A DNA stretch of 64,000 nt. It comes from Octopus vulgaris (lineage: Eukaryota). This document shows, in pieces, positions 1 to 64,000 of the stretch (position 1 is its first letter; every line of letters begins with the position of its first letter). Under the pieces are notes generated by a model. The model ran no database searches, was not told the DNA's origin, and saw nothing but the letters and a program-made list of their open reading frames with translations. The position numbers were made by a program, and so were the translations under genes. The stretch is taken from contig OX597830.1 of NCBI GenBank assembly GCA_951406725.2, positions 4,402,001 through 4,466,000 of the forward strand, given 5' to 3'.

Positions 1-96
1 ATACACACATACATATGTATAACCTTATATATTCACACAAACACATGCATACATGTGTGTGTATGTATATATATATATGCACATGTGTATGTGTGA

Positions 97-127
<31 letters not shown>

Positions 128-1594
128 CACGCACACACACACACATATACACTTCCTCAACTCATAAATAAATATCAGCAAAATAAAAAGAAATGTTTGA
201 AAAATATTCCTATTACTTTGATACTGACTGCTTTGGTCAACAAACTGGAATATAAGAATTCCCCAACTTATGAAATGTGTTATTTTCTAAATAGTCTCTT
301 GGAATGTTACCAAGTATCCAATAGAGAAAAAGGAAAAGAAAAAAAAGAAACGAATGGGAGTGTATTATTATTCATTTCATTTTCCTATAAATATTTTATC
401 TCAATCAGAATTCCAGTCAGAAATTTGCCAGATCTCAATAAATAGCTATTTATCTTGTTCAAACTTATCATACAACAAAAATGTCATCGATACTTTCTTT
501 AAATGTTAGCTGCTTAAATACATTGGAAATGGTTAGCCAGAAAACCTAAAACTCTGTTGATCAAATACTTTTCAAATCATGGATGGGGTTTCAAGTTGTT
601 TCTTTTACTTTTGTTTTCTTTACTCTTAACAACATGAAACAGCAATGTTAATGTGATGTGAGATCTTCTCTTTAGAGATTGGATGTATTTCTGAAACACA
701 TACACATATAAATGTGACTGTATAGATGGACATGCATGAGTGCTTAGCACCGGTTCTTACTGCCATACCATTATTTCTAGTTGTTGTTCAGGCATTTGGA
801 CTTAGAGATTTTTAGCAGACTCTTACATTAGGTGATGAAGCAAAATGCAAAAATAAAAATTCCATAATTTAATCATCCTCCTTACATCATAACATGGCTG
901 TGTGGTTAAGAAGTTTGATTTGCAGCCAAAGTGTTTTGAGTTCAGTCCCACAGCAGGGTGCCATAGGTGCCTTGTACCATAGCTTTATACCCCTGAGTCA
1001 GTGAGTAGATTTGGTCTATGGGAATTCAAAGAAGCCCCTCACACACATGCATGCATAAATGCACACATATAAATGAGTGTGTTGTGTCTCTATGTCTTGA
1101 TATTACTTGCTAATTGTAAACAAAAATCATTGTCATACAAGTTTGTCATGCATTTGCTGACAGTGTTCTATTAAAACATGTCTGGTCATTGTGCTATTTA
1201 TGTTCATAGGATTAGCTGAAATATTTGCCTGCTGGGAAACAAGTGAGGGTTAGCAACAGGAAGAGCATCCAGCCAAAGAAAATCTGCCTCAATAAATTTG
1301 GTCTGACACATTTAAGCATAGAAAAGTGAACATTAAGATGATGATGACAATGTGTTCTGGGGTTGTTTTTAACTCTATAAAACAATATTCCATGCCTGTC
1401 AAAAAGAATAAGGCTTTCTCATTGGAATTTGGACAATAACCATAGATATATCTTTTGCTGAATTTTAGGAAATTGATGCATATATTTACTGTTCCACTTT
1501 CAGATTGAATTTACAATGTACATGGTTTTGTTTTCATTGTTTTAATTCACAAAAACTACTTGTTTGATAATTTTCTAGCATAAGTTTGTGCACC

Positions 1595-1647
<53 letters not shown>

Positions 1648-1659
1648 TAATAATAATGT

Positions 1660-1846
1660 GAGGAAGGGACTAGTTGATTACACTGACTCCAGTCCTCAAT
1701 ACCTGATACTCATTTCATCGCCCCCCCCCTCCCAAGGACGAAAGGCAAAGCTGATCGTGGCAGAATTTGAAGTCAAAAAGTAACGATGGATGAAATACCA
1801 TTAAGCATCTTCACTAGAAGGCTGATAGTTCTGCAGCTTGTTGCCT
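1660..1846 (-). mobile_element. SINE family B, diverged, in (AAT)n
   Basis: ggacgaaaggcaaagctgatc...gaatttgaagtca. Confidence 0.65.
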
Positions 1847-1860
1847 TAATAATAATAATC

Positions 1861-1897
<37 letters not shown>

Positions 1898-2457
1898 TAA
1901 GCCCTGATGCAGTACCAGAGAGTGGCTCTCATGGCTTCTGATCTTAACTGTTTTAGGGTGAACAAGGGTATTTTGGGTTATGTATTCCTTTGAGATTGTT
2001 TTGTCTTGGTATAAAAGATGGCCTACAGCAAATATTCTGCTCAGTAACATGAGATATGCTTGTCAATTGTTTGACCTTAACCAGTTGAACATGTCCCTTA
2101 ATAACTGATATGTGCACCTCTGATCACGAATAGAAGTAGTGGGGAAGCATCATAGCTATGTGTTGAAAGTTCTTTGGGGTTTGGATAATTCACCTTTGGA
2201 GACATGGGTGTTTTATTCTAGGGACATTTTGAATGGGATGGGCTGCTTGACCTGAAGAAAATTCTAACTGGGCTCCACCTGCAAGGTCATGCACCTGTTT
2301 ATCTTCATATGAGATCACCATGTTGCGTACATATTGTTGTGATGCATGTGCCTAGTGTACCCTTATCAGACGGGTAGTCATGATGGGTATACTGGGCTTC
2401 GTATATTTTACCCCAGTGTCAATTTGATGGCATGCACTGCTCTCTCACTCAATAATA

Positions 2458-2672
2458 ATTGTCTCAAATTTTGCCAAAGGGCAGCAATTTGGGGGGAGGG
2501 GAGGAGTTGATTACATTGACCTCAGTGTTTAACTGGTACTTATTTTATCAACCCTAGAAAGATGAAAGGCAAAGTTGACCTCCACAGAATTTGAACTCAG
2601 AATGTGAAGATGGATGAAATACTGCTAAGCATTTTGCCCATTGTGCTAACAATTCTGCCAGCTTGCCACCTT
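2458..2672 (-). mobile_element. SINE family B in (AAT)n
   Basis: gatgaaaggcaaagttgacc...gaatttgaactcagaa...ttctgccagcttgccacctt. Confidence 0.8.
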
Positions 2673-3625
2673 AATAATAATAATAATAATAATAATAGTA
2701 TAGTCCAGGATAAAGAATCTGTAATTTCTGAAGTAGGTGTCCATAAATGTTCCTCTTTATCATTGTTATTGTTGAGTCTCAAATTAGCTTTAATTAAGTT
2801 GGTCAATTATAAAGGCATTCCAGTTGTTGTCATTCCATCAATTTGTATACCTATGATTTGCTTCTGCAATGAATCCATTTTATTAGAGTGGTCAAGTATG
2901 AGATGAGGGAGCTTTGTTTCCTATTTCTAGCAAGTCACCCAACTATATAGATAGCCTCTTAGTCAGCCTCTTCAACCGTGCCACCAACTTTCTATGTGAT
3001 GTTCATAGCCACAGGCCAGCAGTTATTTCTATGACAGCAAAGGTTGTTTTTTTTTCTTTCACCATCTTTACTCTCAGATGACTTTGTTGGATCCGTTTGT
3101 GTTTAGATCAAGTTTTGATTGCAATATTCTACTAATGTGTTTTTTCTAATGAAAGATACACAAGTATTCTACATCAGTAGTGGTTCCGACACTTATTCCT
3201 AACCATTCTTTCCTATTGATGGCAGCATTCTATGCTGTTTCTATAGAAAAATCTCAGTTCAAAGGAACGTAATACTTTAATGGTATATTTGGAGAGTCGG
3301 TGATTATATAGTTGTCTCTTTTCTAGGAACTTGCACAGTTAACATATACACTGGTACACGGGGTGCTTAAGGCCTTCACTCGGTGTTTATGGCAATACAA
3401 GTCTACATTAATATAACAAAAATTGAACCATATTGATTAATACTTGATGTGTGAGAGCAGTATACAAAAAGTCCTTAATAATGTACACACGTTTGTGTGT
3501 TTATACATATGTGTGTGTGTATACAATACACATATATGTGTGTTGAGTGTATGTGTGTATATATGTATATGTGTGAATGCCTATATACTACATATATATA
3601 CACATATATATATATATATATATAT

Positions 3626-4020
3626 AAGGTGGTGAGCTGGCAGAAACATTAGCACGCCGGGCGAAATGCCCAGTGGTATTTCTTCTGCGTTACGTTGTGA
3701 GTTCAAATTCCGCCAAGGTCGACTTTGCCTTTCATCCTTTCGGGGTCGATAAATTAAGTACCAGTTACGCACTGGGGTCGATATAATCGACTTAATACCT
3801 ATGTCTGTCCTTGTTTGTCCCCTCTGTGTTTAGCTCCTTGTGGGTAATAAAGAAATAGGTATTTCTTCTGTTTTTATGTTCTAAGTTCAAATTCTGCAGA
3901 GGTCGACTTTGCCTTTCATCCTTTCAGGGTCGATAAATAAAGTACCAGTTGCTTACTGGGTCGATGTAATCGACTGGCCCTTCCTCAAAGGTTTTAGGCC
4001 TTATGCCTAGAGTAGAAAAG
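3626..4020 (+). mobile_element. SINE family B tandem pair (MetaSINE-like core)
   Basis: Head gagctggcagaa...gagttcaaattcc; core gactttgcctttcatcctttcggggtcgataaa..agtaccag; second unit from 3858 with a different tail. Confidence 0.85.
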
Positions 4021-4030
4021 TATATACATA

Positions 4031-4087
<57 letters not shown>

Positions 4088-4134
4088 CACACACACACTT
4101 ATGTGTGTGTGTATGTATGCATGCATGTGTGTGT

Positions 4135-4396
4135 GTGAAGGCATGTGGCTTAGTGGTTAGGGTATTCAACTCATGTGGTCATGAGTTCAATTCCCAGTGG
4201 CACATGTCCTTGAGCAAGACACTTTATTTCACGTTGCTCCTGTCCACTCAGCTGGCAAAAATGAGTTGTACCGGTAATTCAAAAGGGTACACGTGTCAGT
4301 GGAGTGCTCAGCCACATACACATTAATTTCATGAGCAGGTTGTTCCATTGATCATATCAGCTGGGACCCTAATCATTGTAACTGACGGAGTGCCAT
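4135..4396 (+). mobile_element. SINE family D (tRNA-like head)
   Basis: gtgaaggcatgtggcttagtggttag...gagttcaattccc...gtccttgagcaagacacttt...ccactcagctggcaaaaatgagt. Confidence 0.78.
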
Positions 4397-4427
4397 ATCT
4401 ATATATCTATCTATCTATCTATCTATC

Positions 4428-4467
<40 letters not shown>

Positions 4468-4823
4468 TACAGTAGGCTTCCTTCAGTTTCCAACTACCAA
4501 ATCCATTCACAAGGTTTTGGTTGGTCTAAAGCTATAGGTAGAACACACTTTCCCATGGTGCCAAGCAGTGAGACTGAACTCAGAACCATGTGGTTGAGAA
4601 GAAAGCTTCTTACCACACAGCCACACCTGTGCCTACAGGTGTGCCTGTATTTCTGTATATTTGTGATAAGAATGTCAACTGACCGAACTCCTAGAGATTC
4701 TCCTACCAGCCAAATTTCATATCACCAACACTACACCTATCTCTCAATGACTCAATCATGCTAAAAATGAATAAGCACTATAAGTAGGTAGACTTCTCCA
4801 TAGTAAATAGCATTAGTCTAAAT

Positions 4824-5154
4824 CAGGGATTCTCAACAATTTTTTTACCTATGGACTCCTTTCATTACTATTTTATTCTAGTGGACCCTCATTCGATGTT
4901 TAAAAACTGGTTTTATAGAAACTTCTTTCAAACCTCCTCCTTTGTTTTTGACTCATTAACTTGTGTAGGTTGAATTATGTAACATGTTGGAGAAACGAAC
5001 TTTGCTGTTTCTTGCAATATATACCAATACAACATTTTTTCAAGGGCTCTTAAAATACTATTGTGGATCTCCAGTTTACTATTCTGTTGCATGGGGTCCC
5101 CAAAATCCTATATGGAGCCTCAGAGGCCATATGGACCCCAGTTAAGAACCACTG
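4824..5154. mobile_element. hAT (Charlie-type) MITE
   Basis: TIRs cagggattctcaac / gttaagaaccactg; decayed 8-bp TSD gtctaaat / gtcgaagt. Confidence 0.75.
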
Positions 5155-5802
5155 GTCGAAGTAGTGTGCATTGCTCCCCGCTTTAGATAGCCAAAGTCAT
5201 AATTCTTATATAGATTTACAAAACGGAAGAACATATATATTTTAGCATTACATAATTAATTGTGCAAATTCTAATTAAACTTTACATCCAGAATCTAATA
5301 AATCTTCATCTATTCCAAGCCTACAACTGCAATATGTAGCAATGCATCTGTATTTCCAATTAATTCCACTGACAACTACAATGGCTCCATTAGTTCCATT
5401 GTAATAACGGGCAAAAACCTATAAAAATGTAATAACTTTTCAAATAAATCTATTTTCTAGGCAATAATAATTTTGAAAATTTGGATATTTTAAAGAATTC
5501 TTGCAGTAGACGATTTTACAACTCACTACTGTGACTAATTTTATTTATTTGTTTGTTTTTAAACATTTCAAAGTAATTGATATGTGTTACCATAGTAACA
5601 TAAACAATGTCACAGCATGTTGGGCATTGAGCTGATATTGTCACTTAATCATTTGTTAATTATATTTTATATTGCAATTAGAGAACAATAATGCTTCTAG
5701 TTCCAAGTTTCCCCACCTAATAGTCCAATCACTGAGTCATGGCATTTCCGACAGCAGTACCACTGACAAGGGAGTGTCTGTAACTCAATTCAGAACAAAT
5801 AT

Positions 5803-5840
<38 letters not shown>

Positions 5841-6102
5841 TACGGGTTTCTTTTCTGCTTCTGTCTAACAAATCCACAGACAAGGCTTTGGTCAACCCAA
5901 AGCTACGGAACAAGACACTTGCCTGAGGTGCCAGACAGTTGGATTGAATCAGGGATCATGGGGTTAAGATGCAAATCTCTTATGACACAGTCACACTTGT
6001 GTCTATATTAAAGCAAATAATTATATTAAATACAAACAAACGAGATTCTTGTCAAGTAACTACATTCTATATTCCAGAAATCTTATCACTTTTCTTTTGA
6101 TA

Positions 6103-6138
<36 letters not shown>

Positions 6139-7410
6139 AGTTGTGGATGAATATTTTAAAAGCATGCATGACACTGGGCTCATACTTAATGCAAGTAACG
6201 GTGATGTGAGCAGTTCAAAGAAGTACTAAAAATGTATTTTATTTTAAAATCTAATATAAAATAGATATATTCTCACACTCTACAAGAATTAAAAAGAGTG
6301 ATCTGAGAATAGCACAGAACATATTTTTACCATCTGTTGACTGAAAAACTAATTAACTTCAAATTTTACTTCTGAGGGATTTTTAGATAAGAATAGGTAA
6401 GACTTTACGCCTGTTATCTCATACAAGTTAATGTATCACTTCACTTGACTTTAAAATTTAATTTAATCTCTGTTTTTTCAATCTCTGCAGATAAAATTTA
6501 TAAATGGTTTATCTTCATTTATCCTGTGTCTTGTAGCTCAGACGACATACATATATATTTTGAGGAAAGGAAACAAAACAAAAATAAACTTAGTGTAAAA
6601 AGGAAGTAAGACAAATAAAATAATGTTAGAAGAGTAACAGTTTTGGTTTCCTGTAGTAACATTCTTTGTTTTTATAGAGACATGCATCTGTTGAATGGTT
6701 TTACAGGCGACTTCAGACGGTAACAAGTCACTTCTCTTATCCTTTAGACTGAGTTGATTATGACTGTTATTTTTGAAAGATAACTCAACTAAGCTGAATG
6801 AAATTTCTTGCTAAAGAGGGTGGGAAACTTGTCTGTCTGTCTGTATGTGTCAGAGTAAATTGTTATCAAATTGATGAAAACAACACAAAATGGTTTCAGA
6901 ATTTACTTTCTGTCTGAAGCATCAAGGGAATTGCAAGCCATTCTATCTTCCTATTGACTTATGATTCTGTTTCATGTAAAATATGTAGTACTCAATATCC
7001 ACGTTTCTGTTAGTTATTAGCTTAACCAGTAGAGATTCTTGTCAACATTCATCAAATGACTTGATTTATGTTTATTACCATCTGCTCCAAACATCATTCA
7101 CTTAATTCTTTTGTTACCATTGTCTCTCTTGAAATACACTGCCTTCAATTAAAAAAAAAAAAACAAGAAGGAATTTAATGAAATACTCTTGCCCTTTCGA
7201 AATTGGTGTTATGAAAATTTGATGAAAGGTTTCAATTTCGATTGACTTAGAACAGTTTCAGTCAGTTTGGCATCAAAAGGATGAATCCTGAATGCCATCT
7301 TTGAAGTAGCAAAAGAAATACTGTATTTAGAACTAATACTATTCAAAAGACAAATTTAAAAAAACGGAATTTAATAATGTAATTATCTTCATAGATGTCA
7401 TTATCATACT

Positions 7411-7506
<96 letters not shown>

Positions 7507-7521
7507 GTATATATGTATATA

Positions 7522-7553
<32 letters not shown>

Positions 7554-7810
7554 CATGATGGACCCTCCCGTTAGAGTTGTCAACCTTTGCTGAACGACCA
7601 GCACAAATGGTTTGTTTCTAGTGATCAAATGTATTTTCTGTACATTAGCTCACTGCTGGAATCGGTGCACAGTGTGCCACGTGTCAAGTGTTGAAGTGAT
7701 TGCAGAGCAATGTGACATGAAGTGTTCTGCTCAAGAACACAATTCACCGCCCGGTCTAGGAATTGAAACCACAATTGTGATTATAACATGGTAACCACTG
7801 GGCCATTCGT

Positions 7811-7845
<35 letters not shown>

Positions 7846-7846
<1 letters not shown>

Positions 7847-8010
7847 TCTTTTATCTGTTTCAGTCATGAGACTGGCCATGCAGGGGCACTGCCTTGAAGA
7901 ATTTTAGTCAAACACATTGACCCCAGTACTATAACTTTTTTTTACCAAACTGCTAAGTTACAGGAACGAAAACACCAACATCGCATGGTGGTGGAGGCCA
8001 ATACACTCTT

Positions 8011-8045
<35 letters not shown>

Positions 8046-8195
8046 TATACACACACAATTGGCTTCTTGAAGTTCTGTCTATGAAATTCACTTTCAAGGC
8101 TTTATTCAACCCAGGGCTATAATAGAAGACAAGTGCCCAAGGTATGATGCAGTGGCAACCATGTGCTGGGAAGCAAGCTTTTCACCACATGGCCA
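7846..8195 (-). mobile_element. SINE family A, diverged
   Basis: tgtttcagtcat...ggctataatagaagacaagtgcccaagg...accacatggccac. Confidence 0.7.
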
Positions 8196-8208
8196 CACCG
8201 ACACCTAC

Positions 8209-8255
<47 letters not shown>

Positions 8256-8439
8256 ATATATATATATATGTATGTATATATATATATATATATACATACA
8301 CACACACACACGCACACACAGTTCTTTAATAGAAACAGTTCCTTGCATTTGACAGTTTCTTTTAATATCAAGTTATTTCTTATCTCTGTCTCCAGTCTAG
8401 TTCCACACTTCATTTTAATATTTAACTGAAACTATACTG

Positions 8440-8483
<44 letters not shown>

Positions 8484-8942
8484 CATCATCATCATCGTTA
8501 TTATATAAACATTTTTTTTCTTTTTTTTTTTGCCAGAGAGTTATTAACACCATTTCATTGATTCTTTGTTGTTTGTAATGACTTGCTGAAATTGACAATG
8601 CTGTCTTACTCAGCCATGTTAGTGACGATAATATTGAGACTGGAATCCATGTTCAGGGCCAATCAGTCGTGCTAGTATTCACAACTAACCTTAACGTCTT
8701 TGAACTTTCTAACCACAATTTACTGACAACAACACATCTAAAATGTAATTTATAATTTAAACGTTCAATTGAAGTTTTAAATCGGCAACTTTTATATCTG
8801 ATATCAGCTTTGTGCGAGATTATTATATTAAATACGAACACTCTGTGTCCTCATAGAACTATATTCCAGATTCCCAGGAGAGTTTTTATCACCTATATTT
8901 ATTGAACTCACATCCATTCTTCTTTTCCTTATTATTATTACT

Positions 8943-9155
8943 AAAGAGACAAGTTGGTAGAATTGTTATGGCATCAGGCAAAATGCTCAGTGGCATGGCT
9001 TCTGACTATGTTCAGAGTTCAAATGCCACAGAGATTGAATTTGCTTTTCATCCTTTCAGGGTTGATAAAATAAGTACCAGTTGAGTACTGGGGGTGAATG
9101 TAATTGATTTATCTCCTTCCCCCAAATTTCAGGCCTTGTGCCTATAGTTGAAAGA
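8943..9155 (+). mobile_element. SINE family B (tail type ii)
   Basis: Core plus aaatttcaggccttgtgcctatag tail. Confidence 0.75.
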
Positions 9156-9227
9156 GTTGTTGTTGTTGTTCTTCTTCTTCTTCTTATTATTATTATTATT
9201 ATTATTTTTATTATTTTTATTATTATT

Positions 9228-9402
9228 CAGTAGTCTTATTTTTATCACATGCTTTCACTGCACTACCGAGTGTAGTTCTGTGTGTCTTGGGTATGTGCTG
9301 TGGTTTGTTATTTTCACTGTATTGAAAGTGTTTTATGTAGAATGTGTGCAGTGCCTAGTAGTGCTATTTTCTGTGTTATATATTCTTGTAAATCCTGGAG
9401 TT
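9228..9402 (-). mobile_element. 3' end of an R4/Dong-like (RLE) non-LTR retrotransposon in (ATT)n
   Basis: Minus strand encodes QKIALLGTAHILHKTLSIQ*, the typical R4/Dong C-terminus; both flanks are (ATT)n. Confidence 0.75.
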
Positions 9403-9427
9403 TATGTTGTTATTATTATTATGCTAT

Positions 9428-9485
<58 letters not shown>

Positions 9486-10485
9486 GTTGCTGTTGTTATT
9501 TTTATTTTGGTACCTGAAGAATTTATATAACTTCAGTATGAGAAATGTCAAGCAGTAAATATATTTTTGTTATAGTGTTTAGGTTTATTGAAATTTCATC
9601 AGAGAATGGTTAACAGGAATAATCTGGATTGCATCTGCCTGAACATTTTCTAGCTGCTATCAGAAGCACTTTGGTTTCCACACATTTTGAAATCTTAAGC
9701 ATCTCTTGAATTTTATTTTGGTTTTACATTCTAAATTTTTGATTGTAAATATTTTCAAAAAAATATTTTGAAATTTTGGTTATTTTTTTATTGCTGCTGT
9801 TCTTTAACGTGTGAAAAAGATATTACGAGAACTGTCAGGAATTTCAAGAGAGGAATATGAGACATTTACTCTTGGTAAATGAATTTAGGAAAACATGACT
9901 AAAAGCAAGTTTACACCTAATTTAGCAATTACCACATGATCATACTTAATTACAATCTATTTATTATGCCTGTCAGGTTTAAACTGGAACACCATACGTG
10001 TACTGGGCAGGCAAAAAGAAGATGCCAAATTCTGTCAAATACAAGAAACACCTCAATAACATTATTAATGTTCATTTAGAAATTTTACCTTATAAAATTT
10101 TATAATTCTGAACTGTTCTTTTGTGTGTTTAAACCATGAAGGTTAAGACAATATTTGCTTAATTATTCTCTTGCTAATTACTCATTTTTTAGTTTTTATT
10201 TTATATCAGGAATCCTTAAATTAATTTCTGAAAGTTTATTCCAAGATTCATTTGGCAGGATTGGTTTTCATGCATCAATTTTTTTTCTCTATCTTGTAGA
10301 ATTCAAATTGCCAGAATCTTTGGCAGTTCTGGTTTTTGCTTTGCTAAGAGTTCAATTGATGCTAAGGTTAAATTTATTTTTCTGTGGTTGAAAAGTACTA
10401 GTCATACTCTAGGGTTAATGTTATCAACAAAACACTCTCCCCTCAAAAGTGATGAGTTGTGTCTAAATCAAGAACCATTACTTAT

Positions 10486-10525
<40 letters not shown>

Positions 10526-10559
10526 CATATATATAACTTTGATAGGTTTCAGTCAGTAT

Positions 10560-11375
10560 AGGCCCAGGCCATGTCTAACTCAATAGCTCCCCCTGGTGAA
10601 GTCTTTTAGGGCACCATAGCCCACTCTAACAAAGAGTTATTATTGTTGGAGACATATCCAGGTGTAGGAGGTTGGTCCGGAATCTCTTGAAGAAGTTTGT
10701 CCAGTGAACATTTGAATTTTAGGGGATCCATTTCCATTTATGACGTATTTTGGTATGGTATTAAAAGTGAGCTGGATTGATTGAGGTAAAGTAATTGTAA
10801 CGTAATGTTGCTATGTGTACCGAGATCGATTTTTGTTGCTGGCAGATAGCATGGGGGCCAAGTCTTGGATGGATTTTAGAATTGATGCCAACATCATTTG
10901 TGCAATATTGATGGAATATTTTCCACATAACACAGAAGATGTAGCGTTTCCGGTAGCATTGGAGAGAGTAGAGATTCCGTTTTTTTTAGTTGACCCCAAT
11001 AATCAATGCCTCTCATCCCACCTATCTTTCTTGTTATGGACCTCTGGAGTGCTTCTACTTTCATAATGAGTTGCTTCATATAAGCAGACCACAGTGGGCA
11101 ACAGTACTCAAGGTGGGAGTCAGGCAAAAGTAGAGTAGAGAAAGATGATGGCGTAGGCATTTCTAGACTGGAAACTTCTCAGAATCCAGGAGCACATCTT
11201 GCGGTCTAAGTCAACTTTGCTGTTTACGTGCGAATTCCAGCATAGATTGTTATCAACAATCACTTCAAGATCTCTGGTATTGTTTCATGACACTAGGGAG
11301 TTGACCGAGGGAAATGCATATGGTATTTTCAGAGTTTCCTCCTTCACAAAGTGGATCAAATCCAACTTATCTTCA
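10560..11375 (-). pseudogene. CR1/L2-group LINE ORF2 C-terminal remnant
   Basis: Frameshifted translation RDLEVIVDNNLCWNSHV...HLEYCCPLWS...KVEALQRSITRKIGGMRGIDYW...LYSLQ..RKRY...WKI. Confidence 0.85.
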
Positions 11376-11394
11376 AAATCGCTGACATGGCCTA

Positions 11395-11795
11395 TGACAG
11401 TACCGCCTCATTGGCACTTGTGCCAGTGGAACATTAAAAGCACCATTCGAGCGTGATTACTGGCACATGTGCCGATGGCATGTGAAAATCATCATTCAAG
11501 CATGGTCGTTGCCAGTGCCACCGGAATGGCTCCCATGCAGGTGGAACTTAAAAAACACCTTTTGAGCATGGTTGTTGCCAGTAACGCCTGATAGACCCTA
11601 GTGCCAGTGGCATGTAAAAGTACCCACTACACTCTCAGAGAGGTTGGCATAAGGAAGGGCACCCAGCTGTAGAAACTTTGCTAGATCAGATTGGAGCTTG
11701 ATGCAGCCTTCTGGTTTGCCAGTCCTCAGTCAAACCATCCAACCCATGCCAGCATGGAAAGCGGATGTTAAATGAAGATGATGATGATGATGATG
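11395..11795 (+). mobile_element. Repeat family C (internal tandem ~55-bp units, (GAT)n tail)
   Basis: Units gtgccagtggca..taaaagcacc; tail ccaacccatgccagcatggaaagcggatgttaaa(tga)n. Confidence 0.8.
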
Positions 11796-11831
11796 TGTAT
11801 ATATATATATAAATATATATATCTATAACTA

Positions 11832-11875
<44 letters not shown>

Positions 11876-11879
11876 GTAT

Positions 11880-11932
<53 letters not shown>

Positions 11933-11953
11933 ATATATATATATATATGTATG

Positions 11954-11986
<33 letters not shown>

Positions 11987-11987
11987 G

Positions 11988-12077
<90 letters not shown>

Positions 12078-12117
12078 TTTTACTCTCTTTACTCTTTTAT
12101 ATATATATATATATATA
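11796..12117. repeat. Compound (TA)n microsatellite (representative of dozens in the window)
   Basis: Direct; other long arrays at 7414-7555, 37438-37762, 54582-54660, 58850-58945. Confidence 0.95.
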
Positions 12118-13070
12118 TAATACAAAATGGGACAAGAACACAAATAATCCAGATTGGTGATACAAAAAAGGGACAACAAAACATCCAGATAGATGATACA
12201 TATATATATGAATATATATACAACACGAAATAATTTTTGTCTCTTTTTATGGAGACAAAAGGGTTGAAAGACTGTAAATGAGACAGAGATAAATAAACAT
12301 AGATCATAGAACGAACATCAAATTCGAGTCAACAACTTTATATATAACACCATACCTCAAACATTTCATCATATAAAAATATCACCATGGTTCTTAAACA
12401 TATAAAAATATACAAAAAACACAAAAGATAAAAATATATATGTGAATAAAATACAAATATATAGAACTACCTATCTAAAATGTAAATATGACTGACTAAA
12501 AATTCATAAAAATTCTAAAGTGTGTCATGCTACTAAAAAACTAAATAAACTAAGATAAAATAAAATGTCAAGCGACTAAAAAAGCTTTGAAAACTTTTTT
12601 TACTCCCCTCACACAAGAGTATGCCCCAAAAGTTCAATTGTTTAAACCAAGGTTTGTTAGAGTCAAGGAGCAAAAAGGGTTCCACAGAATCAATTGGACC
12701 CTAATCTACCATGGTTTAAACAATTGAACTTTTTGGGTATACTTTTGTGTGAGGGGAGTAAAAAAATGTTTTCAAAGCTTCTTTTAGTCGATTGACATTT
12801 TATTTTATCTTAGTTTATTTAGTTTTTGAGTAGCATGACACACTTTAGAATTTTTATGAATTTTTAGTCGGTCATATTTACATTTTAGATAGGTAGTTCT
12901 ATATATTTGTATTTTATTCACATATATATTTTTATCTTTTGTGTTTTTTGTATGTGTATATTTTTATATATTTAAGGACCATGGTAATATTTATATATGA
13001 TTAAATGTTTGTGGGATGGTGTTATATACAAAGTCGTTGACTTGAATTTGATGTTTGTTCTATGATCAAT
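12118..13070. mobile_element. Long fold-back insert (~360-bp arms) with one-sided tail, probable PLE-terminus remnant
   Basis: 12302-12664 is the reverse complement of 12697-13067; unpaired 12118-12300 on the left; (TA)n flanks. Confidence 0.6.
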
Positions 13071-13311
13071 ATTTCTTTATATATATATATATATATATAA
13101 CATATATATTATATACATATATATAATATTTAAAGAAAGGAAGGGTAAAGATACTGGATACTGCCTGCAAAAACTCAAAGCAAAAGCTTCAAATAACCAC
13201 AAATTCTAAGATAAAAACACACACAAGCAATGTAATGAATGTTTTAAAGAGGCATACTTACAGAATGGAATATGAAGGCAGCTAATACATACCCCAGCAT
13301 AAATTGATTTC

Positions 13312-13356
<45 letters not shown>

Positions 13357-13374
13357 CATGTGTATATGTATATA

Positions 13375-13406
<32 letters not shown>

Positions 13407-13440
13407 CTGGAAAAGGTGTGAGATATTTGGTACAGTTGGG

Positions 13441-13900
13441 TATATTTGAAAAAAGGAAAAGAATGACTTCACTGGTTGTTGTAATCAGTTTAATTTATCA
13501 TTTTACATTTTTTTCATTAATTTAAGTTTTAGTTCATAGATCTAGTAAGTTCTTTTTTAACTTTGATGTGGAAATTGAAAAAAAAATTCCTTGTTAAATT
13601 TTTTGGAGAACTTTCTCGCATTCGTTGTTAAACAGATCTGTTTAACAATGAATGCGAACTTACTAGATCTATGAGCTTAAATTCATATTAATGAAAAATG
13701 TTTAAATAATGAATTAAACTGATTAGAACTACCAGTGAAGTCATTCTTTTTCTTTTCTCAAATATATACATATATGTATATATATATACACACATAATAA
13801 ATAATATCAGGGTAATAAAAATTATAGAAATTTCTACTATCAGTGGTCTAGCATACAAAAAATTAGTCAATAGACTATATTTTATTCACATAAAATACAG
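13441..13900. mobile_element. Fold-back insert with inner palindrome and right-side tail
   Basis: Arms 13441-13552 / 13656-13766; inner palindrome 13616-13657 centred on aacagatctgtt. Confidence 0.6.
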
Positions 13901-14682
13901 TGTATATGTGTGTGTATGTGTGTGTGTGTGTATGCACCCATGCTAGCATGGAAGGCAGACGTTAAATGATGATGATGATATATATATATAAAGCAGTCAT
14001 GCTACATTGCATGAACAGGCAGTACCTCTTTCTCCCAAACTGGAGAAGTGTTGAGATAGGGATTTAATATCATTTTCTGAGGAAACTAGTAAACTGCAAA
14101 AAACAAAAGAAAAGAGTTTTCAAGATATATGTGCAGAATCACACACACACACACACTACTGCATTTAAGTACGTATGCATTTTTTTGTCTTTTTGTTTTG
14201 TAGACCAGAGCTTACATGCATAAGGACGTGAATACAATTACAAATAATCTTTGCAACGCTTAAAATACGTGTGTGTGTGTGTGTGCGCGCACTGTGTATT
14301 AAATCATACTGAATCCCCCCCGCCTTTTAAATGGCCTTGCATCTGTATGAAATGATCTGCCCTGTTGTTTCCCACTTCCCTCTAGGTTAGCAGTGACCCA
14401 GTAAACTTTAATAAATAATAAACCTAAACATTTGCACCAGTCCACACTTTCCCCTAAATACTGACTCTACACAAGATGTAGTTTTGCACTGCCTTCAGTG
14501 ACCCTTACATTATAGGGGGCTACAGCTCCTTTGTGGTTGGTAAGATATGCTTAAAGAAAGTTTATCTTAAGAGGTAGAGTCTGAGATGTAAATATTTATT
14601 TTAATTTCATGCAAATATTCAAATTTTCATAATTATGTTGTCAATGAGAAGATGCGAGTCACATCAGCAAAAACAAAGTCAA

Positions 14683-15475
14683 GCAGGTGTAGCTGTGTGG
14701 TATGAAGTTTGCTTCCCAATCACATAGTCCAGGGTTCAGTCCCACTGAGTGGCACCTAGGGCAAGTGTCTCCTACTATAACCTCAAGCCAACCAAAGCCT
14801 TGTCAGTGGATTTGATACTTGGAAACTGAAAGAAGCTCATCACATTTATATATATATATATATATATGTACAAAGAGAGAGAGAGAGAGAGAGAGAGGAG
14901 AAGAGAGAGGGTTAAAAACACCTTTGTGTCATGAATAACTATGGGATTGCACCTTGAAAGTTCCCCTCTAAGGCTCAAGTCCATACAAGGTTGTTTGTGG
15001 CAGAGCAGCAGTCACCCTTGCATACCAGTCACCTCTCGCCACACCACCAATGTTATCCATGGGAAAGGCAAAGGGGCCAATACAGCTTGGCACCTGTGAC
15101 ATTGCGACTCATTTCTACAGCTGAGGGAACTGGAGCAACATGAAATAAAATGTCTTGCTCAAGAACACAACACACAGCCCAGTCCAGGAATCAAACTCAC
15201 TACTTCACGGTTATAAGCCTGATGCTCAAACCACTGAGCCATGTGCCTTCACATGTGTGTGTCTTTGTTTGTTCTCCCCACCCCCACCCCCTGACAATTG
15301 GTGTTATTGTGTTTATTTTCCCATGACATAGCAGTTCAGCAAAAAGTGATCGATAGAACAAGTACCAGGCTTAACAAAAAAGAAGGAAGAGACAAGTACC
15401 AGGGTCGAATTGTTTGACTAGAAAATTCTTTAAGGCTGTGCCCCAGACCAAAGAAACAAGTAAAATATAAGAAAA
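14683..15475 (+). mobile_element. SINE family A interrupted by a minus-strand family D-like SINE (~14945-15252)
   Basis: Head 14683-14845, tail 15255-15475, insertion in the internal microsatellite. Confidence 0.65.
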
Positions 15476-15912
15476 TATATAAAATACTTAAAACCTTTCA
15501 CTTTATAATCAATAATTCATTTATTTAATCATTTTTGCCAGTATTTCAATGAAATCAGCAATCTATCTTTTACTCTCACCCATCCACCCACCTCACTCCC
15601 TCATCAGAGAAACCAAAATATTTCAAGAGTCTACTTACTCGGAAACGTTTTCTAGAAGAGATTAACATTAAATGAGGATTTATTAGTATTATAGCTATTA
15701 AATTAATTTACACTCTAAGCTTTACATCTATGCCAGGTGTAGCAAATTTATCTGCAGGGATAACCACCTTTAATAACTCTACAGATAAACATCTCTACTT
15801 CAAAGCATTCTCTACCATTCACTGTGTTAGTTTATTTATTTATTACCTTTAATTTCCAGTGAGTCTTTTAAGAAAGTAACAAATAATAATTATATATATA
15901 TCTTTTCATATA

Positions 15913-15960
<48 letters not shown>

Positions 15961-18111
15961 AGATTGTCTTCCTAGTCTCTGGCTGTAGTATAACTGACAT
16001 TTAGAAGTAGTTTTTGTTTAATAAGTTTTGAATTTCTGAAAGCATAACGGTTTAAACATGCTATATTTCGTAACTTCTGCTTGTTTTATCGGTGGTTTTA
16101 GAGGATTAGAAATTGATTAAGAAAAGCAACAATTCTTAAGTCTCAAGATTAGTGTTTAGCTATGATACACCATCCATTTTTTTTTTTTTTTTTTTCCAGT
16201 TCCACCCAAATACAACAATGTATAGGGTACATCATTTAAGTAAGTGTTGTAGCTTGAGCATTACTCGCTAGTGTGATTGGAGAGCTTGTGCTGTGTTTGT
16301 GCTTGTTGTTTTATTTGTCTGCCTGTGTAGTCACCTGCCTGACTCTCCTGTCCTTGACCTAGAAGAACACTAATGATGTAACAGCTGGAGAGAGAGAGAG
16401 TGTGTGTGAGAGAGAGATGCACCAGGTGTCGCCTGGTACTCACTTTTAACTGACATCACTGCAGTGACATGAGATCAAATATTTTATGTATGATGATGAT
16501 GATGATGTACTGCCTGGTCCAGAAACTGAACCCACGACCATACAACTGGCAACCCAACAATCTAACCACTGGGCTATAAGCCTTCACACATCAAATGTTG
16601 TTTTTCTTTTTTTTGAAAGAGATACATCACTGAGAAATAAACGAGAAATTGAATGGGTTGCAGTTATAGGAATTTAACAGACAAAGACAGAGAGAAAAAG
16701 CAAATCTGATCTGTAAAATAATAGTAACAATGATAAAGAAAAAAACATTCTGCCACCATTTTTCTGGTGCCACATAATTGCTATCCTCTGTAGAAACCAT
16801 AACTAGTACTTGAATGTCGGAATAGTAAATTTAGTAGCTAGAGTTAGATTTTGTGCTTTGCTTGTAACTCTCTCTCTCTCTTTCTCTCTCTCTCTTGCTT
16901 TGTATGAGAATAAGAAATACTGCACTGCAAAGGACATTCTCTCATTCTGGGAAGCTACTTATCTGATACATATCTTATCTGATAGATATCTGGGTTCTAT
17001 TTAGAAGCATATTGTATTTTTATGTGAAGCCACTTGTATAGAAAGAATACTCAAAGATCCACTTGAATGACAGCCAATCTTAGTTGCCAGTGACAGGCAA
17101 TCAGCAAAAGATTAAGTTCACAGAAAAGAGAACACTTAAGGCTTCTAAGAGGTGTCTCTGCATCGTGTTTACTCTCTGATGTGTAATATTTCCTCACAAA
17201 TCCATCATTACTTCACAACAATCTCTCCAGAACTAAGAACTCTGATAGAGGTTAAAACTATGACAATTTTCTTTTCATGTTCACAATCTATCGCATTACA
17301 ACTCAATGCATATCAAAATGTTTCTTTTTTTTTTTCATGAACAATTTCACTAAAAAAATGGGACAAATTGTGTAAATGTATCAATTTAAACAGAAGGAAA
17401 TATTTCTTGGATTTTGTAGAGACCAGACCGTCACTGTACTAAACAATGCTAGACTTAATCTATTACTCACTCTAATAAGGGCCATTTGGGCTCTTAGAGG
17501 AATTTATCAGGGTCTACTTCAGGTCTCATGAACCTATTATACCTCTGTCAAGTGGTGGTGGTTAGAGGATACAGTGAGAAGTGGTTCTCAAGCTTCTAGA
17601 TCTTTCTCAGGCTCAGTCACATGAGTATTGTCTGGATTAGCCACCCTCATTTCGGACAGGTTAACTCTTGACTCCTGTCCAGTTTAGCTAAATAGAAAAG
17701 CTGAAGTAACAACCTATAACTCATAGCTTCATTCTCATTCACCCTGCAACTTATGTTTGCCAGCCCCGATGATTGTACAAATGTAATTTTAACTGCTCTT
17801 TCTCCTTTCTAGTCATCAAAAATGAGAGAAAAAGGAAAAAAACTATCTCCCGTCATTTTAAAACTTTCTCGTAAATCCCTTACCCACTCACCCACTTCTA
17901 CTTTAAAAAAACCCCACAGGAAATGAAAGAACCAATGTAATATAAAATGTCTTCTATGGCTGAGTGGTTAAGTGATTTGCTTCACAGCCATGTTTCAGGT
18001 TCAAACCTGTTGTACAGGTGTCTTCTACTATAACTCTTGGTAAATCAGTGGCTTGTAACTGTATAAACAAATATGAGTGCATGTTTTTTCTGATTTAGGG
18101 ATTCTTAGATG

Positions 18112-18167
<56 letters not shown>

Positions 18168-18176
18168 GTATATATA

Positions 18177-18409
18177 CAGGTGGCCCCAAAATAGGTTTAC
18201 AGTTATTCAACTATCTCTTTCGCATTCATATATTAACAGTTTAGGCCTTAATTATAAAAAAATATGAAACCATTATTCTATGCTAATTTAGTTAATTTTG
18301 GCAAGCTCCCTTTACAGTTTGTATAGTAGAAATTTAAATGTAATAAAATGTTTTAAAAGAATTTTAAAGTTCCAACATGATAACTGTAAACCTACTTTTG
18401 TGCCACCCT
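18177..18409. mobile_element. Tc1/mariner-type MITE
   Basis: ~29-bp TIRs caggtggccccaaaataggtttacagttat / ataactgtaaacctacttttgtgccaccct; TA flanks. Confidence 0.8.
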
Positions 18410-18430
18410 ATATATATATATATATACATA

Positions 18431-18674
18431 TATATTTTGTTTTTGGATTTGGTTTGCAAGATTCTTTATATGAGTTTGTGTGTTGAAGCATATTCTGTTG
18501 TGTCTAGGGAGAGTCATTTTATTTTCGCGCCTTATAATTTAACACACTCACCGGTAAAATTTCCACTTATTTTTCCTTTAAAAAAAATTAAGAAAAAAGT
18601 GGAAATTTTACCAGTGAGTGTGTTAAATTATAAGGTGCGAAAATAAAATGACTCTCCCCAGACACAACAGAATA
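18431..18674 (-). mobile_element. Fold-back remnant of a PLE terminus related to the 34-37 kb element
   Basis: Palindrome 18491-18674. Tail 18431-18490 (tgcaagattctttatatgagtttgtgtgttgaagca) aligns with the reverse complement of 37382-37420. Confidence 0.75.
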
Positions 18675-19127
18675 ATACATATATATGGATATATATATAT
18701 ATATGGGTGTACTTGCGAATATAAGTGTATATGCATTATATATTTATGTGTATATTTATATTATGTGAGTGTATATACCTGTGTGTGAGATGGGGGGGGG
18801 GGGGGCACAGTCATGGCTGTACGGTAAAAGGCTTGCTTCCCAATCATTTAAATTTGGTTGAGTCCCACTGTGCTGCAAATTGGACAAGTGTTTACTGCAA
18901 CAGCCCCAGGCTGACTAAAGCCTTGCGAATGAATTAGCAAGACAGAAACTGAAACAACACTGTTGAGTGCATGTGTGTGTGTGTGTGTGTGTGTATTTGT
19001 ACACACCCCACTACCACCACTTGACAACCAGCGTTTGCTTGTTTGCATAAAACAATATCTTAATATACCAAAATCTAACCCATGGGAGCATAGAAGAATA
19101 AACATAAAGAAAAAAATTAACATTTTT

Positions 19128-19180
<53 letters not shown>

Positions 19181-19184
<4 letters not shown>

Positions 19185-19390
19185 AGAGTAATCACATAAA
19201 TGTGAAACAAGGTGGAAGAAATAGTACTTGAATACAAGAGGTAGAGTAATATGCTTTATTAAAAAGCAGCAAAAATATCACAGTAACTGGTACTCAGAGA
19301 TTCACATTCCCGTTTGTTGGTCAGTTTGTCTGACGATTGGGAGCGTGAAACTCCCAGTAGCAGTTTCTGTGATATTTTTTTCTGCTTTTT
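19181..19390. mobile_element. Fold-back insert with hammerhead-like core and left-side tail
   Basis: 19261-19324 is inverted at 19328-19390; follows (TA)n. Confidence 0.6.
19324..19367 (+). ncRNA. Degenerate minimal type I hammerhead ribozyme in a PLE-like terminal hairpin
   Basis: tgt-CTGACGA-ttgggagcgt-GAAAC-tccca-GTA-gcagttt; the inverted arm reads acg-ggaa-tgt-gaatc-tctga-gta and supplies intact stems II and III. Confidence 0.55.
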
Positions 19391-19602
19391 ACGTGTAGAT
19401 ACATATCATATGTATGTTTTTATATGACAGGCTTCTTTCAGTTTCCATCTCCCAAATCCACTCACAAGGCTTTAATTGGCCTGAGGCTAAAGTAGAAGAC
19501 ACTCACCCAAGGTGCCATGTGCTGGGGCTGAACCTGAAACCATGTGGTTGGGAAGCAAACTTCTTATCACACAACCATGCCTGCATCTATATATACATAC
19601 CA

Positions 19603-19645
<43 letters not shown>

Positions 19646-22557
19646 GTATGTACACACGTACATACATGCACTTACACATATACAGGCAGACAGAGATGTC
19701 TGGATGAATTCATCGAAAGTTTCTCTTTTTCTTGTCATCATTTAAATTATTAAAGTTTAATTTCAAATGATAATTCAGTGAATTGACTTTTGTTATTTTA
19801 TATGTTTTCCTGTTTTTATTTTCCATCTTAGTCGTTCAATCTTTGCTCCCCCCTCCACCTCCCGCAACCAAATACATTTACAGAAAAACAACCTCTAACT
19901 TTCTCTTATTGATCTTCTATTGAAATCAATCTAAGAGGATGAATTGACCATTTAACAGAGTTTGGTATCTATTTGACCTGAATCTATTGATCTGGTTAGT
20001 TCTTGTAGTTGGCAGTAACGCTATTAAACACCATTCATAGAGCTTCACTCTGTTTCATGTTAGGTAAACACTCGCACCAATTAAATAAGCATTATCTTCT
20101 TCTGTCAACTTGCATCATTCTCAATGTCTTCTGAAGCCAATAATAACGAGAGGTCTTTCAGGAAGGGGGTCTGCTTCTCACAGAAATGCTGTGGCCCATG
20201 GGCTTTATATTCCCAAGCAGCTCTCATAAGGTTCATTCACAGTTCCGTCAATGCCTGGGAAACACAAATATTAGTTGACCCAGAGTATGTGACTGGTACT
20301 TTATTTTGTTGACTCTGGGATGATGGAATGATGGAAGACAAAGATGGCCTCAATGGGGTTGGAACTCAGAATGTGAAATTCCAGAAGTTCAATTGATTGA
20401 TATTTTTTAATTCATTTTATTACATATGTAAGACTTCTCTCTATGCACAACAATAATAGGCCATTGAATGGCTTGTGAGTAGGTTGGGTAAAGAGAAACT
20501 GAAAATGCCTTGTTATGTGCATATATGAGTGTGTGTGTGTGTGTGTGAGTGTGCATGTGCACACATATGTGCATGTGTATTGTTTTGACATTGCATGATA
20601 ACTGTAAACAGCTGTCACCATCACATCATTTGCAATTTTCTGTCAGAACATGTCCAGCCACTGAGTTGTTAATGTTGAAAGGACTCAGGTAGGTAAATAT
20701 TACTTTACTTTCAAACTGGTGAGGGTTAGTGACAGGATGGGCACCCAGTCACAAAATATCAACCAAACAAATTTCACATGACCCATGCAAGCATAGAAAA
20801 TTGAACTTTAAAATGTTAATGATGATGGCAAACTCTAAACCTTATGGTTTTCAAAAGAAATCTTAACCACACAGCCATGCACTTTTAAACATTTTCATTA
20901 TTTACTTATTGTTATTATTTTCTATTGAGCAACTGTTTTTCCTTACCAAGAACCCAGTGAGATATAAACAGCTTTCAATCAATCAAACATTCAAAAGTAT
21001 GAAGTGTCATTGTGCTTTACTTAACGGTTCACCATTAATGGTTAAAGGAAGATTTGAACTTACGATCACATGGTTGCTGATCCATCAACTGACCCATGTG
21101 GCAATGTGTTTTAGGGATGTCTAGTTTAATTCTTCAATTTCTGTTCTTTTAAAATATTCTGCAACTTGAAGGATAGATTTCAAGTTTCCATTCTTTTATC
21201 ATTAAACAGGAAAAGTTAAAATGAGGAACGCATGTGTCAGTGGTGCATTTATGGCTGTGTGTGTGTGTGTATGTGCGTGTATGTGCATGTGATAGATGAC
21301 TAAGTGCTTGCATATATGTGTGTAAACCTCAGAGAGGATATTTAATATATAGAAAGAAAGAGAGAGTGTGTTTGTGTGTGTGAGTGTGTGACAAAGAGAG
21401 AGGGATTTTTAAGTGGAGAAGCTTGCCTGCAGATGTAACATATAATGGCACTGAAACATGAACCTATCCTGATGGTAATGGTGGAACTGATGATGATGTC
21501 AGTTATGATGATAATGATAGTAATAATTAATGATTTGAGGGTAACGATAATGAAAACGACAATGATGTTGATGATGGTTGTGGTGTTAATGATTATGATG
21601 CTTGCAGTTAGTTGCCTCCCAGTAAGTTTGGCTCAAGAATCCAAGAAGATTCCCATTATCAAGATTCCGTCTGTAAATCATTTTGGCCAAATGAATATTG
21701 TTTTGCTCAATGGAAATTATTAGTCAATTTAGAAGACAGAGGTGTGCATGTGTATGTGTGTGAAAGAGAGAGAGAGAGAGACATGTATAGAAGACACGTA
21801 AATATGCAAAAGACAGATGTGGGAGTATGTGTGGAAGGTAAACGAGAGTGTAAGGACAAGAGATACATTTGGAAGATAGTTAGAAATACAAAGTAAAGGG
21901 TGGAGCTTCTAGTTTCTTTACCTGTTAGAAATAACAGTCAAATAACCCACCCATCAGAGTGTATTACCTTAAAAAAAATACAGAGAGGTTCCAGGTAGAA
22001 TAATTCTGAATATTGTGTCTGATAAGAAAAGAAAATGGTAAAATCATAATAGGAACATCTTTTATCATAGATTTATTGGTTTGAGGCTGATCTTGAAGCT
22101 AATCAATGCAACAATTTATCTGTCTGTCTGTTTGTCTCTCTCTCTCTATCTGTCTCTATTTCTCTCTCTCTCTCGCTTTCTACCAATCTATCTATCTATC
22201 TATATATATATATATTGGATAATAAAATGAATGGTTTACACCTGGTAACTTACTGGTAAAGCATGGCCACTACCTATCTATCTATCCCTTCCTCCCTCTA
22301 TCTACACATATAAATATCTGTGTGTGTATATGTGTATCTATGTATGTATACATGTATATATGTTTGTTTATAAACATGTATGCTTGTTTCAATGTATAGT
22401 TCAGTAAGACTTATCCAGAATGCAGCCAGTATTTTGACAAACCAGACTGGGTAAAAAAAAAGACACAACACACCATGGCAACAGGGAAAAGGGCATAGAA
22501 AGACAAAGAAAAATGAAAAACTGCATAGAAATTGTAGTGGTAGTAGTAGTAATCCAT

Positions 22558-22766
22558 TGTAATGCGGGTGCAAGGCCTGAAATTTTGGGGAAGGGGGTTA
22601 ATCAATTACATCAACCCCAGTGCTCATCTGGAACTTATTCTACTGATCCCAAAAGGATCAAAGGCAAAGCTGATTGTGGTAGAATTTGAACTCAGAACAT
22701 AGTGACATATGAAATACCCCTAAGCATTTTGCTCAGCGTGCTACCAATTCTGCCAGCTCGCCACCT
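22558..22766 (-). mobile_element. SINE family B (tail type ii)
   Basis: caaggcctgaaatttt...ttctgccagctcgccacc. Confidence 0.75.
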
Positions 22767-22902
22767 CATGAATAATAATATTAATGATAATAATAATAAT
22801 AATAATAATAAAAGTAACATTAGCAACAAAGGCAATAGTTGTTATATATAATGTATATACATATATAAATACACATACATACACACACATATATTTACAT
22901 AC

Positions 22903-22937
<35 letters not shown>

Positions 22938-23005
22938 TGCATACACACATATATATGTATATATATGAACATACACCCCACACACACACATATATATATA
23001 CATAT

Positions 23006-23053
<48 letters not shown>

Positions 23054-26000
23054 ACATACATTTCTGTATATGGTTGAAAGTATTTGTCCAACCCATGGTA
23101 GCATGGAAAAATAGACATACAATGAACGATGCACATATGTGTGTGTGTGTGTGTGTATCATCATCATCATATATATATATAACATCTGCTTCAAAATACC
23201 CCATCCTCTCCATGCAAGTATGAGAAAATGGACGTTAAAGTGATGACTATATATATATATGTGTGTGTGTGTATTAGGAAACAAACATCCACATCCATAC
23301 ATGTGTGTATGTGTATTCACAGTGTGTGTGTGTATGTGTATAAATTATGAGTCTACATATAAAAACTGTGGCTAAGGTTTCTTTCATCTTCTACAAACAT
23401 ATCTCTAACCAACATTGCAGAGATGCAAAACTATTCTGATGGGATTTACAGTATCAGGGGTGGTTAGAGTATGCTACCAGATCTTGCTTCTGGTTTTAGG
23501 ACTACAGGGAGAAAATGGAGAAGTGAAATGATAAGAGAAGATAATGGCAGAGGTGTGGTGGCCATGGAAGAAGGAGTATAATGGCAACAGCATTGATGAT
23601 GTCGGCGGCGAGGCTAGTGATGGAGCAGAGGGTGGGGAGGGATAGACTACAAAAAGAAAAAAAAAATCTTTTTTCTTTCTGTCTTAAATTACTGCCATGT
23701 TGTTTTGTTAAGTTTTTATTTCAAGGACTTTAGAGACACATTTATTTCTTATTAATTTTCTTCAGCCTCCAATCTTATCTTTTTACATTATTTCTATATA
23801 TGATGGTATTTTATCCTATTAAAGTCACTCCTAGAATATTTTAACTACTCTAACTACACTAAACACTCATCTCCTCCAACATTGGACAACAAGCTCATAA
23901 TTGCTCCCTAGGAAAATAAGCATCAGAAAAAATGTTTTTAATATGAATTTTTATCTTCACCTATTCCTAAATATTTACTATTATTCTTGAAATATTTACT
24001 AGTTTTTTTAGAAGAAGAAAAAGAAACCATATCAGTTTATATTCCCCTCGATGTTTATATATAAATATATATATATCGCATGATGCAAAGATTTATCAAG
24101 ATTAAAAACTAGAAAAGATAAATTTCTCTTGTAAATTTTAAAATTATTTAAGAATTACGAGTCGAAGGATTTTGAGAAAGAAAAGGAAGAAAACAGGAAA
24201 AAAAATACCATCTTCATATAATGGAACAGTCCAAGTTGACAAAATGTTTATTAAGGATGTCTCATGCAGGTAACAGTTAAACTGAAATATTATTAAATAT
24301 CACTAAAAACCAAATATACAGAGATATCTAGATTAAGAAAATGATATTCTTGTTGATTTTGTAAATGTATAAACTTAGATGTATATCTTTTAATGCCTGA
24401 CTGAAATCCTATCTTATAAGCCAAATGTATTCCACGAAAGACAGCTTCATATTTATTTACTAGGTCTTTTATTCTTTTTTTTTATATTTTATTTCTTTCT
24501 AAATGTATTTCATCCATTAAGAAAATGTTTTGTTAGAATTTGAGTTAGAAACTTAAGATATATATGTTATAAACTCACACACACAACAATATATATAAAC
24601 ATATATGTATACACATGCATATATATGTGCATATGTGAGTAAATACACACATACATACATGCACACATATATATGTATGTATACAAATATGTGTATGTAT
24701 ATATGTGTGCACACATATATACATACACATGTATGTATATATGTGTGTATGTATATAAATGTTTATGTATTAGTATATATGTGTATCCTTGTTTATGTAT
24801 ATAAATGTATAAATGTGCATATGTACATACACACACACATGTATATAATTTTGCTTCATATTCACAATTATCAAATGTATGTATAATTGTCTTTTCAAAA
24901 TTGCCAAAAATAATAACACCAAATCTTGATAAATGCAAAACGGATTTCAGCAAAAGTGTGCTGGGAATCTAATATTCTTACATAAAAATCGTTTTTACAA
25001 CCAGAAAGTTTATTTTAGGGAAAGCTTCATTACCAATTAGATATTCTAAATTTCTAAATTGATTCCATAAAAACCCATCGGTAATTTGTGTGTGTACGTG
25101 TTGTGTGCACATACACACACACACATACACAGAATCATCTCAATGAATGCATAGGTATATTTATATATATATACATACACACATGTATATATGTGTATGT
25201 TGAAAATTTTTGTATTATTTACATACTTTCAGTACCCAGACACTTTAACATATATGTATATATACAGTATGTGTGCATATACATACATGCACACACACAC
25301 ACACATATATATATTCTACTCAGTCAGGTGGTTGGTGTTAGGAAGGGCATCCAGCCATAAAAACCCTGCCAAAACAGACACAAAAGTCTGGTGTAAGCTC
25401 CTGCCAGGCTGGCTCCTGTTAGCTCATCCAACCCATGCCAACATGGAAGGCAGACATTAAACGATGATGGTGATGATGATGACTTACACACACACATATA
25501 TATGTTTATTCATGTATGTATAGTATAATACTAACTCTACCCCCAAAAGTGCCTTGGGTACTTTTTGGATTTGCAGACACCTTAGATGTTTCACCAAAGA
25601 CACCCATTCTGTGTGTGTGTGTGTCTGTGTGTTTATGTTTATTTTATCATAAATAAACACACAGAAATGCAAACTCTCATCACGCATGCACATATGATGG
25701 AAGTGAACTAAAACTTTGTGGTGGCCACAGCCTGATGCTTGCTGTAAAGGAACTGAGGCAAGAGCAGGGAGAATGAACATATCATCTAAATACTCTGAGA
25801 TGGACGTGTTACCATGAGAAGCAAATAAGTGGCACAAGTAGAAGATGTGCCTCATGCAGTGTGCTGTCGATATGATGCACTGTGCTGACACTGAGCACAT
25901 CACTGACCGTACCTAACAAAGCAGCAATACATACAAAGTTCCGTGAATCTGCTACCTGTTCCCAGGTAAATAATTAGAGGAGTGTGACCAGATGAGCAAA

Positions 26001-26849
26001 GTTACAACAAAGTACACCAACATCAACAACATAGCCACAGTATGACACTTTTTCAGGATTCAATATGCACGATTTATGTCAACAAACCAAAAAATCAACA
26101 TCTGTTGAAGCACGTAACAGGGATAAGATGAAAGAAATCTTTATTAAATGAAACACATGCACCATATTACCTTACTTAACCATTCATAATCTCACCAAAA
26201 CCGTTGCAAAGCCTGAAAGTATTACAGATAATCATAGATCATTGCTGTACCAAGATTATATTCAGAGATCTTCTCTCATACAACAGCTGTCACCTTGACT
26301 ACAAATCGACCCATAATTCCCAGTAGACTTATATGGTCCTTTACCATCTTCAGTATTTCTACGTTCCAGTACACAACTATTGGAGAGCTCTTCACCTCCT
26401 TGTGTTGGCAACAGCTGTAGAGACCATTTTGTGCAACTGGATTCTGTGGAACCCTCTTCATCGGGCTACATTGGGAAGGTTCCTAACTAGGTTAATCACA
26501 TAGGACCCAAACTATGTATAAAAGGGTAACAGATTGGTTTGGATTACATATAATCTGTAGCACTTATAAGTGGTCTATGTTACACATACATATATTCATC
26601 TAATAAATTTCATAAGTCAGAAAAAAACAAGCACTTGAATATTAGGCAAAATGTAGGCATATCATATGCAATACTATAAATTTAGTCTCATGGCAGCTAC
26701 TTCAGTTGTGCCTGATGATCATTCCTTTATCTCTCAACACTTGGAAGGTTTTTCAGCATGAAACTGTTCAGTAACATGAATTGACTGTTATGAGACTATA
26801 GTACTTTGCATGTATGTGTGTATACTTACATATATAAAGATAGATATAC

Positions 26850-26887
<38 letters not shown>

Positions 26888-27332
26888 TGAATAAAACATA
26901 TGCATATATATATACATATATGTACGTACCTACCTCTACATGTATATATACACGCATATATATATATATACATACACACAAATACACACACAGGTATACA
27001 CACACATACAGGCATACACACACACACAAATGTGTAATCTTTATTGTGTTTTTGTAATGAGTGAATGATACTGCCCAAGTAAAATTGTTTTTTGAAGCTA
27101 ATTTGGCCAGCAGGGGGCATTTGTGTATAGTATTGCTATATGTATACACACACATGTACATAGATGTATATATTTCTTATCATCTTTGTATAGGATATCT
27201 ATGTTTGTAATGAAAACAGAGCCATACATAATGGGAATGTGATGGTATATGTATATGAGTAAGTGCTTTGAGAATGAAACAATATCATGTGATAAATTGT
27301 AGTTATTCTATGTATATGTGTGTTGTATACTC

Positions 27333-27377
<45 letters not shown>

Positions 27378-27888
27378 TATTCTTTGTATGTGTGGCTGTA
27401 TCCTGAATATGAGTTAAAGCATGTCTTCATAGGTGCAGTATTTATGAAGCTAATTTTTAAAATCTGTAATCACACCTCCTACAGTTCATCTCTGTTTAAT
27501 ATCTTCCTACCCTTCAATAATGAAATAGACTATATTATTAATATTTAATTAGTTTAATAATAAATACTTCCTTCTTTCAGGCAAAACATGAAATCCCACA
27601 TATATTTCATCATTTATTTATAGTTAGTGGGTAGATTTTTTTTTGTTTTTTTTTTTCCATTAGTATTTCACATGTTTGTGAGATTGGTTGAGTCTATTGG
27701 AAAAATAATTTTTACTGTTGAAATGTTTTCCCATTATTGCTTACTAGATTCAGACATGACTGTGTTAAGACGTTATGCTTCCCATCCTGATGGTCCCAAG
27801 TTCAATCCCACTGTATGACTCTTCCATTAGGGTCTAGAGCCAACTAAAGGCTTGTCAGTGGATTTTATATACACAAACTGAAAAAAAC

Positions 27889-27924
<36 letters not shown>

Positions 27925-27931
<7 letters not shown>

Positions 27932-28028
27932 CGTTTTTGGATTTTGTCTGCAAGATTCTGTATGTGAGTTCGTGTATTGAAGCATATTCTGTTGTGTCTG
28001 GGGAAAGTCATTCTCTTTTGGTACCTTT
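27925..28028 (-). mobile_element. PLE-terminus relative (with tail)
   Basis: tgcaagattctgtatgtgagttcgtgtattgaagcatattctgttgtgtctgggg matches 18440-18520; abuts (TA)n. Confidence 0.7.
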
Positions 28029-28068
28029 TTGTAGAATTACCCTGGGTTTCACATCCATAAAGCGCTTA

Positions 28069-28414
28069 GCTTTATGGCGTGTCATCAGATTCCAAAACCT
28101 GTTGGCTTAAGGCCTCTTTAGACTATGGAGGAGGAAAGGACTTTGCAACAACAGGGGATTGTCTCCTTTTGGCTATTGATCGCAAGTGATCCTGTTATCT
28201 TGTGGGTTCCAATAGGCCAACAGGAATTTCCTGAAATACAAGCCTATTGGAAACCACAACAGGGTCACTTGTAAACGATAACTGATGAAAGACAGTCCCC
28301 TGTTGGTGGCGTTGAGTAGCAAGGTCCTTTCCTCCTCCAAAGCCTAGAGAGGCCACTTATTAAAGAGGCCTTAAGCCAACAAGTTTTGGGATCTGAGGGA
28401 TAATCCCATAAAGC
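28069..28414. repeat. Diverged fold-back element (~150-bp arms)
   Basis: 28069-28217 is inverted at 28242-28414 (e.g. gttggcttaaggcctcttta / taaagaggccttaagccaac; ggaggaggaaagga / tcctttcctcctcc). Confidence 0.75.
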
Positions 28415-28519
28415 AGCCTCATCTATATTTATATAATATACTGCTCCATAACTTAGAGTGTGCTTCCTTTTTGGATTTATATCTTACCGATGATATATAT
28501 ATATATGTGTGTGTGTGTG

Positions 28520-28565
<46 letters not shown>

Positions 28566-29444
28566 ATGTATGTGTGTGTGTATGTATATATATGTATGTA
28601 TATATGTGTATTATGTATGTGTTTTTGTATGCCTTTACATCTGTTTGTCCTTTACCCCTGCTTGACGACCAGTGTTGGTATGTTTACATCCCTGTGACTT
28701 AGTGGTTCAGCAAAAGTGACCCAATAGAATTAATACCAAGCCTCAAACCAATATATACCAGGGTTGATTCAGACTAAAATCCTTCAAGGTGGTGCCCCAG
28801 TATGGCCCCTGTCTAATGAATGAAACAAGGAAAGCATAAAACATACTGTTTCAAAATAAAATAGGAGTGAAAAGATCACTGTGTCAGTCAGGCAGACTGA
28901 GCTAAGAGTAATCACATGAGCAAAACAGTATTTGTTTTAAGATTTGAATGCATTTACAAAAGTTACCATTTGTCCAACAGATTAGTCACATCTTCACACA
29001 CATGACTATTATTATTAAAATTGTTCTTTACATCCATTCCCTTTGTTTTCCATGTCGGCTTAGCCTGGGCAAAACATCTCAAGTCAGGCTTCGACAGCCG
29101 GATGCTCTTCTTGTCACCAACCCTCATTGGATTTTCACACAAACTGATTTTATTCTGCTGGTGTTCACTTGTACAAATGATAGAAACTCCTGAGCTTTAC
29201 TGCATGTAGGCGGCATAAACAACTATCACGACCTTATGCTCAAATAGTGATTCAGTAACGACATGCAAACAAGCAACATGTGCATGTATGTCATATATGA
29301 ATGTATGCATGCATATCAATCAATCTATATCTATCTGTCTGTATATCTATTTATCACTCAGTCTATGTATCTGTCTATCTTTCTGTCTATCCATCCATCC
29401 ATCTATATCGATATATCTAGCTATCCATTTACTTGTCTACCTAC

Positions 29445-30142
29445 ATCTCTCGTTAATATCGTCACGCCTCCTTCCTTCAAACGGGAAGGAAGAGCTATTT
29501 TCATCATTCTTGTGGCTATGGCGAAAGAATGTATATACTTGTGGCTATGGCGAAAGAATGTATCTGGTGGACACGCCTGAAAGGATTAGAGACAAACACT
29601 TTCCTCTCTGGTCAATCTCTCATCAACTTCTTCAAGTATCACTTGAAGAGGAAAGTGAGAGTAGAGAGGCAGGTTTTGTCTAGTGAATGTTTTAAAAAAA
29701 GATGGGTGAATGTAGCAAGGATGGCACGTATGAATGACGAAGCCACCTTGACTATGATTCTATGAACCGTAAAAATTAATACAGAGAGTTGCTTATTTGC
29801 AAAAAAAAAAAAAAAAAAAGAAATATAACATATGACTTCATTGACCGAGGTTACCATGATCTTTTCCGTAGGCTTTTCTTTCCACGGGTAAACCTCACCT
29901 GTTCTCCCCTTTACACTTCATATTGACATTTCTGTGATAACGATCCCTATTGATCAATTTTTTTCCTTCCCCCCACCTTTTTTTTGTTTTTAAATTTTAT
30001 CCCCCCTTTTTTTGTCCTCTTTCTTTCCATTTACGATCCCTTTTGATCGAAAACCAAACCCCCTTCTTTTACCACCAAAAGAAAAGCTCTACCTTGTAAT
30101 TTTGTCCTGTCTGTGTGCAGCCCTGTGTGGCTAATAAAGAAA
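29445..30142 (+). mobile_element. 3' end of a Tx1/L1-like LINE (ORF2 C-terminus + 3' UTR)
   Basis: SLVNIVTPPSFKREGRAIFIILVAMAKECIWWTRLK...FKKRWVNVARM...IL*; pyrimidine-rich UTR ending ctaataaagaaa. Confidence 0.65.
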
Positions 30143-31042
30143 CATATCTCAGTGCTAAATACTCATAAGATTGGATTTCTCTGAGTACACAACCGGAATA
30201 TTCTATTTGATACTTACCAACCATAGGGCAGAACCATGGGTTTATCCAACTCTATCTGGTGCATATCTTTCCAAGTACCTGATTCTATCTGAATCCTTAT
30301 TTTACTATTTATATATATATGTGTGTGTGAGGACATATATATAAATGTATGTATGTATGTGTGTGTGTATATATATATATGTATGTATGTCTTTGTGTTT
30401 GTCCCCTTCACCACCTGACGGCTGGTGTTGGTTTGCTTACATTCTCATAACTTAGTGGTACAGCAGAAGAGACTGATAGAATAAATACCAGACCTAAAAT
30501 GTTAGCACTAGGATTGACTTATTTGACTAAACCCTTCAAGGCAGAGCCCCAGCATGGCCGCAGTCCAATGACTGAAACAAGATTTTATGTATATATATAT
30601 ATATATGCATACATACACACACACATGCCTATATATATATATATGTATATACGCACACACACACATATGTATTTCATGTATTGAATATTTGTGTGTGTGT
30701 GTGTGTGAGTATACACACTCATACATATCACACAAATGTTTTCATGAACAACACAGTAGTTAATTCGTTATTTCATTTCTCGCTCAGCAGGTATTCTTCT
30801 GTGAAGAATCAGTGTAGCTCTTTAAGTCACTAACTCATTCTCTCTCTCTCTCTCATTGCTTCTAACAAATACAATTCTGTCCACTACTACAATGAAGCAA
30901 ATATTTTTCCAATCTTTGCTTTCTTGTTTTCCTCATGTTTCTTTTCACCTTCAGCTATTCTCCTTAATCAAGGAGGGTCTCACATCAGCTGAAGTATGGC
31001 ACAGAAAAGATATTTATATTTTCTTTTTTAATCTTGAAATAT

Positions 31043-31259
31043 TCTTTTCTACTCTAGACACAAGGCCCAAAATTTTTGGGGAGGGGGGCCAGTCGATTAG
31101 GTCGACTCCAGTACACAACTGGTACTTAATTTATCGACCCCAAAAGGATGAAAGGCAAAATCGACCTCGGCGGAATTTGAACTAAGAATGTAAAGACAGA
31201 CAAAATGTCGCCAAGCATTTTGCCCAGTGTGCTAATGTTTCTGCCAGCCCACTGCCTTT
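31043..31259 (-). mobile_element. SINE family B (tail type ii)
   Basis: ttcttttctactctagacacaaggccc...ggatgaaaggcaaaatcgacctcggcgg. Confidence 0.82.
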
Positions 31260-31707
31260 TTTATCTTGAAATATTGAAGAATTAATGTTCATTCCATTGG
31301 CTATCTCTTTTGCTGTTTCTGTATTTATCATTTTAGGATTTTATTCTGTTCCTTTTTTTTCTGTTTTGGTTTTTGTCTGTTTGTCTTTCAATATTTCATA
31401 AGACTTTAAGACCTTTAAGTTGCAATCATTTCATACTAAACATGCAATATCTCTAGGATTCTGAAGAGAAAGAAATAAATGATGTCACTTGTGTTCCTGT
31501 AAATTTTTAGAAGTTTCTATTTTTATGGTTGGTCTCTCTAAAATGACACCTCACTATACAATAGATTACCATGTATCCTTTTGACCTGCAAGAAATAGCA
31601 GTCAAGTATTGATCATATCACGCCCTATTGTTTTAAAAATAGCCACAGCTGACAACAGGCTACATGTATGTGTGTATGTTTGTATGTATATACATGCATA
31701 CATACAT

Positions 31708-31755
<48 letters not shown>

Positions 31756-31948
31756 AGTGTGTGTGTATGTGTGTATACTGAAACAGAAAACAGGAAAATG
31801 TTGGTATTTATTCCCTATAACATTTGTTTCTTTATGTTATATAAAGCATACATGAAGGAAAACATGTTAGTTATCTCCTTTCATCAGATAAAGAATTAAA
31901 ATAAGACAAGCTTACCTTGGATTGAGCCTATATACATACATACATACA

Positions 31949-31984
<36 letters not shown>

Positions 31985-32001
31985 TACATAGATACACTAT
32001 A

Positions 32002-32148
32002 TGAGGGATTGCTGATAAGTTCCTGGCTTTGGGTAAAAGAAAATTCAGGAGGATCACTTAATTATAATTTTGTTCAACATATTTCCCTCTCAAATTCAAG
32101 CACTTATTGAAGCAGTCCTTCAGTTTTCCTTAGCAGGCCTCCAGCCTT
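32002..32148 (-). mobile_element. Partial second copy of the mariner derivative
   Basis: tgagggattgctgataagttcctggctttgggtaaaagaaaat... is the reverse complement of 50860-51018. Confidence 0.75.
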
Positions 32149-32233
32149 GAATTCTTCAGAATGTATCATCATCATCATCATTCAGAATATCATCACCATC
32201 ATGATTGCTTAATGTCCGTCTTCTATGCACACC

Positions 32234-32269
<36 letters not shown>

Positions 32270-32313
32270 TGTATGTATGTATGTATGTATGCATATATAT
32301 ATATGTATGTATG

Positions 32314-32353
<40 letters not shown>

Positions 32354-34065
32354 AACTGGTATTTAGATTGATAGATAGACAGATATGCATATACACATAT
32401 ACATATATACACACATTTATATATATACACACACACATATATATACACACACACGCATATTATTAAATATTAATCAGGAGTCGCAGTTTAGAGAGAAATA
32501 CGAGAAAGGAACAGAAAATATACTAATAAAGAGAGAGAGTGTTCAAGACAGATGTAAAATAGACATACACACACATATGTATGTGTATATATATATTTGT
32601 GTAAATGTGTGTGTGTGTATATATGTGTATATGCATGTATCATGTCTGAAAAAGTGGCATGTTCATTGCTAAAGTGTCTTTGATCATAGTTCTGCTTCAT
32701 TTCATGACTGGAAAACAAAGATGGAACAGTCATGGCTGGACTGTCTTTTTATCATAGATCTGGTTAATCAAAACAAACAAGCAGAAGCAGTTAAATTGTC
32801 AGAATACAATTTAGCTTCCACAGTATTTTCTGAGTGGGACTAAAGTAGATGGAGAGGCAGCTTTATGCTCGGTGATGGAGTTAAAGCATAAAAGAAGCTG
32901 TGGGAACAAGCTTCTTGGAATGCAGGAGATACAGGGCTACTTTCATACGTAACACCATAATGCTGTATTCGATTTTCAGTCAGGAATTGGCAGAATATTA
33001 AAGAATCTCTCTTACAAAATGCTTTGTAGTATTTATTAAAGCTGAGTTCGAATCCTACTGAGATCAGATTTGCTTTTCAGTTTTCTGTGGGTCAACAAAT
33101 AACATAGTGAAGAGCCAGAGTTTTCAGAATATCAAAATAAACGCTTCACAGTATTTGTCTTGGTTCCTCACCCTCTGGTTTAAAACCTATTCTGGCCCTA
33201 TTTAATTTGTTATCTGGTTTAACATCACCACAAGGAACCTTGACTACCCTTAGTAAAATCCCACTGGAGCAAGCATTCAGCCTAGGTCTCTGGTTTGATG
33301 AGACCTTCCTCCAGTCTTGCAGGCCCTTCTATGGGTTATGAGTCACAGCCTCTACCTCCTCATTGTGACAAAATATATGAGTCTTGCTTTCCATTACTTT
33401 TATTCCAGTTCCTTTCAATTTAGGCCCCTTTTAAGGGTTCATACAGTTTTGATGGGGAGAAAACCGATTCTGAATAAAAGAGAAACTAAAATTGGACAAC
33501 TTCTGTAAAAATAACAATTGTTTATATTGATCAAAATTTTTGAATTCTTTTTTAAAACATTTATTACATGTATCCCAAACAATCCCATCATTGGTTTTCA
33601 ATGAGCCAGTCAGGGCTTCACTGCATTTATGATGTTGAAGATGACAAGGGATTGACTGTGAAATAGGGGCAAAACAAGAATCATCAGGGTTTTTGTTCAG
33701 AATCAGTGGTTTACCAATTTTCTCACCAATGCGCATTGCAGAAAGATATACATGCACACTCATATACAAACATATATGTATGACTGGCTGTATACATACA
33801 TATATATGTGTGTGTATATACACAAACAGGATGTATCTTTTCACCTTCAACAATAAAAAGCAGCCACCATATTTCATTCCATAACTGCCATCTCTGAAGA
33901 GCATAGGATTACATAATTGGGCTGTTACCTAACACTCCTAGTGCAAAAGTGATGAAGTGACTGGTAAGAGTGCCTGTATATACATATATATATGTTCATA
34001 TATATACACATATACATACATATATATATATACATTCATATATATATGTATATATATATATTTAT

Positions 34066-34680
34066 ATATTGTTATATTTCGGAATGGTCATATTGCCAGT
34101 TTAGCCAATAAAAACACACGCACTATATATTTGGTGTTATTTTGCTTCAGTGATATTTATTTTTTACATTAATCTTAATCTTATTTTGGCCAAAGTTCTT
34201 TCGTCACACTCCTGTGACCGCATCAGTGGTCCTTTGTTTTCTTCTCACTTACTTGTGTCTCTCCTTACTAACCGTCAGCCATTTTGTATTTCTATTGTAT
34301 GTCTTCATTTGCGCATGCTTATATCTCTATGTGCGTCTATGTTTATTTAGTGTGTGGGGGGGGATGCCTGTAATATTTGTATCTTCTGGTTATATACATT
34401 CTTGTAATTTGTATTTTGTTTTTGTTGTTGTTGCTTTTGTTCTAATTTTGTTCATGTGTTTACATCCACCCATTATTATCATTACATATGCTTGTATGTA
34501 TGTATAACAACAATATTAGTAATAATAATAATAAATCTAATCGAGAAAAAAAAAAAAAAAAAAAAGAATATACATATACATATATATATATATACATACA
34601 TATACATATACATATATATATATATATATATACATATATACACACATATATACACACATATATACACACATATATACATA
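34066..34680 (-). repeat. Left inverted pLTR (copy of the element's 3' end)
   Basis: Mirror ORFs 34150/34214 (+) and 37097/36937 (-) are almost identical. Visible differences: one substitution (ttttggcc vs tttcggcc) and simple-repeat lengths. Confidence 0.93.
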
Positions 34681-34681
34681 T

Positions 34682-36694
34682 GTACAGGCGCATGAGGAGA
34701 GAGAAAAGGTCCTCAATGCCCACATGATGATGTGGACAATTGTTCTGGGACCTCAGAAACGTACTGCAAAGAATTTCCAAGCCTGGAACAATGATATCCC
34801 GGCACTGTATGGACTTCGCAAGGACCATAAAGGTTTTACTGACCCTATAGCAGGACCACCAACAAGACCAGTCTGTGGAGCGAATATCGCTAGCAATTAC
34901 AGAATCTCCTACTTCCTCTCAATGATCATACGCCCTATAATCAGGATGTCACCTGATGTATGTGACAGCACAGAAGATCTCCTAAGCAGGATCAGTGACT
35001 GTAACAAAACTTGTGACTTGACAGGATGTATAGTAGGTAGCATGGATGTGGTACCCCTATACCCATCGATTGACGTAGATTTTGCAGTGGAGAAGTGCGT
35101 GGAGATGATCAACGAGAGCCAGGTGGAGTTCTGTAATGTCGACACAGAAGAACTGGGCCTCCTACTTAGACTGACATATAATAGTGAATACTTAGATAAA
35201 CATAATCTTAGTAGTTTCTGCCCCAGTAGATGTTTAAGAGGTAGACCGCCTACAATTACTTCTATGGCTAGGAAGACACATATAGAAAGATGGCGCGGAT
35301 GGACCAGAGCCATACGGAGCCCCGCAAATGTCCATCAGGTAAAGAAAATGATCGCACATGCACTAGGAGCTAGTATAAGAGTTACCCTAAAAGGCCACAC
35401 ATTTAAATTTAATAATAAAATATATTCCCAGGACGAGGGGGCAGCCATCGGTGTTAGTATCGCTGGTGATGTGGCCAACCTCTTCATGGTATGGTGGGAC
35501 AGAAGGCTTAAAGAATGCCTACTGCAGAAATCCATACTCGTAAACATGTACTCTCGCTATGTTGATGATATCAATATAGTAGTAAAGGCACCCCCACAAG
35601 AGAGTACTGTTGATATAGTAATAGAAACTAATACTATGGAGAGCATCCAGCAAATAGCTAACTCCATCCACCAGAGTATTAAGGTCACAATAGACTACCC
35701 CACTAAACACCCCAACCATAGACTACCAGTACTAGACACTGAACTCTGGCTAGAAATTGTGAAAAATAAAACCCAAATCCTTCATTCATACTATGCAAAA
35801 CCTATGGCCTCAAAATACCTGATCCACCGGAACTCAGCCATTGCGGGCAATGCCAAATTCAATATTTTGATGGCAGACCTCGTCAGAATAATGAGAAATG
35901 TGTCACGCATGTGCGAGCCTACAGAATTAAAGAGACACATACAGTATTTCATTCACCGCATGCAGTTCTCAGGTTACAGCCATAAAGAAAGGATCAGAGT
36001 ATACAAAGGAGCCATGAAGAAATTTGATAATATATTATGTAATGATAGGAATGGGATTTGCCCACTCTATAGGAACAAGTCATGGAACACTATAGAAAGG
36101 ACAAAAAAGAAAATAAGGAAGGCCAACTCTTGGTATGATAGCCATAAATACCAGAGTGTCATGTTCGTTGACACCACCCCTGGAGGTGAACTAGCGTACC
36201 GCTTTAGAAGGACCCTAGATAAACTTAAACTAAGAATTAAGGTTGTTGAAAAGCCAGGCAACCCTATCAGATCTATAATTGGTAGAACCTATCCTTTTAG
36301 TAGAACTCTCTGTACGGAAAACTATTGCACTGTATGTAGATTTAGCCCACAAACGAACTGTAAAGCCAGAAATGTGGTCTATAGTATAAGATGTATAGAG
36401 GGACGATGCAGTAACAAGACAGTAACATACGTAGGGGAAACTGCAAGAAGCATTGGTGAGCGGGTGAATGAACATTGGAGACAACTCAAGGAAGGTAAAA
36501 GCTCATCGATTCTGTACCAACACGCCGAACAAGAACACGGGGGATCAATCAATAACATAGAGATTAAGATATTGTCCACACATAGAACAGATGCAACAAT
36601 TAGACAAATTACAGAAGCTACACATATAATAGAAAATAAACCTAGCCTGAATAGAAAACTAGAATGGAGCAATAGCGCACACCACAACATATGA
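34682..36694 (+). CDS. Penelope-like retroelement polyprotein: reverse transcriptase + C-terminal GIY-YIG endonuclease (Naiad-like), 5'-truncated but uninterrupted
   Basis: 656-aa ORF from ATG 34724; frame stays open upstream to 34682 ([18 protein letters not shown]). PLE RT motifs [63 protein letters not shown]. Cys linker [17 protein letters not shown]: [27 protein letters not shown]...H..RQITEA..PSLN. Confidence 0.95.
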
Positions 36695-36754
36695 CAATAG
36701 TGGATCCTGCAAACATAATAAATACACAGGTAATTAAAGAAATAGAAATGAATA

Positions 36755-37440
36755 TCTATATATATGTATATGTGTATATATATGTATATGTATATGTGTA
36801 TATATGTGTGTATATATGTATATATATATATATATGTATATGTATATGTATGTATATATATATATGTATATGTATATTCTTTTTTTTTTTTTTTTTTTCT
36901 CGATTAGATTTATTATTATTATTACTAATATTGTTGTTATACATACATACAAGCATATGTAATGATAATAATGGGTGGATGTAAACACATGAACAAAATT
37001 AGAACAAAAGCAACAACAACAAAAACAAAATACAAATTACAAGAATGTATATAACCAGAAGATACAAATATTACAGGCATCCCCCCCACACACACACTAA
37101 ATAAACATAGACGCACATAGAGATATAAGCATGCGCAAATGAAGACATACAATAGAAATACAAAATGGCTGACGGTTAGTAAGGAGAGACACAAGTAAGT
37201 GAGAAGAAAACAAAGGACCACTGATGCGGTCACAGGAGTGTGACGAAAGAACTTTGGCCGAAATAAGATTAAGATTAATGTAAAAAATAAATATCACTGA
37301 AGCAAAATAACACCAAATATATAGTGCGTGTGTTTTTATTGGCTAAACTGGCAATATGACCATTCCGAAATATAACAATATCTGTTTCAACACACGACTT
37401 CACATAAAAAATCTTGCACAACAAATATTTAAACGTACTA
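36755..37440 (+). repeat. Right pLTR / 3' UTR with ~60-bp terminal tail
   Basis: Follows the stop codon. Contains an internal (TA/TG) microsatellite, a T-run and unique sequence; tail ctgtttcaacacacgacttcacataaaaaatcttgcac is absent from the left copy. Confidence 0.9.
37219..37386 (+). ncRNA. Candidate variant hammerhead ribozyme motif(s) in the pLTR
   Basis: CTGATGC (37221) + stem gtcaca-ggag-tgtgac + GAAA; second CTGAAGC (37297) ... GAAA-TAT-aaca-ATA-TC (37367-37382). Core position 9 is C instead of the canonical A. Confidence 0.3.
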
Positions 37441-37769
37441 TATATATATATATATATGTATACATACATATATATGTATATATATGTATATATATATATT
37501 TATATATATATATGTATACATACATATATATGTATATATATATGTATATAAATATATATATATATTTATATGTATATATATATATTATATATATATATAT
37601 ATGTATACATACATATATATGTATATATATATATACATATACATATATATGTATATATATATATACATCTACATACATATATATGTATAGATATATATAC
37701 ATATATATATATATACATCTACATACATATATATGTATAGATATATATACATATATATATATTGTATAG

Positions 37770-37885
37770 AGATCTGGTTAATCAAAACAAACAAGCAGAA
37801 GCAGTTAAATTGTCAGAATACAATTTAGCTTCCACAGTATTTTCTGAGTGGGACTAAAGTAGATGGAGAGGCAGCTTTATGCTCG

Positions 37886-37890
<5 letters not shown>
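37770..37890 (+). repeat. 121-bp direct duplicate of 32756-32876
   Basis: Identical by eye from agatctggttaatc to gctcggtgat; embedded in (TA)n. Confidence 0.92.
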
Positions 37891-37930
<40 letters not shown>

Positions 37931-37937
<7 letters not shown>

Positions 37938-38158
37938 CTTGTTTCAGTCATTGGACTGCGGCCATGCTGGGGCTCTGCCTTGAAGGGTTTAGTCAAATAA
38001 GTCAATCCTAGTGCTAACATTTTAGGTCTGGTATTTATTCTATCAGTCTCTTCTGCTGTACCACTAAGTTATGAGAATGTAAGCAAATCAACACCAGCCG
38101 TCAGGTGGTGAAGGGGACAAACACAAAGACATACATACATATATATATACACACACAC
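37931..38158 (-). repeat. ~230-bp inverted duplicate of ~30360-30588 (a specific SINE-tail copy)
   Basis: Shares the private mutations of the 30.4-kb copy; one substitution seen. Confidence 0.9.
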
Positions 38159-38160
38159 AC

Positions 38161-38605
38161 ATTACACATAAATGCCTCACACTAAGAGGGACATAAGTCA
38201 TTACTACCAAAATTACACTAATCATACCTAATGCAGTTCTTCAAAGCAAGACATTTAAAAAATGAATTTAGTTCTGTATCACCTGTGATTTCACATTTAA
38301 TGTATAAAATTACGTCTATGGTCATCAGCTGATGACCATAGACTAAATTCATTTTTTAAATGTCTTGCCTTGAAGAACTGCATTAGGTATGATTAGTGTA
38401 ATTTTGGTAGTAATGACTTATGTCCCTCTTAGTGTGAGGCATTTATGTCTAATAATGCCCTCTATACAATATAAATATAATTAATATGTTCAAAAGGAAA
38501 AAAATATTTTCGAATTCTTTTCTCTTATGAGGTTTTTCACGCTAACTACCTGATAATTTCTTGTTAAGATTCCTTATTAAGAAGTTATCCTTAATTGTTA
38601 AATTT
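38161..38605. mobile_element. Fold-back insert with perfect 30-bp inner palindrome and right-side tail
   Basis: Arms 38161-38272 / 38341-38453; gtctatggtcatcagctgatgaccatagac at 38314-38343. Confidence 0.65.
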
Positions 38606-38634
38606 ATACATATATATATATATACATACATATA

Positions 38635-38680
<46 letters not shown>

Positions 38681-38752
38681 CATATATGTATATATATATA
38701 TATCTATATACATGTGTGTGTGAGTGTAAAATGCAAACGGCTGTGATCGGTT

Positions 38753-39148
38753 CAGGAGTGGCTGTGTGGTAAGTAGTTTGCTTACCAACCACATCGTTTG
38801 GGGTTCAGTCCCACTGCGTGGCACCTTGGCCAAGTGTCTTCTACTCTAGCCTTGGGCCAACCAAAGCCTTGTGAGTGGATTTGATAGACAGAAACTGAAA
38901 GAAGCCTGTCATATGTATATATATATGTGTGTGTGTGTGTGCGTCTATGTTTGCTTCCTCCTCCACTATCGCTTGATAACCAATGTTGATGTGTTCACGT
39001 CCCCGTAACTTAGCGGTTCAGCAAAAGAAACCGAAAGAATAAGTACTAGGTTTATAAAGAATAAGTCCTGTAGTCGACTCGTTCATCTAAAGGCGGTGCT
39101 CCAGCATTGTTGTGGTCAAATGACTAAAAAAATACAAGAATAAAAGAA
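38753..39148 (+). mobile_element. SINE family A, full length (tRNA-like head, internal microsatellite, aaaaga tail)
   Basis: A-box-like tggctgtgtggtaag and B-box-like ggttcagtccc; many copies in the window. Confidence 0.85.
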
Positions 39149-42100
39149 TAATATATTTACATGTGTGTGTGTGCATTTTATGTCCATTTTTTTAGTGCTC
39201 GGATGGGTAAAACAACTGCATATAAAGAGGCATTGTTTTTTACAGTTGAATGCCTTTCCTGCCACTAACCTTTACCAGATTTTGTAAGTGAGGGATTTCT
39301 CATTCCATTTATTTTTCAAAGAACAGAGGAAGCAGTTGATTTGTTGAGAGGGAATTGTCAAGAATGAACATTGTTTGTAGCTCAGAGCTTTCTTTATGCA
39401 AAACACAGGCTGTAAGTATTCACACACACACTTTTATATAAGGTGCCATAAAGACATTTTAGATTAGTATTTTCATAATATTTAATACTCTTAATCTCTT
39501 GTTTGCTCATGTAATAACTTTTCACACATAATGGGGAAAAAATCACCTGTAAGGGAAAGAAATATAAAGATTATAATTAAGAAGCCATTTAAGTTTAAGA
39601 ATAGAAACCAACTTATATGTCAGTCCTCAGTGTGTGAGTGCGAGTATACATATATATATATATATATATATATATGTATTTATATATATATATGTATTTA
39701 TATATATATATGTATTTATATATATATATATATGTATTTATATATATATATATATATTTATATGTATATATATATATATATATATATCCATCGATCAAAT
39801 CTTACTCACAAGGAAGCTGTAAAGAGAATCCATATTATTGAGTCAAACTTTCTTGCTTCTGGTCTCTGTTGTTATAAAGATTACACACACACACACACAC
39901 ACAGACACACACATATATATCAGCCACACATGCACACATGATGCATATACGTATCTATAAAAAGATTGGAGAGTTTGTAGTGAAATTATTGACATGATTG
40001 AGATATAAGTAAACCATTTCAGAATTTATTATCAAGTCTTGCTCTATGTGTGTGTGTGTGAGATGAGTATTATACAGTTTCCATCAATCAAATTTTCATA
40101 AGTGAGGGACAATGGTAGAAGATTCTTGCTGAAGGTATCACTCAGTAAAAATGAGCCCTCACCCGTGTAGCCCTGAGTCACGCTTCTTAGCCTCTCATCA
40201 ATAACTTTACCATCCAATTAGATCTCTACTCATTGAATTCATTCATGTCATAACAATATAAGATACAAATGTAACTTTTAGTCTGTAGCTATTAAAGGGA
40301 CTGAGCTGGCCTGGAATTATTGGCATGTCAGATAAAAGGCTTAGCAGCATTATCTCCATCTTTATACGCTGAGTTCAAATTCCTGCAAGGTTGACTTTAC
40401 CTTTCATCCTTTCAGGGTTGATAAAATAAGTACCAGTTGAAAGCTGAGGTCAGTGCAATGAACTTGCTTCCTCCCCTAAATTTCCGCAGAAAGGATTACA
40501 TGTCTGCCTGGTTACGTTTGGCCTGAGGTTAAACATCAACATTATTGTTCACACACGTGTAATGAAAACTTATTTGAAGTGGGTGAGAAGTTAAATTAAT
40601 TCCTTACCATTTCCAGGTTTGCAGTGTTTAGGTTTGAAATAGTGAAGTGGGACAGAAGTGATGAAGTAATTTTAATTTTGGTTTCTCCCAGATATTTTTT
40701 CACATAATTACTTCCTTTTTCATTTGTTCATGTTTGCATGGAAATGTAGAGCTGAGATTACATGGAATAAATTACTTTTGAATAAAGTAGCATTTTCCTT
40801 GTTACCTAATTTTAATTTAGCAACAATTGAGAAATTCTTAAGATTTTATTGCAATGTTTTACTTCATAAATGCAATTTGTAAATAAATGAAAATAATTAA
40901 AATAACAATGAAAAAAAACTGAAAAGACATAATTAGCTTTTTAAGTGGAACTATACATATTAGAACCTGTATTAAAATCAGAGCCTGTACGTTGATCCTT
41001 TGAGTAACTCGCTGAAAACAAATATCATTGCAGAATATGTCAAGTATGTTTAAACATAGATCCACTTATAAGCTAGAATTGAAGGATATTGAAACCTGAT
41101 CCTAGAATATTTGTTTGCTTAGAGGCAAAAATGCAGTTGGCATCGTGCCATGTGTTATTCTATTTGATTGTGTTTTTGTTTTTTAAGAGTTGCATAAACT
41201 TCATTAATGACTCTTTAGCCATTAACATAGCAAATCTTATTTAGTTACTTTTAACAATAATTCCTCGCATTTCTTTCTTCATTTTTTTTTTTTTAATGTC
41301 TGATGATGTTTGTTGCAGAAACTAGTTTCAAAAATGGATAAATGAGAGAGTGTGGCATCATTTTATTATAAGATATAAATCTTATTCTGAATATAGTGAA
41401 GTAAAGTAGATTAGTTTATTTCTTTGGTTCCCGTCGGCTGTACGGCATCTCGATGTGTCATACGAAATAAGTTTGGTGATAATTTGGGAGGAATATTTCA
41501 AATTAATGAAAAACAAATAGTTCTAAGTAATGGCAAGTAATAAAATGACAGAATCCCCAAACCAGATAATTAAGGGGAAAAAAATAAGCATTGAGAAGAG
41601 GTTGGTGAATAGTATTTGAGATTGTAGCAAAGATTGACAAAATTGTTTAGAGAAGAGTTAAATTGAAGTAAAGAGCTTTGCTGATGTTGTTATATAGCCA
41701 ACTCTGGTGGTTTCTATTGACAGCGTCTCATGTAAAGATGTTAATAAGTAAGAAGTCTGAAAGCTGATGTTGTAATCCAATTATTTTACTACTAAACAAT
41801 CTTCACTACAGTTCTAGTTTAGCAATTTGAAAAAGAAGGTGAATAAGTTAAATGGATCATAACAAAATTTGAATTCTGTTCAATAGAGAGGAGTTTTTAC
41901 AATTTTAACTACAGCAACAGCATTTGTGTGAAGAAGTGAATTAAAATTTGGACTGTGGTGTGTGTGTGTGTGTGTGTGAGTGTAATTGATGGCAGAATCA
42001 CTAATGTTTTAGCAATATTCTTTGTGCACAGAGATGAAATCTTGCAAAGACATGATGCTACTTTTCAACCTTCTGAGTTCATTGAAACAAAACCCGACAT

Positions 42101-43496
42101 GTACGAGGATCAATTAAATTGATCATTGTCTTCTCCAAAATTGGTGGCAATAACAGAAATACTAATACTGTTTTTTTTTACCTCTAAATTTCTGATTTAG
42201 TTCCAATGTCACAGAGTAGGAATTATTACCATTTTTCATTCTTTGGACAAAGATTTTAACCTTACACAAACAATGAGAGTGATCTGGTCAATCAAACAGA
42301 TGAAAGTGATGAGGAAAATAGCAATTCAAGTGAACAAATATGGTAGATGAGAAAAAGGCCTATTGTTGTTATTCTCCTGATTTTTTCTTTCATTTTTTTT
42401 TGTGATTCTGTCCATTAGTTTGCCTGCAAGCATTAATCTTGAGTTGGGTGTACAGCTATTTATATTTTTGCTGAGGAGCCCAGGTGGATAGCAAAGTTAG
42501 ACACAGGGGCCCAGGTCTGAGAGGGTTAAAGTTATCATAAAATACATCAGGGTTAACAAGTGTTCTGTTAGAATGTTCTAACAAAGTTTGCAGCTCTGCA
42601 CATCCCAGTGTCGTTAGAGTTTCTAGATTCTGCCTACGTCCATCTTCTATTAATCTTTTCTTTATTTGTAAAGTGGCAAACGTTTGATGAACTGCTTTAT
42701 AATACGTATTTTAACTGATTATATTCTGAGTTCAGATCTAGTCAAAGTCAGTTTTTTATTACATCATTTTAGGGTCCATAAAATAAAGTATCAGTCTAAA
42801 GTTTGGGGAATGTTAAAGCATGAAACAGGATTCTTCACAATGTTTGAAGTGGCTCTTGGTGTCCTTGGTTCAAATCCTTCTTTGGTCTTCTTGCCTTGAA
42901 GACTTTAATATGTTGTCCAGAATACCACAAACACCTGGCACTTTGGGTGCCTTTTCTGGTGTCCACTCAATCCTAAGCATTTGAAGTTAACTCTATCCCA
43001 CCCTCCTACAATCTTGGAGGCTCAACGAAACGGTTATAAGCACTGCCTTCCCTACTGACTTTAAGATAAAAAGGATTTTCTTGTATGGGTTTGATGTGCC
43101 TGCCTATTCTAATCTGTTGTTCTTGTTGTTGGTTTTCTGGGTGGACGAGAGGGCTAAGGAGGGGTACCTCTTCTTTTTGTACAGATGGGTTACATCTTGA
43201 CAGCCAACTTAAACTGGATGCTGTGTCTTTACTGTTAATAGGTCATGTGATATTGAAATCAAGTTTTATGATGGAGTAGCATCACAGAATCTGAGTGTAT
43301 TTAATTCAGAACCAAGTTATTTAATATATATATTGTATTAATGTTTAGCAGAAGCAACAGAGTGATTTACGGGCCAAGAATTTTGTGTCAACACTTACCA
43401 AACTTTGATAGGTGTTAATGAATGAAACTTTTTGTCCTTGAGTTACTCTGTTGCTTCTGTTAAATATTAGTAAATATCTTTCTGTCTGTCTATCTA

Positions 43497-43582
<86 letters not shown>

Positions 43583-43602
43583 CTGCTCTCTCTCTCTCAA
43601 TG

Positions 43603-43705
<103 letters not shown>

Positions 43706-44541
43706 TCATGTTTTGAGTTCTAATTTTTTTGTCTGCATCACCAAACTTGTTAATTAACATATTAATTTTGTAAAAGTATATCTAATTATGAAGACATCAA
43801 ACGACCAAACTATTTCACAGCCAATATTCATGACAGATTCATTAGATTGTCAGATGAAATATCCTGTGGCACTTCATTCCTGCTTTTTACAGTTTCAAAC
43901 CCTCTTTCATTCTTTCCATATCTTTCCTCTGGGGCCAGTAAAGTACAAGACAAATACTAGAATTTAAGAAATGAACGATTGTTCTCACAACAAATTTAAG
44001 GTCTTATACTTAAATTAGAAACATTTTCTTTTAGCACTAAACATGGGACATAACTTTAAGCATGTTCTGTACTGTTGAAACTTTTCAGCAAAATCAGATT
44101 TAGTGTGACTTGCCCAAACAATATGTTATTAAGTGAATTGTTGAGTAAACATCCAGAAATATAAATAGTTAGCACCAGAATAAGTGAATTAATGAAAAGT
44201 AAAATTCCTGTGAGACGCCATCCTTGTCTGATATAATTTGTTGTCTTTCCCATTGACATGTGGTCTAAAATAACGATTTATGACATTTGGGGGAAAAGGA
44301 TGTTCGGTTATTGAAATTGGCATTGAGTACAAACTTTATTATTCAAGCCACACACACCCACTTGTATATACATGCTGAGGAATGGATAGATATGTATAAT
44401 TTACATATATATATGCATGTGTATATATATGTACATCTGTATGTGTATTTATATATATATATATGTGTGTGTGTGTGAATATATATATGCGTGTGTGTGT
44501 GGATATGTATGTATATAATTGAGTCAATATACATATGCATG

Positions 44542-44755
44542 TAAGGCAGTGAGCTGGCAGAAACGTTAGCATGCCGGGCGAAATGCTTTGCGGTATTTCA
44601 TCTTTATGGTCTGAGTTCAAATTCTGCTGAGGTCAACTTTGCTTTCATCCTTTCGTGGTTGATAAATTCAGTACCAGTTGCATACTTGGGTCAATCTAAT
44701 CAACTGGCCCCTTCCTCCAAAATTTCAGGCCTTGTGCCTAGAGTAGAAAAGAATA
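44542..44755 (+). mobile_element. SINE family B (tail type ii)
   Basis: Full head, core and ggccttgtgcctagagtagaaaagaat tail. Confidence 0.85.
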
Positions 44756-45179
44756 TATATGCATGTGTAAGTCTGCATATCCATCTGCATCATCACTTTT
44801 AACATCTCACTTTTCCCTGCTTGCATGTGTTAGACTGAATCTTTTGAGGCAGATTTTCCATGGCTGGATGCCCTTCCTGTCACCAACCCTCACCTGTTTC
44901 CAAGCAAGATAATATTTCCCTTGGATGATACATATTTTACATAGGGAACTGGAAATGAGCAATATCACTTGTATGACAGTGATGCTTGTTCACGAAGGTC
45001 ATGTCAAAACAAGACAAGGCTACACACACACACACTACTTCTTTTAGTCTCCATCTGTTGCTACTCACAAATCTTTAGTCTGCCTGAGGCTCTAATAGAA
45101 GCCACCAAGAATTCCACACAGTGAGATTGAGCCCAAGGCTAGACATTTGAAAAGCAAGCTTTGCAACCACACAACCACG

Positions 45180-45512
45180 CCTACACCTATCACACTTGTG
45201 TTGCGCAAGTGTCTTCCGCTACAGCCTTTGGCTGACTGAAACCTTGTGAGTTCATCTGGTAGATGGAAACTAAACGAGTCCCACTGCATAATCATACATA
45301 TACATGTGTGTTTGTGCATGTGTATGTCTTTGTGTTTGTCCTCACCACTGTTTGACAAGTGCTGTTGGTTTGTTTACACCCTATGACCTAGCAGTTCTGA
45401 AAAAGCAACTGATAGAACAAGTACAAGACATAAAATAAGTACTGGGGTCAATTTGCTCCCTTAATCCCTAAAAGCATGGCTGCAGTCCAGTGACTAAAAC
45501 AAGTAAAAGATA
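45180..45512 (+). mobile_element. SINE family A, diverged
   Basis: gcaagtgtcttc...ggaaactaaacga...tgtttgtcc...gactaaaacaagtaaaaga. Confidence 0.65.
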
Positions 45513-46003
45513 CACACACACGCACGTCTGTTTCGTTTTGGTTATCTGCATTGCACCCAGCAAGATACACACAACGGATATAGATTCCTTTCAATAAACA
45601 ATTCAAAATAATAGTTATGTCACACAAAAGCTCTGTGTTTGCTCTGATTCTACTGCTTCATGTTGATGTAGTGAGAGATCTCTCTTCTCCCCAGTGACTT
45701 GCAGCTCCAAGTGATAATTGCTACGATATCATTATCACCAGACCATCTAATGATAGCACTCCACTCATTTACTGATTATCTTCAACCATTTGTCAGTTTT
45801 GCGTCACTAATGGAACCATCTAAGAGCTATAACTCAAAACCTAATTCTGTAGATTTATGTTTTCTTTCTCACTCCACACCTAATTCCCCTTTGTTTTTCC
45901 TTTCTTCCTTTCTTTTTCATACCCCCACCTGCCCCGCGCCATACCTTTCCGCTCTTAGAACCATTTCTTTTTAAAGCACTGCTTTACCTCTCTTCCAACA
46001 ATA

Positions 46004-46207
46004 CTACATCATAGTTCCAGTGTGTCTTGTAGTGATGGTCTTCTTCGAACACAAAAAAGGAGAAAAGCAATAACATATTCTTGTGAAACAATTCTTGTCA
46101 TAAGCATTTTTTTTTTCTTCGTCTTCCATTTCAAATGTAGTTTCATTTTCACTTTCCTCAGCTATTGTTTTGGCCGTTTCTTTCTTTTCTTTCATCGATC
46201 TTCTTTT
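46004..46207 (-). CDS. Possible host coding exon (unidentified)
   Basis: Non-repetitive frame KRRSMKEKKETAKTIAEESENETTFEMEDEEKKNAYDKNCFTRICYCFSPFLCSKK... after a tatttag acceptor-like site; no family recognised. Confidence 0.25.
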   Translation of the reverse strand, partial: KRRSMKEKKETAKTIAEESENETTFEMEDEEKKNAYDKNCFTRICYCFSPFLCSKKTITTRHTGTMM

Positions 46208-46934
46208 CTAAATACAAGACTGTCTTTTACACACAACAATCTTTTTAGAGAGAAATAAGAAAATAAAAAACGAAATAAAAATATAGAAATTTTAAATTAT
46301 ACATAAAATAGAAAACGGGGGGGGGGGATGAGAATGTAAATTTAAAATAATAATAATAATGATTCCAAAGAATTCCAATCTAGTTATGTTTATAATAATC
46401 TTCTTAACAAGAGTTATGTGCAGTAAAGTGTAAAGATAGCATAATAATTAAGAAGTCTTATATATGTTTATATACATACACGCATTACACAAGATACATA
46501 TGTGTTCTTAATTATTATTATGCCAAGTTCATACACATACATACACATATTGTTTTCAAAAATGCAGTTAGAAGCTGCTGAATTCAAAAAGTTTCTATTT
46601 TCTTGTAAATAAAATAGTATTTATTTAATACATTTGAAACAACCTTTGCAGATTGTGTGCTTAGCTCAATGTTTTCTTTATTCACTCAATTCATGTAGGA
46701 AGCGATGCAATTTATTTCACCACATTACAGCAAAGGAATGGCAAATATTACAGAATTTAATTCTCAGTTTAACACCATCAATGGGCTCTTGGATATAGTG
46801 CTGTCTCTATTGTATGGGGATAGTAGGTTATGGTGCAGGGACCCATGGGGCTAGAGATTTGATGCTGATTTATGGTGTGTCACAAATGTAAGGGACCAAT
46901 CAGTTGAGAAGACAATGATTAGATGTCATCAGCA

Positions 46935-47155
46935 GAGTGGAGTCTGGCAGAATCGTTAGCATGCCGGGCGAAATGCTTAGAGGTATTTCATCTGCTGCTA
47001 CATTCTGAGTTCAAATTCCGCTGAGGTCGACTTTGCTTTTCATCTTTTTAAGGGTCAATTAAATAAGTACCAGTTATGCATTGAGGTCAATGTAATCGAC
47101 TTAATTCCTTGTTTGTCTCCTCTATGTTTAGCCCTCTGTGGGCAATGAAGAAATA
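46935..47155 (+). mobile_element. SINE family B (tail type i)
   Basis: Ends tttagccctctgtgggcaatgaagaaata. Confidence 0.82.
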
Positions 47156-47319
47156 AATGCATTCCAGCTGGGTCTTTTATCTGGATAGAACTTCTTTCCT
47201 TCCTCCCACAGCGGAGGGGTGGGGTGTGTCCTTCATCATCTGTCAGTTTAAGCAAATGAAAACACCAAAAGAATCAAAGCGTTTGTATGTGTGTTGGTCT
47301 AATTATGATATTTGAAATA

Positions 47320-47650
47320 AGGAGCACTCTGTTGTTTACGACGACGAGGGTCCCAGCTGATATGATCAATGGAACAGCCTGCTTGAGAAATTAACGTGCA
47401 AGTGGCTGAGCAATCCACAGACACGTGTACTCTTAGCCTAGTTCTTAGGAAGAGTCAGTATAACACTGAGTGTGACAAGGCTGGCCCTTTGAAATACAGG
47501 TACTACTCATTTTTTTTTTGCCAGCTGAGTGGACTGGAGCAACATGAAATAAAGTGTCTTGCTCAAGGACACAATACGTTGCCGGGAATTGAACTCATGA
47601 TCTTACAATCGTGAGCCAAATGTCCTGACCACAAAGCCATGTGCCTTCAC
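47320..47650 (-). mobile_element. SINE family D, full length
   Basis: Reverse complement of 4135-4396 with a longer interior; a related copy lies near 7555-7810 (-). Confidence 0.8.
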
Positions 47651-48470
47651 CTATGAAATAATGAACTTGATGTATACAGTACTCAAGTGCACAACATTAT
47701 GTATGTTTGTATGAGTGTGTGTATTAATACAGTTTAGCTAATGTAACACACTGTGCCGGTCCATAGATCACCTTGATTTTTTAATTTCATTACAGATGTT
47801 TTGTTATGTATTTGGGCAGGCAGTACACTTAATTATAAAAGCCTCCAGTAAATCTAGATGCCAAAAATAGGTTCCTATAAAAGACTGGTATCCTATCTCG
47901 ACCGAGATTTATTTCGCATGTACTTAATGCTGTGAGATTTGTTTCACATGTACTTAAAGCATTGAAACTGGAGCTTGGCACCAATCCTTAAAAGAACCAC
48001 CTGCTGCTAAATGGTGCATTGATATTCATATAAATGGCACAGTCTTGCCTTTACAGTTAAGAGGGTTGCCTCACAATTATGTGGTTTCAGGTTCAGTCCC
48101 ACTGTACAACATCTTGGTCAAGAATCTTCTGTTATAGCCCCAAGCAGACGAAAGCCTTGCGTGATGGAAACAAATAGAAGCCCATTGTATATGTGTACAT
48201 ACCATACACACATGCATTTACTTTTATATATTCAGTATGTGTATACACACACACACACACTCACACTCGCACATGTGCACACACATCATGTATCTATAGG
48301 TTTGTATATGTATATATACATATATATACACTCATCTGATGTTTTTAACTGGCCAAGAAATTCATGTAGAGCATTGATCAAACTTTGATGTGCATGAAAC
48401 TTGGCTCTTCAGTCACCTGTGTAGCTTACTGCCAATTTAAAGAAATAACAAACTGTCATATATATATATA

Positions 48471-48866
48471 TACTCTTTTACTCTTTTACTTGTTTCAGTC
48501 CTTTGACTGTGGCCATGCTGGAGCACCACCTTTAGTCGAGCAACTCGACCCCAGGACTTATTCTTTGTAAGCCCAGTACTTATTCTATCGGTCTCTTTTG
48601 CCGAACCGCTAAGTTACGGGGACATAAACACACCAGCATCGGTTGTCAAGCAATGCTAGGGAGACAAACACAGACACACACACACACATACATACATATA
48701 TACGACAGGCTTCTTTCAGTTTCCGTCTACCAAATCCACTCACAAGGCATTGGTCGGCCCGAGGCTATAGTAGAAGACACTTGCCCAAGGTGCCACGCAG
48801 TGGGATTGAGCCCGGAACCATGTGGTTGGTAAGCAAGCTACTTATCACACAGCCATTCCTGCGCCT
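48471..48866 (-). mobile_element. SINE family A, full length, young
   Basis: Reverse complement of the family; nearly identical to 56257-56666. Confidence 0.88.
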
Positions 48867-49706
48867 ATATATACAAAATTTAGAGGACTGACCTGAATGT
48901 ATATAACCAGAACAGATAAGAAAGGTGAGGTGAAAGTGTAGATGTTTATTGCATTTACTCTCTCACTTTGTTTCTCTTATATGTTCTGTTCCCCCACACA
49001 CACTCACAGACACACACACATGACCAAAGCATTTGTGTGTGTGTGTGTGTGTGTGCTGTTGATATGATATTCAAAAAAATATGACATTGAGATGAATTTA
49101 TTTAATCCAAGTTTACTTGTTTAGAATTGATATTAAATCTTCTGTGTTTGCCTTCAAGACAGAAAGATGAAGTAGAGTGCATAAAAAAGGAAGAGAAGCA
49201 CTTGTTAAGGAAATAGAAAGAAAGAGAAAAAGTAGCCCAGCTCCACTGCCTGTGGAATGCTTTTACCAAAACCTGATTGCTAACACATGACGGCAAGGAA
49301 GAAACAGTGCACTCAAAAACACATTTGTCCATTTTAAAAGTGATATTTACTTTTTTCAAACCACAGAACAAGAAAGTCTGATGCATAATTAAGGAAGAAG
49401 AATAGACTTAATTAAAGCAATATGAGTGATATATACAATTTTGCTCAAAGGCAATTTGCATTGTGCCCTAAGCTTTCTTCTCAGTAGATACCGCCATCCA
49501 ATGTACCAGTTGACATTGCACAGGTCCACAGTATAAAACACATCAACAAACGGGGATTTAGCATCCCTTTATTTTCATCTCTGACATTTCATAACGTTAG
49601 CATTTATATTGTAGCTGACATCTTTGAGTCAATGATATAATCATTTAGACAGCAGTGCTTTCCTTAACAACAACATCACAGCAGTTTCATGATGAATGGT
49701 GACGAC

Positions 49707-49764
<58 letters not shown>

Positions 49765-50807
49765 GTTGTATGCATGTATGAGTGTGTGTGGTGAATGTAT
49801 CATCTATCAGTGTAGGTGTATGCTTTAGCAGATACATACATACATATACGCACACACATGTATTGAAAAAGTGTGTATATCCTTTAGTGTGCATATATAT
49901 GTATTAATGTAAGAATGTGTGTGTGTGTGTATATATATCTTTAACCTTTTACTTGTTCAGGCAATAGATTGAGGTCATGCTGGAGCACTGCCTTTAAGAA
50001 TTTTTAACTGAACGAATTGACCCCTGAGCTTATATTTATAAGCCTGGTACTTATTCTATCAGTTTCTTTTGCCAAACTGCTAAGTTAAGGGGGTGGAAAC
50101 ACACTCACACTGGTTGTCAAGCAGTGGTGGGGGATAAACACACACACACATGGGTGCGTTTCTTAGTCTAAACCTGTCAGTAGTGATGCAAGATGGTCTT
50201 GTGGAAGATCAAGTGAAAGTGCAAACATCAATAACCTGTGCATGGTTGCTCAACATGCAGGAAATAACAGTCAAATCTCTTCTGAGCTACACACCACTGT
50301 CTACACAAAGAAAGGACACATTATCTAAGTTAGAAACCTTTAAACACAAGAATGGTCATGGCTGAACATCTTTCTTACATAATGCCAAAAAAGTCTGTTT
50401 GTAATCTAAACAGTTTTAAATAATACATGTAACTTCTACTAAATGTGCTCAGTGCCCTTTTCTTTCATTTATACACTCACTCATATATACATACATGTAT
50501 GTGTGTGTGTGTAATAAAAACACATGTCACATCAAAATTTAATGAGAATAATATTGTAATAAACAAAATTTGAAGATGAATAATCCTGCAATTCTTCTTT
50601 CTGAGGTTGTGATGATGTCCTTCGTTTGCTGCCCGAAATCCAAAGAAGCAAACTCAGGATTTACGTCTTGAGTGAAAGACTGTAATCTTTGCTCTTAAAC
50701 AAGTTACGTGTTCCCTACCATTTGATGTGGTTAGTCAGATGTGGATTATATCAGAGTGTTAATAAGGTGCCTAGCAGGATTCCAAATTGCTATTCCTTTA
50801 TGCTATA

Positions 50808-51018
50808 CAAGGGGTTACTGAAAACTTCCTGGCTGTATTGCGAAAGGCCTGGTTGGAGGCCCAACCTCCTGAGTTCTTTTAAGGGACTTAAAAAAACTGA
50901 AGGACCACTACAATAAGTGAGGGAATCCGAGAGGGGAATATGTTGAATAAAATCATAATTAACTGATCCACCCATATTTTCTTTTACCCAAAGCCAGGAA
51001 CTTTTTGGCACACCCTCG
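50808..51018 (+). mobile_element. Internally deleted mariner element
   Basis: TIRs caaggggttactgaaaacttcctggct / agccaggaactttttggcacaccctcg; retains transposase C-terminus LKKLKDHYNK*GNPRGEYVE*. Confidence 0.8.
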
Positions 51019-51020
51019 TG

Positions 51021-51051
<31 letters not shown>

Positions 51052-51054
51052 CCG

Positions 51055-51384
51055 CATCGACTGGCCTCCGTGCTGGTGGCACGTAACAAACACCATCCGA
51101 TTGTGGCCGTTGCCAGCCTCGCCTGGCCTCCGTGCCAGTGGCACATAAAAAGCACCGTCCGAGCGTGGCTGTTCGCCAGCCTCATCTGGCACCTGTGTCG
51201 GTGGCACATAAAAAGCACCCACTACACTCATGGACTTGTTGGCATTAGGAAGGGCATCCAGCTGTAGAAACGCTGCCAGATCTGACTGGCCTGGTGCAGC
51301 CTTCGGGCTTCCCAGACCCCAGTTGAACCGTCCAACCCATGCTAGCATGGAAAGCGGACGTTAAACGATGATGATGATGATGAT
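51055..51384 (+). mobile_element. Repeat family C, young
   Basis: Three ggtggcac.taaaaagcacc units plus (GAT)n tail. Confidence 0.82.
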
Positions 51385-51403
51385 ATATATACAAACACAC
51401 ATG

Positions 51404-51440
<37 letters not shown>

Positions 51441-52224
51441 ATAGATAGATATATAATGTGTGTGTGTGTGTGTGTGTAAGTATACATTACACCAGCTTAT
51501 TAAGATGGTAAAAGCTAACATTGTGTCACCATAACATTGTCAGTCACATAATGAAATTCTATAGTTAGCAGCTGCAGGAATTTTTACTTCTCTAATCTAT
51601 GATATAATGCGTCCGTCTTTCGGTGCTTCAGAACAAAAAAATCAAAGAGAAAATATTTTGCTTTGAGAAAGAAATCAACTAAATAAACATTCTGAGCACA
51701 TCATAGAATATATTGTGTGACATTAGATATTTGGACCATACTGAATAAATAGAGTTCTCCTATCAATTAATATATTCCTCATTGTCATCGGCACCAATTT
51801 CACAACAATTCTTGATGCATTTTGATGCTCTACAGTACATCGTATAATCAACATGACAACTGTGTCTCATATTTCTGGAAAATTCAACCGTATCATTTCA
51901 CGTCCACCTTTATCTTGTTTTATCATGAAAATTTTCAATCACTTTTCCTCCCACCAGGTGGCACTGGTATCTGCCATCCTTTACCCTGTATGATAATTAT
52001 TCTACTAAAGGAATAATTGATATCTCATAAATCATAACCATGTCATATGATCTGTTTTCCAGTTACTGTAAACAGCCAGCATACCTCAGTTGGTTGAGCA
52101 TCAGGTTTTTATGTAACAAGGGACCTGAAGGGTCATGTGTTCAAGTTCCTCAACTGCTGTGCATAATCATTTAACGGCAGTGCCTCATCACAGCCACAAT
52201 TTATGGACTGAAACAAATAAAAGA

Positions 52225-52355
52225 ATTCTGTTGTGTCTGGGGAGAGTCATTTTCTTTTTGTGCCTTATCATGTAACACACTCACTGGTAAAATTTCACTT
52301 TTTTCTTATTTTTGTTGTCCTAAAATTTTCATTGCATCTTGCAACCTTTTCATTA
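52225..52355 (-). mobile_element. PLE-terminus relative (no tail)
   Basis: attctgttgtgtctggggagagtcat...aacacactcactggtaaaattt matches 18492-18575. Confidence 0.7.
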
Positions 52356-54579
52356 CACTCTCAGATTGGTTGGTGTTAAGAAGGGCATCAGCCATTGAAA
52401 CCATGCTTAATCAGACTGGATGGAGTCTAGTGCTGCTTCTCAGCTTGCCAGCCCAGTCAAACCGTCCAACCCATGCCAGCATGGACAACAGACGATAAAT
52501 GATGATGGTGATATATTTGCATGTCTGTGTGTCTTCCTGACTATGCTTGACCACCCACCACCACCACCACCATCACTGTTTGACAACTGGTGTTGGTGTG
52601 TTTACATCTCTGTAACTTAGTGGTTCAGCAAACAAGACCAACAGAATAAGTACCAGGCTTTAGATAAGACCAGGGTCGATTTACTGGACTCAAAATTCTT
52701 CAAAGTAGTGTCACAGCATGGCCATAGTATAACGACTGAAACAAGTGAAAGACAAAACATATATGAGTGACTGATAGAATTCCCTTAATAACCCCTGCCA
52801 TTGTCTAAATTACAATCACCACATTCTTTGTTACCGTTCTAAAGATTGTATTCAGCATCATCACTGCAATATTTCTACATCAATATTATTATTCTTTGGT
52901 TGTTTCTTCTAGCTCTGTTGACTTACATTGCAGAAATTTCAATTTCTGTTGTTATTGATTCCCTATTAGCTGCTAAAAATCAATTCCCATTTCCTCAGAT
53001 CTATATCAGTTCATTGCATGTGAATTCTAGAACTGCACTTTACTTCTGTCTTTGCTGAAATTACCAAATGCCACAGATTTACTGCAAGTTTACCAGGTGT
53101 AATGTAATGCAAAATGTTATTCCCTTTTAATCTGTTTGACATGAGATTACTAACCAAACATTGACATTGTGAGGTTGGAGGGAAACACCTGAGGATACAG
53201 TCAACATATTACACAGAAACATGGTAGGGACTCACATTTACTTATTACTTTATCCCTCTTTTAGTCAGGGAAGAAAGCAGTGTCCCCAACCCTTTGCAAG
53301 GTCTTTGAAAGTGATGGAAGTGGGATCAGCATCCTGTAACCTGAGATCGGACTAAATGCTTGCAATGTAATCACTTGCATAATTGAGGGTAGTGGCTGTT
53401 CGCCCTGAGCTGCACTTTTAAAGTGGTGACACATTTAAAGGGGCGGCACTTTTGGGTCTGCTGTAGGCAGTATGTGTTTACTGTGGTGTCTAGGTGCAAC
53501 AAAGGGAAGGGCCGCCTCAGGCCACCTACACAGTAGCAATGAATGTAATGGGCTTTGCAGAAGCTATTACAAAGGCACCAGGTGATGGTGTTAAAGTGGT
53601 CTAACACCTGAATCAGCCAAGTCAGGATTTGAACTCAGAATGTAAAGAGCTGGAACAAATACTGCAAATACTGCTCAGTTGAAACTTGAAATTTGGGCTT
53701 GCTTATTGTTTTAGACTTTAAATACTGATGAGGGGAGATTTTGTTAAGTAATTGCATAGATAATTTTAGTTATGGTTTTTTTCAACCCACCACATTAAGA
53801 AACTTTACTGTAGTAGTTCCCAAACTCATCTTTTCATAGAATCTATATATAATATTTTTACCAAAAATCACAGAACACTCAATAAAACATGAAATTTAGC
53901 AAAAAATGTCTTAACATAAAAATTCCTTCATGGAAATAATTTATTTATTTATTTTTATTAAATGACACCTTCTCTTGAAAAATCCCCAGAATTTTCCCCC
54001 AAAACTCTGAGAATTTTGTAGAACCCATGATGAGAATGTTATCCAACTGTATATAAATGAAATGCTCAACCAAAATTTCAAGTAATTTTTTAAAATAATA
54101 AAAACATGTGGAGTGAATTAATCAGCCTTCGCCATCTATTGGTAAATTAAGGTAGTACTTTGAAATAAGTTACAAATAATTTTAATTTACAAAAAAGAAA
54201 AGGAAGAAAAAATCATGATGGGAAGTTTTAAATTAAACAGATATGCCTTAAAAGAAGTTTTGAGTCAAGGAAGCAGATGTGGTGGTCTCAGATGGATTGA
54301 ACCCAGAAGCATTTAAGGAACACATTTATTTTGCTTATTCAAGTGGAGTCAGAATGAGTTTGTTCTCTACCACACAAGCTAAAGACAAAGCGATCCAGAA
54401 GTAACTCCATTTGAAGAATCAGAAGCAGAAATATTCCAATTTAAGATTCTGGTGACTCAGTTTCTTGAAAGACAAATGAAAGTCTTTTATAATTACATTA
54501 TTACTCAATGATTACCATAGGCAATTAAAAAATATCTATATAATATATACTTTCTATTTAGACACACACTACCTGTTTA

Positions 54580-54670
<91 letters not shown>

Positions 54671-54707
54671 TATTTGCATATATATATTACCTATTTATGA
54701 TACATAT

Positions 54708-54746
<39 letters not shown>

Positions 54747-56054
54747 ATAAGCTGGCCTTATCTAACATTAATATATATATATATATTCTATTTATAATAT
54801 ATATGAGTGTATATATGATATATCATATCTATCAATATATATCTATATATATATTACCTTTTTATATAATGTATATATAATGACAAAAAATGTAATTACT
54901 CTCCAGAAATCCCAGCTGTGAGATAAGTTTTAGAAGAATATAGTTTTTTTTTTTATTCATTAATTTTCCATTGATAATTTTGTTGATTCTTTTCAGAAAT
55001 TAATTGAATTTCTCAGTTCTAAGAACTCAGTTTTAATTTATCATTTTTTGTTTATCTTTTGCCATAGAATTCTCATTTTCTATTTTCAATCTCGCATTAA
55101 AATATATTTCACAAAATATCAAAGATCCCAAAGCTCTAAGCTCTTAGCCATTCTTCTGATACTTTTAAGGAAACTCTGGTTTTGATAGTAAAGAATCAGG
55201 AGATACAATGTTTTTTGGTTTCCATGGGAACACCGAGAATAAAGACCAACCAGGGTTAAGCTCTCTCAGTCTGGGAGAGATTTTTCAAAGGCCTTGTTTT
55301 TTTGTTCCTTCTCCAATCACTAACATATAACAGTAACACTACAACTCGGATGTGATTACTTGGTTCGCTAGAAATAGCAGCCAAATATTCTCTCAGTCAG
55401 ACCTACCTTAGATGCGAGTGAAGCCATGTGGTAATAAAGTTTGTTTCATGATAATGTGGGTTTCAGCTTGATCCTCCCACTACACAGTAACCTGGACAAG
55501 TGGATTCTGCATGTGGACGGGATTTGTTAGATGAAAACTATGTAGAAGACCATTTATACACATACACACACTTTGACACACATATTGATATATAAGTGCA
55601 TACATTCACACACACACTCACATGCATACATTCATGTGTGTGTGTATGTGAACAGAAATACCAAAAGAAGCCAGAGAAGATGAGTTCCCAATCACGACTA
55701 TTAGCTTTGATGCTCAGAGAAGTGAAAAAGAGTCAACTGTTATGGGATTCTGTAGATTGTTTTTTGGAACAAGGGTCAAGAGGGGAAACAGGGAGAAAGA
55801 TGAGAAAAAGCTAAAAAGGTAAAAAAAAGGAATATTAATATTAATCAAGATGAAAACTCCATGGTAGCTGTGTGCATTTGTACACATGTCTGCATGTGTG
55901 TGTGTGTGTGCTGGATTGTATTTAACTGACTAAATGCTTCAAGTCGTTACTCCAGCATGGCCACAGTCTAAGTAATGAAAGTAATGAAAGAACACGATAG
56001 GAGTGTTGGAAAACATGTCAAGGGATGTGTTCTACTTACGGTGAGGTCTCTCTC

Positions 56055-56666
56055 ATACTCTTTTACTGTGGCCATGCTGGAGCACCGCCTTTAGTCGAGC
56101 AAATCAACCCCAGTATCTATTCTTTGTAAGCCTAGTACTTATTCTATCAGTCTCTTTTGCCGAACTGCTATGTTACAGGGATGTAAACACACCAGCATCG
56201 GTTGTCAAGCGATGTTAGGGGAACAAATACAGACACACAACCATAGACTCCCACATACTCTTTTATTCTTTATTCTTTTACTTGTTTCAGTCATTTGACT
56301 GCACATGCTGGAGCACCGCCTTTAATCGAGCAACTCGACCCCGGGTCTTATTCTTTGTAAGCCCAGTACTTATTCTATCGGTCTCTTTTGCCGAACCGCT
56401 AAGTAACGGGGATGTAAACACACCAGCATCGGTTGTCAAGCAATTCTAGGGGGACAAACACAGACACACAAACACACACACATATATATATATACATATA
56501 TACGACGGGCTTCTTTCAGTTTCCGTCTACCAAATCCACTCACAAGGCATTGGTCGGCCCGAGGCTATAGTAGAAGACACTTGCCCAAGGTGCCACAGAG
56601 TGGGACTGAACCCGGAACCATGTGGTTGGTTAGCAAGCTACTTACCACACAGCCACTCCTACGTCT
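56055..56666 (-). mobile_element. SINE family A full copy (56257-56666) plus adjacent tail-only copy (56055-56242)
   Basis: Direct repeat of atgctggagcaccgccttta...; possible TSD acatact at 56253-56259 / 56668-56674. Confidence 0.85.
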
Positions 56667-58847
56667 AACATACTGAGTTAACAAACCTCCTCTAACAAAT
56701 TATCCATGCAATCAGTAAAAAGAAACTCCCTTTATGGATGTTTAAGATATAAAAGGGAGATAAATCCAATAAGATCATGTAATTAAAATAAAGACAAGAG
56801 AAATGAGAGAGGATCCAGTCTTTAAACTGAAAAAATACAACTGAAAGCAAAAAGAAGGAAAAACTTAATTCTCATAATTATTGTTGGTTTAATGTCCACT
56901 TTCCCATGGCTGCATGGATCAAATGGCAGGTTTACTGTGGTCAAAGGTGCTGCATGTTGCTAGCCTTCACTTGTTTCCAAGTCAGGTAATATTTCCTCCA
57001 TGGCTTTAACATATTTTCACAGGAGACAGGAAATGAGGAACACCGCTTGTGTGAAGGTGATACTTGTTTACGACTACAGTATGATGCAAAGACACAAGAC
57101 ACAAATACACACATGTGCACACAAGTGCACATGCATATGCGCACACACGCGCACACATGCACACACACACACATACACATGATGAACTTTCTTTCAGTTT
57201 CATCTATCAACTCCACTCCTGAGGTGGCTGGCAGTGAGACTTGAACCTAAAACTCCATGGTTGGGAAGCACACTTACTAACTCTGCAACTATTAGTATAC
57301 GGTCATCTTTGACCTACTAAATGGCAAAGTAGTCAGTCTAGGCTTAATCAATCAGGACTAGCATGAGACTAGACAATAACAACAACAACAGCAACCTATT
57401 TTTTAAAAAGAATCAATAGAAACCTTATCCGAAAAGAAAAAAAAAATCTCCTGATTTTAATCCCTGACAGAAATTTGGGGAAAAATGAAGAAAAGAAGAG
57501 GAATAGGGAACCATTCCATGAAGAATATAACAGACATTTGTTTTCATTTTTAATGAGTTTTGTTCAAATGATTAAACGATACAATCAATTCTTAATATCT
57601 TTAAAAGCAAATTCTTCTTTCCAACTACAACAACAACAATACAAAATGGAAAGAAGAAATTCTTTTAAAAAAAATTGTTTAAGTCTGTGACAAATATCTC
57701 AACTTTAAAGGAATGTTTTATAAAAGCCTAAAATAATGAATAAATGTGTAATCTTGCTTACTCAGTTGTTTTTCTATTGTTAAAAGAAGGTAACATGTGG
57801 TTGGTTGTTTATTGACAGGTTGACATGGGCAGCAGACATTGGAGGCGGCGGTGCGGGGTTGGAGGGGGGCGGAAACTTTAAAGGAGCAGATAAACAATAA
57901 CAATAAATAGTGAAAAAGACAAAAACATCATGAAAACAAAACATGTATACAGCTATTGAAAAGAGAAATAAGGAGGGAGAGTGAGAGAGAATGAGATGAA
58001 ATTGAATGGAAAATAAGAGGGAGGGTGTTGGGGGGGGACGAGAACAATTGATTGATTGGTTATAAGTAAGTGTACAGTGAAATCAAAATAATCTACTGGA
58101 GTTACTAAGATTACCACAAAGGACCTAAATTGTTTTTAGTTGTTATTAAGATGCACGCGCGTGTGTGTGTGTGTGATACAAGGATATAAATAATGGTCAT
58201 TACATATTATTGTAGTAAATTCAGCTTACAGCTGTTTCTGATAATCACTGTAGGTTCGTTCATTGATTGGTTCACTCAATCAGTCCATTGATTGATTGAG
58301 AAGAGCTGAACTACTTGAAACAACTAATACTGTATTTATATATATATATATATATATATCATCATCATCATCATCCTCATCATCATTTAGCGTCCATTTT
58401 CCATGCTAGCATGGGTTGGACGGTTTAACTGGGGTCTGTGAAGCCGGAAGGCTTCATCAGGCCCAGTCAAATTTGGCAGTGTTTCTACAGCTGGATGACC
58501 TTCCTAATGCCAATATACAATATATATACAATATATATACATTTCTCGCTGGATGAAGTATTTGTTACTCTTTTTGTTTTCTGCAATTTTATTTTTGGAT
58601 CTTCTATCTAAATGAAGAATTTTCCTCTGTCTGGCTGTTTTTCTCTCTACAAAATGGAAAGTTGCATTATGGAACTGTCATTTTAACAAGCTTTTTTATT
58701 AATTTATCACCCAACGACATACATCTGCACCACCGTATATTCCTGTACCAGTTTTTGTGTGTCCTATGAGAGGAGTCGATGCTAGCTGTGTCGAAACAAT
58801 TGTTGTGATTAATAATATATTCTCGTATATTCCATCTTCTGTCCTTC

Positions 58848-58952
<105 letters not shown>

Positions 58953-59275
58953 CACAAACACACATTGATATCTATGGAAATGCATACATATATATGAAAT
59001 CAGCATATGATTTGTACAGTGATCTTATAAGCTGACAAGGCAAGTTTAGTTTAACCCAAGGTGCCAGTGAGAGCCACTAATGAGCATGAATGTAAATGTG
59101 AAATCACTGGTGATCTGGCTATGCCCAGTGCTTAGGGAGCGTGCCTCCCTTGTTAATAAATAAGATGGTTTTGACTCTTATGTTTAGCAATACTGGTGCT
59201 GGATAGCACCCTCAATCACTTTAGTGATGCATATAGCTTTGCCTTTCTGTTAAAAAATTGCTTACAAACCAGCCT

Positions 59276-59332
<57 letters not shown>

Positions 59333-59369
59333 TAGATGGATAGATAGATAGATACATATACACACCTGC

Positions 59370-59510
59370 TAATATTTAGATTCTGTATAATGTTTGTAGG
59401 ATTCTTGATATGAACTTGTGCATTGAAGCATATTTTAGTTTGTTTTGGGAGGGTCATTATGCCAATAATAAACACATGCACTGGTTCTATTTTGTTTCTC
59501 TATTATTTAT
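59370..59510 (-). mobile_element. Diverged PLE-terminus relative
   Basis: ttgaagcatattttagtttgttttgggagggtcattatgccaataataaacacatgcact aligns with 34066-34125 and with the tail. Confidence 0.6.
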
Positions 59511-59974
59511 TTGTTAAATGGTTAATTATTTAATCAATTGATTGTTTGGTCAGTTAGTTAAGATTGTTAGAATCCTTTCATCACCGTTCTCAACTCCATC
59601 AGTGTCATTTCATTTCTACTACAGATCTGCTTCAAGTCTCTAATACATATTCTCTAAATAAATTCTCTAAATATATCCTCTAAATAGATTGTCTGCTTAC
59701 ATCATAACATGGCTTAAGTTTGTTCGATATTCTTAGTTTCCAAACTTATTAATTCTTCCTGTGGGTATTTTGCTATGGAATCAGCAGCAGTAGCAGACAG
59801 AATTGCTACATAAGTAATATACCAACGCACACAAAAAAAGAGTGGAACAGTATATTATGGTTATAGTCAATATACATACATATGTATGTGTGTATGTATG
59901 TGCATGTTCATATATATATATATGTGTGAATATGTATATGTGTGAGTGTGTGAATATATATATATATAAACATT

Positions 59975-60122
59975 ATTTCAAATTCTGCTGAGGTCGACTT
60001 TGCCTGTCATCCTTTCAGGGTCGATAAATAAAGTACCAGTTTCGAACTGGGGTCGATATAATCAACTTAATCCCTTTGTCTGTACCCTCTATGTTTAGCC
60101 CTTTGTGGGCAGTAAAGAAATA
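59975..60122 (+). mobile_element. SINE family B, 5'-truncated (tail type i)
   Basis: Ends tttagccctttgtgggcagtaaagaaata. Confidence 0.8.
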
Positions 60123-60694
60123 TATATATAAACATTATTGATCAAACATATACCATCTATATGCTCAGTTTATTCACTGAATTTGCTGCAGGATGGCATT
60201 TAGGGAGACTTCTTAACAATGCTGGGTATTAAAACACTTGCAAGTCAAAACCTCAAACAAAATAACTTGCCTCAGATCAAATCCAAGACTGATAGATATC
60301 AATATTTCACCAAAATTGTAGCTTATCAATACCATGCGCTTGGATCAAGCCAAAGACAAGCTGAGTCCCCACTCTATGACTGTATACACAAATAGTTTGG
60401 AAACTATTTGAGGATGTGCCACAGGAGGCACAGGTGAAAGTTAATTAAATCACAAATTCAAGGCAACTCTAGTAAGGTAAACATTATCATTCACACATAC
60501 AGAGTGCGTTTTGCTGTGGGATAGGGTTTAGGGAGAGTCCTTAATAGCATTGGGTTGTCTCACCTGGTCAATGGCTCTCAGGTGTTTTTACATCCAGTGT
60601 TACATATACAAAGATACATAGTATATTATATATGTATTAGTATATGCTTATATATAAGTAGATGTATGAATATATATATGTATGTCTATGCGTG

Positions 60695-60727
<33 letters not shown>

Positions 60728-60782
60728 CTCCAAGTAAGTTTTATCTATCTATCTACCTACCTATCTGTCTGTCTGTCTGTCC

Positions 60783-60813
<31 letters not shown>

Positions 60814-60829
60814 TATGTATCAAAACTGC

Positions 60830-61166
60830 AGCTGTGGCCAGTGCTGGCTGTGTTGGTGGTATGTAAAATGCACCATCTGAACATAATCGATGCCAGTACC
60901 CTCTGACTGGCTCTGGTACCAGAGGTACATAAAGAGCACCATCCGAACACGGCTGATGCCAGCAGCATCCTGACTGACTCCTGTGTTGGTGGTGTAAAAA
61001 GCACCTACAACTCTCTCAGAGTGGTTGGCGTTAGGATGGAGATCCAGCTGTAGAAACTCTGCCAGATCATATTGGAGCCTGGTGCAGACCACTGGCTTGC
61101 CAGTCCTCAGTCAAAACATCCAACCCATGCCAGCATGGAAAGTAGACGTTAAACGATGATGATGAT
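60830..61166 (+). mobile_element. Repeat family C
   Basis: Same units and tail; further partial copies near 25318-25482, 52355-52510 and 58360-58513 (-). Confidence 0.8.
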
Positions 61167-61174
61167 AACATATC

Positions 61175-61238
<64 letters not shown>

Positions 61239-61406
61239 ATGTGTATCATGTGTTGAAGACGGGGAGGATGACTCCCCTTCACAAATACTGACAGGACACA
61301 GATAGTGTGTCTATAGCCAGCTGGAGGAGATATCTTCCTGGGGCTACAAACTACAGTAGCATCCACCCTTATGGGTTAGCCATATTCAAATGGCATATAT
61401 GCATCA

Positions 61407-61454
<48 letters not shown>

Positions 61455-61469
61455 ATGTAAATATGTGTG

Positions 61470-61522
<53 letters not shown>

Positions 61523-61574
61523 GTAAATATGTGTGTATATATATACATATATATATATATGTATAGGTATATCG

Positions 61575-61965
61575 TTTATCTTTTACTTCTTTCAGTCATT
61601 AGGCCATGGCCGTGTTGGGGCACCAACTAGAAGAATTTTAGTTGAATGAATTGACTCCAGGACTGGGATTTACTTTGTCCATTGAAGCCTGTTACTAATT
61701 CTATGGGTCACTTTTAGCCACAAATGCTAAGTTACAAGAGTGTAAACAAACCAATGCCATTTGTCAAAACACAGACACAATGACACACACACACACACAC
61801 ACAGACACACACACACACACAGACACACACACACATCAATCACATTTCACTCACAAGGCTTCTTTCAGTTTCTATCTAACCAAATCCACTGCTCAAGGTG
61901 ACATACAGTGGGACTGAACCTGGTACTTTGTGTTGGAAACCAAACTTCTTATTACACAGCCATTT
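61575..61965 (-). mobile_element. SINE family A, diverged
   Basis: cttttacttctttcagtcatt...gtgggactgaacc...acacagcca. Confidence 0.65.
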
Positions 61966-62750
61966 CTATGTTATATATATATATGTGCATCTATATATGT
62001 ATGCATGTTGTATGCATATGTAAATATACATACATACATAGACACATACTTACATACATACATATATACATATATATATATGTGTACGTATATATATTTA
62101 TACATGGGGGTGGGTATATATTTTGTAATATTTACAGAGCACAGAGCCAAGTCTATAACCTGTATTATGGGTTTATGCAACCCACTCTCAACCATAAATT
62201 TTAATTTGCTGAGTTTTATATGGAAGAACCAGTTAAAGAGAGACTGTACTTCTTTCCATTGCTAGATATTTGTCCTTGCTCATATAGGTTTCCATTCTTG
62301 TAGGGCATACAGTAGACTAGTTCTTTTCTTCTTTCCTATACTTATTTTCAGAAGTCAATACCAAACATTGGCGCCAACTGGTCTTCTGTGTGCTCCTTTA
62401 ATGCAGCTTTCACCCTACATTCCCCAGAACACATACAAAACATTTCTTGTGTGTGAAAACGTCTTGTCTGTATATGTGTGTGGGTCTGTTTTTGGACGTT
62501 TATGCATGCATAAATGTGTTTATATATACAAGACACAGGCTTTTTGTGAAATTTGTGATTGTACATATGGGCATGATGGAATTTCTTTCTATGCAACAAT
62601 GTGTGTGCTTTTCAATATATATATATATGTGTGTGTGTTGTGTGTTTATGTATACATGTATATGTATATATATGTTTATATATATTTATGTATATATGAA
62701 TAAATATATATATGTTCATATATATTTATGTATATATGAATATATATATG

Positions 62751-62791
<41 letters not shown>

Positions 62792-63281
62792 CATATGAAT
62801 ATATACACACACAAATGATGATATTCTTTAGAAAAGGAAAATATATATAAATGTATCATTAATATATATATATATATATATATATGTGAGAGAGAGAAAG
62901 ATACACATACTTATTCATTCATATGTTTATTTATATGTGTATATATTTATATATATATATGTGTGTGTGTGTTTGTGCATGTGTGTGTATTTGTAATTGT
63001 GTATGTGTGTGTGTGTATACACTGTAGCAAAAAATGCTTTCATAGACACTGATTATGTATAAGTCGAACATACATATGTAGGTCTCTTCTGTTAGTGTAA
63101 GCAGGCATGCGTGTGTCTAAATGTACATTGCATTAGTGTGTATTTGCCTACACATATATAGATGTGTATGTGCATATATCTACATACATCTATGTGCACA
63201 CACACATATATGCATATATATAAACGATGATGATTTCCATATACATATATACATAAATATGTGTTTATATATATATTAATA

Positions 63282-63331
<50 letters not shown>

Positions 63332-63864
63332 TATGTGTTGTGTGTATATATATATAATTTGTAGCAAAAATATTTACACACACTTGTGTATTTTACCATA
63401 TGTGTTTCTTTGTCTATCCATTTGTGTACATACATGTGTGTCTGTTTATGCATGCTGGCATGTGAGTGTGTGTGTGTGTGTGTGTGCATATGGATGGGAC
63501 ATAAACTTAAAATGCAAAAAAAATGGGTTTTCAGAGACAAAACAAAAATGGAAAAAGAAAGTCTGAAAAAGCATTAAATGTATAAATTAATATTTTCTGA
63601 TAGCTATCAGCTTCTCAGAGTAATATCTACGGTTACAGACTGTTATTGATTGAAATAGGAGCACTTTTAGTGGAACTGTGCAACTCTAGCAAAGAATATT
63701 TTCTGTAGTCTTTCATTTTCCGTTTGCGAAGTGAAGCACCTCTGCGGGTTTGTATATAGTTAGATATATAGATATGTGTGTGTGTGTATACATATATATG
63801 TAATTGTATGCATGTACATATATTTAGATATATACATATGTATATATAAATGTGTGTGTGAGTG

Positions 63865-63895
<31 letters not shown>

Positions 63896-64000
63896 GTGTG
63901 TGTGTGTGTGTATGTATATATATATATATATATATAAATATGTGTGTACGTTTATATATATATATAAACAAATATGTGTGTATATATATATATATATATA

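Follow-up and report, generated by a model that had tools for sequence, protein, structure and literature searches.

Within an insertion of a Penelope-like element (PLE) in the genome of Octopus vulgaris, an inverted copy of the 3' end of the element stops at position 37381, and the long copy facing it continues for another 57 bases. The question raised by this locus is what these bases are and why copies end at one position or the other. The window, i.e. the whole stretch of 64,000 nucleotides which was analyzed, is located on contig 17 of the sampled genome (2.8 Gb) and consists of AT-rich animal DNA dense in (TA)n repeats. A preliminary description of this DNA treated the feature as an unnamed cis-element and did not recognize it as a published one. 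The stretch 37382-37438 is the 'tail' already described for PLEs; it is real and ordinary for such elements. Judging from the sequence comparisons given below and from published in vitro work on another PLE, its two edges are quite probably the two internal sites at which the reverse transcriptase starts.

The element and its inverted arm

The insertion is composed of the following parts:

34066..34564, minus strand: tail-less inverted arm, which repeats 36880-37381 (99-100% complementary) and faces the long copy head-to-head
34697..36694, plus strand: ORF of the family-1 copy, 5'-truncated, about 275 codons short of longer copies
36695..37346, plus strand: remaining 3' untranslated region of the family-1 copy, containing a TA/TG microsatellite (about 36746-36880)
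37347..37381, plus strand: conserved 35 nt ahead of the boundary (ATGAC..TCC..A.A.A..AAUAU); tail-less copies end at 37381
37382..37438, plus strand: tail of the family-1 PLE copy, 57 nt, to which a TA-rich microsatellite adjoins
37439..37776, no strand: TA-rich microsatellite flank, the insertion target; a similar stretch (33980-34065) is found on the opposite side

Within the window, 34066-34363 is complementary to 37084-37381 (298 nt, 99%) and 34357-34564 is complementary to 36880-37087 (208 nt, 100%). By this pairing of 34066-34564 with 36880-37381, the stop of the inverted arm at 37381, which had been noticed before, is exact, and exactly the last 57 bases (37382-37438) are missing from the arm. 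The outer end of the arm is 34066, where TA-rich DNA adjoins. In the long copy, the 3' untranslated region reaches 37381 as ...AACAATAT and is followed by the 57 further bases, which are AC-rich (A 42%, C 25%, G 7%, T 26%).

The copy at 34566-37438 had been called an intact element. It is 5'-truncated compared to two longer genomic copies (loci L180 and L188), both of which run about 825 nt further 5' and have a common end point. One of these longer copies has an unbroken frame of 945 codons with a start near MENKVEC. Upstream of the ORF, no direct pseudo-LTR was seen in either of the two.

The ORF (34697-36694) matched the Pfam family RVT_1 with 17.6 bits, which is below the curated cut-off of 29.6, and GIY-YIG (residues 560-605 of 665) with 18.7 bits, which is under the curated cut-off of 22.6. 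A total of 226 homologues were obtained at E ≤ 1e-10, a few of which carry PF00078 or PF01541; the best homologue is a hypothetical protein of 803 aa labelled Octopus vulgaris (98% identical). A CX4CX2C motif (CTENYCTVC) is situated directly ahead of the GIY-YIG sequence VVYSIRC...YVGET. A single ORF encoding a reverse transcriptase and a GIY-YIG nuclease is present as in PLEs, and the insertion architecture is PLE-typical. Moreover, a CX2-5CxxC linker before GIY-YIG and (TA)n targeting were found, both features of the Neptune/Nematis type. According to excerpts of PMC8557442, the (TA)n preference and this linker are known for Neptune, Nematis, Naiad and Hydra elements, which the octopus element resembles in its CX4CX2C motif before GIY-YIG and in the strong (TA)n bias of family 1. 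The element is not a Naiad, since its nuclease is C-terminal.

Tail-bearing and tail-less ends in the window

From each of four copies, the 60 nt ahead of the boundary plus the tail were used for a BLAST search against the window. Tail-bearing ends were found at 37438 (+), 18434 (-), 27928 (-) and 59372 (-), tail-less ends at 34066, 18674 and 52225, corresponding to module positions 60, 60 and 59 of 60. All three tail-less ends lie within 1-2 nt of the point from which the four tail-bearing ends continue for 56-58 nt. Besides the family-1 copy, the following ends were delineated:

18434..18489, minus strand: tail of a family-2 copy, 56 nt
18490..18674, no strand: two short family-2 arms in head-to-head position, of which the direct one (minus strand, about 18490-18576) bears the tail
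27928..27983, minus strand: tail of a third lineage (copy C)
52225..52283, minus strand: tail-less 3' end of a family-2 copy, ending ...ACAGAAT, 2 nt short of the boundary
59372..59429, minus strand: 58-nt tail of copy E, which belongs to an old third family and has its pre-tail part at 59430-59490

The inverted arm of the 18.4-kb pair (plus strand, about 18589-18674) stops 0-1 nt from the boundary. Between about 43 nt ahead of the boundary and the end of the tail, copy C matches family 2 with 86% identity; farther upstream, the two are unrelated. Among the homologous termini listed in the preliminary description, those given as 18431, 27925 and 59370 are indeed tails, with ends at 18434, 27928 and 59372 by BLAST; the one at 52225 is a tail-less end. 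The boundary which it had assigned jointly to the arm of the 18.4-kb hairpin and to the copy at 52225 was recovered at module positions 60 and 59, and its statement that diverged families share one boundary now extends, by alignment and BLAST, to at least three lineages.

Two observations were made at these ends. The family-2 pair at 18434-18674 forms a near-perfect hairpin of 90 bp and gives sub-threshold matches to several microRNA precursor families (e.g., MIR6288 with 53.5 bits versus 74); hairpin RNAs could arise from PLE insertions built in this way. A tRNA-like stretch (…TCAGTTGGTTGAGCATCAGG…GGGTCATGTGTTCAAGTTCC…) is found at 52060-52170, shortly beyond the tail-less end of the family-2 copy at 52225.

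Conservation of the terminal module

Identity between the families was determined from an alignment. Among the non-coding parts, conservation is highest in the first 30 nt of the tail (70-87%). Identity is 50-89% in the last 28 nt of the tail and 51-86% in the 35 nt preceding the boundary; more than 35 nt ahead of the boundary, it is 12-45%. The tail is, therefore, conserved above the flanking untranslated region; a lack of such conservation would, according to the preliminary description, have refuted its reading. Because the 35 nt before the boundary are conserved as well, the conserved module (about 90 nt) straddles the breakpoint.

Two short motifs had been reported as conserved. The first, TTCAACACAC, is exact at 37386 and 18478 only, with one mismatch at 27972 and two in the 59.4-kb copy. 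The second, AATCTTGCA, is exact at 37410, 18455 and 27949, and the 59.4-kb copy has AATCCTACA instead; a fourth exact AATCTTGCA, at 42038, was discarded as unrelated sequence. As bare words, neither motif is more frequent in the window than expected by chance. The homology of the whole module between families, in contrast, is above chance (E values of 1e-7 to 1e-29 by BLAST in the window). The GAAA at 37367-37370 is replaced by AGAC or AAAC in other families, which agrees with the earlier remark that it is not conserved.

When copy C (27984-28027) was compared to the family-2 loci L061-L090, only about the last 100 nt were found in common, the upstream parts being unrelated. From sequence, this looks like an exchange or capture of the terminal module. 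Partners of LINEs and SINEs of the stringent type share their 3' ends, and likewise copy C and family 2 share only the last 90-100 nt, a pattern which, by this analogy, would be expected of a module recognized by a reverse transcriptase. In contrast to the stringent partners, the enzyme here is a PLE reverse transcriptase, and there are two start points, not one.

Genome-wide distribution of the end positions

Exact patterns were counted genome-wide and reversed patterns served as control. At least 40 genomic copies are 100% identical to the window across 37300-37440 (141 nt). The family-1 24-mer ending at 37381 gave 4831 exact matches, which are followed by the first 8 bases of the tail in 1919 cases, by ATAT in 2372 cases and by neither in 540 cases. 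Every copy sampled carries the anchor beside the boundary and, since copies were chosen by the exact 24-mer next to it, ends farther upstream are invisible to these counts. For family 2, a pattern of 26 nt gave 4318 matches. The reversed control patterns of families 1 and 2 had 0 matches genome-wide.

The first 100 family-1 sites on contig 1 were sorted by hand, and the 8 sites fitting neither list were read individually; in 2 of these the tail was present but differed in its first bases, and 6 were tail-less. In total, 52 of the 100 sites have the tail and 48 do not. Tail lengths were read for 45 tails without bias to full length: 32 tails are 56-59 nt long (...AAACGTA(C)), 9 are 47-54 nt long and 4 were unmeasurable (three with 1-base insertions, one cut by the fetched stretch). 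The targets of family 1, according to the genome-wide ends, are mostly (TA)n. One insertion in unique, non-microsatellite DNA (L092/L166) has an 11-bp target duplication and ends in ...AACAATAT and ...AAACGTAC; by this duplication, both end points are fixed to the base.

Thirty family-2 sites were inspected, of which 19 carry a tail and 11 do not. The breaks occur after GAAT or GAATAT, and the flanks are unrelated and mostly non-microsatellite. Copies of family 3 are about 80% alike; in a head-to-head pair of this family, the short arm ends at query position 91, i.e. at the boundary. A histogram of genomic ends had been proposed earlier as a check of the feature. In the 4831 family-1 matches as well as in family 2, the ends are non-random and fall on two discrete points, and in the family-1 counts and 41 measured pairs (see below) these two points bound the tail. 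There is next to no chance that the pattern arose by accident or by an assembly artefact, considering that the same two ends recur in thousands of copies on many contigs and the reversed controls are empty.

Two-armed insertions

Most insertions consist of two arms in head-to-head arrangement. On contig 1, 42 head-to-head pairs of family 1 were collected. Twenty of these come from the fully classified first 69 Mb; the other 22 were picked out manually from the lists reaching to 153 Mb, an incomplete set in which partners with non-TA flanks are unlisted. Exactly one tail is present in 40 of the 42 pairs, two tails are present in 2 pairs, and a pair with zero tails did not occur. Compared to 50% one-tail pairs under independent choice, this corresponds to p = 2e-10 (n = 42); the first 20 pairs alone (19/20 one-tailed) give p = 2e-5. 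Family 2 has exactly one tail in 6/6 pairs. The insertion in the window likewise has the extension at one outer end and an inverted 5'-truncated copy adjacent to it, the arm ending at 34066 without the tail and the long copy at 37438 with it.

Both arms could be measured in 41 pairs. Their outer ends (82/82) fall at 37381-37385 or at 37427-37439. The inner junctions are variable and mostly asymmetric, usually with an overlap of 1-6 nt; identical inner coordinates on both arms, i.e. exact palindromes, occur in 5/41 pairs, and one more pair is off by 2 nt. Simple fold-back copying as the general route to the inverted arm was rejected in view of the mostly asymmetric junctions, the few palindromes and the fact that either arm can be the longer one. 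Another prediction, namely that the tail-bearing arm should be the shorter one, which is expected if one cDNA displaced the other, was not borne out: the tail was on the shorter arm in 20 pairs and on the longer one in 12, and in 6 pairs both arms had the same length (sign test, p = 0.22).

Rare variants were compared between arms. Within pairs, 30 variants are common to both arms and 76 are found on a single arm; between arms of different pairs, 1 is common and 136 are on a single arm. Since the arms of a pair share rare variants, both are likely to stem from one event and one template source. Alternatively, the shared variants could be due to two RNAs of one source locus or to gene conversion between the arms. 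Family 2 may be a short non-autonomous element; homology among its 30 copies extends over at most about 360 nt, the longest being the head-to-head pairs themselves.

Several pairs (L049, L165 and L191; nearby L045, L183 and L173) have their inner junction at element position 37158 or no more than a few bases away, and in three pairs it is a perfect palindrome. Fold-back or template switching may be favored at this position.

RNA structure and ribozyme searches

The tail alone folds with 0 kcal/mol in two families, which is no better than shuffled sequences, and the 110 nt around the boundary gave fold z-scores between -0.1 and +2.2 versus shuffles. A potential long-range helix GUGUGUU/AACACAC of 7-8 bp was considered and dropped as unsupported; copies A and B could form it, E could do so in part, and C lacks it, with fold energies no better than those of shuffles. 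In Rfam, no ribozyme was reported at E ≤ 10 for 37090-37440 or 27960-28200, and nothing in the whole window scored above the gathering score. At E ≤ 1, the whole window had 280 sub-threshold matches; no ribozyme is among the 150 matches listed, almost all of which are microRNA-like and map to microsatellites and to the 18.5-kb hairpin.

Family 1 contains a hammerhead-like CUGAUGC...GAAA at 37221-37248 (plus strand), in which A9 is changed to C and for which Rfam is silent at E ≤ 10. A second motif of this kind belongs to copy C:

28037..28100, minus strand: hammerhead-like motif of copy C with CUGAUGA (28088-28082), a stem II of 12 bp and GAAA (28050-28047), found by eye, no Rfam report

Its expected cut is after 28038, 54 nt ahead of the boundary. 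A hammerhead cutting at the boundary itself (37381/37382) was not found, and the upstream cores would cut at least 54 nt short of it. The same two ends are found in 30/30 family-2 copies, although none of these has a CUGANGA...GAAA in the 110 nt next to the boundary.

Comparison with published PLE tails

According to Frangieh et al. 2024 (PMC11167929), the purified Poseidon protein of Anolis carolinensis nicks both strands of the DNA and extends them. In vitro, it initiates reverse transcription inside an AC-rich stem-loop, at two internal sites next to each other, and the stretch between these start sites is the genomic tail (PMC11167929). The octopus copies resemble Poseidon (PAc) in having an optional extension at one outer end with two discrete end points, in being AC-rich, in their AT-rich targets, in the use of both strands resulting in head-to-head arms, and in a hammerhead-like motif which is close by, not at the end points. 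They differ in several details. In families 1, 2 and 3, the tail measures 56-58 nt versus 30-40 bp in print, a difference in size, not in kind. It is located in non-coding DNA after the ORF, whereas the Poseidon tail lies 111-118 nt into the ORF, inside a pseudo-LTR; the two long octopus copies are without a direct pseudo-LTR. The octopus tail is AC-rich but predicted to be unstructured, in contrast to the Poseidon stem-loop. Finally, AUAU stands at both octopus end points and insertion is mainly into (TA)n, whereas no homology is reported for Poseidon.

PLE insertions with an adjacent inverted 5'-truncated copy were described by Craig et al. 2021 (excerpts of PMC8557442). In the rotifer Adineta vaga, Arkhipova et al. 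2013 found a tail of 31 bp on one of the inverted pseudo-LTRs (excerpts of PMC3846280). Pen2a_Av and other Penelope families of this rotifer are, in the same excerpts, similar to the octopus element in that an inverted 5'-truncated copy stands beside the full copy; their tail is shorter, and palindromic inner junctions are seen in some insertions there, as in 5/41 pairs and one near case here. The one-tail rule is not countable in the rotifer families because of their low copy numbers. A 2026 repeat annotation of Octopus vulgaris includes Penelope-like families (PMC13282606), and a term search of the main text found neither 'tail' nor 'hammerhead'.

For specialists, the PLE tail is textbook knowledge, and its finding here opens no new question. 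The value of the data set lies in thousands of very young copies with two end points defined to the base. The near-strict one-tail rule, the probable common template source of the arms and the tail of 56-58 nt are added to what is known. These counts constrain models of PLE insertion, and the compact RNA module of 90 nt could serve as a template for in vitro insertion assays.

Models for the two end points

The preliminary description left three roles for the tail, namely a priming, an RNA cleavage or a transcript-start site. A priming site fits the published work, as the two-point ends match Poseidon. A transcript start is unlikely because the tail is at the 3' outer end of every copy, and cleavage, whether by a hammerhead or by the non-hammerhead structure suggested earlier, found no support. 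If the edges of the tail are start sites, each of the two nicked target strands would, in a single insertion event, prime on RNA of the same source, one strand per site, so that exactly one tail would result per insertion. Template switching over a few overlapping bases would then connect the two cDNAs, the point of junction being variable, and the conserved 90-nt module would act as the binding and start signal for the enzyme. A more detailed version of this model is tentative: a two-headed complex on one RNA may make each two-armed insertion in one event, using each start site once, one per nicked strand. The tail length would then equal the spacing of the active sites, and the 90-nt module would be a portable start cassette captured by unrelated non-coding families.

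Alternatively, a target of (TA)n or AT-rich DNA, once nicked, could simply anneal by its 3' end to AUAU in the RNA, with no dedicated signal. Both end points finish with AAUAU or GUA(C)UAU in all four lineages, 2372 of the 4831 family-1 ends fuse directly to ATAT, and 2 of the 45 tails (length 47) stop at an internal AAATAT, all as expected from such microhomology. We nevertheless regard it as rather doubtful. The L092 insertion into unique DNA, with a target beginning TTGT and the 11-bp duplication, has the same two end points, and 4 of the 11 tail-less family-2 ends break after GAAT into AT-free flanks. Furthermore, the conserved module far exceeds 4 nt, annealing alone leaves one tail per pair unexplained, and the Anolis element starts in vitro at a site which is not homologous to the cut DNA (PMC11167929). 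The ends could also be created after synthesis, if the GIY-YIG nuclease made a cut staggered by about 57 nt in a transposition intermediate and one end kept the extension. One tail per insertion (40/42) would follow naturally from a staggered cut, this resolution is called 'most likely' in a passage of PMC8557442, and the tail was reportedly needed for recognition by the nuclease in earlier work, as cited by PMC11167929. The later in vitro work places the edges of the tail on the start sites of reverse transcription (PMC11167929), and the variable, mostly asymmetric inner junctions suit two separate cDNAs better, which makes a nuclease origin of the ends improbable.

Self-cleavage of the RNA at 37381/37382 by a hammerhead or another ribozyme, leaving some templates tail-less, would be in line with the hammerhead-like cores upstream (37221-37248 and, in copy C, 28088-28047) and with hammerheads being common in PLEs, as stated in passages of PMC8557442 and PMC11167929. 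These cores are situated 130-160 nt (family 1) and 54-100 nt (copy C) ahead of the boundary, and all 30 family-2 copies have the same ends with no core within 110 nt. At E ≤ 10, no ribozyme was reported by Rfam; the GAAA at 37367 is unconserved, and the tail is predicted to be unstructured (0 kcal/mol). A mixed pool of cut and uncut RNA would not give one tail per pair, as seen in 40/42 pairs, and hammerhead mutants left insertion unaltered in vitro (PMC11167929). Self-cleavage as the origin of the two ends is, hence, highly improbable.

Other repeats in the window

A SINE-like family, the core of which is GTTCAAATTCCGC.GAGGTCGACTTTGCCTTTCATCC, is represented seven times in the window:

3673-3808: SINE-like copy
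3857-3992: SINE-like copy
8989-9124: SINE-like copy
40345-40480: SINE-like copy
44587-44721: SINE-like copy
46981-47053: SINE-like copy
59948-60083: SINE-like copy

Another dispersed repeat family, the members of which are 74-94% alike, occurs in both orientations:

14683-14869: copy of the second dispersed repeat family
19384-19590: copy of the second dispersed repeat family
38746-39188: copy of the second dispersed repeat family
48434-48868: copy of the second dispersed repeat family
56073-56667: copy of the second dispersed repeat family

In addition, an inverted repeat of 270 nt (30357-30626 and 37893-38162, 96% complementary) brackets the PLE insertion from several kb off; it may represent the ends of another element into which the PLE landed.
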